Shown here one piece after another: positions 1-48,438 of a DNA stretch of 48,438 nt. This DNA is from an uncultured bacterium (GTDB lineage Bacteria; Patescibacteriota; Minisyncoccia; Phycocordibacterales; PALSA-1337): NCBI GenBank assembly GCA_903864905.1, contig CAIPHR010000073.1:1-48438 (forward strand), given 5' to 3'. The position numbers were made by a program, and so were the translations under genes. Under the pieces are notes generated by a model. The model was not told where the DNA came from. It saw only the letters and a program-made list of their open reading frames with translations, and did no database searches. Within the stretch, counting starts at the first letter, position 1, and each line of letters starts with the position of its first letter.

Positions 1-63
1 AATTGATACACATATACGATACAGATATACGCATACATACTATTATATGAATAATTAATAACA

Positions 64-1521
64 ATGAAAATTGAATTAGCAAAACTTACAATAGAGAAAG
101 TACATAAACATTTCATTGATGGTGATTTTACTTCTGTAGAGCTTACACAAGCATATATAGATGAAATAAAAAAGAAAGATATAGATATACATGCATATCT
201 AGAAGTATTCCGAGATGCAATCGAGTCTGCAAGTATTGCTGATAAAAGGATAAAAGATGGGGAAGCTTCTCTTTTGACAGGTATACCGATCGCTATAAAG
301 GATAATATTTTGATAAAGGGCAAGATTGCTAGTTCTGGTTCAAAGATGTTAGAGAATTATCATGCGACTTATGATGCAACCGTAATAGAAAAATTGAAGA
401 GAGAAGGTGTTGTATTCATAGGTAGGACAAATATGGATGAATTTGCTATGGGTGGTTCAACTGAAAATTCTGCTTATGGAGTAACCAAGAATCCTCTGGA
501 TCTTGAACGTGTTTCTGGCGGTTCTTCCGGGGGTTCAGCTGCCGTGGTTGCCGCCAATATGGCTCTAGCTTCACTAGGTTCTGATACTGGAGGATCTATA
601 CGTCAGCCAGCAAGTTTCTGTGGTGTAGTAGGTTTGAAGCCAACATACGGTGCGGTTTCTAGATATGGCGTTATGGCTATGGGTTCTTCACTCGATCAGA
701 TAGGGCCAATCTGTAAGACTGTTCGCGATTCTGAAATTATATTTGATATTATTCGAGGTAAAGATATCCATGATGGAACAACTATCGACAATGATACATA
801 TAAAAGTAATTTGGTATCAGATTCCCAAATAAAAAGTAATGATAAAAAGCCAGTATTGGGGGTTCCTTGGCATTTTCTTGGTGATGGTATCGATGACAAG
901 GTCATGCAGAGTTTCAATAATTCTATTGAAAAATTCAAGAAAATGGGGTATGAGATAAAGGAGATCAAACTTCCAAATATTTCTTTTTCTTTGATGGTTT
1001 ATTATGTTCTTATGCCTGCCGAGGTTTCCTCCAATATGGCTCGCTTCGATGGTATGAGATTTGGTTTATATAAAAATGGCGAGAGTGGTATCGATGATTA
1101 TTTCGAATCTCGTCGAGCAGGGCTAGGCCGTGAAGTCATACGCCGTATATTGTTGGGAACATATGTTCTGTCTTCTGGATATTATGATGCATATTACAAT
1201 CGTGCCAATGCCGTTCGGAGGATGATACTAGACGATTTCTCAAAAGCATTTGCATCTGTTCAAGCTATCATTACACCAACAACACCGTCATCAGCATTCA
1301 AAATCGGTGAAAAAACTAATGATCCTGTAGCTATGTATTTGGAAGATATATTTACAGTTACAGCCAATCTAACTGGTTTGCCAGCTATATCTATTCCGAT
1401 GAAGGTAGATGAAACTACGGAATATTCGAAAACCAATATGCCTATAGGTTTGCAGATTACAGCGAAACATGGCTGTGAGTCTACATTGTTCGAAATTGCT
1501 AAGGATATTGAGGTTAAATAG
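64..1521 (+). CDS. gatA: Glutamyl-tRNA(Gln) amidotransferase subunit A (amidase-signature enzyme)
   Basis: 485-aa ORF with amidase signature GGSSGGSAAVVA, SDTGGSIRQPA and PIAIKDN. Length and motif order are typical of GatA. Confidence 0.9.
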   Translation: MKIELAKLTIEKVHKHFIDGDFTSVELTQAYIDEIKKKDIDIHAYLEVFRDAIESASIADKRIKDGEASLLTGIPIAIKDNILIKGKIASSGSKMLENYHATYDATVIEKLKREGVVFIGRTNMDEFAMGGSTENSAYGVTKNPLDLERVSGGSSGGSAAVVAANMALASLGSDTGGSIRQPASFCGVVGLKPTYGAVSRYGVMAMGSSLDQIGPICKTVRDSEIIFDIIRGKDIHDGTTIDNDTYKSNLVSDSQIKSNDKKPVLGVPWHFLGDGIDDKVMQSFNNSIEKFKKMGYEIKEIKLPNISFSLMVYYVLMPAEVSSNMARFDGMRFGLYKNGESGIDDYFESRRAGLGREVIRRILLGTYVLSSGYYDAYYNRANAVRRMILDDFSKAFASVQAIITPTTPSSAFKIGEKTNDPVAMYLEDIFTVTANLTGLPAISIPMKVDETTEYSKTNMPIGLQITAKHGCESTLFEIAKDIEVK

Positions 1522-1603
1522 TATAAAATACAACCATTTTTAGAACTCTTGATGGCTGTATAGTATCAACCTATTTATACTTCAAATTAAATTTCCAATA
1601 ATT

Positions 1604-1612
1604 TGCTATAAT
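1604..1612 (+). promoter_or_regulatory. Extended -10 box TGCTATAAT, 6 nt upstream of the ATG at 1619 (leaderless-type)
   Basis: TGnTATAAT read directly. The 6-nt spacing places the predicted transcription start on the A of the ATG. Confidence 0.5.
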
Positions 1613-1618
1613 ATACCT

Positions 1619-2179
1619 ATGGATCTCATCCCTGCATTGAGCAACGTACTTGAAACAGTATTCGGTTGGCAACCAGTTATATTTGGCGCAGCCAAAAACC
1701 TTGTCAGTTTCTTCATAGTTATATCTTTTCCTCTGTCATTTGTATTTTTCATAGGTATTATTTATTGTGTAGAAAATCTGAAAAAGATACGCAATCGCGA
1801 AGAGGAAATATATGATACAAAAACTGAGCCTGGTTATGAAGTTGTAGCAAAGGTAGATAAACATTTAACGAATCGATGGGAAAGTGTACAGAAGCATATG
1901 AGCTCAACCAATCCAAATGATTGGAAGCAAGCGATCATAGAGGCTGACATTATGCTTGATGATATATTGACAAAGATGGGTTATAGAGGCGAAAGTGTCG
2001 GTGAGAAATTGAAACGCGTAGCAATGGGTGATTTTGCATCTCTAGACGACGCTTGGGAGGCACATAAAGTCAGAAATAGGATAGCGCACGATGGATCAGA
2101 TTTTGCTCTCAGTGAACATGATGCAAAAGAGACTATTCAGAAATATAGGAAGGTTTTCGAGGAATTTTATTATATTTGA
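1619..2179 (+). CDS. Membrane-anchored protein with C-terminal HEPN/DUF4145-like motif
   Basis: 186 aa. Has an N-terminal hydrophobic helix (FFIVISFPLSFVFFIGIIY). The C-terminal AWEAHKVRNRIAH contains an Rx4H motif like HEPN/DUF4145. Confidence 0.45.
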   Translation: MDLIPALSNVLETVFGWQPVIFGAAKNLVSFFIVISFPLSFVFFIGIIYCVENLKKIRNREEEIYDTKTEPGYEVVAKVDKHLTNRWESVQKHMSSTNPNDWKQAIIEADIMLDDILTKMGYRGESVGEKLKRVAMGDFASLDDAWEAHKVRNRIAHDGSDFALSEHDAKETIQKYRKVFEEFYYI

Positions 2180-2203
2180 TCATGATATTGCTTAAAGGAA
2201 GTA

Positions 2204-2734
2204 ATGGTATATACTAGGTTTAGTATGTATATATTTTATGTTCTTTTATTTCTATTAGCCTTTTTTTTGGTCTTTGTTTACTGGTTTTTGTACAGATTGT
2301 ACAAGAGGATAGCCAGGCGTTGCCGCAAGAAAGGCTGTGGTCGTACTGGTGTAGAACGTGTTAGCAAGATATTACTTGCACCAGATGAAATGGTCTCTTT
2401 CCGTAGTACAAAAGGTAAATTACGATGGTTCATCCGTCGTGTCATCAAGTTGACCTTTACAAGGTGTAAATGTGGTTGGGTTGAATTGGTGAAGATCGAT
2501 ACTGATCCAATGTCTCTTTGGCATGCTTGGTGGGCAAAAAAGATGCATAAAGATCAGTATATTTTGGAGGACCCAGTCCTCATAGATGTTGCGCAGAAAA
2601 AGATGAGGCAATTGTACCTTGGTGGTCGACATGAAAGTCTCGATCCTCAAGCTACAGATACGCCTGATCTATCGTTTCGCTCTTTGTCTAGGGATTACTT
2701 TGAAGAAATCTCCAATGTTATAGACAAAGTCTAG
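2204..2734 (+). CDS. Hypothetical membrane-anchored protein
   Basis: 176-aa ORF with an N-terminal TM helix and a basic Cys-containing stretch (RRCRKKGCGRTG). A terminator follows. Confidence 0.6.
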   Translation: MVYTRFSMYIFYVLLFLLAFFLVFVYWFLYRLYKRIARRCRKKGCGRTGVERVSKILLAPDEMVSFRSTKGKLRWFIRRVIKLTFTRCKCGWVELVKIDTDPMSLWHAWWAKKMHKDQYILEDPVLIDVAQKKMRQLYLGGRHESLDPQATDTPDLSFRSLSRDYFEEISNVIDKV

Positions 2735-2753
2735 CTCAGTTCTCGGTTCAGAA

Positions 2754-2781
2754 AGCATGTTACACAGTGACGTGCTTTTTT
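2754..2781 (+). terminator. Intrinsic terminator
   Basis: Hairpin AGCATGT/ACGTGCT followed by a T6 run, just after the stop at 2734. Confidence 0.6.
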
Positions 2782-2846
2782 GTTTGTTGTGTAGTTATCT
2801 GTATATGTTATGGGACAAGACTACACATGTTATTTATTTAAATTAT

Positions 2847-2855
2847 TGGTATAAT
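2847..2855 (+). promoter_or_regulatory. Extended -10 box TGGTATAAT upstream of the giant gene (about 40-nt leader)
   Basis: TGGTATAAT read directly. The leader contains a GAGGA/AGGAAG SD-like sequence before the ATG at 2899. Confidence 0.45.
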
Positions 2856-2898
2856 TTATGAGACTGGGCCTCAGTTTGAGGATCCAGGAAGACCTATA

Positions 2899-5800
2899 AT
2901 GTACTTTAGAAAAAATTGTTTTGAAACATTGAATCAGCGGCCATTTTCAACGGTTCTTTTTGGCGTATTTGTATTAGTTTTTCTTGTTTCTTTCTCTGGT
3001 GTAGCTAGAGCATCGATCTATACACCTGGACAAACTCTCGAACCAGATTGTGCTCCAGGATCAATAAATTGTGGCGTTATCACTCCGAATGCTAGCGCTT
3101 CGCAAACAGGACTTCTCACATCAACTGATTGGACTTCTTTCAACAATAAATTTTCACTAACATTGAATAGTGGCAAGATCTGGATCGGTGATGGATCCGG
3201 TCAGGCTACACCTATCGAAATTTCCGGTGATGCAACACTCTCAAATTCTGGCATCATAACGATATCTGATAATGCGGTCACTACGGCAAAGATCCTCGAT
3301 AGAAATGTTAGTTTAGCAAAGTTGCAAGATATTGGTGCCAGCAAATTGCTAGGAAACCCGACTGGTGCGGCTGCATCTACGACAGAGATATCTATTGGTA
3401 ATGGTCTCACATTTTCTGGTACAGATATAAAAGTCAATGCACCGACATGTCCATCAAATTCATTTTTGACATGGGATGGATCTGCATTTTCTTGTTTGGC
3501 TGATATATCTGATCGTATAGCTAGTGCGCACAATTTCCTCTCTGGGCCATTGAATGGCTCTGCGGCACCTGCTTTTCGTACGATAGATGCATCAGATCTA
3601 GGTACTGGTGCAACTACGAGTCAGGAAGTATTGCTTGGCAATCAGACATGGTACCAACTGCTTGATCCTTCTGGAAAGATCAATGTTAGCGCACTGCCGA
3701 GTACGGTTACAGGATCACTCAAATTCAAAGGCACATGGAATGCACTCACCAATACGCCAACACTGACTGCTCTTGGTGGAGGGGGAAGCTCCGGAGATTT
3801 CTATGTTGTTGATGTTGCTAGTACTACTGATCTACTCGATGGAGGTCATATGTCATGGAATGTAGGCGACTGGGTAGTTCATAACGGTGTGACTTGGGAT
3901 CGAGTATCGCAAGGTGTCACAGTTTCCAGTGTAAATGGTCAAACTGGTGCTGTAGTTCTGAGTACCAGTAATGTCAGTGAAGGTGTTAATGAATATTTCA
4001 CCAATGCACGTGCTAGAGGTGCTATGACCGGTGTCGGTCCAATAGTTTATTCTACTACATCGGGTAATATAGATTGCCCGACTTGTGTTCTCGCCAGTAC
4101 GACTAATGGTGATATATTGGCTGGTACAGGTATAGATCCTTCAGGCTCTCTATCAGATCGCTTGATCGGTAGTGGTGATATCACATTTAGCTTAAATAAT
4201 ACAGGAGTGACTGCTGGTGGTTACGGTGGAAATATAGCAGTGGGAACATTCACTGTTGATGCTCAAGGAAGATTGACATCTGCTGGTACAACGACTTTGG
4301 ACGCAGCATCAATATCTTCAGGTTCATTATCAGTTGCTCGTGGAGGTACTGGGGTTGCAACATTCACATCAAAAGGAATTTTATATGGTAATGGTACTAG
4401 CGCACTTTCTTCTTCTGCAGCTGGTACATCTGGTCAATTCCTCGTGGCCAATGATAGTGGTGTACCCAGTTTTGTTTCCGCTTCTGGTGATCTCACAGTT
4501 GCTTCGTCTGGAGCGATGACTATAGGAACAGGAGCTGTAAACTCTACAAAAATATTGGACGGTACTATCCTAAATGCAGATATTTCGGCAAGTGCTGCTA
4601 TAGCGTATGCGAAACTCAATCTTGCAAATTCTATAGTGAATGGAGATATTGCAAATGGGACGAGCACCAATTCCAAACTTGCAAATTCAACAGTTTATTT
4701 CACGCTTGGAACTTCTGGAAATGATGTCAATTTATCCAGTACAGTCGCAGCTCTTGGTGATACTCTCATTATAAATATTCCCAATGCATCAGCAACGAAC
4801 CGTGGTGTAGTTTCGACAACTACACAAACTTTTATTGGTGCAAAAACATTTAGTGGTAACATGAGCGTGATAGGTACTACTACACTCACTGGTAATCTCA
4901 TAACTTCTAGAGGCCCTGATCATTTGACAGATGGAGTACAGAATGATGTAGATCTCGGAACTGGTTCATATTTTCATTATATGGGTAGCAGAGCGGCTAC
5001 ATTTACGGGATTCATTGGTGGGTCAGATGGTAGAGAGTTTACACTTTTGAATGATTCTGATCATGATATAACCCTGACAAACAATGATACTGGTTCGATC
5101 GATACAAGTCGCATAGAAACGATGCACGGTGATTCGGTTATCATACCTCCAGAAGTTTCTGTTGGACTCCAATATGATGGTGGATCTAGTCGTTGGCATA
5201 TCATCTCGTTTCCTGCAACTGCACAAGCTATTAGTAATTATGCATATCTTAATGATGGTAACAGTTTTGGTGCATCTGCATCCATCGGCACGACAGATAG
5301 TTACGCTCTACACTTTATGACTAGTGGTAGTACGAGATTCTCTATTGGTACTACGAGCGCTAGTTTGGAGGGTAGTGGAGTAACATCTATAACAACAGAT
5401 AATTCACTTTCTCTATCATCTGGTGCAGGCTCCCAACTCAATATAATTTCTGGAACAAATGGAACTTTGAGTATAGATTCGGCGTTGAGTGGGGCCGTAA
5501 ATATTGGCACCAATAGTAATAGTAAAGTTGTTTCTATCGGTAATACTACAGGTGCATCCGCACTTAATCTAAATGCTGGGTCTCAAGGTATCAGTATGAA
5601 TGGAAATATTGCCATCTCTTCTCCTAGTTCATTCTCTTCTGGTTCAGGACTTTTCACCGTCAATTCATCTGGTGTAGTTTTGGCTAGTAGTTCTTCAGTT
5701 ATAGATATGACTGGTTCAGGAGTTCTTGGTTTGAATACGACCACCAATCGTGCGATAACGACAGGCAATGGCATGTTCACTCTAGGTGGAGGGCTCACGG

Positions 5801-8800
5801 TTATTGGAAATAAAATATATATGGGTTCCAATACAACAGGATCCATCATGGTCGCTGATGGTACTAGTTTCAATCCTGTTGCACTTTCTGGTGATGCTAC
5901 TATCAATTCTTCTGGTGCTCTCACATTGAACTATACTACTGCTCAATCTGCTAGTGCAGCAAATAAAGGTTTTCTCACAGCTGCTGATTGGACTTTATTC
6001 AATGCAAAACAACCAGCACTCGGCTATACATCAGAAGATAGTGCAAATAAAGCAGCTAGTGTTCTACTAGGAAATTCTGATACACTTTATCCAACTCAAA
6101 AAGCAGTCAAAACTTATGTGGATAATGCAGCAACTGGTCTCAATTGGCAGCCACCAGTTGAAATCATCAACGTCATAGCTGATACAGCTACGCCAGTGCT
6201 TGCACCAAATAATCTGGATGTATATATTATGAACACTGGTGGAAAAACTGGCACTTGGTCAACATTCGAGGTTGGAGATATGATCCAGTATCAGACTAGT
6301 CAGTGGGTATTTATAAAACATTTGGCTATAGGAGATAGATTTGGTGTAGCTTTCAAGGCCACTACAACACCATCTGGTAGTATGACTGGGTATAAGAATT
6401 ATAAAGTCGAGATCACTGGTGGTACCGCAGGGGCTTTCATATATAGCTTTACAGCACCAAGTGCCAATGATGCTATTTTCGTTCAGAATACCAATGCTTA
6501 TTATAGGAATGTTTCTTTTGTCTATGCTTCATCGACAACTGTGACACCTCAATGGGTGCAACTATCAGCTACAGTTGATTGGCGTATGGGTAGTGGGTTG
6601 CAAGCCAATGGTACTGTTGAAAGTTTAGGACCTCTAACTACTGATTGGACTCAGAGTGGAGCCTTTGATATGAATACCAGTGGCAATGTAAATATAGGTA
6701 ATGGCAAGGCTTTCTCAGTCGCTGGAACTTCTACATTATCAGGAAATATTATCATGCCTAAAGGTACAGATTTTGTTGGTTCAAGTACGCAGAACAACAT
6801 CGATCTCGGTTCTGGTTCAGTATTCAGATACACTGGAACAGGTCCGGCAATTTTCACTGGTTTTGCTGGGGGTGTGAATGGTAGGATGATACGTTTTGTG
6901 AATGCTTCCAATTATACGATCACTCTATCACAAGAGAATGCTGGTTCTAACAATGCAAATAAGATCGTTATAGAGACTGGGGCAGATGCTTTAATTTCTT
7001 CTAACGCTTCTTTCGAAATGTTATATGATTCAGGTATATCACGTTGGAGGGTTACAGTATTGCCAGCAAATACAGCAATATTGCAAGGTGGGAATGCCTA
7101 TGGCGCAACAGAGAGTATCGGTACTACTGATACATACGGACTCAATTTTATTACGAATAATACAAATAGATTTTCTATAGCAACTACATCGGCGACACTT
7201 ACAGGTAATGGCGCAACAACTATTGCAAGTAATAATACACTCTCACTTATGTCAGCAGCGGGTTCTAGTTTGAATGTTATTTCGAGTACTACTGGTGGTT
7301 TGGTATTGGATACTGGTACTACTGGCTCTATCAGTATAGGGACTAGTTCCAATGCAAAGACTATTGCGCTCGGTAATACAACTGGTGCAACGTCTATTTC
7401 ATTGAATGCTGGAACTGGAGGAATAAGCATGAATGGAAGTACCACGATCGCAGGTACAAATACCTTCACAACAGGTTCAGGATTGACGACTATCAATTCT
7501 ACAGCAGTTAATTTGGCTGGAAATTCTAGTGTGCTCGATATGTCTGGAACTGGAACAACCAGTTTGAATACAATTACCAATCGACCAATAAAAACTGGAA
7601 CAGGATCATTTACTGCAGGAGGTAGTTTGATCGTTACAGGTACAAGTACAATGAGTGGCAATATAGTTGCTGTTGGAAATATGTCTACACCAAAAGGTTC
7701 TGATTATGTTACAACTGGTTCACAAAATGATGTCAATCTTGGAACAGGTTCATTATTTAGGTATACAGGTTCAAATATCGCTACTTTCAATGGTATATCT
7801 GGTGGTATTGATGGTAGACAGATATATATTATGAATGTTTCTTCATCCAATCTTACAATTGCACACCAGAATACTGGTTCAGTTGCAGCGAATAGGATCA
7901 TTACTGCAAGTGGCTCATCTGTCACTATCCCTCCTGCAGCAACTATTGCTCTGCAATACGATAGTAGTACAGCACGTTGGAGGATCATGACTACCACTCT
8001 CTCCTCAGCAGCTATTTCTGGCTTTGCTTTCTTACAGAATGGTAACTCATATGGAGCGACAGCTACACTCGGAACCAATGATGGTTATGGTTTGAGTTTC
8101 ATTACTAGTGGAAATACACGTTTTGCTATAGCGACAACATCTGCAACACTTACAGGTACTGGTGCAACATCGATCACTACGGATAGTACACTTGCTCTTT
8201 CTTCTGCTAGTGGTTCTGATCTCAATGTGACTTCTGGAACAACCGGTAATCTCAATCTCGATAGCGGGTCGAGCGGCGGAATAAATATTGGTACGAATGG
8301 AAATGGAAAAACGATAACGATAGGTAATGGTACAGGGCTCAGTTCTCTAGTATTCAATGCTGGTACTGGAAATATAGATATTGGTGCAAATGCTATTGCT
8401 AGAAATATCAATATTGGCACTGGTGCCGCAGTTGTTGAAACTGTAAATATTGGAGGAACAGGAGCCAATGTTATAAGCATTGGAAATACTCAAAATAGTG
8501 GTTCTATTTCGCTGGGATCAAGTATGACAAGTGGAACTATCTCGATCGGTGGAACTGGTTTGCAGACTGGAAATATAGATATTGCACCAGGTACTGGTTC
8601 TCAGGTTGTGACTATAGCGAATAGTGGAGGTGTAAAAACATTGGATATTGGAAATGGTGTTTCTGGCAATACTATTTCTATAGGTAATGGTGCAAATATT
8701 TCTGATCAAGTTTTGAATCTTGCTTCTGGAGCAGCTGGAGCAAATTCTACGGTAAATATTTTGACAGGTGTTGGTACGGCTGGAATACAAACATTGAATC

Positions 8801-10344
8801 TAGGTACCGGAGCATCAGCCAAGACTATAAATATAGGTAATCAATCAGGTGCAACAGCACTTACATTAGATAGTGGTACTGGTGCTATCTCTATAGGTAC
8901 AGGAGCACAAGATAGAATATTGAATATTGCTACAGGAGCTGCAGTACAGACTGTTACTATAGGCTCTACGAATGGAGCATCTACGTTGACCTTGGAGGCT
9001 GGTACGGGTGCCTTGAATATTGGTACAGGTAGCTTTGCAAAGACTATTACCATGGGTAATGCTAGTGGTGCTACAGCTTTGGCAATGAATTCTGGTACTG
9101 GTGGTATAACATTGGTAACAGGAACGACAGGTGTTGTTTCAATAAAATCTGGATCGACTGGTTCGGTAACTATAGATTCTGGTACATCAGGAACTGTGAA
9201 TATTGGTAATGGTAATACAGGGAAGACAATAAACATCGGTACAGGTACAGGTGGTAATGCTATCAATATAGGTAATAATAATACTGTAGCTGACACCATC
9301 TCCATTGGTTCAAATCTGGATGCAGTGACGATAGCAGCTACGACATTGACTTTGAATAATACTCCAGCCGCAACTAGTGGAAACTTTACTCTGTGTGCGC
9401 CATCTGGCGGAAGTGGTCAGGTTAGACGTGGATCATCAGCTACTTCATGTAATACATCATCCCTTCGATATAAGCATGATGTCAATGATATAGGAGAGGG
9501 TCTAGATACTATCAACAATTTGCGACCCGTCACATTCTATTACAATGACGGCGTCACTACACTACAGAATGGTTTGATTGCTGAAGAGGTTTATACTGTC
9601 ATTCCTGAGTCGGTCGTCCTCGATGAAATCGGTAGACCAAACGCTATCGACTATAGTCAGATAACTCCCGTTATTGTCAAATCTATAAAGGAAATGTCTG
9701 GAATTATCGGCGACATATCTCCTAGTACATCGATCAGTAATGCTTCTACTACAGGTACGACTACTCAAAATGGTCTCTCTACATTGATAGCGACTATCCA
9801 GTCTGAACGAGCAAATAATCCTATAGTAATAATTGGGGATAAGATAAGTGGTGGAAAAAGATTTATTACCAATTTTGTAACTGCTCGCATCACTGCTATA
9901 CGAGGATATTTTGATGAAGTATTTGCAAATAAGATTCATACTGATCAGGTTTGTCTCAAGAAGTCTGATGGCAATGAAATATGTGTTAATGGTGATGATA
10001 TACAGAAGTTGATCGGAATTAGTACTCCATCATCATTTCCAATTTCAAATGATATTTCTACATCAATCGAAAATCAAGTATCAAGTTCTACAAATTCTAC
10101 TAGTACAGATCCAGTTATAGATCCTGGCACGTCGAATAATTCTGCAACTAGTACTATTCAGGTAGAGTCAAATTCAAATATCCATGAACCTGTTTTGCCA
10201 GTTACTCCAACTGAAGTTCCGATAGAAAGTCCTATTATTGAACCCGCTACAGTTGTAGACACCTCGAATACAAGTACACAAACACAAGACATACCAGTAG
10301 ATCCTGTGGTAAACTCCGTGATAGAATCGAGTCCAGCTCAATAA
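2899..10344 (+). CDS. Giant (2481 aa) secreted or anchored tail-fibre-like surface protein with Peptidase_S74 intramolecular-chaperone domain
   Basis: N-terminal signal/anchor FGVFVLVFLVSFSGVARA. Gly/Thr/Ser-rich beta-helix-like repeats and three ~311-aa modules. Tail-fibre motifs GLLTSTDWTSFNNK, GFLTAADWTLFNAK and LYPTQKAVKTYVDN. S74-like block SSLRYKHDV..LRPVTFYY..NGLIAEEV..IPESV..IDYSQITPVIVKSIKEM. Confidence 0.85.
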   Translation: MYFRKNCFETLNQRPFSTVLFGVFVLVFLVSFSGVARASIYTPGQTLEPDCAPGSINCGVITPNASASQTGLLTSTDWTSFNNKFSLTLNSGKIWIGDGSGQATPIEISGDATLSNSGIITISDNAVTTAKILDRNVSLAKLQDIGASKLLGNPTGAAASTTEISIGNGLTFSGTDIKVNAPTCPSNSFLTWDGSAFSCLADISDRIASAHNFLSGPLNGSAAPAFRTIDASDLGTGATTSQEVLLGNQTWYQLLDPSGKINVSALPSTVTGSLKFKGTWNALTNTPTLTALGGGGSSGDFYVVDVASTTDLLDGGHMSWNVGDWVVHNGVTWDRVSQGVTVSSVNGQTGAVVLSTSNVSEGVNEYFTNARARGAMTGVGPIVYSTTSGNIDCPTCVLASTTNGDILAGTGIDPSGSLSDRLIGSGDITFSLNNTGVTAGGYGGNIAVGTFTVDAQGRLTSAGTTTLDAASISSGSLSVARGGTGVATFTSKGILYGNGTSALSSSAAGTSGQFLVANDSGVPSFVSASGDLTVASSGAMTIGTGAVNSTKILDGTILNADISASAAIAYAKLNLANSIVNGDIANGTSTNSKLANSTVYFTLGTSGNDVNLSSTVAALGDTLIINIPNASATNRGVVSTTTQTFIGAKTFSGNMSVIGTTTLTGNLITSRGPDHLTDGVQNDVDLGTGSYFHYMGSRAATFTGFIGGSDGREFTLLNDSDHDITLTNNDTGSIDTSRIETMHGDSVIIPPEVSVGLQYDGGSSRWHIISFPATAQAISNYAYLNDGNSFGASASIGTTDSYALHFMTSGSTRFSIGTTSASLEGSGVTSITTDNSLSLSSGAGSQLNIISGTNGTLSIDSALSGAVNIGTNSNSKVVSIGNTTGASALNLNAGSQGISMNGNIAISSPSSFSSGSGLFTVNSSGVVLASSSSVIDMTGSGVLGLNTTTNRAITTGNGMFTLGGGLTVIGNKIYMGSNTTGSIMVADGTSFNPVALSGDATINSSGALTLNYTTAQSASAANKGFLTAADWTLFNAKQPALGYTSEDSANKAASVLLGNSDTLYPTQKAVKTYVDNAATGLNWQPPVEIINVIADTATPVLAPNNLDVYIMNTGGKTGTWSTFEVGDMIQYQTSQWVFIKHLAIGDRFGVAFKATTTPSGSMTGYKNYKVEITGGTAGAFIYSFTAPSANDAIFVQNTNAYYRNVSFVYASSTTVTPQWVQLSATVDWRMGSGLQANGTVESLGPLTTDWTQSGAFDMNTSGNVNIGNGKAFSVAGTSTLSGNIIMPKGTDFVGSSTQNNIDLGSGSVFRYTGTGPAIFTGFAGGVNGRMIRFVNASNYTITLSQENAGSNNANKIVIETGADALISSNASFEMLYDSGISRWRVTVLPANTAILQGGNAYGATESIGTTDTYGLNFITNNTNRFSIATTSATLTGNGATTIASNNTLSLMSAAGSSLNVISSTTGGLVLDTGTTGSISIGTSSNAKTIALGNTTGATSISLNAGTGGISMNGSTTIAGTNTFTTGSGLTTINSTAVNLAGNSSVLDMSGTGTTSLNTITNRPIKTGTGSFTAGGSLIVTGTSTMSGNIVAVGNMSTPKGSDYVTTGSQNDVNLGTGSLFRYTGSNIATFNGISGGIDGRQIYIMNVSSSNLTIAHQNTGSVAANRIITASGSSVTIPPAATIALQYDSSTARWRIMTTTLSSAAISGFAFLQNGNSYGATATLGTNDGYGLSFITSGNTRFAIATTSATLTGTGATSITTDSTLALSSASGSDLNVTSGTTGNLNLDSGSSGGINIGTNGNGKTITIGNGTGLSSLVFNAGTGNIDIGANAIARNINIGTGAAVVETVNIGGTGANVISIGNTQNSGSISLGSSMTSGTISIGGTGLQTGNIDIAPGTGSQVVTIANSGGVKTLDIGNGVSGNTISIGNGANISDQVLNLASGAAGANSTVNILTGVGTAGIQTLNLGTGASAKTINIGNQSGATALTLDSGTGAISIGTGAQDRILNIATGAAVQTVTIGSTNGASTLTLEAGTGALNIGTGSFAKTITMGNASGATALAMNSGTGGITLVTGTTGVVSIKSGSTGSVTIDSGTSGTVNIGNGNTGKTINIGTGTGGNAINIGNNNTVADTISIGSNLDAVTIAATTLTLNNTPAATSGNFTLCAPSGGSGQVRRGSSATSCNTSSLRYKHDVNDIGEGLDTINNLRPVTFYYNDGVTTLQNGLIAEEVYTVIPESVVLDEIGRPNAIDYSQITPVIVKSIKEMSGIIGDISPSTSISNASTTGTTTQNGLSTLIATIQSERANNPIVIIGDKISGGKRFITNFVTARITAIRGYFDEVFANKIHTDQVCLKKSDGNEICVNGDDIQKLIGISTPSSFPISNDISTSIENQVSSSTNSTSTDPVIDPGTSNNSATSTIQVESNSNIHEPVLPVTPTEVPIESPIIEPATVVDTSNTSTQTQDIPVDPVVNSVIESSPAQ
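4906..8600 (+). repeat. Three diverged ~0.93-kb in-frame repeat modules inside the giant gene (about 4906-5840, 6757-7689, 7690-8600)
   Basis: Each module starts (P)KG.D....G.QN(D/N)(V/I)(D/N)LG(T/S)GS.F(H/R)Y.G...A.F.G..GG.(D/N)GR. Each continues through ..(S/A)RW(H/R).. and GN(S/A)(F/Y)GA..(S/T)(I/L)GT.D.Y.L.F.T...TRF(S/A)I.TTSA(S/T)L.G.G. Module ends are approximate. Confidence 0.75.
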
Positions 10345-10371
10345 TTATTATTCTTAATATTTAATATTCAT

Positions 10372-10890
10372 ATGTATAATAACGAAACAATGTCAACAAT
10401 GAAAACTGCGCAAAATCCTATTCCAAATAAAACCAAGAAAACAATTAAATTGGGTAGAACATCTCTATTCATAATTATAATTTTGATTGTGGGAGGAATG
10501 TATGGAACGGTTCATTATCATAATAAATATAAGTCTCTAACTGTAGATCCCAACATTGAAGCACAGAAGATGACCGATCAATTGGTTTTGAGTCTAGGCA
10601 AACTCATGGAATTGCCAAAGGATGAAGTACCAACTGTTGCTACTATATCTGATAAAGAAAAGTTGAGTGGTCAATCATTTTTTACTAATGCGGAAAATGG
10701 AGATATCTTATTCGCTTATACCAATGCTATGAAAGCGATATTGTATCGTCCTAGTACCAATAAGATCATCAATGTAGCTCCAATATCTATCAATCAACCA
10801 CAGAGCTTAAATACTGGTACGAAACAGGGTATTCAAACGTCGATATCGACACCTACTTCTACTAGTTCGAGATCTACTATTGAAAGATAA
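10372..10890 (+). CDS. Hypothetical membrane-anchored protein
   Basis: 172 aa with a single TM helix (LFIIIILIVGGMYGTV) and a Ser/Thr-rich C-terminus. Lies immediately downstream of the giant gene. Confidence 0.6.
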   Translation: MYNNETMSTMKTAQNPIPNKTKKTIKLGRTSLFIIIILIVGGMYGTVHYHNKYKSLTVDPNIEAQKMTDQLVLSLGKLMELPKDEVPTVATISDKEKLSGQSFFTNAENGDILFAYTNAMKAILYRPSTNKIINVAPISINQPQSLNTGTKQGIQTSISTPTSTSSRSTIER

Positions 10891-10895
10891 TTTCT

Positions 10896-12146
10896 ATGTG
10901 GAAGAGCAAAATCGGCATAATTATAATTTTTATATCACTAGTGATACCAGTATCTTTCAGTTGTGCTGGTACTATTCTCGCTACGCATAAATATGCTTGG
11001 AGTAATAATATTGGTTATATCAATTTTGAGAATGTGATAGTGAATGATTCCAATCTATCTGGTTTTGCTTGGTCAGAAAAATCTGGCTGGATAAAATTCA
11101 ATCCTGCAAAAGGTGGTGTATATAATGATGGCAATGGTCATCTATCTGGTTTTGCTTGGGGTGAAGGTTTGGGTTGGATCGATTTTAGTGGTGTAAATGT
11201 TAGTACAACTACTGGAAAATTTTCAGGATCCGCTTCTGGACCTCTAGTCGGTACTATCAACTTTGATTGTCCAAATTATTGTGATGTGAGGACTGATTGG
11301 ACAGTTGCACCTATAATACCACCAGTTAATCCTCCTATTACTCCAACCACAACTCCTATTGTTACGCCTGTTATTACATCGACTAGTCACACTAGTAGTG
11401 GTAGCAGAATGTCTCAGACTGCCGGTATCTACAATTCAGTACATGTGGATACTATTGAAAAACCACTAGTTATTGCCCCTCAACAATCTGGTAGTTTGAA
11501 GAAGCAAACACTGAGTGGATTGGTTACTATAGATATTCCAGCCAATAATGTTCTTGGTATAACCACTTTTTTTATTAATCAGGATTTACTTGATACATCA
11601 AATAAGTATTTGGTCTTGGGAAATACTAGATTAATAAACGGTGCATTCTATGATATATATGCTCTCGATCAAAATAGTTTGTACGTTCATTATTTCAATA
11701 AGCCTTTATTTATAACATTACCATTGTCTATCGATCTACAGGATAGAGATGATCTGGGTCTATATTGGTTGAATGAAACCAATTGGAAATGGGTACTCAT
11801 ACCTGATGCAATATTTGGAGATACAAATGTTAGTTTCAGTGTAGATCATCTCACTAAGTTCGCTATTTTTGCTATGCAAAATAGTGATGACGGTAGTGGG
11901 GAAGTAGATAGTTCAAATATTTTATCTACCAATATACCAGAGAGTCTGACTTTGCCTCCTAGTCAGATGTCCAATTATTTGGATAATGAAAAAGCAAAGA
12001 TGGAGGCTGATCAATTGGAGCAATTGAACCTATTGGAGTCAACCAGTACTCTAGTTTCAGAAACATCAAGTGGTATGTGGGCTATTATTTTCCTAGTACT
12101 TGCTATATTTATCATTATTATCTATATGGTGAAGAGAAAGAAATAA
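10896..12146 (+). CDS. Surface protein with aromatic (F/Y)AW..N.G(W/Y)I.F repeats and a C-terminal membrane anchor
   Basis: 416 aa with an N-terminal signal. Repeats are YAWSNNIGYINF, FAWSEKSGWIKF and FAWGEGLGWIDF. Has a Pro/Thr linker and a C-terminal TM ending KRKK. Confidence 0.65.
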   Translation: MWKSKIGIIIIFISLVIPVSFSCAGTILATHKYAWSNNIGYINFENVIVNDSNLSGFAWSEKSGWIKFNPAKGGVYNDGNGHLSGFAWGEGLGWIDFSGVNVSTTTGKFSGSASGPLVGTINFDCPNYCDVRTDWTVAPIIPPVNPPITPTTTPIVTPVITSTSHTSSGSRMSQTAGIYNSVHVDTIEKPLVIAPQQSGSLKKQTLSGLVTIDIPANNVLGITTFFINQDLLDTSNKYLVLGNTRLINGAFYDIYALDQNSLYVHYFNKPLFITLPLSIDLQDRDDLGLYWLNETNWKWVLIPDAIFGDTNVSFSVDHLTKFAIFAMQNSDDGSGEVDSSNILSTNIPESLTLPPSQMSNYLDNEKAKMEADQLEQLNLLESTSTLVSETSSGMWAIIFLVLAIFIIIIYMVKRKK

Positions 12147-12153
12147 AAAATCA

Positions 12154-12181
12154 AACCCCACTGACCTAAGTCATTGGGGTT
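12154..12181. terminator. Bidirectional hairpin between convergent genes
   Basis: AACCCCACTGAC / GTCATTGGGGTT stem with one mismatch, an A-run on the left. Lies between the stop at 12146 (+) and the stop at 12208 (-). Confidence 0.5.
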
Positions 12182-12207
12182 GAGTGAGTAAAATGAACGT
12201 GGTTCGG

Positions 12208-12909
12208 CTACTCAATACGTTCTTGCCATTTTACGCCAGAACATATGAGGTTATCGAACACTCCATTGTGTTCTATTCTTTCCTTTTCAGAACACAGAAG
12301 CACGGCTATCCGTTTCTGCTCACGATCCCATGGTTTCGAGATATTGTCCTCGAGAAAACCCTTTAGGAATCTAGCTCTGAATGCATCGCAAGCGATGTCT
12401 CGGAAATCGATACGGAGAAACAGTACTGGTTCACTGCGCAGCGAGCGCAGTAAAGCTGGCCACTTCTCTATGAAGTTCATAGAATCAGTCTTTAACTCCA
12501 TAAACTTGGTACTGAGGTCGAAACCTTCCGGCTTCATGTCTTCGTACCAGTTCGGTCTATAGTCAGCGTGGCTGACTCGGATTTTGAATGGAGGGATCGC
12601 TATGTCATTGCTGACATCCTTGCATGCTTGCAATAAAACACGGCGCAAGGTGACGTGATCAGAGACGAACTTCTTGTTCGAGTCTTGATGATGGATCTCG
12701 ATCCGATCACCTCGGTTTGAGAAGAACCAAAAGTCTTGATTCTTTAGTAACTCCTCTATTGTGAGACCCAATTCTGTAGGGCAGTCGATGGGTGGTGCAA
12801 ATAATTCGTCACTACCCCAACATTTAAGGATGTAATGCTCCTCGTGACCCCTGCCTCCGTATCTGGCAGTGATCAGAAGTGTTTTGATAGCTTTATTTTC
12901 CGTATTCAC
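12208..12909 (-). CDS. Hypothetical protein (no recognisable motif)
   Basis: 233-aa ORF and the longest frame here. The overlapping + strand ORFs are shorter and look antisense. Sits at the left edge of the GC-richer block. Confidence 0.55.
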   Translation of the reverse strand: MNTENKAIKTLLITARYGGRGHEEHYILKCWGSDELFAPPIDCPTELGLTIEELLKNQDFWFFSNRGDRIEIHHQDSNKKFVSDHVTLRRVLLQACKDVSNDIAIPPFKIRVSHADYRPNWYEDMKPEGFDLSTKFMELKTDSMNFIEKWPALLRSLRSEPVLFLRIDFRDIACDAFRARFLKGFLEDNISKPWDREQKRIAVLLCSEKERIEHNGVFDNLICSGVKWQERIE

Positions 12910-13182
12910 TTTTTCCTTTCATTTTTAGTTATTGTTAAATCAAGGTGCTAAAACAATGATAGCACAATATGTGCTGATTGTCAATTTAAGTGTTGCGGAC
13001 CTCGGACGTAGTTGGAACCAAATCCTAGGGAATATAAGGGAGTTGTGTAGTCTCGCTGGAGACCGTCAGAGTTAGTAATATATCGTCAGTAGCGTAAGTG
13101 ATTGAATAGGCATGATGAATATAATCGGGCGTTAGAAAACCTTTTATTTTATGGATAAAAATGGTAGATTTAGGTTACTTCT

Positions 13183-13575
13183 ATGGGAATTTTGGATTTG
13201 AACAATATAAAGGAGGCTCTCCAAATAGCAGGCAAAATTGAATTTTATCCTCAAATTTTGGAAATGCAAGAAAAACTTCTAGATCAACATAAAAGGATCT
13301 CTGATTTGGAGGCGGAAAAAAAAGGTTTGGTGGAGAAACTGGAAATTCAGGGATCTATTCTTTTTGAAAACAACGCTTATTGGATAGAGAAAAGTGGCAA
13401 AAAAGATGGACCATATTGCTCATGTTGCTGGGATGATCAAAAAAAGCCAATAAGAATGCATCCTTGTGGTAATCCAGCGGTTTATGAATGCCCGAAGTGC
13501 AAAAGTAGGGTTGTAGTATATTCTAGTCGAGATAATCCTCCTCGTGCCGCTCAATTTATACCCGATTACATGTAA
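13183..13575 (+). CDS. Coiled-coil plus four-Cys zinc-ribbon protein, first gene of the R-M operon
   Basis: 130 aa with an N-terminal heptad-like region and a C-terminal CSCC...C..(x)..CPKC. Its stop lies 3 nt before the mod ATG. Confidence 0.55.
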   Translation: MGILDLNNIKEALQIAGKIEFYPQILEMQEKLLDQHKRISDLEAEKKGLVEKLEIQGSILFENNAYWIEKSGKKDGPYCSCCWDDQKKPIRMHPCGNPAVYECPKCKSRVVVYSSRDNPPRAAQFIPDYM

Positions 13576-13578
13576 TTT

Positions 13579-15687
13579 ATGAAACTCACCGACAACGAAA
13601 AACGCGATGCTATCAAATACCTCGAATCCGGCAAGCCCCTTCCGGAAAAGTATCGTTTTTTATTGTTTGATGACGACCGTGAGGTAGAGCTTCTGTGGAA
13701 TGGTAAGTCCAATGAAGTTACCAATGTCGTTCTGCCGTTTCAGACTATAGAGCAGATAGATGAGCCGAGAAGCAATGACAAGATCGGTTTGCAGGACTCA
13801 CTTTTTGATACTTCAGGAAGACAGATTACCGGCTGGACCAATAAATTGATTTGGGGAGATAACAAACTTATCCTTTCATCGCTCAAGAATGGACCGATGA
13901 GGAAGGAGATCGAAGCCCAAGGCGGTCTCAAGCTCATTTACATCGATCCTCCGTTTGATGTTGGTGCTGATTTTTCCATGGATATTAAGATCGGTGACGG
14001 GGAAGATGAAGAAAGTTTTACAAAGAAGCCCTCAGTCATTGAGGAAATAGCCTATCGTGACACTTGGGGCAAGGGTGCCGACAGTTTTATTGCAATGATT
14101 TATGAGCGATTAAAGTTGATGCATGATTTGCTGGCGGAGGATGGGAGTATTTATGTGCATTGTGATTGGAGAGTCAGTGCCTTTATGAGATTGGTCTTAG
14201 ATGAAGTTTTTGGCAGTGATAACTTTAAAAATGAAATAATCATTCATTATACAGCCGTTGGTCTGAAGGCAAAATCAAAGAAGTTTCATCAAAATACTGA
14301 AAATATATATTATTTTGTCAAAAATAGAGAGCGAGCTCCATACAACGAAGTGTTTGAAAAATTAGATACACCAAGAACTGCCAGTAAGCATCATTTTGAT
14401 TCAGAGACAGGAAAGGCTAGTCGTGTTAGAGATGAAAATGGGAATATTCAGTATTTTGAGGTCTGGGAAAACAAGGTTGATAATTTTATTGAGGTTCCAG
14501 CATTGCGAGGAGAACAAAAGCTTGGATATCCTACACAAAAGGCAGAGATATTATTAGAAAGAATTATCAAAGCTTCCTCAAACGATGGTGATCTCGTAGC
14601 TGACTTTTTCTGCGGTTCCGGCACAACACTAGCAGTAGCTGAAAAACTGAGAAGAAAATGGATCGGGACTGACCTTGGGAAATTTGGCATTCATACGACG
14701 CGTAAGAGAATGGTTGGGGTGCAGAGGGAACTCAAGAAAGAGGGTAAGAATTTCAGAGCCTTTGAAATATTGAACTTGGGCAGGTATGAGAGGGATAATT
14801 TTGTAAATGTCAGCGGCGATTTGAGGGAAGAGGAAAAACAAAAAGTGCAGGAACGAAAGGAGCAGGAATTCATCAAACTGATCCTCACCGCCTATAAAGC
14901 CGAAGCTGTGACCTCCTATGATACTTTTGTGGGTAAGAAGCGCGATAGGCTAGTCGCCATCGGACCGATCAACACCCCAGTATCGTCACAGTTCATAGAT
15001 CGGATCCTGGAAGAGTGTGTGATGAATAAGGTTACGAAAGTAGACATACTGGGGTTTGACTACGAGATGGGATTGGATACATCCAAGGCAAAGGAGTATG
15101 GTATCGATGTACAACTCAAGGTTATTCCGAGAGAGGTTTTCGACAAGAAAGCCGTGGAGAAAGGGCAGGTCAAATTTTACGATGTCGCCTTCATAGAAGT
15201 CGAAGCGATCAAAAAAGGCCAAGGCAAAATTGTGGAAGTGACGATTAAGCTCAATGACTTCTCGGTATTCTATAATCAAGATGATTCCGGAGAGATCGAA
15301 GAAGCTTTGAAACCGGGAAGCTCAAAAGTTATCGTCGAGAATGGTCAGGTGGTGAAGTTAAGCAAGGATAAAAAGACAGAGCTTATCTCAAAGGAAGTTT
15401 TGACCAAGAAATGGAGTGATTGGATCGATTATTGGGCGGTGGACTTTGATTTTGCCAGCAGAAAAGAGATCGTCAAAGAGATGGATAAGGACGGCAAAGA
15501 GGCGGAGAAATGGACGGGGGACTATATTTTCGACAATGAATGGCAGAGCTTCAGAACAAAGAAGAATCGCAATCTTGAGCTAGTCTCGGCTCCGAAAGAT
15601 CTGCCGAAAGGCAACTATAAAATGGCTATAAAGGTCGTTGATATTTTTGGTAATGATACGACGAAGGTGATAGAGGTTAAGATATAA
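13579..15687 (+). CDS. mod: Type III R-M DNA methyltransferase (Mod), N6/N4 beta-class
   Basis: 702 aa. Motif [13 protein letters not shown], with motif [17 protein letters not shown] about 220 aa downstream. Paired with a helicase-nuclease in the same operon. Confidence 0.85.
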
Positions 15688-15691
15688 ATGT

Positions 15692-15901
15692 ATGTATAGA
15701 ACTTCCGTAAATTCAACAAATATCACATCTATAGGCTATGAAGCTCAAACGGCCACTTTGGAAGTGGAGTTTACTTCTGGAGATGTATATCAGTATTTCA
15801 ATGTACCCGAGTACCTATATCAACAGTTTTTGAACGCATCCTCTCATGGACAATTTCTGAACGATCACATCAGATATAGTTATCGCTATCAGAAGGTATG
15901 A
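15692..15901 (+). CDS. KTSC domain protein
   Basis: 69 aa. ITSIGYEAQTATLEVEFTSGDVYQYFNVPEYLYQQFLNASSHGQFLNDHIRYSYRY fits the KTSC consensus. Confidence 0.7.
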   Translation: MYRTSVNSTNITSIGYEAQTATLEVEFTSGDVYQYFNVPEYLYQQFLNASSHGQFLNDHIRYSYRYQKV

Positions 15902-15908
15902 TAATGCC

Positions 15909-16685
15909 ATGTTTACACCAAAAACAGAAAAAATTAAAGATATTGTAATCGATAAACAAGAAGTCATCACGCAACTTGAGAGCATTTTTACTGCAAAGAC
16001 CAGGATATACATTGATTACGCCAATGTCAGACCATGGAGCGTAAAGCTCGGTTGGCATATTGATCTGAAGCGACTTAAACAGTTTCTAGACTCATTCAAC
16101 ACGATCGAGGCTGTGAATTTTTACAATGGTTATTTGGTCGGCGATGAAAGGTCGGAGAAGGAGAAGAAAGAGGCTGAAGATAATAAATATATTCTCCGAA
16201 CAAAGCCGGTAAAGATCCTTACGTTCTCTATTGACGCGACGAGTGTTCTTCCTGACTCGACGGTCTTGCTTGATCAATTCGTCAGTCGGGCTCTCCTGAA
16301 AAAATACGAGATATCCACTATCGAGTATCTCAATGAAAAGTTCAAGGATATGAATAAAAAAGGGGAGTACACCATCGAAGAAAAAAAGTGCAATTTCGAT
16401 GTCGAAATAGGAGTAAACATGCTTCTTGATTGTGAACGAAAAAGCGCAGATACTTTTGTCTTGTGGAGCGGTGACAGTGATTTTGCCGATTCGATTGAGA
16501 AACTTATGAGTGCTGGGAAGAAAGTCTTTTTGTTCGCAACGGCGAGGAAGGTTTCAAGAGAACTATCGGCTCTAGCTAGCAAAGGACTGATGGTTTTTGA
16601 CATTCAGAAGATCCGTGATTTTATATGCTGGAAAAAGGAGATAGAACGCAAAGGGGACCCCGGTAAAGAGGCCCCCAAGCAGTAG
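15909..16685 (+). CDS. NYN/LabA-like (PIN-fold) putative ribonuclease
   Basis: 258 aa with N-terminal RIYIDYANV and C-terminal VLWSGDSDFADSIEKL...KKVFLFA acidic motifs typical of the NYN domain. Confidence 0.65.
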   Translation: MFTPKTEKIKDIVIDKQEVITQLESIFTAKTRIYIDYANVRPWSVKLGWHIDLKRLKQFLDSFNTIEAVNFYNGYLVGDERSEKEKKEAEDNKYILRTKPVKILTFSIDATSVLPDSTVLLDQFVSRALLKKYEISTIEYLNEKFKDMNKKGEYTIEEKKCNFDVEIGVNMLLDCERKSADTFVLWSGDSDFADSIEKLMSAGKKVFLFATARKVSRELSALASKGLMVFDIQKIRDFICWKKEIERKGDPGKEAPKQ

Positions 16686-16762
16686 AATTAGTGATCTTGC
16701 GATCACGTACACAATAGCAGAAAAGAGTCTAAAAAGCAAGTTATCCACAGAAATCAAAATAT

Positions 16763-19447
16763 ATGGCCCTACACCCCAATTTTCCGAAAGACCCATATGC
16801 AATCATGGACCCGAGCATCCGGTGGTTTCCTGCTGACGAGGATTTGCGTGAAAAAGGCTTTGATAAGCTGATACCGCCGCTAGTGGCTGATCTGCGCAAG
16901 AAAGTAAAAGATTGGAGGGATAAGAGCTATGATGGCGCAAGCGCGACTTCCAAATCGCTGCTGAACTGGTGGTTCAAAGAAGATCATATCTTAGCTGATC
17001 AAAAAGGCGTCACTTATAACTTCAGATATTATTTCGCGCAGAGAGAGGCCGTAGAAACAGTCGTATGGCTATATGAAGTGGCGAAAGTAAAGGATAACCA
17101 TCATATGATCCGTTATAACTCGACCGGCGTTATAAGCGCGCAAATGTTCACTGAAGAATGGTTGAGGTTCGTCATAAAGATGGCCACAGGCGCCGGCAAG
17201 ACAAAAGTTATGAGTCTCGCTATTGCATGGGCTTATTTCCATAAGCTCTATGAGAAAGATTCCAATCTATCCAAGAATTTTCTTCTCATAACCCCCAATG
17301 TCATCGTCTTTGAAAGGATAAAGAACGATTTTGAAGGATTGAAAATATTCATGACTGACCCAGTTCTACCTGATAACGGATATCAGGGACAGAACTGGAG
17401 AGATGATTTTCAGGTGACATTGCATCTTCAGGACGATCTCCGGAGCATTTCAGACACGGGAAATATCTTTTTGACCAATATACACAGGGTCTTTGAAAGC
17501 GATATAAATGAAAGAAGTGCAGAAGATGAAGATTCATCGGATTATTTCCTTGGCGAAAAGCCAGTGACTAAAACAAATGATTCGACTGTAGATTTGGGAA
17601 TGATAGTAAGGGATATGGATGAATTGATAGTAATCAATGACGAGGCGCATCATCTACATGATGAAAAATCTGCATGGGTAAAGTCTATCGAGGATATTCA
17701 TAACCGTTTGAAGCTCAAAGGAAACAGATTGGCACTGCAGTTGGATTTGACCGCAACACCAAAGAAGAACGACGGCTCGATTTTCGTACAGACGATCTCC
17801 GATTATCCCTTGGTCGAAGCCATACATCAACGCATAGTAAAGAATCCTGTGGTTCCTGATGCTGCCAGCCGTGGAAAGTTGAAGGAGAATCAAAGCGCTT
17901 TATTCAGCGAGAAATATAGGGATTATATAAACCTCGGCATTGAAGAGTGGAGAAAGACTTATAAAACTTTTGAGCCGACAGGGAAGAAATCGATCTTGTT
18001 CATCATGACTGATGATACCAAGAATTGCGACGAGGTCGCCGAATATATACAGACGAGCTTCGCTGACTTAAAAGGCGCAGTATTGACTATCCATACTAAC
18101 AAGAGCGGTGAGATCTCGGAAAGCGTGACAGGGAAAAATAAAGAAGAGCTGGATAAATTGAGAAAACAGTCAAACGATATCGATAGCTGGGAGAGTCCCT
18201 ATAAAGTTATCGTGTCCGTGCTCATGCTCAAGGAAGGGTGGGACGTAAAAAATGTTACTACTATCGTCGGACTCAGGCCGTATGCAGCCGATTCCAAGAT
18301 ATTGCCAGAACAAACACTAGGAAGAGGTCTACGCCGAATGTTTTTCGGTGACGATAGTATTGAAGAATATGTAAGCGTTGTAGGTACACCTGCATTTATG
18401 GAATTCGTTGAGTCAATAAATGGGGAAGGTGTTATCTTGGAGCATAAACCGATGGGAATTGGTTCAGAACCAATCACACCTACTGTAATCGAGGTTGATA
18501 AGGATAATCCCAAAAAAGATATTGAGAAGCTGGATATCGAGATTCCGGTGATGTCTCCGCGAATTCAGAGAGAATACAAGAATCTCGTCGAGTTGGATGT
18601 TTCAAAATTTGGCAATAAGAAAGTGTCGGTTAAGGTCTTTTCTGAACAGGAAAAACGCGAAATAGTCTTCAAGGATGTTGTGGGCGAAAAGACTCATCAT
18701 ACGACCATACTTACCGGAGAGATCGAGCCGAACTATCAAAGCGTCGTCGGATTTTTCGCTCAAGCGATTATGAGAGATCTAAGGCTTTTCGGATGTTATG
18801 ACATCTTGTTCGGCAAAGTAAAAGAATTTATAGGCAACCACATGTTCGATAAGCCCATCGAACTGTCTGATCTGAATACGCTTAGAAATCTATCCGAAAT
18901 CGAACACATAAAGCTGATCAAGGAATCTTTCAAGAAGGCTATCAACGAGCTTACTGTTCAAGATAAAGGAGATACGGAGATAAAGAATTATATAAAAATA
19001 AGCGAGGCTCGTCCGTTCGTTGTGAACAATAAGTCCTATTTATTGCCCAAAAAGTCTGTCTTCAACAAGATTGTCGGCGATAGCGATTTCGAGCTTGAGT
19101 TCTCCAATTTTATCGAGAACTGCGATGATGTGATCTCATTCTCAAAGAATTTCCAGAATAAAGAGGCAAGCGCACTCCGCATTGAATATAAAAATGCCGA
19201 GGGATTCATCGCTACCTATTATCCTGACTTCTTTGTTAAGAAAGACGATAAAACTGTCTATATCATCGAGACAAAGGGAAGAGAGGAGGAAGATGATAAG
19301 CTGAAATTCGAGAGGCTCCTTAAGTGGTGCGAGGATGTAAATGATAGACAAACCAAGATGGTCTACAAAGCCTTGTATATTAGACAAGAAGAATGGAACA
19401 AAGATAAAGTTAAGAACTTTGAAGAATTAACCTCCGTTTATAAATAA
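16763..19447 (+). CDS. res: Type III restriction enzyme Res subunit (SF2 helicase plus PD-(D/E)xK nuclease)
   Basis: 894 aa. Walker A MATGAGKTKVM, DEAH box INDEAHHL, motif VI-like QTLGRGLRR, and C-terminal YYPDF...YIIETKG. Confidence 0.85.
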   Translation: MALHPNFPKDPYAIMDPSIRWFPADEDLREKGFDKLIPPLVADLRKKVKDWRDKSYDGASATSKSLLNWWFKEDHILADQKGVTYNFRYYFAQREAVETVVWLYEVAKVKDNHHMIRYNSTGVISAQMFTEEWLRFVIKMATGAGKTKVMSLAIAWAYFHKLYEKDSNLSKNFLLITPNVIVFERIKNDFEGLKIFMTDPVLPDNGYQGQNWRDDFQVTLHLQDDLRSISDTGNIFLTNIHRVFESDINERSAEDEDSSDYFLGEKPVTKTNDSTVDLGMIVRDMDELIVINDEAHHLHDEKSAWVKSIEDIHNRLKLKGNRLALQLDLTATPKKNDGSIFVQTISDYPLVEAIHQRIVKNPVVPDAASRGKLKENQSALFSEKYRDYINLGIEEWRKTYKTFEPTGKKSILFIMTDDTKNCDEVAEYIQTSFADLKGAVLTIHTNKSGEISESVTGKNKEELDKLRKQSNDIDSWESPYKVIVSVLMLKEGWDVKNVTTIVGLRPYAADSKILPEQTLGRGLRRMFFGDDSIEEYVSVVGTPAFMEFVESINGEGVILEHKPMGIGSEPITPTVIEVDKDNPKKDIEKLDIEIPVMSPRIQREYKNLVELDVSKFGNKKVSVKVFSEQEKREIVFKDVVGEKTHHTTILTGEIEPNYQSVVGFFAQAIMRDLRLFGCYDILFGKVKEFIGNHMFDKPIELSDLNTLRNLSEIEHIKLIKESFKKAINELTVQDKGDTEIKNYIKISEARPFVVNNKSYLLPKKSVFNKIVGDSDFELEFSNFIENCDDVISFSKNFQNKEASALRIEYKNAEGFIATYYPDFFVKKDDKTVYIIETKGREEEDDKLKFERLLKWCEDVNDRQTKMVYKALYIRQEEWNKDKVKNFEELTSVYK

Positions 19448-19448
19448 T

Positions 19449-19979
19449 ATGGGACCACTGATTGTCATCATAGTAATAGTTGTTGTCATCCTGTGGTATC
19501 GGAGGAGAAATAAACCTCACGCAGAGAACAAATTTGATGTCCACGCATTTCTTCATGCCCAACCCAGTTACGATCTTAACATCTATAAAAAGAAACAATA
19601 TCTGTTTGACACCTCGTCAGAGTTTCTTTTTTTCAATATTGTCACCGAAATTATTGGTGCTGATTATTATGTTTTTCCTCAAATAAATTATTCACACATT
19701 ATTGCTACTCGGTCTGGATCATCCTATGAAAATCGAAGATATAGAAGTCATATTGAAAAAAAGTCAGCTGATTTTGTAGTATGTGACAAAAAGACGTGTA
19801 TGCCTCTGTTGGTTATCGATTTGGACGGATCAGTGCATGATAGGCCAGATATACATGAAAAAGATGTCGAGATAGATGAAATACTTAAGGCTATTAATTT
19901 GCCAATACTGCGATTGACTAATGAGGAGTCAAAAGATAGGGAATTAGTTAAGGAGAAAATCTTTAAGATAATTAGATGA
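19449..19979 (+). CDS. DUF2726-like (NERD/endonuclease-related) protein with N-terminal TM helix
   Basis: 176 aa. KKSADFVVCDKKTCMPLLVIDLDGSVHD resembles the DUF2726 core. The start lies 1 nt after the res stop. Confidence 0.55.
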   Translation: MGPLIVIIVIVVVILWYRRRNKPHAENKFDVHAFLHAQPSYDLNIYKKKQYLFDTSSEFLFFNIVTEIIGADYYVFPQINYSHIIATRSGSSYENRRYRSHIEKKSADFVVCDKKTCMPLLVIDLDGSVHDRPDIHEKDVEIDEILKAINLPILRLTNEESKDRELVKEKIFKIIR

Positions 19980-20749
19980 TACAAAATATCTTTTCACATT
20001 ATTGGTCATACGGTCCCTTACAAACATATCTAGCAGTAGCTTTCAGCTTCTTACTTATTTTGCCGTACATGTGGTATTGGACACGGGAAAGCGATAAAAC
20101 TAGAAGGATGGTACTTGTGGTGATAGCGAGTGGTGTGATTATCGTTCCAGCCAGTATTTATCTAGAATATTTGGTCCACAATAAAATCATATACCAGGCA
20201 CTGTTTGAAGAATCTCTGAAACTAATAATGTTATTAGTTTTTATTTACTTATTTAGAATAGATAAGAAGAACATAATTGTTTATGGAATATTGATAGCTC
20301 TAGGTTTTGCATTTTTTGAGAATGCTATTTTTGCACTTCAACCATTATCGGAGTCGTTGACTTCCATGGGTATTCTGTTGATTAATCGATTCATGGGCGC
20401 AACGAATTTACACATATTAACAACAGGGCTTATTAGCCTGGCTATCTCACAGTATTATTCTTCGAAGCGGTCTAGAATATTTCTAATTTTGGTTCCCGTC
20501 TATTTTGTTACTTCCGTCGTACTTCATTCGGGGTTTAATTCATTAGTATCGGGCAATTCAATCATATGGTACGCTTTTGCCATTATTTGGTTTTTCTCTA
20601 TTCTGTTTGTTTGTTTGAAATATAGCTATGACTTATCAGTCAATCATGAAGTGTTTCAGTACAACAAATTCTCTGAAAATATCTATATATTTTTAATTAT
20701 AGCGATAGGTGTACCACTGGTGGCAAGTTATTTCCTCAGTATAGTTTAA
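19976..20749 (+). CDS. Polytopic membrane protein, PrsW-family intramembrane protease-like
   Basis: 257 aa with about 7 TM helices. Motifs FEESLKL, GFAFFENAIF, NLHILTTG and HSGFNS resemble PrsW EExxK/FxxxE/HxxxN. Its start codon overlaps the upstream stop codon (ATGA). Confidence 0.45.
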   Translation: MIQNIFSHYWSYGPLQTYLAVAFSFLLILPYMWYWTRESDKTRRMVLVVIASGVIIVPASIYLEYLVHNKIIYQALFEESLKLIMLLVFIYLFRIDKKNIIVYGILIALGFAFFENAIFALQPLSESLTSMGILLINRFMGATNLHILTTGLISLAISQYYSSKRSRIFLILVPVYFVTSVVLHSGFNSLVSGNSIIWYAFAIIWFFSILFVCLKYSYDLSVNHEVFQYNKFSENIYIFLIIAIGVPLVASYFLSIV

Positions 20750-20779
20750 AGTCTGATTAGCATTTTTCTAGAATCGGCA

Positions 20780-20785
20780 TATAAT
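20780..20785 (+). promoter_or_regulatory. -10 box TATAAT, 6 nt upstream of the ATG at 20792 (leaderless-type)
   Basis: Read directly; no SD sequence between the box and the ATG. Confidence 0.4.
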
Positions 20786-20791
20786 TAGCCC

Positions 20792-22105
20792 ATGAAAACC
20801 AACCTAAAAGTAAACATCGCCAAAGATGAATATGGTCATGACCTCGTGATCGACATTGGTGTGCTTAAAAATTTATTTATTGCCGGGATGTCTGGATCAG
20901 GCAAGTCTACGATATTGCACAACATAATAAGCACGCTGATCGCCAATAATAACCCAAATGAATTAAAATTGATATTGATAGATCCTAAGCGTATAGAACT
21001 CAGTGTTTATACTAGTGTCCCTCATCTCCTCACACCTACGATCATTGACCCCAAGAAGGCAGTACTGGTACTGAAGTGGTCTGCTAAGGAGATAGGACGA
21101 AGGCTTGATACATTGAAGAACAATAACTGCAAAGATATCAATGCATATCATAGAGATGTACTAGGCCATGCTATCGAAAAGTTTAATAAACGTGTAAAGT
21201 CTGACGAAGAAGATCATTTTAGTACATCAACATTGCCAGAGACAATGCCCAATATGGTCATCGTTATAGACGACCTTTCAAACTTGCTGCAAACATATCC
21301 AAAGGAAACGATATCTACAATATTGCAAGTTATCGAACTCGGTCATTCTGTGGGAGTATATTTCATCTTTACATCGACAAGAGTTGGTCAGAAGATATTT
21401 GGCAAAGAATTGCAGAGTGCCATGGGTGCTCGCATCGCTCTGCAGATGTCTGCGACCGCAGACTCGAGGCTTGTTATGGGAACCACTGATGCCTGTCAAC
21501 TACATGACCCTGGAGATATGTTATTCCGTGATGGTAAAAAATATATTGTTCGCGGGCAGGTCAATATGTTCACATACGAGGAGGCGCAATCCATAGCGAA
21601 AACAGTATACGATCAATATAAGGATGAAATTACTGATAGTATCAATTTTGGATCACCAACAGCTGGCGCATCTGCCGTATTCGACGCTTTGAATAGGGAG
21701 TCTTTGGAGGATAATGATGATATGTATGAACCTGCTAAGGAGTTTGTGGTTTCGCGAGGAAAGGCATCCACGTCATTCATTCAACGCGGACTCGGTATAG
21801 GCTATTCTAGGGCGGCTAAATTAATGGATCTTCTGGAAGATAGGGGAGTTATCGGTCCTGCAAATGGAAGTGAACCGAGGAAGGTAATGGGTCAGGATAC
21901 TGCAGATCAAGATGATAATGAAATATATGAGAAAGTTCGAAAGCTAGTAATTTCTTCAGGTCAGGTCTCATCCTCATTTATTCACGACAAAATTGGTATA
22001 GGGTATTCTCGGGCAGTACTAATGATGGCAAAGCTCGAACGAGAGGGGGTTATTGGACCAGCGAGCTCTAATAAACCGAGGAAGGTTCTGGTGGCAAAAG
22101 AGTAA
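20792..22105 (+). CDS. FtsK/SpoIIIE-family DNA translocase: motor domain without membrane anchor, with two tandem gamma (winged-helix) domains
   Basis: 437 aa. Walker A GMSGSGKST, Walker B VIVIDDLSNL, ARIALQMSATADSRLVMG..GDMLF. Two gamma-like copies: ASTSFIQRGLGIGYSRAAKLMDLLEDRGVIGP and VSSSFIHDKIGIGYSRAVLMMAKLEREGVIGP. Confidence 0.85.
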   Translation: MKTNLKVNIAKDEYGHDLVIDIGVLKNLFIAGMSGSGKSTILHNIISTLIANNNPNELKLILIDPKRIELSVYTSVPHLLTPTIIDPKKAVLVLKWSAKEIGRRLDTLKNNNCKDINAYHRDVLGHAIEKFNKRVKSDEEDHFSTSTLPETMPNMVIVIDDLSNLLQTYPKETISTILQVIELGHSVGVYFIFTSTRVGQKIFGKELQSAMGARIALQMSATADSRLVMGTTDACQLHDPGDMLFRDGKKYIVRGQVNMFTYEEAQSIAKTVYDQYKDEITDSINFGSPTAGASAVFDALNRESLEDNDDMYEPAKEFVVSRGKASTSFIQRGLGIGYSRAAKLMDLLEDRGVIGPANGSEPRKVMGQDTADQDDNEIYEKVRKLVISSGQVSSSFIHDKIGIGYSRAVLMMAKLEREGVIGPASSNKPRKVLVAKE

Positions 22106-22121
22106 TCATGCGCAAACTAAT

Positions 22122-22319
22122 ATGAATAAGCCAACTAAGTGTCCTAATTGCAAATCGAACAAAATCAAACCTATTGTTTACGGTCTAATGCGCAAGCGTT
22201 CATTTTGGGAGTATTTATTTCCGAAGACATATATTGCTGGCGGATGTTGTGTAGACGAAGATAGTCCGACTTGGTTCTGTGCAAGATGTAAAAATACGTG
22301 GGGAGTTGATGCGAGATAA
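22122..22319 (+). CDS. Small zinc-ribbon protein (CxxC...CxxC)
   Basis: 65 aa from the internal ATG (MNKPTKCPNCKSNK...WFCARCKNTW). The longer ORF-track start overlaps the FtsK-like gene. Confidence 0.45.
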   Translation: MNKPTKCPNCKSNKIKPIVYGLMRKRSFWEYLFPKTYIAGGCCVDEDSPTWFCARCKNTWGVDAR

Positions 22320-22411
22320 TGTACTTTAGAATCCCGGTACTTATGGAACCGCTGTTCTGTCGATTGTATTCAAGCTAAATGAGACATTTCTCACTCGCCC
22401 GTCCAAACTTG

Positions 22412-22483
22412 TTGCGGGGGCCGGAATCGCACCGACAATTTTCAGGTTATGAGCCTGACGGGTTACTGTTACCCTACCCCGCG
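22412..22483 (-). tRNA. Atypical tRNA with CAU anticodon (initiator-like C1xA72 mismatch; non-canonical D and T loops)
   Basis: Reverse complement folds as CGCGGGG-TA-GGGT-AACAGTA-ACCC-G-TCAGG-CTCATAA-CCTGA-AAATT-GTCGG-TGCGATT-CCGGC-CCCCGCA-A (72 nt). The D loop lacks GG and the T loop has G at position 55. No CCA is encoded. Confidence 0.6.
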
Positions 22484-22555
22484 ATTTCTCGCTAATGGGT
22501 CTATTCTGACACATCTCATGGGGGAATACAAGTATTTGAAAATATAGTCGAACCA

Positions 22556-22564
22556 TGCTATAGT
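22556..22564 (+). promoter_or_regulatory. Extended -10 box TGCTATAGT upstream of the ORF at 22578
   Basis: Read directly; 13 nt to the ATG, implying a very short leader. Confidence 0.4.
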
Positions 22565-22577
22565 CTGACTTGTATAC

Positions 22578-23288
22578 ATGTCTAGGTTCGAATTAAAACC
22601 AAGGGCGCACGCATTACGTAAATCAGGGAAGAGTATTCTTGAGATTTCTCGTCTCGTTGGAATATCAAAAAGTACGTCTTCACTATGGTGTCGTGATGTT
22701 GAGTTGACACCATTACAAAGGAATAATTTGAGAGAAAAAATGATACGTGATGGACACGCAGGGCGATTGAAGGGTGCTCAGGTGAATAGGGAAAAGAGAG
22801 TCTCGGCACTAGAAGGGGCAGCGGTATGGGCTAAAAGTATTATGGGCTCTATGTCGAAAAGAGACCGATTGGTGATGGGGGTAGCCCTATACTGGGCTGA
22901 GGGTAGTAAGGCTATGACAACAACAGGTTTTGTCTTTGTAAATTCAGATCCTTCAATGATCAGGTCTATGTATGAGTGGATGGTCAATGCCATAGGTGTT
23001 CCAAAAGAAGACATATCTGTGCAGATTTTCATCAATGAGATTCACCGATACAGGATTAATGACGTTTTGAAATTTTGGTCGTCTCTGCTAGACTTATCGC
23101 CAGATAGTTTCGCGAAGACTTCATTTGCCAAATCAGTGCAAAAAAAGGTATATGACAATCACGACAAACACTGCGGTATGTTGAGATTGACTGTTAGACG
23201 AAGTACCTTGCTAAAATATCGAGTATTGAAAATGATCGAGATAATAAAAGCCGGCGTAGCTCAGGTGGTTAGAGCGAACGCTTCATAA
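22578..23288 (+). CDS. HTH plus single-motif LAGLIDADG-like putative homing endonuclease
   Basis: 236 aa. N-terminal HTH SILEISRLVGISKSTSSLWCRDV. LAGLIDADG-like block LVMGVALYWAEGSK followed by FVFVNSDPSMIRSMYEWM. The last 39 nt overlap the tRNA(CAU) gene. Confidence 0.4.
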   Translation: MSRFELKPRAHALRKSGKSILEISRLVGISKSTSSLWCRDVELTPLQRNNLREKMIRDGHAGRLKGAQVNREKRVSALEGAAVWAKSIMGSMSKRDRLVMGVALYWAEGSKAMTTTGFVFVNSDPSMIRSMYEWMVNAIGVPKEDISVQIFINEIHRYRINDVLKFWSSLLDLSPDSFAKTSFAKSVQKKVYDNHDKHCGMLRLTVRRSTLLKYRVLKMIEIIKAGVAQVVRANAS

Positions 23289-23323
23289 GCGTTAGGTCCC
23301 TGGTTCGAGTCCAGGCGTCGGCA
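23250..23323 (+). tRNA. tRNA with CAU anticodon, canonical (elongator Met or Ile2; cannot be distinguished here)
   Basis: GCCGGCG-TA-GCTC-AGGTGGTTA-GAGC-G-AACGC-TTCATAA-GCGTT-AGGTC-CCTGG-TTCGAGT-CCAGG-CGTCGGC-A. No CCA is encoded. Confidence 0.9.
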
Positions 23324-23507
23324 CAGATAGGTCTCTAGTTAGGTAGGAATAGTTAGATATCCACGGTAAATGGTGATATACAGCTTGGCATATAGGGTTC
23401 TGCTCTATGAAATTATCCGATTTCATGTATAATCATCCTTATCTGGTATTTGGCAAGGATCTATTCCCAGAAGGGGAGAAAATGATCTTTGATAGGTATC
23501 TGAAAAT

Positions 23508-23581
23508 GCGCCCGTAGTTTAGCTGGCTAGAACGCTCCCCTGTCACGGGAGAGGTCGTGGGTTCGAGTCCCATCGGGCGCG
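23508..23581 (+). tRNA. tRNA-Asp (GUC)
   Basis: GCGCCCG-TA-GTTT..-anticodon arm CTCCC-CTGTCAC-GGGAG, T arm GTGGG-TTCGAGT-CCCAT, 3' strand CGGGCGC-G. No CCA is encoded. Confidence 0.9.
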
Positions 23582-23632
23582 CACAAGAAAATGAGCATCT
23601 AGCTCATTTTTTGCGCCCGCGAAGAGCGAAGC
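23578..23632. repeat. Left copy of a 55-bp direct repeat (tRNA-Asp 3' tip, terminator, GCGCCCGCGAAGAGCGAAGC)
   Basis: Matches 28761-28815 at 54 of 55 positions, compared by eye. Confidence 0.85.
23588..23612 (+). terminator. Intrinsic terminator after tRNA-Asp
   Basis: AAAATGAGC-atcta-GCTCATTTT stem followed by a T-run. Confidence 0.7.
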
Positions 23633-23702
23633 TCTGAGAGGGACTCGAAAAGGCTGAATATATCGCACGGAACTCGAGCGAAGCGGAGCTTATCGAGGCT
23701 GA

Positions 23703-23849
23703 GTCGAGAAGTATGATAAACAAAAAGTATTGGATTTAATCAAGGCATCTTCTACGTTCAAGGCAGAAGACAAGTTTAGTCAGTCGTTCAAGGAATCGTT
23801 CGGTTTTGAGCCAACATACGGGGAGTTCAATAAACTTTTATTAGGATGA
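23703..23849 (+). pseudogene. C-terminal remnant of a peptidase-MA-like paralog of the gene at 35545-36189
   Basis: Start-less frame KQKVLDLIKASSTFKAEDKFSQSFKESFGFEPTYGEFNKLLLG*. It aligns with KQKLLDLIKGLKSITSQKEFTELFIKIYGIEPTYEKFNEFLRK of the intact gene. Confidence 0.6.
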
Positions 23850-23988
23850 TGTTGCTCGGGCAAATGTCGCGAAGTCAGAAGTGGTTAAACAGAGTACTGA
23901 GGGTATGATAAAACAATAGGGTACTATACCGCGGGGTAACTAAAAATTGGTATTCTCATTCCTAATCCACCCATATTATTCCTCACCT

Positions 23989-24088
23989 CAGTTCCAACGT
24001 CCTCCACTAGTCCGCGCATAAGTTTGGAGTTAATAGAGGTAAGCTGTAGGAAGTTTACGTTAGTAGTGCACTCGAACTGTGGTATAAT
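23989..24088 (+). repeat. Intergenic ~100-bp repeat element, copy 1 (includes the -10 box TGTGGTATAAT)
   Basis: A 58-bp core at 24022-24079 is identical to 25271-25328. The flanking 5' part is about 80% similar. Confidence 0.85.
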
Positions 24089-24095
24089 TTCGGGT

Positions 24096-24740
24096 ATGAA
24101 AAACTATCAAAAGGGGTTTGTGGTGCAATTATTAGTTATTGTTGCAATAGTAATCATTGGGGGAGGTGTGTATTATTTTGCTAAAAACGCATCGGTTGTA
24201 CAAAAGAGTGAAAATTCACCGACGAATAAACAAAACGTAGATCCGATTTCAGTAGGCAAAAAAGTGAATACAAGTGGTTGGAAAACATATACAAATAAGG
24301 CCTTTAAGTTATCCTTACAATATCCGACCTATATGACCGTAGAGGAGCTAGAAGGCGATACTGACTTTATTTTTGTAGCGATACAAGGACCGAAAACAAG
24401 TTCAGGTCAACCGGACGACAAACATTTTCCCTTTATCAATATGTCTGTAGCGAATAGTCCGCAGAAATGTGGGGCTAATACTTCGGGGGGTATATATGGT
24501 GGTGTTTCTGGAGCTTCTCTTAAAGAGAAAAAAATGGGTGACCATGTTTTTTCTTTCACTAAGAACTTACAGACAACTATATATGGGTCTAGTGATGAGT
24601 TAATTTATCTTCAGAAAATAGTACCTTGCGAGGCGATCACTGTGAATTTGTCTCCATCTCCATCGAGTGAGATTACTAGCATGGGATATAGTCAGATTGA
24701 GCTAGTAGATGCCATTATTTCCTCTATTAAGGATATATGA
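24096..24740 (+). CDS. Membrane-anchored secreted protein with WKTYTN...(L/F)(S/K)YP domain
   Basis: Start moved to the ATG at 24096, 7 nt after TATAAT. The TTG extension lies in the repeat, which is non-coding in copy 2. Has a TM helix and GWKTYTNKAFKLSLQYP. Confidence 0.65.
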   Translation: MKNYQKGFVVQLLVIVAIVIIGGGVYYFAKNASVVQKSENSPTNKQNVDPISVGKKVNTSGWKTYTNKAFKLSLQYPTYMTVEELEGDTDFIFVAIQGPKTSSGQPDDKHFPFINMSVANSPQKCGANTSGGIYGGVSGASLKEKKMGDHVFSFTKNLQTTIYGSSDELIYLQKIVPCEAITVNLSPSPSSEITSMGYSQIELVDAIISSIKDI

Positions 24741-25111
24741 CTCATAAAGTAAATAAAATTATTCGCGGATTCGCTTGGTCGTGGCTTGTTTTTAGTATTC
24801 TTATTTCTCTGCCATTAGGAGTTTTTATAGTAAGCATAATCATGGTCAATTTTTCCGGTGCTAAAAGTTTTGGCTCAATTGGTGTTTGTTTGCTGGTCTT
24901 ACTAATTCTTTATGGAATTCCACTAATAATCCTGAAATCAATAAAGAAAGATTTACCGATTATTTCAGGCGTGGATGCTGCCGATCATACAGTAGTAGGG
25001 AAGGAGGCAGGATTGAGTAATAAATCTGTAGTGATTATTTTAGTTGTTATTTTCCTAGTAATACTTATTATTGGTCCCTTGCTTCTGCTTCTAATGATTG
25101 GTCTCGGCTGA
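24737..25111 (+). CDS. Small polytopic membrane protein
   Basis: 124 aa with 3-4 hydrophobic helices. Its start codon overlaps the upstream stop codon (ATGA). Confidence 0.55.
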   Translation: MTHKVNKIIRGFAWSWLVFSILISLPLGVFIVSIIMVNFSGAKSFGSIGVCLLVLLILYGIPLIILKSIKKDLPIISGVDAADHTVVGKEAGLSNKSVVIILVVIFLVILIIGPLLLLLMIGLG

Positions 25112-25236
25112 TCACGTGAACAACAAATACTGTTGCTAAAATTCACCGCAACTTCATGAAAGATATAGTGTTTAAGATAGTGTGTAAACAAACACTGGTA
25201 TTTCTATTCTTAAATCATCTATAATCCTTCTAACCC

Positions 25237-25338
25237 CAGTTCCAAACATCCTCCACTATTCCGCGCAGAGGTTTGGAGTTAATAGAGGTAAGCTGTAGGA
25301 AGTTTACGTTAGTAGTGCACTCGAACTGGTGGTATTAT
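25237..25338 (+). repeat. Intergenic ~100-bp repeat element, copy 2 (includes the -10 box TGGTATTAT)
   Basis: See copy 1. It ends 6 nt before the ATG at 25345. Confidence 0.85.
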
Positions 25339-25344
25339 TAGAAC

Positions 25345-26400
25345 ATGAAAAAGATAATAATTATATCGGGTTTGTCCTTAATATTAATAGTAGTTTTGCT
25401 ATTTACGATTGGTTTTAATTTTGTCGGATCGACAACAGATACTGCGGCTGTTAGTAATATAAGAGAATCGATAAAAGGTTCTCGGAAGTCAGTATTTACC
25501 GAGTTAGTCAAAGATAAAGTATTTTTGGCGCCAAATGACGGGTCTCTGACCATACCAGTATTTGACCCATCAAGTGGAAAAGGTGATCCGACGCAGCAGC
25601 CAGTGGAAGCAGTTTTATTAGTCCCAGCGTGTAAAGCATTCTATCAGTATTATCCTGACAAATTTGATTTCTTGGTTGTTTTGACTACGATCGACTCAGG
25701 ATTTGACTCCAACTTTTCAGTGAGAAATTCCGTCAAGGGAATCGGACGGGCCATCGATGATGAATCGAATTACTGTGGTACGAAGAAATTATTGTCCATT
25801 GTTACTTTTGGGAGTCTAAATAATTATGCGCTTGGTGAATTAGGCGATTTATTACACGAGGTAAGTCATCAATGGTTGATGTACATTGTGGATACGAATT
25901 TGAAAATAGGTGATGGTACCGGCGCACATTGGAGCCAATTTATTGATACGGCAACCAGGAAAGATGGGTTTATTTATTTTAGTCCGAACCGTGGTAATCC
26001 ATTTATCGATAATGGTGACGGGACATTTTCACTTGATAATTTTACACCGATGCCACTGACGTCGTATCGGAAATTTAATTCAATGGAGTTATATCTCATG
26101 GGATTTATTCCCTCAACTAAGGTTACACCTCTTACGCTGTGGCAGACTGAGTCAACTCAACTCGCACAAACGATGATCGGTACAAAGAAAATGATAACCG
26201 TGCAAGATATTATCAACATTGCGGGACCTAGAATCCCAGCGTACCCAAAGACTCAACGGGATTTCAAAATTGCATATATCATAATACCGAAGAAAGGTGA
26301 GGTCACGAGTTCTTTGACCATTGAGAAGGTTAAGCAAATCAACGCAAAGTTTCCGAAGGAATGGAGCTTTGCGACCAATGGTTTATCTATAATTAAATAA
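25345..26400 (+). CDS. Membrane-anchored protein with HExxH motif (possible Zn-metalloprotease)
   Basis: 351 aa with an N-terminal TM helix and LGDLLHEVSHQW. No other family-specific motif was recognised. Confidence 0.45.
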   Translation: MKKIIIISGLSLILIVVLLFTIGFNFVGSTTDTAAVSNIRESIKGSRKSVFTELVKDKVFLAPNDGSLTIPVFDPSSGKGDPTQQPVEAVLLVPACKAFYQYYPDKFDFLVVLTTIDSGFDSNFSVRNSVKGIGRAIDDESNYCGTKKLLSIVTFGSLNNYALGELGDLLHEVSHQWLMYIVDTNLKIGDGTGAHWSQFIDTATRKDGFIYFSPNRGNPFIDNGDGTFSLDNFTPMPLTSYRKFNSMELYLMGFIPSTKVTPLTLWQTESTQLAQTMIGTKKMITVQDIINIAGPRIPAYPKTQRDFKIAYIIIPKKGEVTSSLTIEKVKQINAKFPKEWSFATNGLSIIK

Positions 26401-26401
26401 T

Positions 26402-27631
26402 ATGAAAATATTATTATATTTTGGAGTAATAATTGTAAGTGCAATCTTGTATTTCAATATGTCGTCGATTGTTCTTTATCTGGTAGCCGTGGCACTCACT
26501 TTATTGGTCTTTTATTTCAATTTAGGGCCTGTCCAGAAATTCAAACATGCAAAAATGGGTGAGAAGATATTGACGAGCTTGAGGTTATTGATTGTGATCA
26601 TTGTGGTGTTAGTTTGTTATTATATAGCTCATGGATATCAGAATTTATGTACTGTCGGTCCAAATATACAAGCTAAGAATTATTTTACTGGAGAGGTAAA
26701 ACAATTTTATTGTGGTATCACTCCTTGGTATTATCAAAAACTACCTGGGCAGGACAAACAGATCTTTCCAGTAGTGCAGAGAGATAATAAATCTGCATCA
26801 TCGTCTGTTATTACGAGTGGCTCAGAAACTCTCTGGAAAACGTACACGAATGATGATATCGGTTACTCATTTAAGTACCCTGAACGCTACACGTTACATG
26901 ATTCTGGTACAAAATATATCGATCAGGGTGCAGGAAGTGTAGTCGTGGCGCAGATAACAGAAGGACAGTATCTACCAAAAGATTGTGGGCCGTGCTTTGG
27001 TATTTCTGTAATAAAGCGACCTTATGATGTTACGGGAAAAGTCTTTTCAAATGCAGAGGCTTTTGCTAGGTATTCTTATGGTAAGAATATTCGTTTGTAT
27101 GATTCACTTACTTATAGAGATGTGAGACTAGGCGAATATTTGGGAGTAAAGGTGTCGGGGAACATCAATAGTGAAATAGGTGGGTGGACATCCTTCAGTA
27201 GTATATATGTGATAAGAGATAATATTATATTTCAAATGAATTTTCAGCCATCTGGGTATAAGTATTTTGAGGATATGGCTTTGTCATTTAGGCTTATACC
27301 CCAAAAAGTATTTATAGATTCTATTATCCCGTCAGGTGCGTCATGGGGTCAGACTATAAAAATAACAGGCAAAGGCTTTTCCGGTCACGACACACTTGTA
27401 AGAATAATTGGTAACAATGTTAACGCTATATTGTGGGGAGGCCTACCGCTATCTGACACCGAGATTCAAGCGGTTATACCTAAATCGATGGACGTATGTA
27501 CCGAATATATGGGAGGATCTGGAAAACCTTGTCCAAGCTATCAGAAATTACTTTGGGGCACGTATGAAATATACATTGATGGTCAAAATGGAAGGAGTAA
27601 TTCTATGAAATTTGATATTTTTAGAAGTTAG
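26402..27631 (+). CDS. Membrane protein with WKTYTN domain and C-terminal IPT/TIG-like domain
   Basis: 409 aa with 3 N-terminal TM helices. LWKTYTNDDIGYSFKYPERY is paralogous to the domain at 24096-24740. C-terminal IDSIIPSGASWGQTIKITGKGFSG. Confidence 0.6.
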   Translation: MKILLYFGVIIVSAILYFNMSSIVLYLVAVALTLLVFYFNLGPVQKFKHAKMGEKILTSLRLLIVIIVVLVCYYIAHGYQNLCTVGPNIQAKNYFTGEVKQFYCGITPWYYQKLPGQDKQIFPVVQRDNKSASSSVITSGSETLWKTYTNDDIGYSFKYPERYTLHDSGTKYIDQGAGSVVVAQITEGQYLPKDCGPCFGISVIKRPYDVTGKVFSNAEAFARYSYGKNIRLYDSLTYRDVRLGEYLGVKVSGNINSEIGGWTSFSSIYVIRDNIIFQMNFQPSGYKYFEDMALSFRLIPQKVFIDSIIPSGASWGQTIKITGKGFSGHDTLVRIIGNNVNAILWGGLPLSDTEIQAVIPKSMDVCTEYMGGSGKPCPSYQKLLWGTYEIYIDGQNGRSNSMKFDIFRS

Positions 27632-27728
27632 AATAATTTGTTTAGCTCTAAGGTATGAGAGCTCCACTCTCAACAGGAATAGTGCTCATGGCAGGCATTT
27701 GTATCATATAAGTCGACAGATAAAGGTA

Positions 27729-27920
27729 ATGAATTTCATGGAAAGTATACCTAGAATCCTCTGGAAAGGTGAGTTTACCAAGAGGTTTTGGCGTTTTCTG
27801 GAGCTTTGTGCTGAAACAGGAATGACAAAGGAGATTATATCTGCCAAACAGCTTCTTATGGAGATCGGAAGTAAGCCCAGTGAATTACAACGAGTCCAAA
27901 TGATTTTAGAAAAAGCCTGA
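27729..27920 (+). CDS. Small hypothetical protein (possible partner of the downstream PemK-like gene)
   Basis: 63 aa from an internal ATG preceded by AAAGG. No recognisable motif. Confidence 0.25.
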   Translation: MNFMESIPRILWKGEFTKRFWRFLELCAETGMTKEIISAKQLLMEIGSKPSELQRVQMILEKA

Positions 27921-28019
27921 TTCCGTGCGTCGGGAGGAGTCGTTATAGATTTTTTATGAAGATATGGACGGCGTGGGCGGTGCTTCTTGGGTGATTGTAT
28001 TTTACTGTGGGAGTTTAAG

Positions 28020-28028
28020 TGCTATGAT
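28020..28028 (+). promoter_or_regulatory. Extended -10 box TGCTATGAT upstream of the PemK-like gene
   Basis: Read directly; 40 nt to the ATG at 28069. Confidence 0.35.
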
Positions 28029-28068
28029 GGGATTATCTCATTGGAATATCTGGTGGGATTTTTTATAA

Positions 28069-28449
28069 ATGCTAAATTTTCAACCCAAAACTGGGTCAGT
28101 GGTATATTGTGATTACAAGGGATTTGTTGCTCCTGAGATGGTGAAAAAGAGACCTGTCATTGTAGTTTCAAAACACAAACATAATTCGAAACTCCTCACA
28201 GTAGTTCCGATAAGTACTACTGAGCCGACAACAATTCTTGAATATCACATAGAAATGGATTCGAAATTTTGTTTGCTTCATTTGTCTGGCAAGAAATCGT
28301 GGGTCAAATGTGACATGATAAATGTCGTCTCTTTGGATAGGTTAAATCTGGTTCGTGATAAGAATTCTGGATTACGGCATGCCCCGAATGTGGGACATAT
28401 TTTCTTGATCAGAATCAAGGAAGCAATCAGGAAGGTGCATGGCTTATAA
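28069..28449 (+). CDS. PemK/MazF-fold (YifN-like) putative toxin
   Basis: 126 aa. PKTGSVVYCDY...MVKKRPVIVVSKH...LLTVVPISTT matches the PemK-like N-terminal pattern (G.i...d......KkRP.vV.s......vvP.T.). Confidence 0.5.
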   Translation: MLNFQPKTGSVVYCDYKGFVAPEMVKKRPVIVVSKHKHNSKLLTVVPISTTEPTTILEYHIEMDSKFCLLHLSGKKSWVKCDMINVVSLDRLNLVRDKNSGLRHAPNVGHIFLIRIKEAIRKVHGL

Positions 28450-28453
28450 AGCA

Positions 28454-28480
28454 GAAAACCGCTGTTTATGCGGTTTTCTC
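28454..28480 (+). terminator. Intrinsic terminator
   Basis: GAAAACCGC-tgtttat-GCGGTTTTC followed by TCTCT. Confidence 0.65.
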
Positions 28481-28760
28481 TCTAGGATACGGCCGGCTTG
28501 CTTTGGCCTTCACCGTATCCTGCCTAGTTTCCTAGGTCTTAAAAGCCCCATTTAGGGAACATTTGTATCATATCGCATGTAAAAGATAATATCTAGTATA
28601 GGGGGTGTGCATAAAGAAAAGATCTATTAGGGCAAATTAAATAGTGGGCAGTTCTTTTAGGTGATTGTTTTTACATCAGTTTTCATATACGATTTCAAAT
28701 CAGGGATGTGAATGTACCCCTTTTGGTTTTTCAAAGCAGTTCTTACTTTTATCACTGTTT

Positions 28761-28815
28761 CGCGCACAAAAAAATGAGCATCTAGCTCATTTTTTGCGCC
28801 CGCGAAGAGCGAAGC
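28761..28815. repeat. Right copy of the 55-bp direct repeat
   Basis: CGCGCACAAAAAAATGAGCATCTAGCTCATTTTTTGCGCCCGCGAAGAGCGAAGC, with one mismatch to 23578-23632. Confidence 0.85.
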
Positions 28816-28840
28816 GGAGCGTAGGAGGGTCGGGCGCGCA
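28796..28840 (+). other. tRNA-Asp acceptor-stem mini-helix (degenerate tRNA-like hairpin)
   Basis: GCGCCCG-(28 nt)-CGGGCGC-GCA uses exactly the 5' and 3' acceptor strands and GCA tail of the tRNA-Asp at 23508-23583, but has no D, anticodon or T arms. Confidence 0.55.
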
Positions 28841-28901
28841 CGCAAAATTTTTAGCCTCAATTTACAAGGCTTCTTTTTTCTGACCTACTGGACGTAAAAA
28901 C

Positions 28902-28910
28902 TGCTATAAT
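28902..28910 (+). promoter_or_regulatory. Extended -10 box TGCTATAAT, 6 nt upstream of the ATG at 28917 (leaderless-type)
   Basis: Read directly. Confidence 0.5.
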
Positions 28911-28916
28911 ATAGAT

Positions 28917-29321
28917 ATGAACACATACAACCTGTATTCACAATTAATTAAACCTACTTGGGCTCCGCCTAGCTGGCTATTTGGGCCAGTATGGACAGTG
29001 CTTTATGCAATAATTGCATTTTCGTTTGGGACTGTGTTTTATAAAGCATTTACGAAACAGATTCCGTGGATAGTGGCATTACCATTCGTACTTAATCTAC
29101 TTTTTAACTTTGCTTTCCCACCAATACAATTCCGTTTGGTGAATAATTTTCTTGCATCAATAGACATTTTACTCGTTGTTGGGACGCTCGTCTGGGCACT
29201 CTACGCAGTTTGGCACAATGTACCTGAGCTACACTGGGTCGTTTATGTTAACATTCCATATCTTATCTGGGGTATATTTGCTACAACAGTACAATTAGCC
29301 ATAACTTATTTAAATAAATAA
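28917..29321 (+). CDS. tspO: TspO/MBR-family tryptophan-rich membrane protein (short form)
   Basis: 134 aa. KPTWAPPSWLFGPVWTVLYAIIAFSFG is the typical TspO N-terminal motif. Has 4-5 TM helices. Confidence 0.65.
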   Translation: MNTYNLYSQLIKPTWAPPSWLFGPVWTVLYAIIAFSFGTVFYKAFTKQIPWIVALPFVLNLLFNFAFPPIQFRLVNNFLASIDILLVVGTLVWALYAVWHNVPELHWVVYVNIPYLIWGIFATTVQLAITYLNK

Positions 29322-29343
29322 TATAATACCAACATATACAAAT

Positions 29344-30249
29344 ATGTTACAGGAGATAGGTAAGCAGCTTAGTAAGAGAAAATCTCAACTTCTCAAAAGA
29401 ATAACCTTAATAGTCTGGCCGTATATTTTATTGGGAGTTGTTGGATATATTGTAAATTTTTTCTATGATATTAGGTCGCTAATCAATAGTCATTTAATAG
29501 TTTCTGTTATAGTACTGTTCACTTATGTGTTATTAGCTGGTGTATACGGCATTATTATTCGGTTTATCTTTAATATTGAAAAACAGATTTGGGTAGACTC
29601 ATATTTTGATCGTAGGGAGTTGGATCCAAAAGATAGTTGGAAAATATCGGTTAAATTATTTTGGCCAGCTCTATGGTTTAGGTTGAATATATTTTGGAAG
29701 TATTACTTCTTACCAATCACAGCAACTGTTTTGGGTTTGATATTGTGCACATGGATCATGAGTCAGTACGCTTATAAATATGAATCGTTACTATGGGTAC
29801 TTATTTCTATACCATTGTTATTTGTTATTGCATTATGTATTTACGCATACTTCCTAAAAATAAGACTAAGATATACATGGTTTGTGTTTTTGGACACTTT
29901 TGGAAGTAGCTACTCTTTTAGAAATTTAGTTGATGAGATGAACAAATTAAATAACATAAGTAAAACAGAGACTTTTAAAAAGTCACTCATTGCAAATCTA
30001 GGTGCTGATACAGTAAAAGGTGTAACTAGTATTGCAATACAAGGTATTACTAGTGGTATTTCTATGCTTGGTAATTCTGGTCAATTACTTGGTGGTGTAT
30101 TGAGAGTTTATGGTGATGAGGCAAACAGACAGATTACTGATATGGCAAACATATCCTCACAGTATCTCCTTTATAGATTTGCGAGAAAAGAGTTATATGG
30201 TCAAGAACAAGCTGTTAATGATTCAATCTATAATATGAAATTAGATTAG
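29344..30249 (+). CDS. Hypothetical polytopic membrane protein
   Basis: 301 aa with several TM helices and no recognisable motif. Confidence 0.6.
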   Translation: MLQEIGKQLSKRKSQLLKRITLIVWPYILLGVVGYIVNFFYDIRSLINSHLIVSVIVLFTYVLLAGVYGIIIRFIFNIEKQIWVDSYFDRRELDPKDSWKISVKLFWPALWFRLNIFWKYYFLPITATVLGLILCTWIMSQYAYKYESLLWVLISIPLLFVIALCIYAYFLKIRLRYTWFVFLDTFGSSYSFRNLVDEMNKLNNISKTETFKKSLIANLGADTVKGVTSIAIQGITSGISMLGNSGQLLGGVLRVYGDEANRQITDMANISSQYLLYRFARKELYGQEQAVNDSIYNMKLD

Positions 30250-30285
30250 AAATTTTTTCCAAACTACCCATATGCTTCCGTATCC

Positions 30286-30319
30286 CAGTTCAGGCATTCT
30301 CCACTAATCCACGCAAGAG
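30286..30319 (+). repeat. Partial third copy of the 5' part of the intergenic repeat element
   Basis: CAGTTCAGGCATTCTCCACTAATCCACGCAAGAG compared with CAGTTCCAAACATCCTCCACTATTCCGCGCAGAG in copy 2. Confidence 0.55.
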
Positions 30320-30470
30320 AACTACGAATGATTGAAAATATTCGTTAAATAGTTTATTCTTACAAAGCACTGCTTCGCTAAAGCTTCGCAGTGCAAGCAC
30401 TTCGAAGCTCGAGTATCTTGTGCAGTTGTGCCTGCACTTCGAAGCTCGAGCTAAGCGAGAGCGAAGTAGT

Positions 30471-30543
30471 GCCGATGTAGCTCAGTTGGTAGAGCACGCC
30501 ATTGGTAATGGCGAGGTCTCCGGTTCAATCCCGGACGTCGGCT
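30471..30543 (+). tRNA. tRNA-Thr (GGU)
   Basis: GCCGATG-TA-GCTC-AGTTGGTA-GAGC-A-CGCCA-TTGGTAA-TGGCG-AGGTC-TCCGG-TTCAATC-CCGGA-CGTCGGC-T. No CCA is encoded. Confidence 0.9.
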
Positions 30544-30597
30544 CAAAGCAAAGACTCCATGTGGATTCTGAATTGATATTATCGTATACTAGACACC

Positions 30598-31176
30598 ATG
30601 ATAATTATCGGAATAACAGGGACTTTGGGTGCAGGAAAAGGTGTTGCTGTATCATATTTAGAAAAGAAAGGTTTCGTGCATTATTCTGCAAGAAGTTTCA
30701 TTCTTGAAGAGGTTAGAAAGCGTGGCCTACCAGAAGTTAGAGATTCGAATGTCACTGTTGCAAATGAACTTCGTAAGATTCATTCACCAAGCTATATTCT
30801 TGAAAGTCTATACAATATGGCTGCAGAAGCTGGTGGTAATAGTGTACTAGAATCAGTGAGAACTCCTGGAGAAATCGATTTCTTGAAAAAGCAAAAGTCT
30901 TTCTACCTTTTATCAGTTAATGCTGATCAGAATGAGAGGTATAGAAGAGTTGTGAAGAGGAATACATCTTTTGATAATGTATCATTCGATGAATTCCAAT
31001 TGCATGATTCTAGAGAGATGGAAGCCACGGATCCAAATAAACAGAATATAGGGGAATGTATGAGGCTTGCAGATTTCCAGGTACAGAATGATGGTACGAT
31101 AGAGGAGTTCCATGTTAAGATCGATGCTGTGTTGAAAGAGATAGAGAAGAGGGAAAAAAGTAGTATGCCAAAGTAG
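30598..31176 (+). CDS. P-loop nucleotide kinase (CoaE/dNMP-kinase-like)
   Basis: 192 aa with P-loop IIGITGTLGAGKG at the N-terminus. Small single-domain kinase architecture. The stop TAG lies inside the tRNA-Thr(CGU) gene. Confidence 0.6.
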   Translation: MIIIGITGTLGAGKGVAVSYLEKKGFVHYSARSFILEEVRKRGLPEVRDSNVTVANELRKIHSPSYILESLYNMAAEAGGNSVLESVRTPGEIDFLKKQKSFYLLSVNADQNERYRRVVKRNTSFDNVSFDEFQLHDSREMEATDPNKQNIGECMRLADFQVQNDGTIEEFHVKIDAVLKEIEKREKSSMPK

Positions 31177-31242
31177 CTCAGTTGGTAGAGCATCGCTTTC
31201 GTAAAGCGAGGGTCCCCGGTTCGATCCCGGGCTTTGGCTCCA
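31167..31242 (+). tRNA. tRNA-Thr (CGU), CCA encoded
   Basis: GCCAAAG-TA-GCTC-AGTTGGTA-GAGC-A-TCGCT-TTCGTAA-AGCGA-GGGTC-CCCGG-TTCGATC-CCGGG-CTTTGGC-T-CCA. Confidence 0.9.
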
Positions 31243-31276
31243 AAGATATTCAAGAGCTGGAATATTAAAATAAAAA

Positions 31277-31300
31277 ACACCCAAGATTTCTGATGGGTGT
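31277..31300 (-). terminator. Hairpin terminator for the MFS gene (possibly bidirectional)
   Basis: ACACCCA/TGGGTGT stem. The A-run on the + strand becomes a T-run on the - strand. Confidence 0.55.
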
Positions 31301-31357
31301 CTCTGTGTGTACAGAGGTAAGTCTACAGATTTCTATACTACGTATGTCGTAGGTTTG

Positions 31358-32548
31358 TCATCTGTGGAAGTATTTTCTGTAAGACACTAAAAGAACTATC
31401 GATATTATTCCAGATACTATGCCCAAACACGTGAGTGCATAGCCGAGTGAAATTACACTAGTCAATATACCAAACATATACATGCATATGACCTCAGCAA
31501 ACTGATATGTAGATGATTTTACTGATATCATCGTAGCTCGTTGTTTTGAATTGATATTTTCATGAAGAAGTGAATTGATGAAAGGGGTAGTGAAGCCCCT
31601 AACAAAATTTTGTGGTAATACCATGATGACTGCCCAGGGTTCCACGACTATCCCCATTACTAATATTGGAAAAACTATGCATGAGAGTGACAATGTAATA
31701 CTTGCTATAGACGATAGCTTACTTGATATAGTGTGTGCGTAGTAGCTAGATATTGCAGCTATCACATTTAATACCATGAATATGTAACCATAGTATATGA
31801 GTTTGATACCTACTTCCTTGAAGTATGGATTATAGGTAAAAAACCATAACTTTGAAGTGACGCTTACTATCGTGGCTAGCGCAATGATCCAAACAATTTT
31901 CTTGTTAGTCCAGCAACTTTTAATAGCTGTCAGCATATTAGTTTTTGTAACAAACATACCTGCTTGATCATTCGACTCGTATTCATGTGGCGCTTCTTTG
32001 AATGCGAATACCATGAGAAATCCAGTCATAATGATAACTGTGTCTATAATGCAAGGAAGTCGAATATATATCGCAGCTAGATAGCCTGATGATATGACTG
32101 CTATTGCAACTACAAAGTATCTGAGACACATAATCTTGCCTTCTATCTTTCGGTATTCATTTTGCCGCTTTATTGCACGCAAACTGTCGTAAAGTAGTGC
32201 GGAATCAGCGCCAGACATGAACGAATAGCCGATAGCCCAGCATGTATTGGATATCCATATTTCAATCTTTGAACTAGCTAGTGTGAACATAACCACTTCT
32301 GTCATTATGAATGCCAGTCCAACTATCATTGAATTTTTTCTTCCAAAACGATCAGCGAAGTGTCCAGTCGGTATCTGTAGAAAGGAAGCGATGATGACAC
32401 AAGATGCTTCCATGTAATATATCTCTGCCAGAGACATGAATGACACGCTCTGAATGTATGTTATCAATATTGGTCCCCATAGTATTGGTTCTCGTAGCAT
32501 GGCGTACAGATAATAGAGACGAATATTTTTTTCGTATAATTTTGGCAT
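31358..32548 (-). CDS. MFS transporter
   Basis: 396 aa with about 12 TM helices. MFS motif A GHFADRFGRKNS sits between TM2 and TM3. Confidence 0.85.
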   Translation of the reverse strand: MPKLYEKNIRLYYLYAMLREPILWGPILITYIQSVSFMSLAEIYYMEASCVIIASFLQIPTGHFADRFGRKNSMIVGLAFIMTEVVMFTLASSKIEIWISNTCWAIGYSFMSGADSALLYDSLRAIKRQNEYRKIEGKIMCLRYFVVAIAVISSGYLAAIYIRLPCIIDTVIIMTGFLMVFAFKEAPHEYESNDQAGMFVTKTNMLTAIKSCWTNKKIVWIIALATIVSVTSKLWFFTYNPYFKEVGIKLIYYGYIFMVLNVIAAISSYYAHTISSKLSSIASITLSLSCIVFPILVMGIVVEPWAVIMVLPQNFVRGFTTPFINSLLHENINSKQRATMISVKSSTYQFAEVICMYMFGILTSVISLGYALTCLGIVSGIISIVLLVSYRKYFHR

Positions 32549-32844
32549 AATTGTTTTCTTTCGTTTTTATATATTTGTCAATGAACTATTGATTCACGGG
32601 AAACTAAAAAAAATCTCAGCGTCCCGGCCGAGATGTTTGTTTATAGAGAATTAGGAGAGAATACTCATGAAACAACATTACCTCGGTCGAGATCCGAAAA
32701 TACGCACACAGCGTATTCTGCGTTCTTGGTTAGGTTTGAGTTGTACATGAAATGATTATTCATACGTTATAAATAGTAGCATGGGTTTGGTGGAGAGGCA
32801 AGGTGTCATACTAGATAACAGAAATTGCATAACGTACAGAAATA

Positions 32845-32853
32845 TGGTATAAT
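32845..32853 (+). promoter_or_regulatory. Extended -10 box TGGTATAAT upstream of the ABC gene (about 63-nt leader)
   Basis: Read directly. The leader contains the hairpin TGTGC-gatctt-GCACA. Confidence 0.4.
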
Positions 32854-32922
32854 CTTATTAGGTTTTTGTGCGATCTTGCACATAAAGTTAGAAAACAATA
32901 ACATTGGTAGGTACATTGAAAT

Positions 32923-34746
32923 ATGAATAAAATAGGTACAGCGAAACGTATTTGGGGTATTTGTGCTCCATTTCATCGACATTTGGTAGGATCTCTCGGT
33001 ATAGTTCTGGCACATCAGGCTGTAAACTCTATATTTCCACTCATAATGGGACTCATGGTTACAGCTGTGGTAGAAAAACAATACACGACCTTGATTTGGT
33101 CTATCCTGGTTTGGTCTATATTGATCACTGCACGGACAGGAGTCGGATATTTTCGTGACTTTTACGAGATTCGATATCTCAGTTACGATTTCCCTCGGCA
33201 CCTTTCGCAGATATCTATGGAGAAGTTTTTTAACGTCTCCATGGGACAGCACCACCTCGGGCACTCGTTGATCAAAAGTAGTGTTGTGAGGAAGGGTGAG
33301 GCGGCGATCTCGGGTACGGTAAATTCAGTAATTTACGAGTTATTGCCGCTCATCTTCATGATAACATTGCCGCTCGCATTCATGATCGTAAAAGTTCCAG
33401 TCGTCGGTCTGAGTGTCAGTGTAACGATAATTATCTTCATCTGGTATTCATATAGATTTAACAAATTTTTTGTTACTAAACTATGTGGACTCGATACATT
33501 GGCAAATACTGTATCAAAGAAGCATGGCGAGGTGATACAGAATGCAGACGTTGTTTACGTCAATGCACAAGAAGAAAGAGTGAAAATAGAATGTGATGAC
33601 GGGAACGTACTACAAGGAGTGCAAGGTAAGCCAGTTTGGCTTTCTTATGTTGCATGGTTCTTCGGTGGTTTGTGGTTTACTCAACTTTCGCAAGTTGTAT
33701 GTATCGCTATCAGTGCATACTTGGCTTATCAAGGTAGGATTTCCTCGGGGACTTTCGTTGCATTGTTTATGTGGATCGGTACATCTCTAGGAATGTTATG
33801 GAATATCAGTAACATGCAGCGTAACATGGCAAAGAACATGGCGCCCATTAGCAAGTATTTCAAGTTTCTTGATTATGAGCCAGACATATTGATGCCGAAA
33901 AATCCTGTGCCGATAGAACACTTACGTGGGCGCATCGAATTTCGCCACGTCAGTTTTACCTATCGTTCTAGGGCAACCATGGATGACCTGGAAAATGATG
34001 GCACAGAACAGGTAAAATCAGTCGAGAATGTTGTAGGCAACGTGTCTGAGATTTCAGCTCTCATGGATGTTTCATTTGTTCTAGAAGAAGGTAAACGCTA
34101 TGCGTTTGTCGGTAGATCTGGAGCAGGAAAATCAACCCTAGTAGGTCTCATATTGCGAGCATTCGATCCACAGTCTGGCCATGTGCTCATCGACGGTGTC
34201 GATGTTAGAATTCTTGATTATCAAGATCTCCGTCGTAGGATCGGCCTAGTACCCCAGGACGTGGCCCTATTTGATGGTACGATACGTTACAACGTAACAT
34301 TCGGTATGAATGGAAGTGCTCTCAATGTTACGGACACTGAACTCGAGGTAGCCGCCAAGTTGGCGCGCGTTTCTGAGTTCAAGGAGAAGCTGGAAAAAGG
34401 TTGGGAAACCTTGATCGGAGAGCGAGGTATCAAGCTCTCTGGGGGCCAGCGGCAGAGGGTTGGGATAATGCGGGCGCTCATAAAGAATCCACAGATCCTC
34501 ATCTTCGATGAAGCGACCTCGAGTCTCGATATGGAAAATGAGTCGGGGATCCGTGAAAGTATCATCGAAGCCTCAGCAGGAAAGACGGCGATCATCATTG
34601 CGCATCGTCTGGCTACTGTTAAGGATGCCGACAAGATCTTTGTCTTTGATGAAGGCAAGGTCGTTGGTGAAGGGACTCATGAGGAGCTCCTTCGGGCAAA
34701 TGAATATTACCAGCGCCTTGTTCAGAAGCAAGTGATAATGGCTTGA
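32923..34746 (+). CDS. ABC exporter, fused permease and ATPase (MsbA/ABCB-like)
   Basis: 607 aa with 6 N-terminal TM helices. Walker A GRSGAGKST, signature LSGGQRQRV, Walker B ILIFDEATSSLD, H-loop IIAHRL. Confidence 0.9.
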   Translation: MNKIGTAKRIWGICAPFHRHLVGSLGIVLAHQAVNSIFPLIMGLMVTAVVEKQYTTLIWSILVWSILITARTGVGYFRDFYEIRYLSYDFPRHLSQISMEKFFNVSMGQHHLGHSLIKSSVVRKGEAAISGTVNSVIYELLPLIFMITLPLAFMIVKVPVVGLSVSVTIIIFIWYSYRFNKFFVTKLCGLDTLANTVSKKHGEVIQNADVVYVNAQEERVKIECDDGNVLQGVQGKPVWLSYVAWFFGGLWFTQLSQVVCIAISAYLAYQGRISSGTFVALFMWIGTSLGMLWNISNMQRNMAKNMAPISKYFKFLDYEPDILMPKNPVPIEHLRGRIEFRHVSFTYRSRATMDDLENDGTEQVKSVENVVGNVSEISALMDVSFVLEEGKRYAFVGRSGAGKSTLVGLILRAFDPQSGHVLIDGVDVRILDYQDLRRRIGLVPQDVALFDGTIRYNVTFGMNGSALNVTDTELEVAAKLARVSEFKEKLEKGWETLIGERGIKLSGGQRQRVGIMRALIKNPQILIFDEATSSLDMENESGIRESIIEASAGKTAIIIAHRLATVKDADKIFVFDEGKVVGEGTHEELLRANEYYQRLVQKQVIMA

Positions 34747-34763
34747 TTCATCAGTCTACACTA

Positions 34764-34798
34764 GCCGCAGCGTCCATCGGGGATTCTGCGGTTTTTTT
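34764..34798 (+). terminator. Intrinsic terminator
   Basis: CCGCAG...CTGCGG stem followed by T7. Confidence 0.7.
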
Positions 34799-34842
34799 GA
34801 TGCCTCGTACCATCACGTAAGCTGTGGTAGAATCCATGGGTC

Positions 34843-35469
34843 ATGACATTCCTAAGAATATCCCAGTTTCTGACATGGCCAATAGCTTTTGTCTATTTTC
34901 ACTTATTTTACCGTCTACGTATAAATGGTAGAGAAAATTTCAATAAAGTGAATAGTCCATTCATTATAATAGTGAATCATTTCAGTTTTGTTGATAGTTT
35001 TCTATTCCGTTTAATTCTAGGTTTTTCTACTCCACACCTACCACTTAGATTCATGGCAGTCGAAAAGTTCAGTTGGAAATGGCTCAATTTTCTTTCTGAG
35101 ATAGGAGTGGTACCATTTATTTATAGTATTTTTGGAGTGTTCGTCGTTGTTCCAGGACAAGGTCTTCAAAAGAATTTGGAGATGGCAAAGAAGATCATCA
35201 GTAAAAAGGGGAATATAGTCATCTACCCTGAAGGAAAAATTGTTACAGATCATGTGATCGCTCCATTCAGATCAGGTGCGGCAGTTCTTGCAATAGAGAC
35301 TAATACTCCAGTTATACCAGTCTCACTACGTCTTGGTGATAGACATTTTATTCGTAAAGACCTTGTTGTCAATATTGGAGAGCCTTTACGTGTTGGTGCT
35401 GAAGGAGATGTAGAAGTCACGGTCAAGATGTTTTATGAGTCTATATTGATGTTATATGCAATGGTATGA
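34843..35469 (+). CDS. plsC: 1-acyl-sn-glycerol-3-phosphate acyltransferase-like (PlsC family)
   Basis: 208 aa with the HX4D motif NHFSFVDS, plus YPEGK and PVIPVSL blocks. Confidence 0.75.
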   Translation: MTFLRISQFLTWPIAFVYFHLFYRLRINGRENFNKVNSPFIIIVNHFSFVDSFLFRLILGFSTPHLPLRFMAVEKFSWKWLNFLSEIGVVPFIYSIFGVFVVVPGQGLQKNLEMAKKIISKKGNIVIYPEGKIVTDHVIAPFRSGAAVLAIETNTPVIPVSLRLGDRHFIRKDLVVNIGEPLRVGAEGDVEVTVKMFYESILMLYAMV

Positions 35470-35526
35470 GAAATGTTTAATATCCTATAATGTGTTCTAA
35501 TTACTGCTCGTGCCAAAGATATTTTA

Positions 35527-35535
35527 TGCTATAGT
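35527..35535 (+). promoter_or_regulatory. Extended -10 box TGCTATAGT, 9 nt upstream of the ATG at 35545
   Basis: Read directly; no SD sequence. Confidence 0.45.
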
Positions 35536-35544
35536 TGTTACAAT

Positions 35545-36189
35545 ATGCCGTTAAAAATCGAATCATTCGAAGACGAATTTATCGATAAGATCTGTAAAGA
35601 ATCAATCGATGGCCTCAATATATTTTATGAGATAAATTGGGTTCATCATTTACCTGTACCTATAGTGGTGAAAGATCGAAAATCAATCGACCTGTTAAAA
35701 AGAGAAAAAACTGAACCATGGGTAGTTGGATGGTCAGAAGGGAATAAAGTATTCATACTCGATCGTAATAATTTTGGCTCGGAGAGCAACCACAAATATT
35801 CGCCAGAGACATATCATTCATTATTGAAGCATGAGATAAGCCATGCTTTTTATCGGATTCTTTGTGGTGGAAATATGAAACCCATTTGGCTTTGTGAGGG
35901 AGTTGCCATATTTACGTCCGGACAAAATAGGGAGAAGCGTCCGGTAGAATGTTTCAAAGAATTTCTCAATTTCCAGGAAGACGGCGGTAGTGGAGTTTAT
36001 GCCGAATCTGGTTTCGCAGTATATTTATTGGTCAAGGAATTTGGAAAACAGAAGTTACTAGATCTTATTAAGGGACTTAAATCTATTACCTCACAAAAAG
36101 AATTTACAGAGTTATTTATAAAGATCTACGGTATTGAACCAACATATGAGAAGTTTAATGAGTTTCTCAGGAAATATTCGCTGAAGTGA
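35545..36189 (+). CDS. Peptidase-MA-like HExxH protein
   Basis: 214 aa with LKHEISHAF and, downstream, WLCEGVAIF (the HExxH ... EG.A pattern of the peptidase MA_2-type family). Confidence 0.5.
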   Translation: MPLKIESFEDEFIDKICKESIDGLNIFYEINWVHHLPVPIVVKDRKSIDLLKREKTEPWVVGWSEGNKVFILDRNNFGSESNHKYSPETYHSLLKHEISHAFYRILCGGNMKPIWLCEGVAIFTSGQNREKRPVECFKEFLNFQEDGGSGVYAESGFAVYLLVKEFGKQKLLDLIKGLKSITSQKEFTELFIKIYGIEPTYEKFNEFLRKYSLK

Positions 36190-36255
36190 ATGATTGCTAA
36201 TAGTGCTGTTCAGGCTAGGGAACATAATTGACAGTGAAAACCGGGGTATGATGCA

Positions 36256-36747
36256 CTAGATCTTTTTATTCCCAGATTCACGATTACGTTTTTTGATGCG
36301 ATCTTCTAATTCTTTTAATGGCGCTATATCAAACTGTTGTCTTTCTTTATCAGTAGTCCTTGAATCAATGGGCGATAATACCCATTTGCTGCTGGCATCT
36401 TTTTTCCAAGATTGGGTGCCGAATTTTTGTTTTTTACCCCTCTTGAGAAGCAGCCTGTCTAAACATGTTGCATAGAATGCCAGAGCTTTCTTATATCCGA
36501 GCTCATGACTGATCTTAGAGAATCTGACAGCTTTGACCGAGTCTAGAATGCTTCCGCCATGTTGAACTATCATTGCCGCATGATAGTAGTCTTTTGCTGA
36601 TACGAGCTTACCTGTACGAATGAGACCTTGAACAACCCTCCTCCTCTCTCTATCATTTTTTGTAAGCAAAGACGCATCATTCCGTATCATCGGGTTACGT
36701 CGGTCTTTTTGATCATCATTGAATATTCTTAGTAGCTTCTTATTCAT
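36256..36747 (-). CDS. Hypothetical protein
   Basis: 163-aa basic protein with no recognisable motif. Confidence 0.55.
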   Translation of the reverse strand: MNKKLLRIFNDDQKDRRNPMIRNDASLLTKNDRERRRVVQGLIRTGKLVSAKDYYHAAMIVQHGGSILDSVKAVRFSKISHELGYKKALAFYATCLDRLLLKRGKKQKFGTQSWKKDASSKWVLSPIDSRTTDKERQQFDIAPLKELEDRIKKRNRESGNKKI

Positions 36748-36761
36748 AAGATGATTCTATC

Positions 36762-36797
36762 ATAAAAAAGCCGCCAAAAACTTATTCTGACGGCTTT
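36762..36797 (-). terminator. Orphan minus-strand intrinsic terminator (probably the original terminator of the disrupted HK gene)
   Basis: On the - strand: AAAGCCGTC-loop-GGCGGCTTT followed by a T-run. It lies upstream of the start of the 36256-36747 gene and about 100 nt downstream of the HK remnant. Confidence 0.5.
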
Positions 36798-36899
36798 CCT
36801 ATTTGCTTTATCTCCTTCCGAAGAAGGCGAGCCCGAAGGCATTTGTAATTATAGGTTAGCATACCAGATTGCAAAAAGCACATTTCCAGGGTTCTTTTG

Positions 36900-36985
36900 C
36901 TATAATGGCATCTTTACCCTCACCCTCGCGCCCTTTCCTTCATCATCTGACTCGATCTCTAATATTTCGTGATATATCCAAGAAA
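36900..36985 (-). pseudogene. Decayed 3'-terminal remnant of a histidine-kinase gene
   Basis: Minus-strand frame ..IYHEILEIESDDEGKGARVRVKMPL* aligns with AHHGTLEIESDGEEMGARVKVGMP of the HK at 40315-41139. 36906-36961 matches 40333-40388 at 49 of 56 nt. Confidence 0.65.
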
Positions 36986-37027
36986 CTCCATTCAAAATGG
37001 GTGCTGTTTCGGCATATTGACTTTCCG

Positions 37028-37064
37028 TTTTCTGACCAGTATACAACTTGTACTGGTCAGAAAA
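37028..37064. repeat. Perfect 14-bp inverted repeat (TTTTCTGACCAGTA / TACTGGTCAGAAAA) with a 9-nt spacer
   Basis: Read directly. It lies just inside the left end of the R-M island, about 85 nt upstream of the MTase promoter. Confidence 0.8.
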
Positions 37065-37179
37065 GGCACATTTTGCCCAGTGTGCGTCCATTCCTACTCA
37101 AAATTCATGTTTTCGATCGATGCCTAGTATCTTTATAAAATAAATACTATAATTGAGCTAATAGAGGGTTGAATTAAAA

Positions 37180-38004
37180 ATGAAAACACTTACTTCCACA
37201 TTACCAAAGATTGCTAGCTTGTCGACACAACAGAATCTACAACTGCTGGATATTAAGCGTGAAATAAATATAGTGAAGAAAGACTGCGTCAAGTTTCTTA
37301 AAGATATTAAAGACAATACTGTGGACCTGATTGTAACAGACCCAGCGTATTCTGGGATGAATGAGAAACTGAAACTAGGTCACGGGAGGATTGTTGGAGA
37401 TTATGGAAAAGAAGGTAATTCAAAATGGTTTGAGGAATTTCGAGATGATCCAGAAAATTTTAGGATTTTCCTTGCTGAATGTAAAAGAGTTCTTAAAGAT
37501 GGAGGCCACATCTTCATCATGTTTGATAATTTTTCGTTGCTCACATTAGGTCATTTGATGCGGGAATTCTTTGATGTTAAGAATATTATTGTTTGGGATA
37601 AGGTAAACATTGGCATGGGACATTATTTCAGACGGAGACACGAGATGATTATTTTTGCAAGTAAAGGCAAGAGGAAGTTGAACAATAGGAGGACTCCTGA
37701 TGTATGGAGATTTAAGCGTATTCATAATGCGGCGTATCCCACACAAAAACCAGTTGAATTATTTGAGGCTATGATCAACGGAAGTGCGAGCCAAGACTTT
37801 TTAGTTGTCGATCCATTTATAGGGAGCGGTAGTTCAGCCATTGCGGCGATTAAAAAAGGCTGTAAATTTTTAGGTTGTGACCTTTCCGATGAAGCTGTGA
37901 GTATAACGAAGAAAAGAGTAGACCATTATTTACATACAGGGCTCGATTTATTACAGCCGGAAAGTTCCGCATTACCAGCTGACATTCTGAACAAATTCTG
38001 GTAA
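37180..38004 (+). CDS. Type II DNA methyltransferase, beta-class N6A/N4C (DPAY variant of motif IV)
   Basis: 274 aa. Motif IV DLIVTDPAYSG, with motif I VVDPFIGSGSSAIAAIKKG downstream. Confidence 0.8.
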   Translation: MKTLTSTLPKIASLSTQQNLQLLDIKREINIVKKDCVKFLKDIKDNTVDLIVTDPAYSGMNEKLKLGHGRIVGDYGKEGNSKWFEEFRDDPENFRIFLAECKRVLKDGGHIFIMFDNFSLLTLGHLMREFFDVKNIIVWDKVNIGMGHYFRRRHEMIIFASKGKRKLNNRRTPDVWRFKRIHNAAYPTQKPVELFEAMINGSASQDFLVVDPFIGSGSSAIAAIKKGCKFLGCDLSDEAVSITKKRVDHYLHTGLDLLQPESSALPADILNKFW

Positions 38005-38015
38005 TCTTCAAGTTT

Positions 38016-39761
38016 ATGGATACACGGACATGGTCTATTCCAACTTCTCCTCGATCACCAATAAAATTGGTCAGTCATATCTCGTTGCTGAAAAAGTTTG
38101 AAGGAAGAAAGTGGAATACGGACACTCAAAAAGAATACGCAAGTAAATTAGTAAAGACTGAAGGTTTTGAAGGTGAAGGATATTCTGCTGAAATGGCTTT
38201 TTCTGCCAGAGATATTGTTAATAGAGCGCCTAAAACATTTGGTTTCGTGAGAGCTGATAGTAAGACACCTATCATAATAACTTCAGCTGGTAAGAGGTTA
38301 ATTGAAGGTAAACAGTTAGATGACCTATTTTTAAGGCAACTTTTGAAGTGGCAATATCCGTCTGCCAAACACAGCGAACAAATTTATAAGGAACGGTTTC
38401 TTATAAAACCATTTCTAGAAACACTTCGCCTTATTCGGGAGCTAGACGGACTGAGTAAATTGGAGATTGCGATATTTGCTGTTCCATTCATCAAATACTA
38501 TGAGTATGAAATAATAAAAAAGGAGGTAATCAATTATCGTAGAGAATTGAGTCTATTGAAAGGTGTAGAAAGAAAAAAGTTTCAGACCCAGTATCATCTA
38601 AATAAAATGAAGAAGATCTATGCCGAGGAAATATCATCCGGACATTTACATCTAAGAGAAGCTGGAGGTGTAGAAGCAGATATACTCGATTATCTTAAAA
38701 CAAAAAGAAGAAATACAATTGATTACGCTGATGCAGCGATTAGGTATTTCAGAATGACGAACTTGTTCGTGATTTCATCGCATGTCTACAAACTTGGGAT
38801 TTCTGAGGATAAAGTAAAAATTGTTGATGATATTTTAAATACGATTCCTCGCGAGCCTATGTCATTTGATGATGAGGAAAAGTTTTTTGAGTATCTTGAA
38901 GATCCGAATACGCCTAAGTTGCTTACAGACAATCCTGGTGGACTAAAAACCCAGATTCATGAGATGGTACAAATCCTGAAAGGACTGAATGATAAATCTG
39001 CTTTAGATATATCTAGTAAACTTGAAAAAGAGAATGATACTGCAGGGCTCAAGATGATACTGGCTGATGCCGAAAGGATCATTCTGAAGATAAAACAGAA
39101 ACGGCAGATTGATATTTTACAGAGTTACTCGGAATATGATGATATTCAGTCTGTGTTTGATCAGTTAATTGCTCGAGATAGTGATATTCCAGATAAGCCA
39201 TTATTTTTCGAGTGGAATACGTGGCGAGCGCTAAGTATGCTGGATGATGGAGAAATTGTAGGTAATCTTGAGCAAGATATTGAGGGTATGCCGGTTAGAT
39301 TGGCACTTGGTGGCTTTCCTGACATCGTATGTTATTACAAGGATTTTGTTCTTGTTGTGGAAGTGACTTTAACATCCGGTCGTAGACAATATGAGGCTGA
39401 ACAGGAACCGGTATCGAGACATGTCGGAGACGTTATTAAACAACTTAAAGAAAAAGGTGATATGAGAAATGTCTTTGGGCTATTTTTAGCTCCTGTTATT
39501 AATGAAGCTAGTATAGCGCATTTCTATACCACAAGAAGAATTGAAGTCAGTTATTATGGTGGAAAAGTTAAAGTTATACCGCTGTCTATTGTTGAATTCC
39601 GACAAATGTTAGAAAAGGCAAAACAGGCTGGAGGCGTTAAGTCTGGGCACATACAGAGATTCATTGAAAACGCCGATGAATATGCTGATAATTCTGGTAA
39701 TGAGCAGGAGTGGTTTAAATATATAAAAGATCTCTCAAAAGATTGGGTTGACGCTAAATAG
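38016..39761 (+). CDS. Putative Type II restriction endonuclease (possibly AlwI-like family)
   Basis: 581 aa, starting 11 nt after the MTase stop. C-terminal PD-(D/E)xK-like GGFPDIVCYY..VLVVEVTLTSGRRQYEAEQEPVSRH. The family call is from memory only. Confidence 0.55.
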   Translation: MDTRTWSIPTSPRSPIKLVSHISLLKKFEGRKWNTDTQKEYASKLVKTEGFEGEGYSAEMAFSARDIVNRAPKTFGFVRADSKTPIIITSAGKRLIEGKQLDDLFLRQLLKWQYPSAKHSEQIYKERFLIKPFLETLRLIRELDGLSKLEIAIFAVPFIKYYEYEIIKKEVINYRRELSLLKGVERKKFQTQYHLNKMKKIYAEEISSGHLHLREAGGVEADILDYLKTKRRNTIDYADAAIRYFRMTNLFVISSHVYKLGISEDKVKIVDDILNTIPREPMSFDDEEKFFEYLEDPNTPKLLTDNPGGLKTQIHEMVQILKGLNDKSALDISSKLEKENDTAGLKMILADAERIILKIKQKRQIDILQSYSEYDDIQSVFDQLIARDSDIPDKPLFFEWNTWRALSMLDDGEIVGNLEQDIEGMPVRLALGGFPDIVCYYKDFVLVVEVTLTSGRRQYEAEQEPVSRHVGDVIKQLKEKGDMRNVFGLFLAPVINEASIAHFYTTRRIEVSYYGGKVKVIPLSIVEFRQMLEKAKQAGGVKSGHIQRFIENADEYADNSGNEQEWFKYIKDLSKDWVDAK

Positions 39762-39862
39762 TATGGTTACGGATGAGCTAACGACCCTCATTGCGACCCT
39801 CACCTCTTTTCCTTCAGTAAGAACAATCAACATTGGTATAGCCGTACCTAACAAGTCGGCTT

Positions 39863-40261
39863 TTATTGACTCCTAAAAGGTTTTATCCACCCAAGATCTT
39901 TCCACAATCTCAATTCATCAGAATATGGTAGACCAGCCTCCGGAATAGTATTTAGATAACAAACCTCGATTTTTTTATTGACGGCTCTGTTCAATCCTAT
40001 AGCAAACGCCATTTCCGCAAATACTCCAGCACCTATATAACCAGGTATGCCTTTCTTGTCCAAATTGAGTGCCAGTAATATATCTGTTTTAGTAATGGCA
40101 TCATAATGTTGAGAAAATTCCTTTTCATATCCACGACTTAGGTCACCTAGTATTTTTGTAGGATACTTGATGACATCAAAACCTTTTTTCTCTAGTCTGT
40201 CTTTCCAATCCAATATTTCTGCTTCAAATGATGCGCTGGCGCAGATAACTATTTTTTTCAT
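39863..40261 (-). CDS. Nucleoside 2-deoxyribosyltransferase-like / nucleotide N-hydrolase-like protein
   Basis: 132 aa with a Rossmann-like KKIVICASASF start and GYIGAGVFAEMAFAIG (a G..E.G.A-type motif). Confidence 0.4.
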   Translation of the reverse strand: MKKIVICASASFEAEILDWKDRLEKKGFDVIKYPTKILGDLSRGYEKEFSQHYDAITKTDILLALNLDKKGIPGYIGAGVFAEMAFAIGLNRAVNKKIEVCYLNTIPEAGLPYSDELRLWKDLGWIKPFRSQ

Positions 40262-40314
40262 AAGCAGTATGTTATTGATAATAGAATTTACTTTAATTAT
40301 ATATCATAAGATAA

Positions 40315-41139
40315 TTATAAAAAAGATACCCGTGGCATCCCCACCTTCACCCTCGCGCCCATTTCTTCACCATCTGACTCGATCTCTAGTGTCCCATGAT
40401 GCGCACGGACGACAGCGCGTGCTACAGATAGTCCGATACCCATACCGATGGGGTTAGCAGACTGCGCGCGTTTACTGCGGTAGAAGTGTCTGGTGAATAG
40501 TTTTTCCCGATCTTCGGCGATGAGGCCGATACCTGTGTTTTCGACCATCATCTCGAATGTGCGGCCGGAAGTGCCATCAACCACTCGCGTCTTGATCTCT
40601 ATCGTCCCCCCATCCACATTGTATTTAACCGCGTTCTCTAGAATGATGAGTAGAACCTCACGCATCTTGCCCGCGTCGATCTCGAGGTCAGGCCAGCTAG
40701 CACCGTCATGCGGGTACACAACTTTGAGATGCATTTTTTCAATATCTATCTTCAATTCATGGAGCACATCCTCGACCAATGGCAGGAGATTACCAGTCTC
40801 GATGTTCAAGATCTGCGAGCCGACCTTGAGCGCGGTGATGTTCAAGAAGTCATCGACGATGCGCGTTAGTCTCTCTACGGCGGTATTGGTATCCGTGAGC
40901 GCCTGGATTTGTTTGGGGTTGAATGTCCCGTATGTTCCACCCAGCATCGCTTCTAACTGCCAACGGATGCTAGTTACTGGCGTACGCAAGTGGTGCTGAG
41001 TGATCATGATGAATTGATCCTTGGTCTCATTTAGCTTCTCCAATTCCCGGCGGGCGTGCTTCTCGAGCCCGTATGCTTTGCGGACTTCGGCGGTCTGTTC
41101 TGCCACTTTTTCGGAGAGGGTGGAGTTGACACGATGCAC
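40315..41139 (-). CDS. 5'-truncated histidine-kinase paralog (DHp and CA domains only; may be a pseudogene)
   Basis: 274 aa, about 85% identical by eye to residues ~290-563 of the HK at 44431-46122. Has the H-box ITQHHLRTPVTSI, N-box ILENAVKYN and GMGIGLSVAR. It lacks the whole TM sensor region. Confidence 0.6.
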   Translation of the reverse strand: MHRVNSTLSEKVAEQTAEVRKAYGLEKHARRELEKLNETKDQFIMITQHHLRTPVTSIRWQLEAMLGGTYGTFNPKQIQALTDTNTAVERLTRIVDDFLNITALKVGSQILNIETGNLLPLVEDVLHELKIDIEKMHLKVVYPHDGASWPDLEIDAGKMREVLLIILENAVKYNVDGGTIEIKTRVVDGTSGRTFEMMVENTGIGLIAEDREKLFTRHFYRSKRAQSANPIGMGIGLSVARAVVRAHHGTLEIESDGEEMGARVKVGMPRVSFL

Positions 41140-41239
41140 ATAAACATTGTAGTCTCATAATTAGATTTAACGGTTGAAACCGCTTGTGCGGAATTGATCA
41201 ATTCACTAACAGTTCACTGACAATCAGTAATACGAAAGA

Positions 41240-48438: not shown

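Follow-up and report, generated by a model that had tools for sequence, protein, structure and literature searches.

The 48,438-nt stretch of Patescibacteria DNA analysed here (the window) carries an intact type III-like restriction-modification (R-M) operon. It comprises a leader gene for a Zn-ribbon/coiled-coil protein (13183-13575, plus strand, 130 aa), a type III Mod methyltransferase gene (13579-15687, plus strand, 702 aa) and a type III-like Res helicase-nuclease gene (16763-19447, plus strand, 894 aa). Two further plus-strand genes lie between mod and res, encoding a 69-aa KTSC-domain protein (15692-15901) and a 258-aa NYN nuclease of the LabA-like, PIN-like kind (15909-16685). Downstream of res are a plus-strand gene for a TM-anchored DUF2726/DUF559 protein with a Vsr-like nuclease fold (19449-19979) and then a PrsW gene. 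Successive gaps between the six open reading frames are 3, 4, 7, 77 and 1 nt, with -4 nt before PrsW; frames, domains and spacing (-4 to 77 nt) agree exactly with a first-pass annotation of this DNA. That annotation had also judged the 7-kb block to be more GC-rich than its flanks, a claim that did not hold up: at 0.406 the block is not meaningfully richer than the window as a whole (0.399), and only its immediate flanks fall below that (0.379 and 0.388).

Mod is a beta-class methyltransferase akin to known type III Mods. It matches PF01555 (9e-40) and the PADLOC model MTase_III (8.4e-113), motif IV (DPPF, residue 123) precedes motif I (FCGSGTT, residue 344), which is the beta-class order, and its sequence matches in the PDB include the Mod of 6k0w (4e-14) and EcoP15I Mod (4zcf_A, 1.7e-10). 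The protein ends in an Ig-like tail. Res matches ResIII (4.9e-19) and the PADLOC model REase_III (3.2e-23) and combines SF2 helicase motifs (Walker A TGAGKT at 142, DEAH at 293, motif VI QTLGRGLR at 517) with a C-terminal PD-(D/E)xK nuclease signature (PDFF at 821, IETKG at 835, ExK at 835-838), the nuclease domain being visible only by motif and by a weak RE_endonuc match (0.003). Sequence searches of the PDB with Res gave no match at E ≤ 0.01, so that homology to a characterised type III Res such as that of EcoP15I was not detected, and the best curated family, NCBIfam BPTD_3080, scored 280.9 bits, below its cut-off of 800; we therefore call Res type III-like. As in canonical type III systems (EcoP15I/EcoP1I), a beta-class Mod, here detectably related to that of EcoP15I, is encoded upstream of a helicase-nuclease Res on the same strand. 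Unlike in those systems, mod and res are neither adjacent nor overlapping, with 1,075 nt from the mod stop to the res ATG, a Zn-ribbon gene leads the operon, and Res lacks a match to solved Res proteins. The Res lineage to which this operon belongs is patchily spread through Patescibacteria.

The outer genes differ in how closely they are tied to this operon. The leader protein has two CxxC pairs (CSCC at 79, CPKC at 103) and no Pfam, PADLOC or NCBIfam match. Its gene ends 3 nt before mod. Among sixty homologues found, those in loci L178 (88% identity) and L179 (60%) lie directly ahead of Mod, one in L156 precedes a type I HsdM, and one in L157 has housekeeping surroundings. The Zn-ribbon protein is a candidate controller of the methylase or of the R-M operon; its place in a joint module, as first proposed, is not supported, as it recurs as a leader of methylase genes and is not a partner of the KTSC and NYN genes. 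The DUF2726 assignment was upheld by a profile match above cut-off (PF10881, 7.7e-22, 77.8 bits against 24.7), alongside an N-terminal TM helix and a match to DUF559 (PF04480, 1.6e-6, 28.3 bits). Its proposed membership in the module was not: none of eleven Patescibacteria homologues adjoins Res or PrsW (one has a Mod-like match about 1.2 kb away), and DNA homology with a near-identical relative (L076, 90% DNA identity) stops 21 nt before the res stop codon. Neither DUF2726 nor PrsW is conserved with the system, even in that relative; a conserved DUF2726-PrsW pair, or a role for it in the R-M unit, was rejected, and we regard both genes as unrelated neighbours.

The family assignments of both proteins encoded between mod and res hold. 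KTSC matches PF13619 over the whole domain (positions 1-58 of 58; 2.4e-24, 85.2 bits against a cut-off of 25), and its PDB matches are the free-standing KTSC protein 7x8c (1.2e-15) and the C-terminal arm of HerA from Paenibacillus SIR2-HerA (8wiv_A, residues 628-695, 9.4e-18), a defence system in which KTSC forms part of the HerA arm (PMC11472057). This genome has no other KTSC gene. NYN, likewise identified correctly at the outset, matches PF01936 (1.3e-14, 55.3 bits against a cut-off of 24.2) and the PADLOC models NYN (6e-12) and, over the NYN domain, HEC-09 (5e-9). A PDB search by sequence gave no match for NYN. Its AlphaFold2 model (pLDDT 87.7, pTM 0.81; tail below 50) has 2qip as its top Foldseek match (E 8.5e-7, probability 1.0), and the active site is intact, with the acidic residues D36, D164, D189 and D191 invariant in 26 sequences. 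From its family, NYN is a putative metal-dependent ribonuclease. The disordered C-terminal tail (residues 243-258) is encoded by codons that overlie the terminator of a predicted antisense RNA gene described below. At E ≤ 0.001, NYN has homologues in 1,798 clusters at 90% identity, the best 120 of which are 77-99% identical. Our literature search found no paper joining KTSC with NYN and, for NYN domains together with antitoxins and antisense RNA, only general comparative-genomics surveys.

The order mod, KTSC-NYN, res recurs in many other contigs, so the arrangement is not a one-off. Comparison of loci shows that KTSC and NYN form an autonomous mobile cassette of about 1.05 kb and are not a built-in part of the R-M system. 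The cassette extends from the KTSC ATG to about 55 nt beyond the NYN stop; across 19 loci, DNA identity is 60-90% within these bounds and about random outside them. Between different classes of Patescibacteria the cassette DNA remains 70-80% identical, which implies recent transfer. NYN is 66-97% identical over loci whose Res proteins are 26-96% identical, and the two identities are uncorrelated (Spearman rho 0.14, P = 0.23): L016 and L024 share 92% identity in Res and 74% in NYN, and the window and L083 share 83% in NYN and 28% in Res. Conservation begins at the KTSC ATG, with no conserved promoter upstream, and expression of the cassette therefore depends on its host operon.

Restriction genes are recurrent hosts of the cassette. 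In at least three type III lineages, whose Res proteins are less than 35% identical, it immediately precedes res; these include lineages whose Res is 28-34% identical to the one studied here. It is also found behind type I hsdS, MmeI-like (type IIG-like) and GmrSD (type IV) genes. Upstream neighbours include nine type III Mods, type I HsdM, HsdS and HsdR, Eco57I/MmeI-like methyltransferases and GmrSD. A ResIII protein is the immediate downstream neighbour in 20 of 57 non-redundant loci, against a background of seven ResIII genes in this 1.04-Mb genome. About half of the cassette loci have no restriction gene as immediate neighbour, and some lie between housekeeping genes (pyruvate kinase, ribosomal protein L33/DsbD, DegT). 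Scars are visible at several junctions: a 30-codon stub of another res allele stands directly before KTSC in L008, and hsdS C-terminal stubs follow the cassette after 66-68 nt in L032, L017 and L139. The cassette thus appears to spread between loci by ordinary recombination, with flanking restriction genes serving as homology anchors and stubs of res starts and hsdS ends left behind. An integron gene cassette was considered and dismissed, with no integrase nearby and no GTTRRRY core of an attC site in the alignment; the hairpins at the 3' end, which could be taken for attC, belong to a minus-strand promoter-terminator unit. Carriage by phages was likewise without evidence: no relative of NYN was found on viral contigs, so any link to phages is only indirect.

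That minus-strand unit, which the first-pass annotation had missed, is predicted to encode a convergent antisense small RNA at the 3' end of the cassette (16640-16710, minus strand). The predicted transcript of about 60 nt would run from roughly 16705 to 16645 and fold into a hairpin with a GNRA loop (HP2, 16691-16706), a conserved linker that lies antisense to the stop codon of NYN, and a second hairpin of 9 bp including a G·U pair (HP1, 16653-16676). HP1 is followed by the terminator-like UUUGCGUU, a site that was flagged on the minus strand. The corresponding covariance model (R1) matched at 86.9 bits (E 1e-17), compensatory changes occurred in 10 of 15 pairs compared with 5.5 in shuffles (0/500), and the HP2 loop was GNRA in 66 of 72 sequences. 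A search of Rfam with both strands of 13000-20100 gave no match at E ≤ 1. A sigma70-type promoter precedes the gene on the minus strand (16711-16749), with the -10 element TATTGT (16711-16716) separated by 17 nt from the -35 element TTGCTT (16734-16739). Across 74 non-redundant loci, the -10 element fits TAnnnT in 72, the -35 element resembles TTGACT, TTGCTT or TTGACA, and all 74 have a spacer of 16-18 nt that varies in sequence. Just upstream of the -35 element, TGTGGATAA (plus strand TTATCCACA, 16741-16749) fits the DnaA-box consensus, and the DnaA-box-like TGTGGAYAA is found upstream of the promoter in 31 of the 74 loci.

We also considered a plus-strand reading of these hairpins, in which they would terminate the NYN mRNA or mark a site of its processing. 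On that strand HP1 would contain an A × C mismatch, and its pairing falls to 84.1%, compared with 99.1% for a minus-strand RNA; the G·U pair of HP1, the GNRA loop and the conserved promoter all favour the minus strand, and the plus-strand reading was dropped. The antisense RNA accompanies every member of the NYN subfamily down to 53% identity, KTSC-less members included, and a second copy is present in this genome. Since the wider family of NYN with antisense RNA lacks the KTSC gene, KTSC is not a universal partner.

The mod-res junction acts as a swappable cargo slot in this Res lineage, and the cassette is one of its occupants. In a cargo-free relative (L071), mod and res are adjacent, with a canonical 4-nt junction. 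Elsewhere the slot holds genes for AIPR, OLD/TOPRIM, HEPN-like, Fic, DUF3800 with ClpP, or WYL with NYN proteins (the last in L178, where a 266-aa protein is followed by WYL and a distant NYN), and in every case the cargo runs up to the conserved res ATG. Most operons of the lineage lack the cassette. In a tree of Res, the operons that carry it fall into four well-supported subclades and are interleaved with operons bearing AIPR, OLD, HEPN-like, wHTH and DUF3800-ClpP cargo. Given that abortive-infection genes (AIPR, OLD/TOPRIM, HEPN-like, Fic) occupy sister slots, a role for NYN in defence or abortive infection is plausible by 'guilt by embedding'. To this extent the original idea of a composite defence module survives; a single six-gene machine does not.

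The cassette shares features with several known systems. In the type I toxin-antitoxin systems TxpA/RatA and BsrG/SR4 of Bacillus subtilis, an antisense RNA overlaps the 3' end of the toxin gene, and the convergent small RNA predicted here similarly overlaps the 3' end of a putative toxin mRNA and has a promoter and terminator of its own. Type I toxins are short hydrophobic membrane peptides. NYN, by contrast, is a soluble nuclease of 258 aa, encoded with an extra small protein partner; the cassette may act like a type I toxin-antitoxin system but is no member of the class. That a putative nuclease toxin of this size is unlike known type I toxins counts against the toxin reading. Type II VapBC systems pair a PIN-domain toxin with a small antitoxin encoded upstream. 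In the cassette, too, a small gene is followed after 7 nt by a PIN-like nuclease gene, and the pair is mobile and often found in defence islands, but KTSC has no known antitoxin fold and, with conservation starting at its ATG, there is no conserved autoregulated promoter ahead of the pair.

Genes nested in restriction operons offer a second set of comparisons. Guilt by embedding has been applied to defence genes nested in multi-gene systems, with Hma, BREX, DISARM and type I R-M analysed (Payne et al. 2024, bioRxiv 10.1101/2024.01.29.577857). As in that study, whose embedded families include RNases (RelE, HEPN, NYN), extra genes here stand between restriction-type genes; the host, however, is a type III lineage of Patescibacteria. 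The NYN candidate of that work, HEC-09, is embedded in Hma systems and showed no defence in tests (bioRxiv 10.1101/2024.01.29.577857); it differs in its N-terminal region, lacks a KTSC partner and has no antisense RNA reported for it. Its failure to protect against the phages tried counts against a defence reading, with only the NYN domain shared. PrrC, an anticodon nuclease embedded in the type IC EcoprrI locus, acts as a 'guardian' of R-M (PMC12707154). Both loci place a nuclease gene, RNA-targeting in PrrC and putatively so here, within a restriction operon, as a plausible back-up when restriction fails. PrrC, in contrast to NYN, is of the ABC-ATPase/HEPN type; it binds to the R-M complex and has T4 Stp as its trigger, and the two are not homologous. 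The combination of ABC-ATPase and anticodon nuclease masked by R-M that marks PrrC/RloC guardians is absent here: the protein has an NYN domain only and often lacks an R-M partner. As the cassette has an RNA of its own and is also found away from R-M loci, dependence on R-M proteins is unlikely.

On balance, and with guarded confidence, we favour the reading that KTSC, NYN and the antisense RNA form an RNA-controlled RNase toxin module with a role in abortive infection or addiction, lodged in a swappable slot of a type III-like R-M operon. NYN would be the RNase toxin of a toxin-antitoxin-like or abortive-infection module, kept down by the antisense RNA either through pairing with the 3' end of the mRNA or through binding of the protein; KTSC may be a nucleic-acid-binding partner, adaptor or sensor. 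The trigger would be transcription shut-off or loss of the locus, for instance on infection by a phage or when the R-M island is lost. Decay of the labile antisense RNA would then allow NYN to degrade RNA of the cell or the phage and to arrest growth, with the result that the restriction enzyme is backed up, the island is stabilised, or both. Against this reading stand the roughly half of cassette loci that have no restriction gene next to them, some of them among housekeeping genes, the dependence of expression on the host operon and the lack of copies on viral contigs. A more specific variant is rather improbable in our judgement. KTSC takes its name from the C-terminal domain of lysyl-tRNA synthetases and is seen at the arm tip of a defence HerA, and the tRNA-processing PRORP enzymes have an NYN-type nuclease domain; the cassette could be a restriction 'guardian' in which KTSC delivers a target, possibly tRNA, to NYN, the antisense RNA silences it until infection, and the DnaA-box-like TGTGGATAA couples release to replication status.

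An alternative account is that the cassette is a purely selfish addiction element with no defence role and restriction operons are merely mobile, insertion-tolerant hosts that provide homology. Its autonomy, its high DNA identity across classes, the recombination scars, the housekeeping contexts and the lack of defence by HEC-09 in the cited tests would all fit. Recognised abortive-infection and defence families (AIPR, OLD/TOPRIM, Fic, HEPN-like) nevertheless fill the sister slots, and in three divergent type III lineages the cassette occupies the site just 5' of res; addiction and defence are, moreover, not mutually exclusive. We consider an exclusively selfish element unlikely, if far from implausible. 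A second alternative, closest to the composite module of the first-pass annotation, makes KTSC and NYN obligate type III subunits co-evolving with Mod and Res or, in a strong form, has the R-M complex keep NYN silent until restriction is inhibited, as for PrrC (PMC12707154). The cassette does start 4 nt after mod and, in type III loci, is always immediately 5' of res. It also accompanies four classes of restriction genes and occurs without any, NYN and Res identities do not covary, unrelated cargo replaces it on a fine phylogenetic scale, and it has its own RNA regulator, all of which make such integration quite improbable.

Two further explanations fare worse. C-proteins of type II systems delay or tune synthesis of the restriction enzyme, and the cassette could regulate res in a comparable manner, with NYN cutting the mod-res transcript at the hairpins or the antisense promoter hindering read-through into res. 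The promoter, 24-52 nt upstream of the res ATG, does oppose operon transcription, and no separate sigma70-like res promoter was detected; but the same cassette and RNA are found where no res follows, and most operons of the lineage manage without them, so we hold a regulatory role of this kind to be very unlikely. That NYN is a housekeeping RNA-processing enzyme of Patescibacteria, present here by chance, is scarcely tenable. The protein is very conserved and some loci lie among core genes, but the distribution is patchy (the RNA covariance model matched 6 of 151 sampled genomes), the genomic position varies, and the identity of cassette DNA between classes (~70-80%) implies recent transfer.

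Few defence systems have been recognised in Patescibacteria, a huge and uncultured radiation. If the favoured reading is correct, they would gain a candidate RNase-based toxin or defence module that is widespread (1,798 clusters at 90% identity), with an unusual three-part design of small protein, nuclease and antisense RNA, the last representing a family absent from Rfam. The principle of the embedded defence gene would then reach type III R-M, and a survey of what lies between mod and res in this lineage could supply a list of candidate defence genes. The stubs of res starts and hsdS ends would record how such cargo changes hands.

The window, contig C73 of a Patescibacteria (CPR) genome bin (1.04 Mb, 97% complete), carries a block of six plus-strand ORFs, which lie exactly where the first-pass annotation had placed them, under names that agree with profile searches. 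Their gaps of 3, 4, 7, 77, 1 and −4 nt reproduce its range of −4 to 77 nt; the GC excess that it described for the block is not real (0.406 versus 0.399 for the window). Mod (13579–15687; PF01555, 9e-40; PADLOC MTase_III, 8.4e-113) has the beta-class motif order, and among its PDB matches are EcoP15I Mod and a second type III Mod. Res (16763–19447; ResIII, 4.9e-19; PADLOC REase_III, 3.2e-23) has Walker A, DEAH, motif VI and a C-terminal PD...ExK, and its nearest NCBIfam family is BPTD_3080, with a score below the family cut-off. The restriction–modification (R-M) system is intact; we call it type III-like because Res has no match in the PDB, though Mod matches type III Mods. The Mod C terminus (residues 636–702; 15484–15687) gave a sub-threshold match to Ig-like DUF4625 (25.9 bits against a cut-off of 27), and its terminal 15-residue motif is kept across the lineage, right up to the mod–res junction. 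In the ~1 kb 5′ of the operon (12146–13182), profile searches support no gene; the best sigma70-like promoter match in this region (TTGACA-17-TATCAT with TG; 12984–12956, minus strand) is directed away from the operon.

Between mod and res lie a KTSC gene (15692–15901; PF13619, 2.4e-24) and an NYN gene (15909–16685; PF01936, 1.3e-14; PADLOC ‘NYN’ and HEC-09). NYN gives a confident AlphaFold model (pLDDT 87.7) with a single significant fold match, 2qip, which is a LabA-like NYN protein; four acidic residues never vary (D36, D164, D189 and D191). For KTSC, the matched structures are two free-standing KTSC proteins and, in the Paenibacillus SIR2–HerA antiphage complex, the tip of HerA's C-terminal ‘arm’ (PMC11472057). 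KTSC has been termed DNA-binding by Aravind and colleagues, who described KTSC genes that are linked to HerA and an endoDNase (PMC9503650). Our literature search found no paper on KTSC and NYN combined.

Among relatives of ≥64% identity, almost all have KTSC immediately 5′ of NYN. When the DNA of 19 loci, drawn from different Patescibacteria classes, was aligned, identity was 60–90% from the KTSC start codon to ~55 nt beyond the NYN stop and fell to background on both flanks. By these sequence comparisons, KTSC–NYN is a discrete mobile cassette.

We compared 117 loci (L-numbers), which form 91 non-redundant groups and come from metagenome contigs and species-representative genomes. The pairing with type III genes that the first-pass annotation had noticed recurs, with the cassette directly 5′ of res in several lineages: the window's own (Res 58–96% identical), a second one (L022; Mod 31%, Res 29–34%) and further loci (L083 and L136; Res 28–29%); in L018 the gene order is res then mod. 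Elsewhere the cassette follows type I hsdS (L023, L032, L017), an Eco57I/MmeI-like methylase paired with a PLD–SNF2 helicase (L028) or GmrSD (L025, L116). By Pfam tally, ResIII was the immediate downstream neighbour in 20 of 57 loci (for comparison, the window's whole genome has 7 ResIII-matching genes), and the 66 upstream neighbours scanned included nine type III Mods as well as HsdM, HsdS, HsdR, Eco57I-type and GmrSD proteins. The cassette is enriched beside restriction genes. At about half of the loci the immediate neighbour is not a restriction gene, and some cassettes sit between pyruvate kinase, L33/DsbD or DegT genes. In another type III lineage (L060; Res 35% identical), a distant NYN homologue (30%; 4434–5027) lies just 3′ of res and has no match to the antisense RNA model described below.

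Between pairs of loci, NYN identity shows no correlation with Res identity (rho 0.14, p 0.23): Res is 92% and NYN 74% identical between L016 and L024, and NYN is 83% and Res 28% identical between the window and L083. In a Res tree built from 20 operons of the window's own lineage, the operons with the cassette are spread over four supported subclades, each interleaved with operons bearing other cargo. The cassette, made up of KTSC, NYN and a predicted antisense RNA, is autonomous.

The mod–res junction of this lineage is a cargo slot, running from the mod stop to a well-conserved res start (ATGGCACTACATAAAGATTT...), with contents that vary. A phylum-wide sample of 400 genomes yielded Res relatives in 26. 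The slot holds KTSC–NYN in the window and its cassette-bearing relatives, is empty in L071, and elsewhere contains an AIPR protein (L046), an OLD-type AAA_21/TOPRIM protein (L048), small proteins with an Rx4-5H (HEPN-like) motif by eye (L049, L050, L052), DUF3800 with a ClpP-like protease (L051), Fic (L063), a wHTH protein (L053) or unknown proteins (L047, L054). Several of these cargos belong to families already recognised in abortive infection or defence. The situation is that of ‘guilt by embedding’, a concept from a study of Hma, BREX, DISARM and type I R-M that also lists the NYN candidate HEC-09, not protective in the tests done (bioRxiv 10.1101/2024.01.29.577857). The sister operon L178 (Zn-ribbon 88%, Mod 76% and Res 83% identical to the window's) encodes three proteins there (2819–4819), of 266 aa, 86 aa (WYL) and 313 aa (a distant NYN nuclease): a second ‘small regulator + NYN’ design at this junction.

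Insertion scars were of two types. In L008 (7659–7784), a short ORF with a Res-like start (MAPPLDFPKDPYAVLDQSIRWFPADEDL...) runs into the KTSC start; this 30-codon remnant of a different res allele (80% DNA identity to the resident res start) is a leftover of the insertion of cassette plus res. In L032 (10767–11018), L017/L101 and L139, stubs of the last ~55 hsdS codons lie 66–68 nt past the NYN stop, at the right edge of the cassette; L032 also has a complete hsdS directly 5′ of KTSC. Both types would be consistent with recombination that used homology in a restriction gene at one end and an illegitimate joint at the other. In the Mod/cargo/KTSC–NYN array of L081 (7857–9300), only the last ~73 Res residues are detectable, 1456 nt after NYN; most of res appears to have been lost and the cassette retained.

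Two conserved hairpins with covariation mark the 3′ end of the cassette, with compensatory changes in 10 of 15 pairs versus 5.5 in shuffles (0/500). A plus-strand reading of these hairpins was rejected in favour of a predicted minus-strand RNA (~16705→16645): the second hairpin pairs at 99.1% as minus-strand RNA (99 G.U cells) and at only 84.1% as plus-strand RNA, the first has a GNRA loop on the minus strand in 66 of 72 sequences, and the promoter is on that strand. Across 74 non-redundant loci, the minus-strand promoter has a −35 box of TTGACT (24), TTGCTT (23) or close variants, a spacer of 16–18 nt in every locus but of variable sequence, and a −10 box of TAnnnT in 72 (TATAAT in 19). Downstream of it come the first hairpin, a 14-nt linker that is conserved and antisense to the NYN stop codon, a G+C-rich second hairpin of 9 bp and then UUUGCGUU. 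Directly 5′ of the −35 box, window positions 16741–16749 (TTATCCACA; minus strand TGTGGATAA) correspond to the DnaA-box consensus, and TGTGGAYAA is kept there in 31 of the 74 loci. No Rfam family matched the RNA.

A covariance model built from the cassette RNAs scored the window copy at 86.9 bits. Another contig of the same genome has a second copy (G000:C63:39259–40077; L172 751–1569), in which a 251-aa NYN paralogue without KTSC is followed right at its stop by a model match (61.5 bits) and, ~115 nt further on, by the start of a serine recombinase gene. The model also matched after every KTSC-less NYN relative down to 53% identity, including those in Acidobacteriota-labelled bins, and not after the genome's five distant NYN paralogues. 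The RNA model matches after KTSC-less relatives too, so the core unit is NYN plus the predicted antisense RNA, to which KTSC was added within the Patescibacteria clade. Where KTSC is present, the NYN frame continues through the terminator hairpin; the tail encoded over it (residues 243–258) is disordered in the AlphaFold model, so that the predicted RNA seems to dictate the codons of this tail.

The first gene of the operon (13183–13575) encodes a 130-aa Zn-ribbon protein with two CxxC pairs and no profile hit. Homologues precede Mod in two more operons of the lineage (L178, 88% identical; L179, 60%) and type I HsdM in L156, and one occurs in a housekeeping context. Its recurrence ahead of methylase genes makes it a plausible candidate controller of methylase-first operons. 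The last gene, DUF2726 (19449–19979; PF10881, 7.7e-22), and the PrsW gene overlapping it are not part of the R-M/cassette unit. In one relative, a gapless alignment of 5492 nt at 90.35% DNA identity breaks off 21 nt before the res stop, and none of 11 Patescibacteria DUF2726 homologues examined adjoined Res or PrsW, with a Mod-like hit ~1.2 kb off in one. The gene for this PrsW-family membrane protease overlaps the end of DUF2726 by 4 nt; the gene after it, within 19976–22105, encodes an FtsK-like ATPase that lacks an anchor and has two gamma domains (PADLOC hits SspH and mad8).

NYN homologues formed 1798 clusters at 90% identity (E ≤ 0.001), the best 120 of which were 77–99% identical and nearly all 258 aa; at 50% clustering the family was small (42 representatives, E ≤ 1e-30). 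This pattern fits recent spread rather than old vertical descent. The first-pass annotation had proposed a composite defence module. Restriction does stand beside a probable RNase effector, NYN, but the architecture is that of an autonomous mobile cassette and not of one composite system. The cassette is most likely a toxin–antitoxin-like or abortive-infection RNase module under the control of the antisense RNA, and perhaps also of KTSC; it would work like PrrC and type I/II toxin–antitoxin systems while being a member of none.

Follow-up and report, generated by a model that had tools for sequence, protein, structure and literature searches.

Displaced gene ends and exchangeable cargo, including an AlwI-type restriction-modification pair, behind a conserved histidine kinase gene in a Patescibacteria lineage

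Bacteria of the candidate phyla radiation have very small genomes in which classical mobile elements are scarce, and little is understood of how defence and secondary-metabolite genes reach them. At icd, e14 and phage 21 integrate by means of an integrase and a fixed att core, leaving the icdC pseudo-3′ end behind. In the orphan arrays of Rhs and CdiA genes, new ends arrive by recombination in a conserved core. Homology-facilitated illegitimate recombination has been demonstrated only in model bacteria, usually with deletions rather than duplications; de Vries and Wackernagel reportedly described it in 2002 for natural transformation in Acinetobacter and Streptococcus. Restriction-modification (R-M) units, finally, can insert with a long target duplication (Nobusato et al. 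2000; Furuta, Abe and Kobayashi 2010, PMC2853133), which is recognized by R and M genes lying inside an insert of less than 20 kb, by repeats longer than 30 bp, by the lack of mobility genes, and by a related genome that lacks the insert and aligns with the repeat as one copy (PMC2853133). Published cases come mostly from naturally competent bacteria, and their repeats are 93-100% identical (PMC2853133).

We compared these systems with a locus in a window of 48,438 nucleotides, which is the whole stretch of DNA that we analysed (Table 1). On one strand, a full-length histidine kinase gene is followed by a copy reduced to residues 290-561 and then by a 23-codon tail. This layout recalls the Rhs/CdiA arrays, where a full-length gene precedes ever shorter, 5′-truncated copies on the same strand that keep a piece of the core and the old C-terminus. 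Unlike in those arrays, a signalling kinase rather than a polymorphic toxin is displaced here, its tips are conserved kinase catalytic domains without toxin/cognate immunity pairing, and the cargo (R-M, RiPP and resistance-like genes) is functionally unrelated to the displaced tips. As at icd, incoming DNA would supply a substitute 3′ end, the target stays intact, and the old end persists as a downstream fossil, whereas here there is no integrase and the repeats measure 26-800 nt. Homology-facilitated illegitimate recombination shares with this locus a one-sided homologous anchor and a 3-8 bp microhomology join without a dedicated recombinase, but here the process is inferred from junction sequences.

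Table 1. Features of the kinase-acyltransferase interval in the window, and kinase copies beside cargo in relatives
Feature	Position or size	Strand	Characteristics
Acyltransferase gene	34843..35469	+	PF01553, E=4e-17; left border of variable region
DUF6624-like gene	36256..36747	-	Weak PF20329 match; genus-native
Relic of conserved sRNA-like module	36762..36880	-	Promoter-like TTTGCA-16-TATAAT, two small hairpins, terminator hairpin 36762-36797
Histidine-kinase 3′-end fossil	36900..36973	-	Last ~23 codons + stop; left direct-repeat copy
Promoter/operator relic	37012..37104	+	TTGACT-17-TATACA, palindrome 37028-37064; points at MTase here
N6/N4 DNA methyltransferase (N6_N4) of R-M pair	37180..38004	+	PF01555, E=1.9e-32
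AlwI-family (type IIS-like) restriction endonuclease	38016..39761	+	PF09491, E=6.9e-58
Small alpha/beta protein, possibly NDT-like	39863..40261	-	Weak fold match; genus-native, outside R-M unit
5′-truncated kinase copy (HKtrunc)	40315..41139	-	DHp + CA domains only; HKfull residues 290-561
Three-gene azole-peptide (YcaO) RiPP cassette	41140..44384	+	Second cargo block, ~0.8-kb kinase repeats on both sides
Full-length 7TM histidine kinase, anchor gene (HKfull)	44431..46122	-	PF16927 + PF00512 + PF02518
Kinase-tail repeat, G073	128 nt		87.5% identity
Kinase-tail repeat, G075 (also as L087, L091)	180 nt		86% identity
Kinase-tail repeat, G018	26 nt		Exact
Kinase-tail repeat, L094	254 nt		81% identity
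Kinase relic, L089	48 aa
Kinase copy, G043			Truncated

An earlier note on this DNA had matched 49 of 56 nt between 36906-36961 and the end of the truncated kinase at 40333-40388, and had read the former as a decayed kinase tail in the minus frame. We reproduced the match (87.5% identity; E=2.4e-13 in a BLAST search of the 1.04-Mb genome), while 200 shuffled versions of the window with dinucleotide content preserved gave a best 56-mer match of 28 on average and 32 of 56 at most, and the minus frame indeed ends in LEIESDDEGKGARVRVKMPL followed by a stop codon. Alignment of the three kinase 3′ ends, which had been proposed as a check, revealed a 68-nt family (36906-36973, 40333-40400 and 44440-44507) in which the remnant is 82% identical to the truncated copy and 72% identical to the full-length gene. 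The stretch at 36.9 kb is a genuine fossil of the 3′ end of a histidine-kinase gene, and it represents, like the truncated copy, a C-terminal kinase end that has been displaced. The open reading frame that contains the fossil (36900-37091, minus strand; terminal residues HEILEIESDDEGKGARVRVKMPL, then a stop) shows kinase homology only in about its last 23 codons, and the dN/dS of 0.54 for this remnant comes from 13 substitutions, too few to be informative. A kinase remnant extending upstream of 36973 was considered and rejected, as that stretch is the opposite-strand ATPase promoter/operator relic. By eye, the 'SDQYKLYT..' of this reading frame faintly resembles the 'EDREKLFT..' of the kinase.

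The hairpin left of the fossil had been read as an orphan minus-strand terminator of the kinase. The hairpin and its T-run are real, with a 16-bp consensus stem (a simple terminator scan did not flag it), but rather than being abandoned by the kinase it belongs to a PemK-linked, sRNA-like module of ~120 nt that is 84-91% conserved in other genomes of the genus. Elsewhere this module faces a PemK/MazF-like toxin gene in convergent orientation and extends over its last 8 codons, and the window retains only KKAAKNLF and the stop codon of such a gene (36764-36790, on the strand opposite the module). An Rfam search of 36100-37250 returned no family for the module, only chance miRNA-like matches on the palindrome. 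The earlier note had suggested looking in relatives for an intact kinase directly before the 36.76-kb terminator; this arrangement was absent from them, the element lying beside PemK-like toxin genes and not downstream of the 7TM kinase, and the kinase of metagenome locus L083 has its own, different hairpin. The junction between the module and the native sequence upstream of the DUF6624-like gene falls within an 8-nt microhomology, CGGCTTTT. That gene recurs at 83-87% identity in G043:C26, G073:C38 and L083, always 3′ of a same-strand kinase copy, and in L083 and G073 the kinase is followed by the DUF6624-like gene without R-M genes, though the flanks differ. On the other side of the fossil, the 37012-37104 element precedes AAA_14/DUF4143 ATPase genes in four other genomes of the genus. 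From these comparisons, the hairpin and the adjoining inverted repeat appear to be relics of two other conserved regulatory modules, and the toxin-linked sRNA-like element deserves attention in its own right.

Full-length kinase orthologues were found throughout the genus, where the upstream gene order, with a methyltransferase and a second kinase, is conserved too. Downstream, kinase and acyltransferase genes are convergent and 11-71 nt apart in at least five relatives (G006, G013, G067, L081 and L099), while 9 kb of cargo lies between them in the window; the acyltransferase is the ancestral convergent neighbour of the kinase. The interval between them is a recombinase-free hotspot that accumulates accessory genes. 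Same-strand kinase-tail fossils flank unrelated blocks of 1.5-3.6 kb in no fewer than five further genomes or contigs, with cargo that varies by locus (ABC-F, APH, radical SAM, HisRS, AstE, GNAT and TrpR) and contains no recombinase. Across events, the repeats measure 26, 56-68, 128, 180, 254 and ~800 nt and differ in their end points, some ending before the stop codon and one continuing 45 nt beyond it, and no copy pair longer than 26 nt exceeds 88% identity. L100 was rejected as a fourth 5′-truncated copy, since this kinase is full-length and has another type of sensor domain, fused at the same boundary.

The RiPP cassette forms the second cargo block. Homology of the truncated kinase (274 aa, sensor-less, its tail forming the right repeat copy at 40333-40400) ends sharply at ~41131, which is the -35 box of the cassette promoter, with GAGTTGA microhomology at the join. 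In the cassette copies of G042, G018:C24, G108 and G019, nucleotide homology starts at 41123-41201 and ends at 44293-44366, and the first three of these copies occur without kinase fragments. The earlier note had proposed that cargo accreted serially behind one kinase gene, each block restoring a new C-terminus. A build-up of cargo and two shortening tail copies downstream are indeed present, but restoration of C-termini is not demonstrable, the copy adjoining the R-M block being itself 5′-truncated and sensor-less. The search for an empty site that it called for yielded none in 93 genomes of the genus, 25 metagenome loci and 5 conspecific contigs; a metagenome scan with the junction 20-mer gave no match, exact-protein look-ups of the endonuclease and the DUF6624-like protein gave no empty-site allele, and the genomes and loci compared contained no intermediate allele. 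Contigs from five other assemblies of the organism show the same arrangement or break within the repeats.

To explain this locus, we lean towards a stepwise displacement of C-terminal ends, in which recombination would use the conserved kinase core as its anchor and microhomology would close the far end. DNA from related bacteria would bring in a kinase 3′ segment linked to cargo, perhaps by natural transformation, which assumes competence and uptake of homeologous DNA. One end may recombine through the highly conserved DHp-CA coding block while the other would join illegitimately at a few bases of microhomology, and the resident gene end would be pushed downstream rather than replaced. Later turnover may have swapped earlier cargo, leaving short edges such as the toxin-linked sRNA module and the ATPase promoter, and the methyltransferase and AlwI-type endonuclease would have come in as one self-contained two-gene cargo. 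The repeats are probably not target duplications. They look like homeologous gene ends because their divergence is mostly synonymous (dN/dS ~0.1), which suggests that both copies remained functional genes during most of the time since they separated: dN/dS is 0.12 (dS 0.77) between the truncated and full-length kinases, 0.12 (dS 0.93) in the L094 copies and 0.11 in the G073 copies, with dS between kinase copies of 0.6-0.9 overall. On the other hand, a low dN/dS could also arise through gene conversion of the truncated by the full copy. Since the two kinase copies of G043 have lineage-specific residues in common, and the breakpoint of the truncated copy and its flanking promoter are common to G000, G073 and G043, some concerted evolution rather than fresh import is suggested.

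Such signs also bear on a history in which the kinase 3′ region was duplicated locally in tandem, for instance through slippage during replication or a template switch, and in which conversion, decay and gene gain between the copies followed. Copies within a genome are closer to each other than to those of other genomes (G043, G073 and G075), three genomes have one breakpoint in common, and the DHp-CA half of the kinase lies 10-18 GC points above the 7TM half, as expected under frequent conversion. Nevertheless, we consider this history unlikely, since it demands a separate insertion mechanism for each cargo block, placed exactly between the copies, and the synonymous-biased divergence would call for conversion over a long time, although homogenisation of the copies is not seen.

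The R-M genes were at the center of the earlier note, and their presence between the repeat copies is confirmed by the PF01555 and PF09491 matches. The pair appears to be an ordinary AlwI-type system. As in the AlwI-family type IIS systems (AlwI, MlyI, PleI and N.BspD6I/Nt.BstNBI), the endonuclease matches PF09491 over its full length (E=1e-65 against N.BspD6I in the PDB) and is adjoined by an N6/N4 methyltransferase, here on the same strand across an 11-nt gap; the difference is a single 274-aa methyltransferase without a small-subunit gene. The nearest relative, on ENA contig L058, has a methyltransferase of 76% and an endonuclease of 93% identity and sits in a different context, flanked by DUF2130 and DUF4268 genes without a kinase; relatives with the R-M genes in an unrelated context had been named as evidence against a kinase-linked island. 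Homology to this relative covers only 37279-39750, starting inside the methyltransferase coding sequence and ending at the endonuclease stop codon, and the R-M unit comprises the two reading frames alone (2.6 kb). The supposed single 3.4-kb island is composite: between the R-M genes and the repeats lie the relic of the ATPase promoter and a gene native to the genus. The pair is probably transcribed from the captured ATPase promoter nowadays. We dropped base composition as a sign of foreign origin, as the GC content of the R-M genes (37-38%) matches the genome mean (38.9%) and is uninformative.

Invasion of the kinase 3′ end by the R-M unit, with duplication of a ~60-bp target and divergence of the copies in place, nonetheless has parallels with the published long target duplications. 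A type II pair without transposase or integrase has both its R and its M gene between direct repeats of more than 30 bp, and these repeats reach into the 3′ end of the adjacent gene; the insert is 3.37 kb long and free of mobility genes, AlwI-family enzymes are type IIS, the class of the first reported cases (PMC2853133), and the endonuclease family is patchy in the genus (3 of 93 genomes). However, the repeats do not abut the R-M homology unit (37.2-39.76 kb), which is parted from both by remnants of other loci and by a gene native to the genus; they are 82-88% identical rather than 93-100%; kinase-tail repeats of the same kind flank non-R-M cargo at five other loci; and no empty-site genome aligns to a single repeat copy. 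Altogether, we regard this origin as improbable.

The remaining question concerns recombinases, whose claimed absence was borne out among the genes at 31.3-48.4 kb. The six inserted blocks examined, including those of G018, G043, G073 and G075, contain no integrase, and a genome-wide search for tyrosine recombinases (PF00589) gave a single match, on contig C52. Decayed site-specific integration at an att site within the 3′ end of the kinase, by elements that brought a replacement gene end, as e14 and phage 21 do at icd, and whose integrases were lost or acted in trans, would fit the icd/icdC-like topology of intact gene, cargo and displaced pseudo-3′ end, the repeated reuse of one gene end throughout the genus and the exact 26-nt repeat of G018, but it is very improbable given the integrase-free blocks, the location of the sole tyrosine recombinase on another contig, repeats whose variable length and end points (26-800 nt) argue against a fixed att site, and the lack of an exact core common to all repeat junctions.

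Behind the conserved kinase lies a predictable landing site, at which R-M, RiPP, resistance-like and other genes are exchanged without an integrase and displaced gene ends keep a record of this history. More tentatively, Patescibacteria might gain accessory genes by a general mechanism of gene-end displacement that needs no recombinase and uses the conserved 3′ coding block of a resident gene, in this case the DHp-CA half of a 7TM kinase, as homology anchor for homeologous DNA from relatives, with every capture shifting the old gene end downstream. If so, stacked fossils would be a readable and datable record of successive acquisitions, and anchor genes would mark where defence and antibiotic-type cargo can be expected to land in reduced genomes. 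The practical implications are modest.

A small gene at 39863-40261, called deoxyribosyltransferase-like in the earlier note, lies beside the R-M pair. The reading frame is present, but the NDT label is unproven: searches of Pfam, NCBIfam and PDB sequences returned zero matches, and the single-sequence AlphaFold model is weak (pLDDT 62). The best Foldseek match is an NDT (E=2.8e-3, TM 0.33, from this poor model), and NDT, CheY-like and TIR folds obtain similar scores. An orthologue with 78% identity occurs in a housekeeping context in G021.

The source genome (1.04 Mb, 97% complete, 95 contigs, GC of 38.9%), of which the window is one entire contig of 48,438 nt (C73), is typical for Patescibacteria in size and gene content. 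A repeat search of the window revealed one direct-repeat family with three members, of which the second and third form the 3' ends of a truncated kinase gene (HKtrunc) and of the full-length kinase gene (HKfull); HKtrunc corresponds to HKfull residues 290-561 at 84% amino-acid identity. The first member is a remnant within an ORF (36900-37091, minus strand) that terminates in HEILEIESDDEGKGARVRVKMPL*. The 56-nt repeat core is identical at 49 of 56 positions (BLAST E=2.4e-13 against the whole genome), while 200 shuffles of the window that kept its dinucleotide composition gave best matches to the 56-mer of 28 identities on average and 32 at most. The kinase-tail match described in an earlier note is real, but the interpretation attached to it, an R-M island that landed at the kinase 3' end and orphaned its terminator, is only partly supported. 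A second kinase gene (47101-48438) overruns the contig end and resumes on another contig of the source genome (C57) where the overlap is 100% identical; the assembly is broken within a kinase repeat.

Across 93 genus genomes and 25 metagenome loci, we found that the upstream neighbours of the kinase, a methyltransferase and a second, divergent kinase, are conserved, while the downstream side varies. In three genus genomes (G006, G013, and G067) and two extracted loci (L081 and L099), an orthologue of the acyltransferase (34843-35469, plus strand) is convergent with the kinase, with stop codons 11-71 nt apart, which is the least complex and probably the ancestral arrangement; in the source genome, the two genes are 9 kb apart. 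Other genomes carry other inserts behind the kinase, and in several of them the distal end of the insert carries a same-strand kinase-tail copy. The cargo differs in each (ABC-F, aminoglycoside-phosphotransferase-like, methyltransferase, radical SAM, HisRS/HisZ, AstE-like, GNAT, and TrpR-like), and no recombinase was found among the cargo of these inserts. Since relatives combine kinase-tail copies with differing cargo, the fossil in the window represents one case of a recurrent process at the kinase end. We regard the architecture as a variant of gene-end displacement scars that are already known; as evidence for a gene-capture hotspot that works without a recombinase, its interest is moderate. 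Some kinase orthologues (L073:9729-10943 from G019, and those on G004:C9, G011:C4, and G037:C14) are only ~405 aa long and stop after DHp, without the catalytic ATPase domain.

Features of the window and related copies in genus genomes (G) and extracted loci or contigs (L)
Feature	Position	Details
Direct-repeat family	36906-36973; 40333-40400; 44440-44507	three members
HKtrunc	40315-41139	274 aa, HisKA + HATPase_c, without membrane sensor
HKfull	44431-46122	563 aa, 7TM kinase
N6_N4 methyltransferase	37180-38004	between first two repeat copies
AlwI-family endonuclease	38016-39761	N.BspD6I match, E=1e-65
132-aa gene	39863-40261	between first two repeat copies
ATPase promoter/operator copies	L061:~1960-2034; L062:~1972-2042; L063:~1942-1992; L064:1264-1315	
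Further module copies	L052:2996-3110; L053:2761-2875; L054:2778-2892; L055:3943-4060	
Kinase-tail repeat, G073		128-nt repeat, 87.5% identical, around 2.4 kb
Kinase-tail repeat, G075 (matching contigs L087, L091)		180-nt repeat, 86%, around 3.2 kb
Kinase-tail repeat, G018		26-nt exact repeat, around 3.6 kb
Kinase-tail repeat, L094		254-nt repeat, 81%, around 1.5 kb
Kinase-tail relic, L089		48 aa
Kinase copy, G043		truncated, on separate contig

The hairpin at 36762-36797, previously read as the orphan terminator of the kinase, belongs to a ~120-nt minus-strand module (36762-36880) that a genus DNA search showed to be 84-91% conserved in more than 10 genomes, in none of which a copy lies downstream of the window's kinase type. 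Aligned copies have in common a promoter-like box, a pair of small UUCG-type hairpins, and a terminator stem of 16 bp; in the window, one of these UUCG-type hairpins has undergone a compensatory change from C-G to U-A. In G085 and G075, the module is convergent with a solitary gene for a 132-aa PemK/MazF-like toxin (PF02452, E=2.5e-14), and its terminator overlaps the final eight codons of that gene (..RKAAKNFF*); only KKAAKNLF* (36764-36790) is left of the toxin gene in the window. On the other side, the module joins the native sequence upstream of the DUF6624-like gene (36256-36747, minus strand) inside an 8-nt CGGCTTTT common to both parents. Since the module is conserved beside toxin genes and never behind the kinase, the hairpin is the relic of another locus rather than a terminator left behind by the kinase. 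The module matches no Rfam family and is a candidate sRNA with an antisense or antitoxin role.

The MTase and REase genes are present between the first two repeat copies, as the earlier note had it, but the deoxyribosyltransferase-like label for the 132-aa gene could not be confirmed. The exact REase occurs on five further contigs from other samples, with identical neighbours in all, and AlwI-family genes are found in 3 of the 93 genus genomes. An ENA contig (L058) carries a 93%-identical REase and a 76%-identical MTase flanked by DUF2130 and DUF4268 genes, with nucleotide homology confined to 37279-39750 and breaking off at the REase stop codon. To the left, 37012-37104 is homologous to the promoter/operator ahead of AAA_14/DUF4143 ATPase genes in four genomes (G021, G108, G051, and G084), with TTGACT-17-TATAC(A/T), a palindrome (TGACCAGTA..TACTGGTCA; an inverted repeat at 37028-37064 in the window), and a third half-site; in the window, it faces the MTase gene, 75 nt onward, and its ATPase gene is missing. 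To the right, an orthologue (78%) of the 132-aa gene lies among housekeeping genes in G021. Together, these findings show that the 3.4 kb between the repeats is not a single R-M island but a mosaic in which a two-gene R-M unit sits between an ATPase-promoter relic and a genus-native gene. The kinase-tail repeat may be older than the arrival of the R-M pair. The R-M system itself is ordinary. MTases are normally better conserved than REases, and the comparison of 37180-39761 with L058:2537-5115 is unusual in showing the reverse, with the ~30 N-terminal MTase residues almost unrelated.

The second cargo block, the YcaO/RiPP cassette, has sharp borders: nucleotide homology to copies in G042, G018:C24, G108, and G019 begins at 41123-41201 and ends at 44293-44366. 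On the left, the cassette starts with its own -35 box, which joins HKtrunc within the heptamer GAGTTGA common to both. Truncated kinases broken at the same 5' point and accompanied by a similar TTGACA..TGTAGTCT promoter also occur in G073 and G043, where other genes follow; the HKtrunc/promoter junction is therefore probably older than the present cargo. In G019, the cassette lies 2.4 kb downstream of a shortened (~405 aa) kinase. Two copies (L072 from G018:C24, 5507-9383; L074 from G108:C15, 51-3920) contain a tandem duplication of the precursor gene, the last ~26 YcaO codons, and part of the DUF2268 peptidase gene.

HKtrunc and HKfull differ with a dN/dS of 0.12 (dS 0.77). Judged by such sequence divergence, the observations agree better with copies that evolved apart as functional genes in separate lineages before being brought together. 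Alternatively, the copies may stem from local duplication with ongoing gene conversion, as hinted by lineage-specific residues common to both copies in G043 and by a catalytic half (DHp-CA) that lies 10-18 GC points above the 7TM sensor half in most orthologues. An R-M-driven insertion with long target duplication (Furuta 2010, PMC2853133) agrees less well, since neutral drift of one copy should give a dN/dS near 0.5 or above and young near-identical cases. Compared with the functional tail, the relics show 0.11 in G073, 0.12 (dS 0.93) in L094, 0.46 in G075, and 0.54 for the window remnant over 23 codons only, and no repeat pair longer than 26 nt exceeds 88% identity.

The repeats range from 26 to 800 nt and differ in where they end, microhomology is present at two junctions, and cargo units occur elsewhere without kinase pieces; no recombinase was seen in any block, and the whole genome has only one tyrosine recombinase. 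These features point to homologous and illegitimate recombination rather than to a decayed integrase-type integration. We infer that one end would form by homologous recombination anchored on the conserved kinase core and the opposite end by an illegitimate join, with the resident gene end displaced. A locus without the insert was not found in the 93 genus genomes, the 25 metagenome loci, 5 conspecific contigs, or a metagenome junction scan.

The GC contrast between the kinase halves, for example 0.33 (7TM) versus 0.53 (DHp-CA) in G023, extends to orthologues including L029, L031, L032, L050, and L055, exceeds what amino-acid composition alone should give, and may reflect frequent recombination or conversion. 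A full-length kinase on a further contig (L100:9068-10858, SXGQ01267337.1) has a DHp-CA block that matches the window's kinase family from '..NSTLSEKVAEQT' and a sensor domain of the type seen in the neighbouring HK2, which makes it a domain swap at the boundary where HKtrunc starts.
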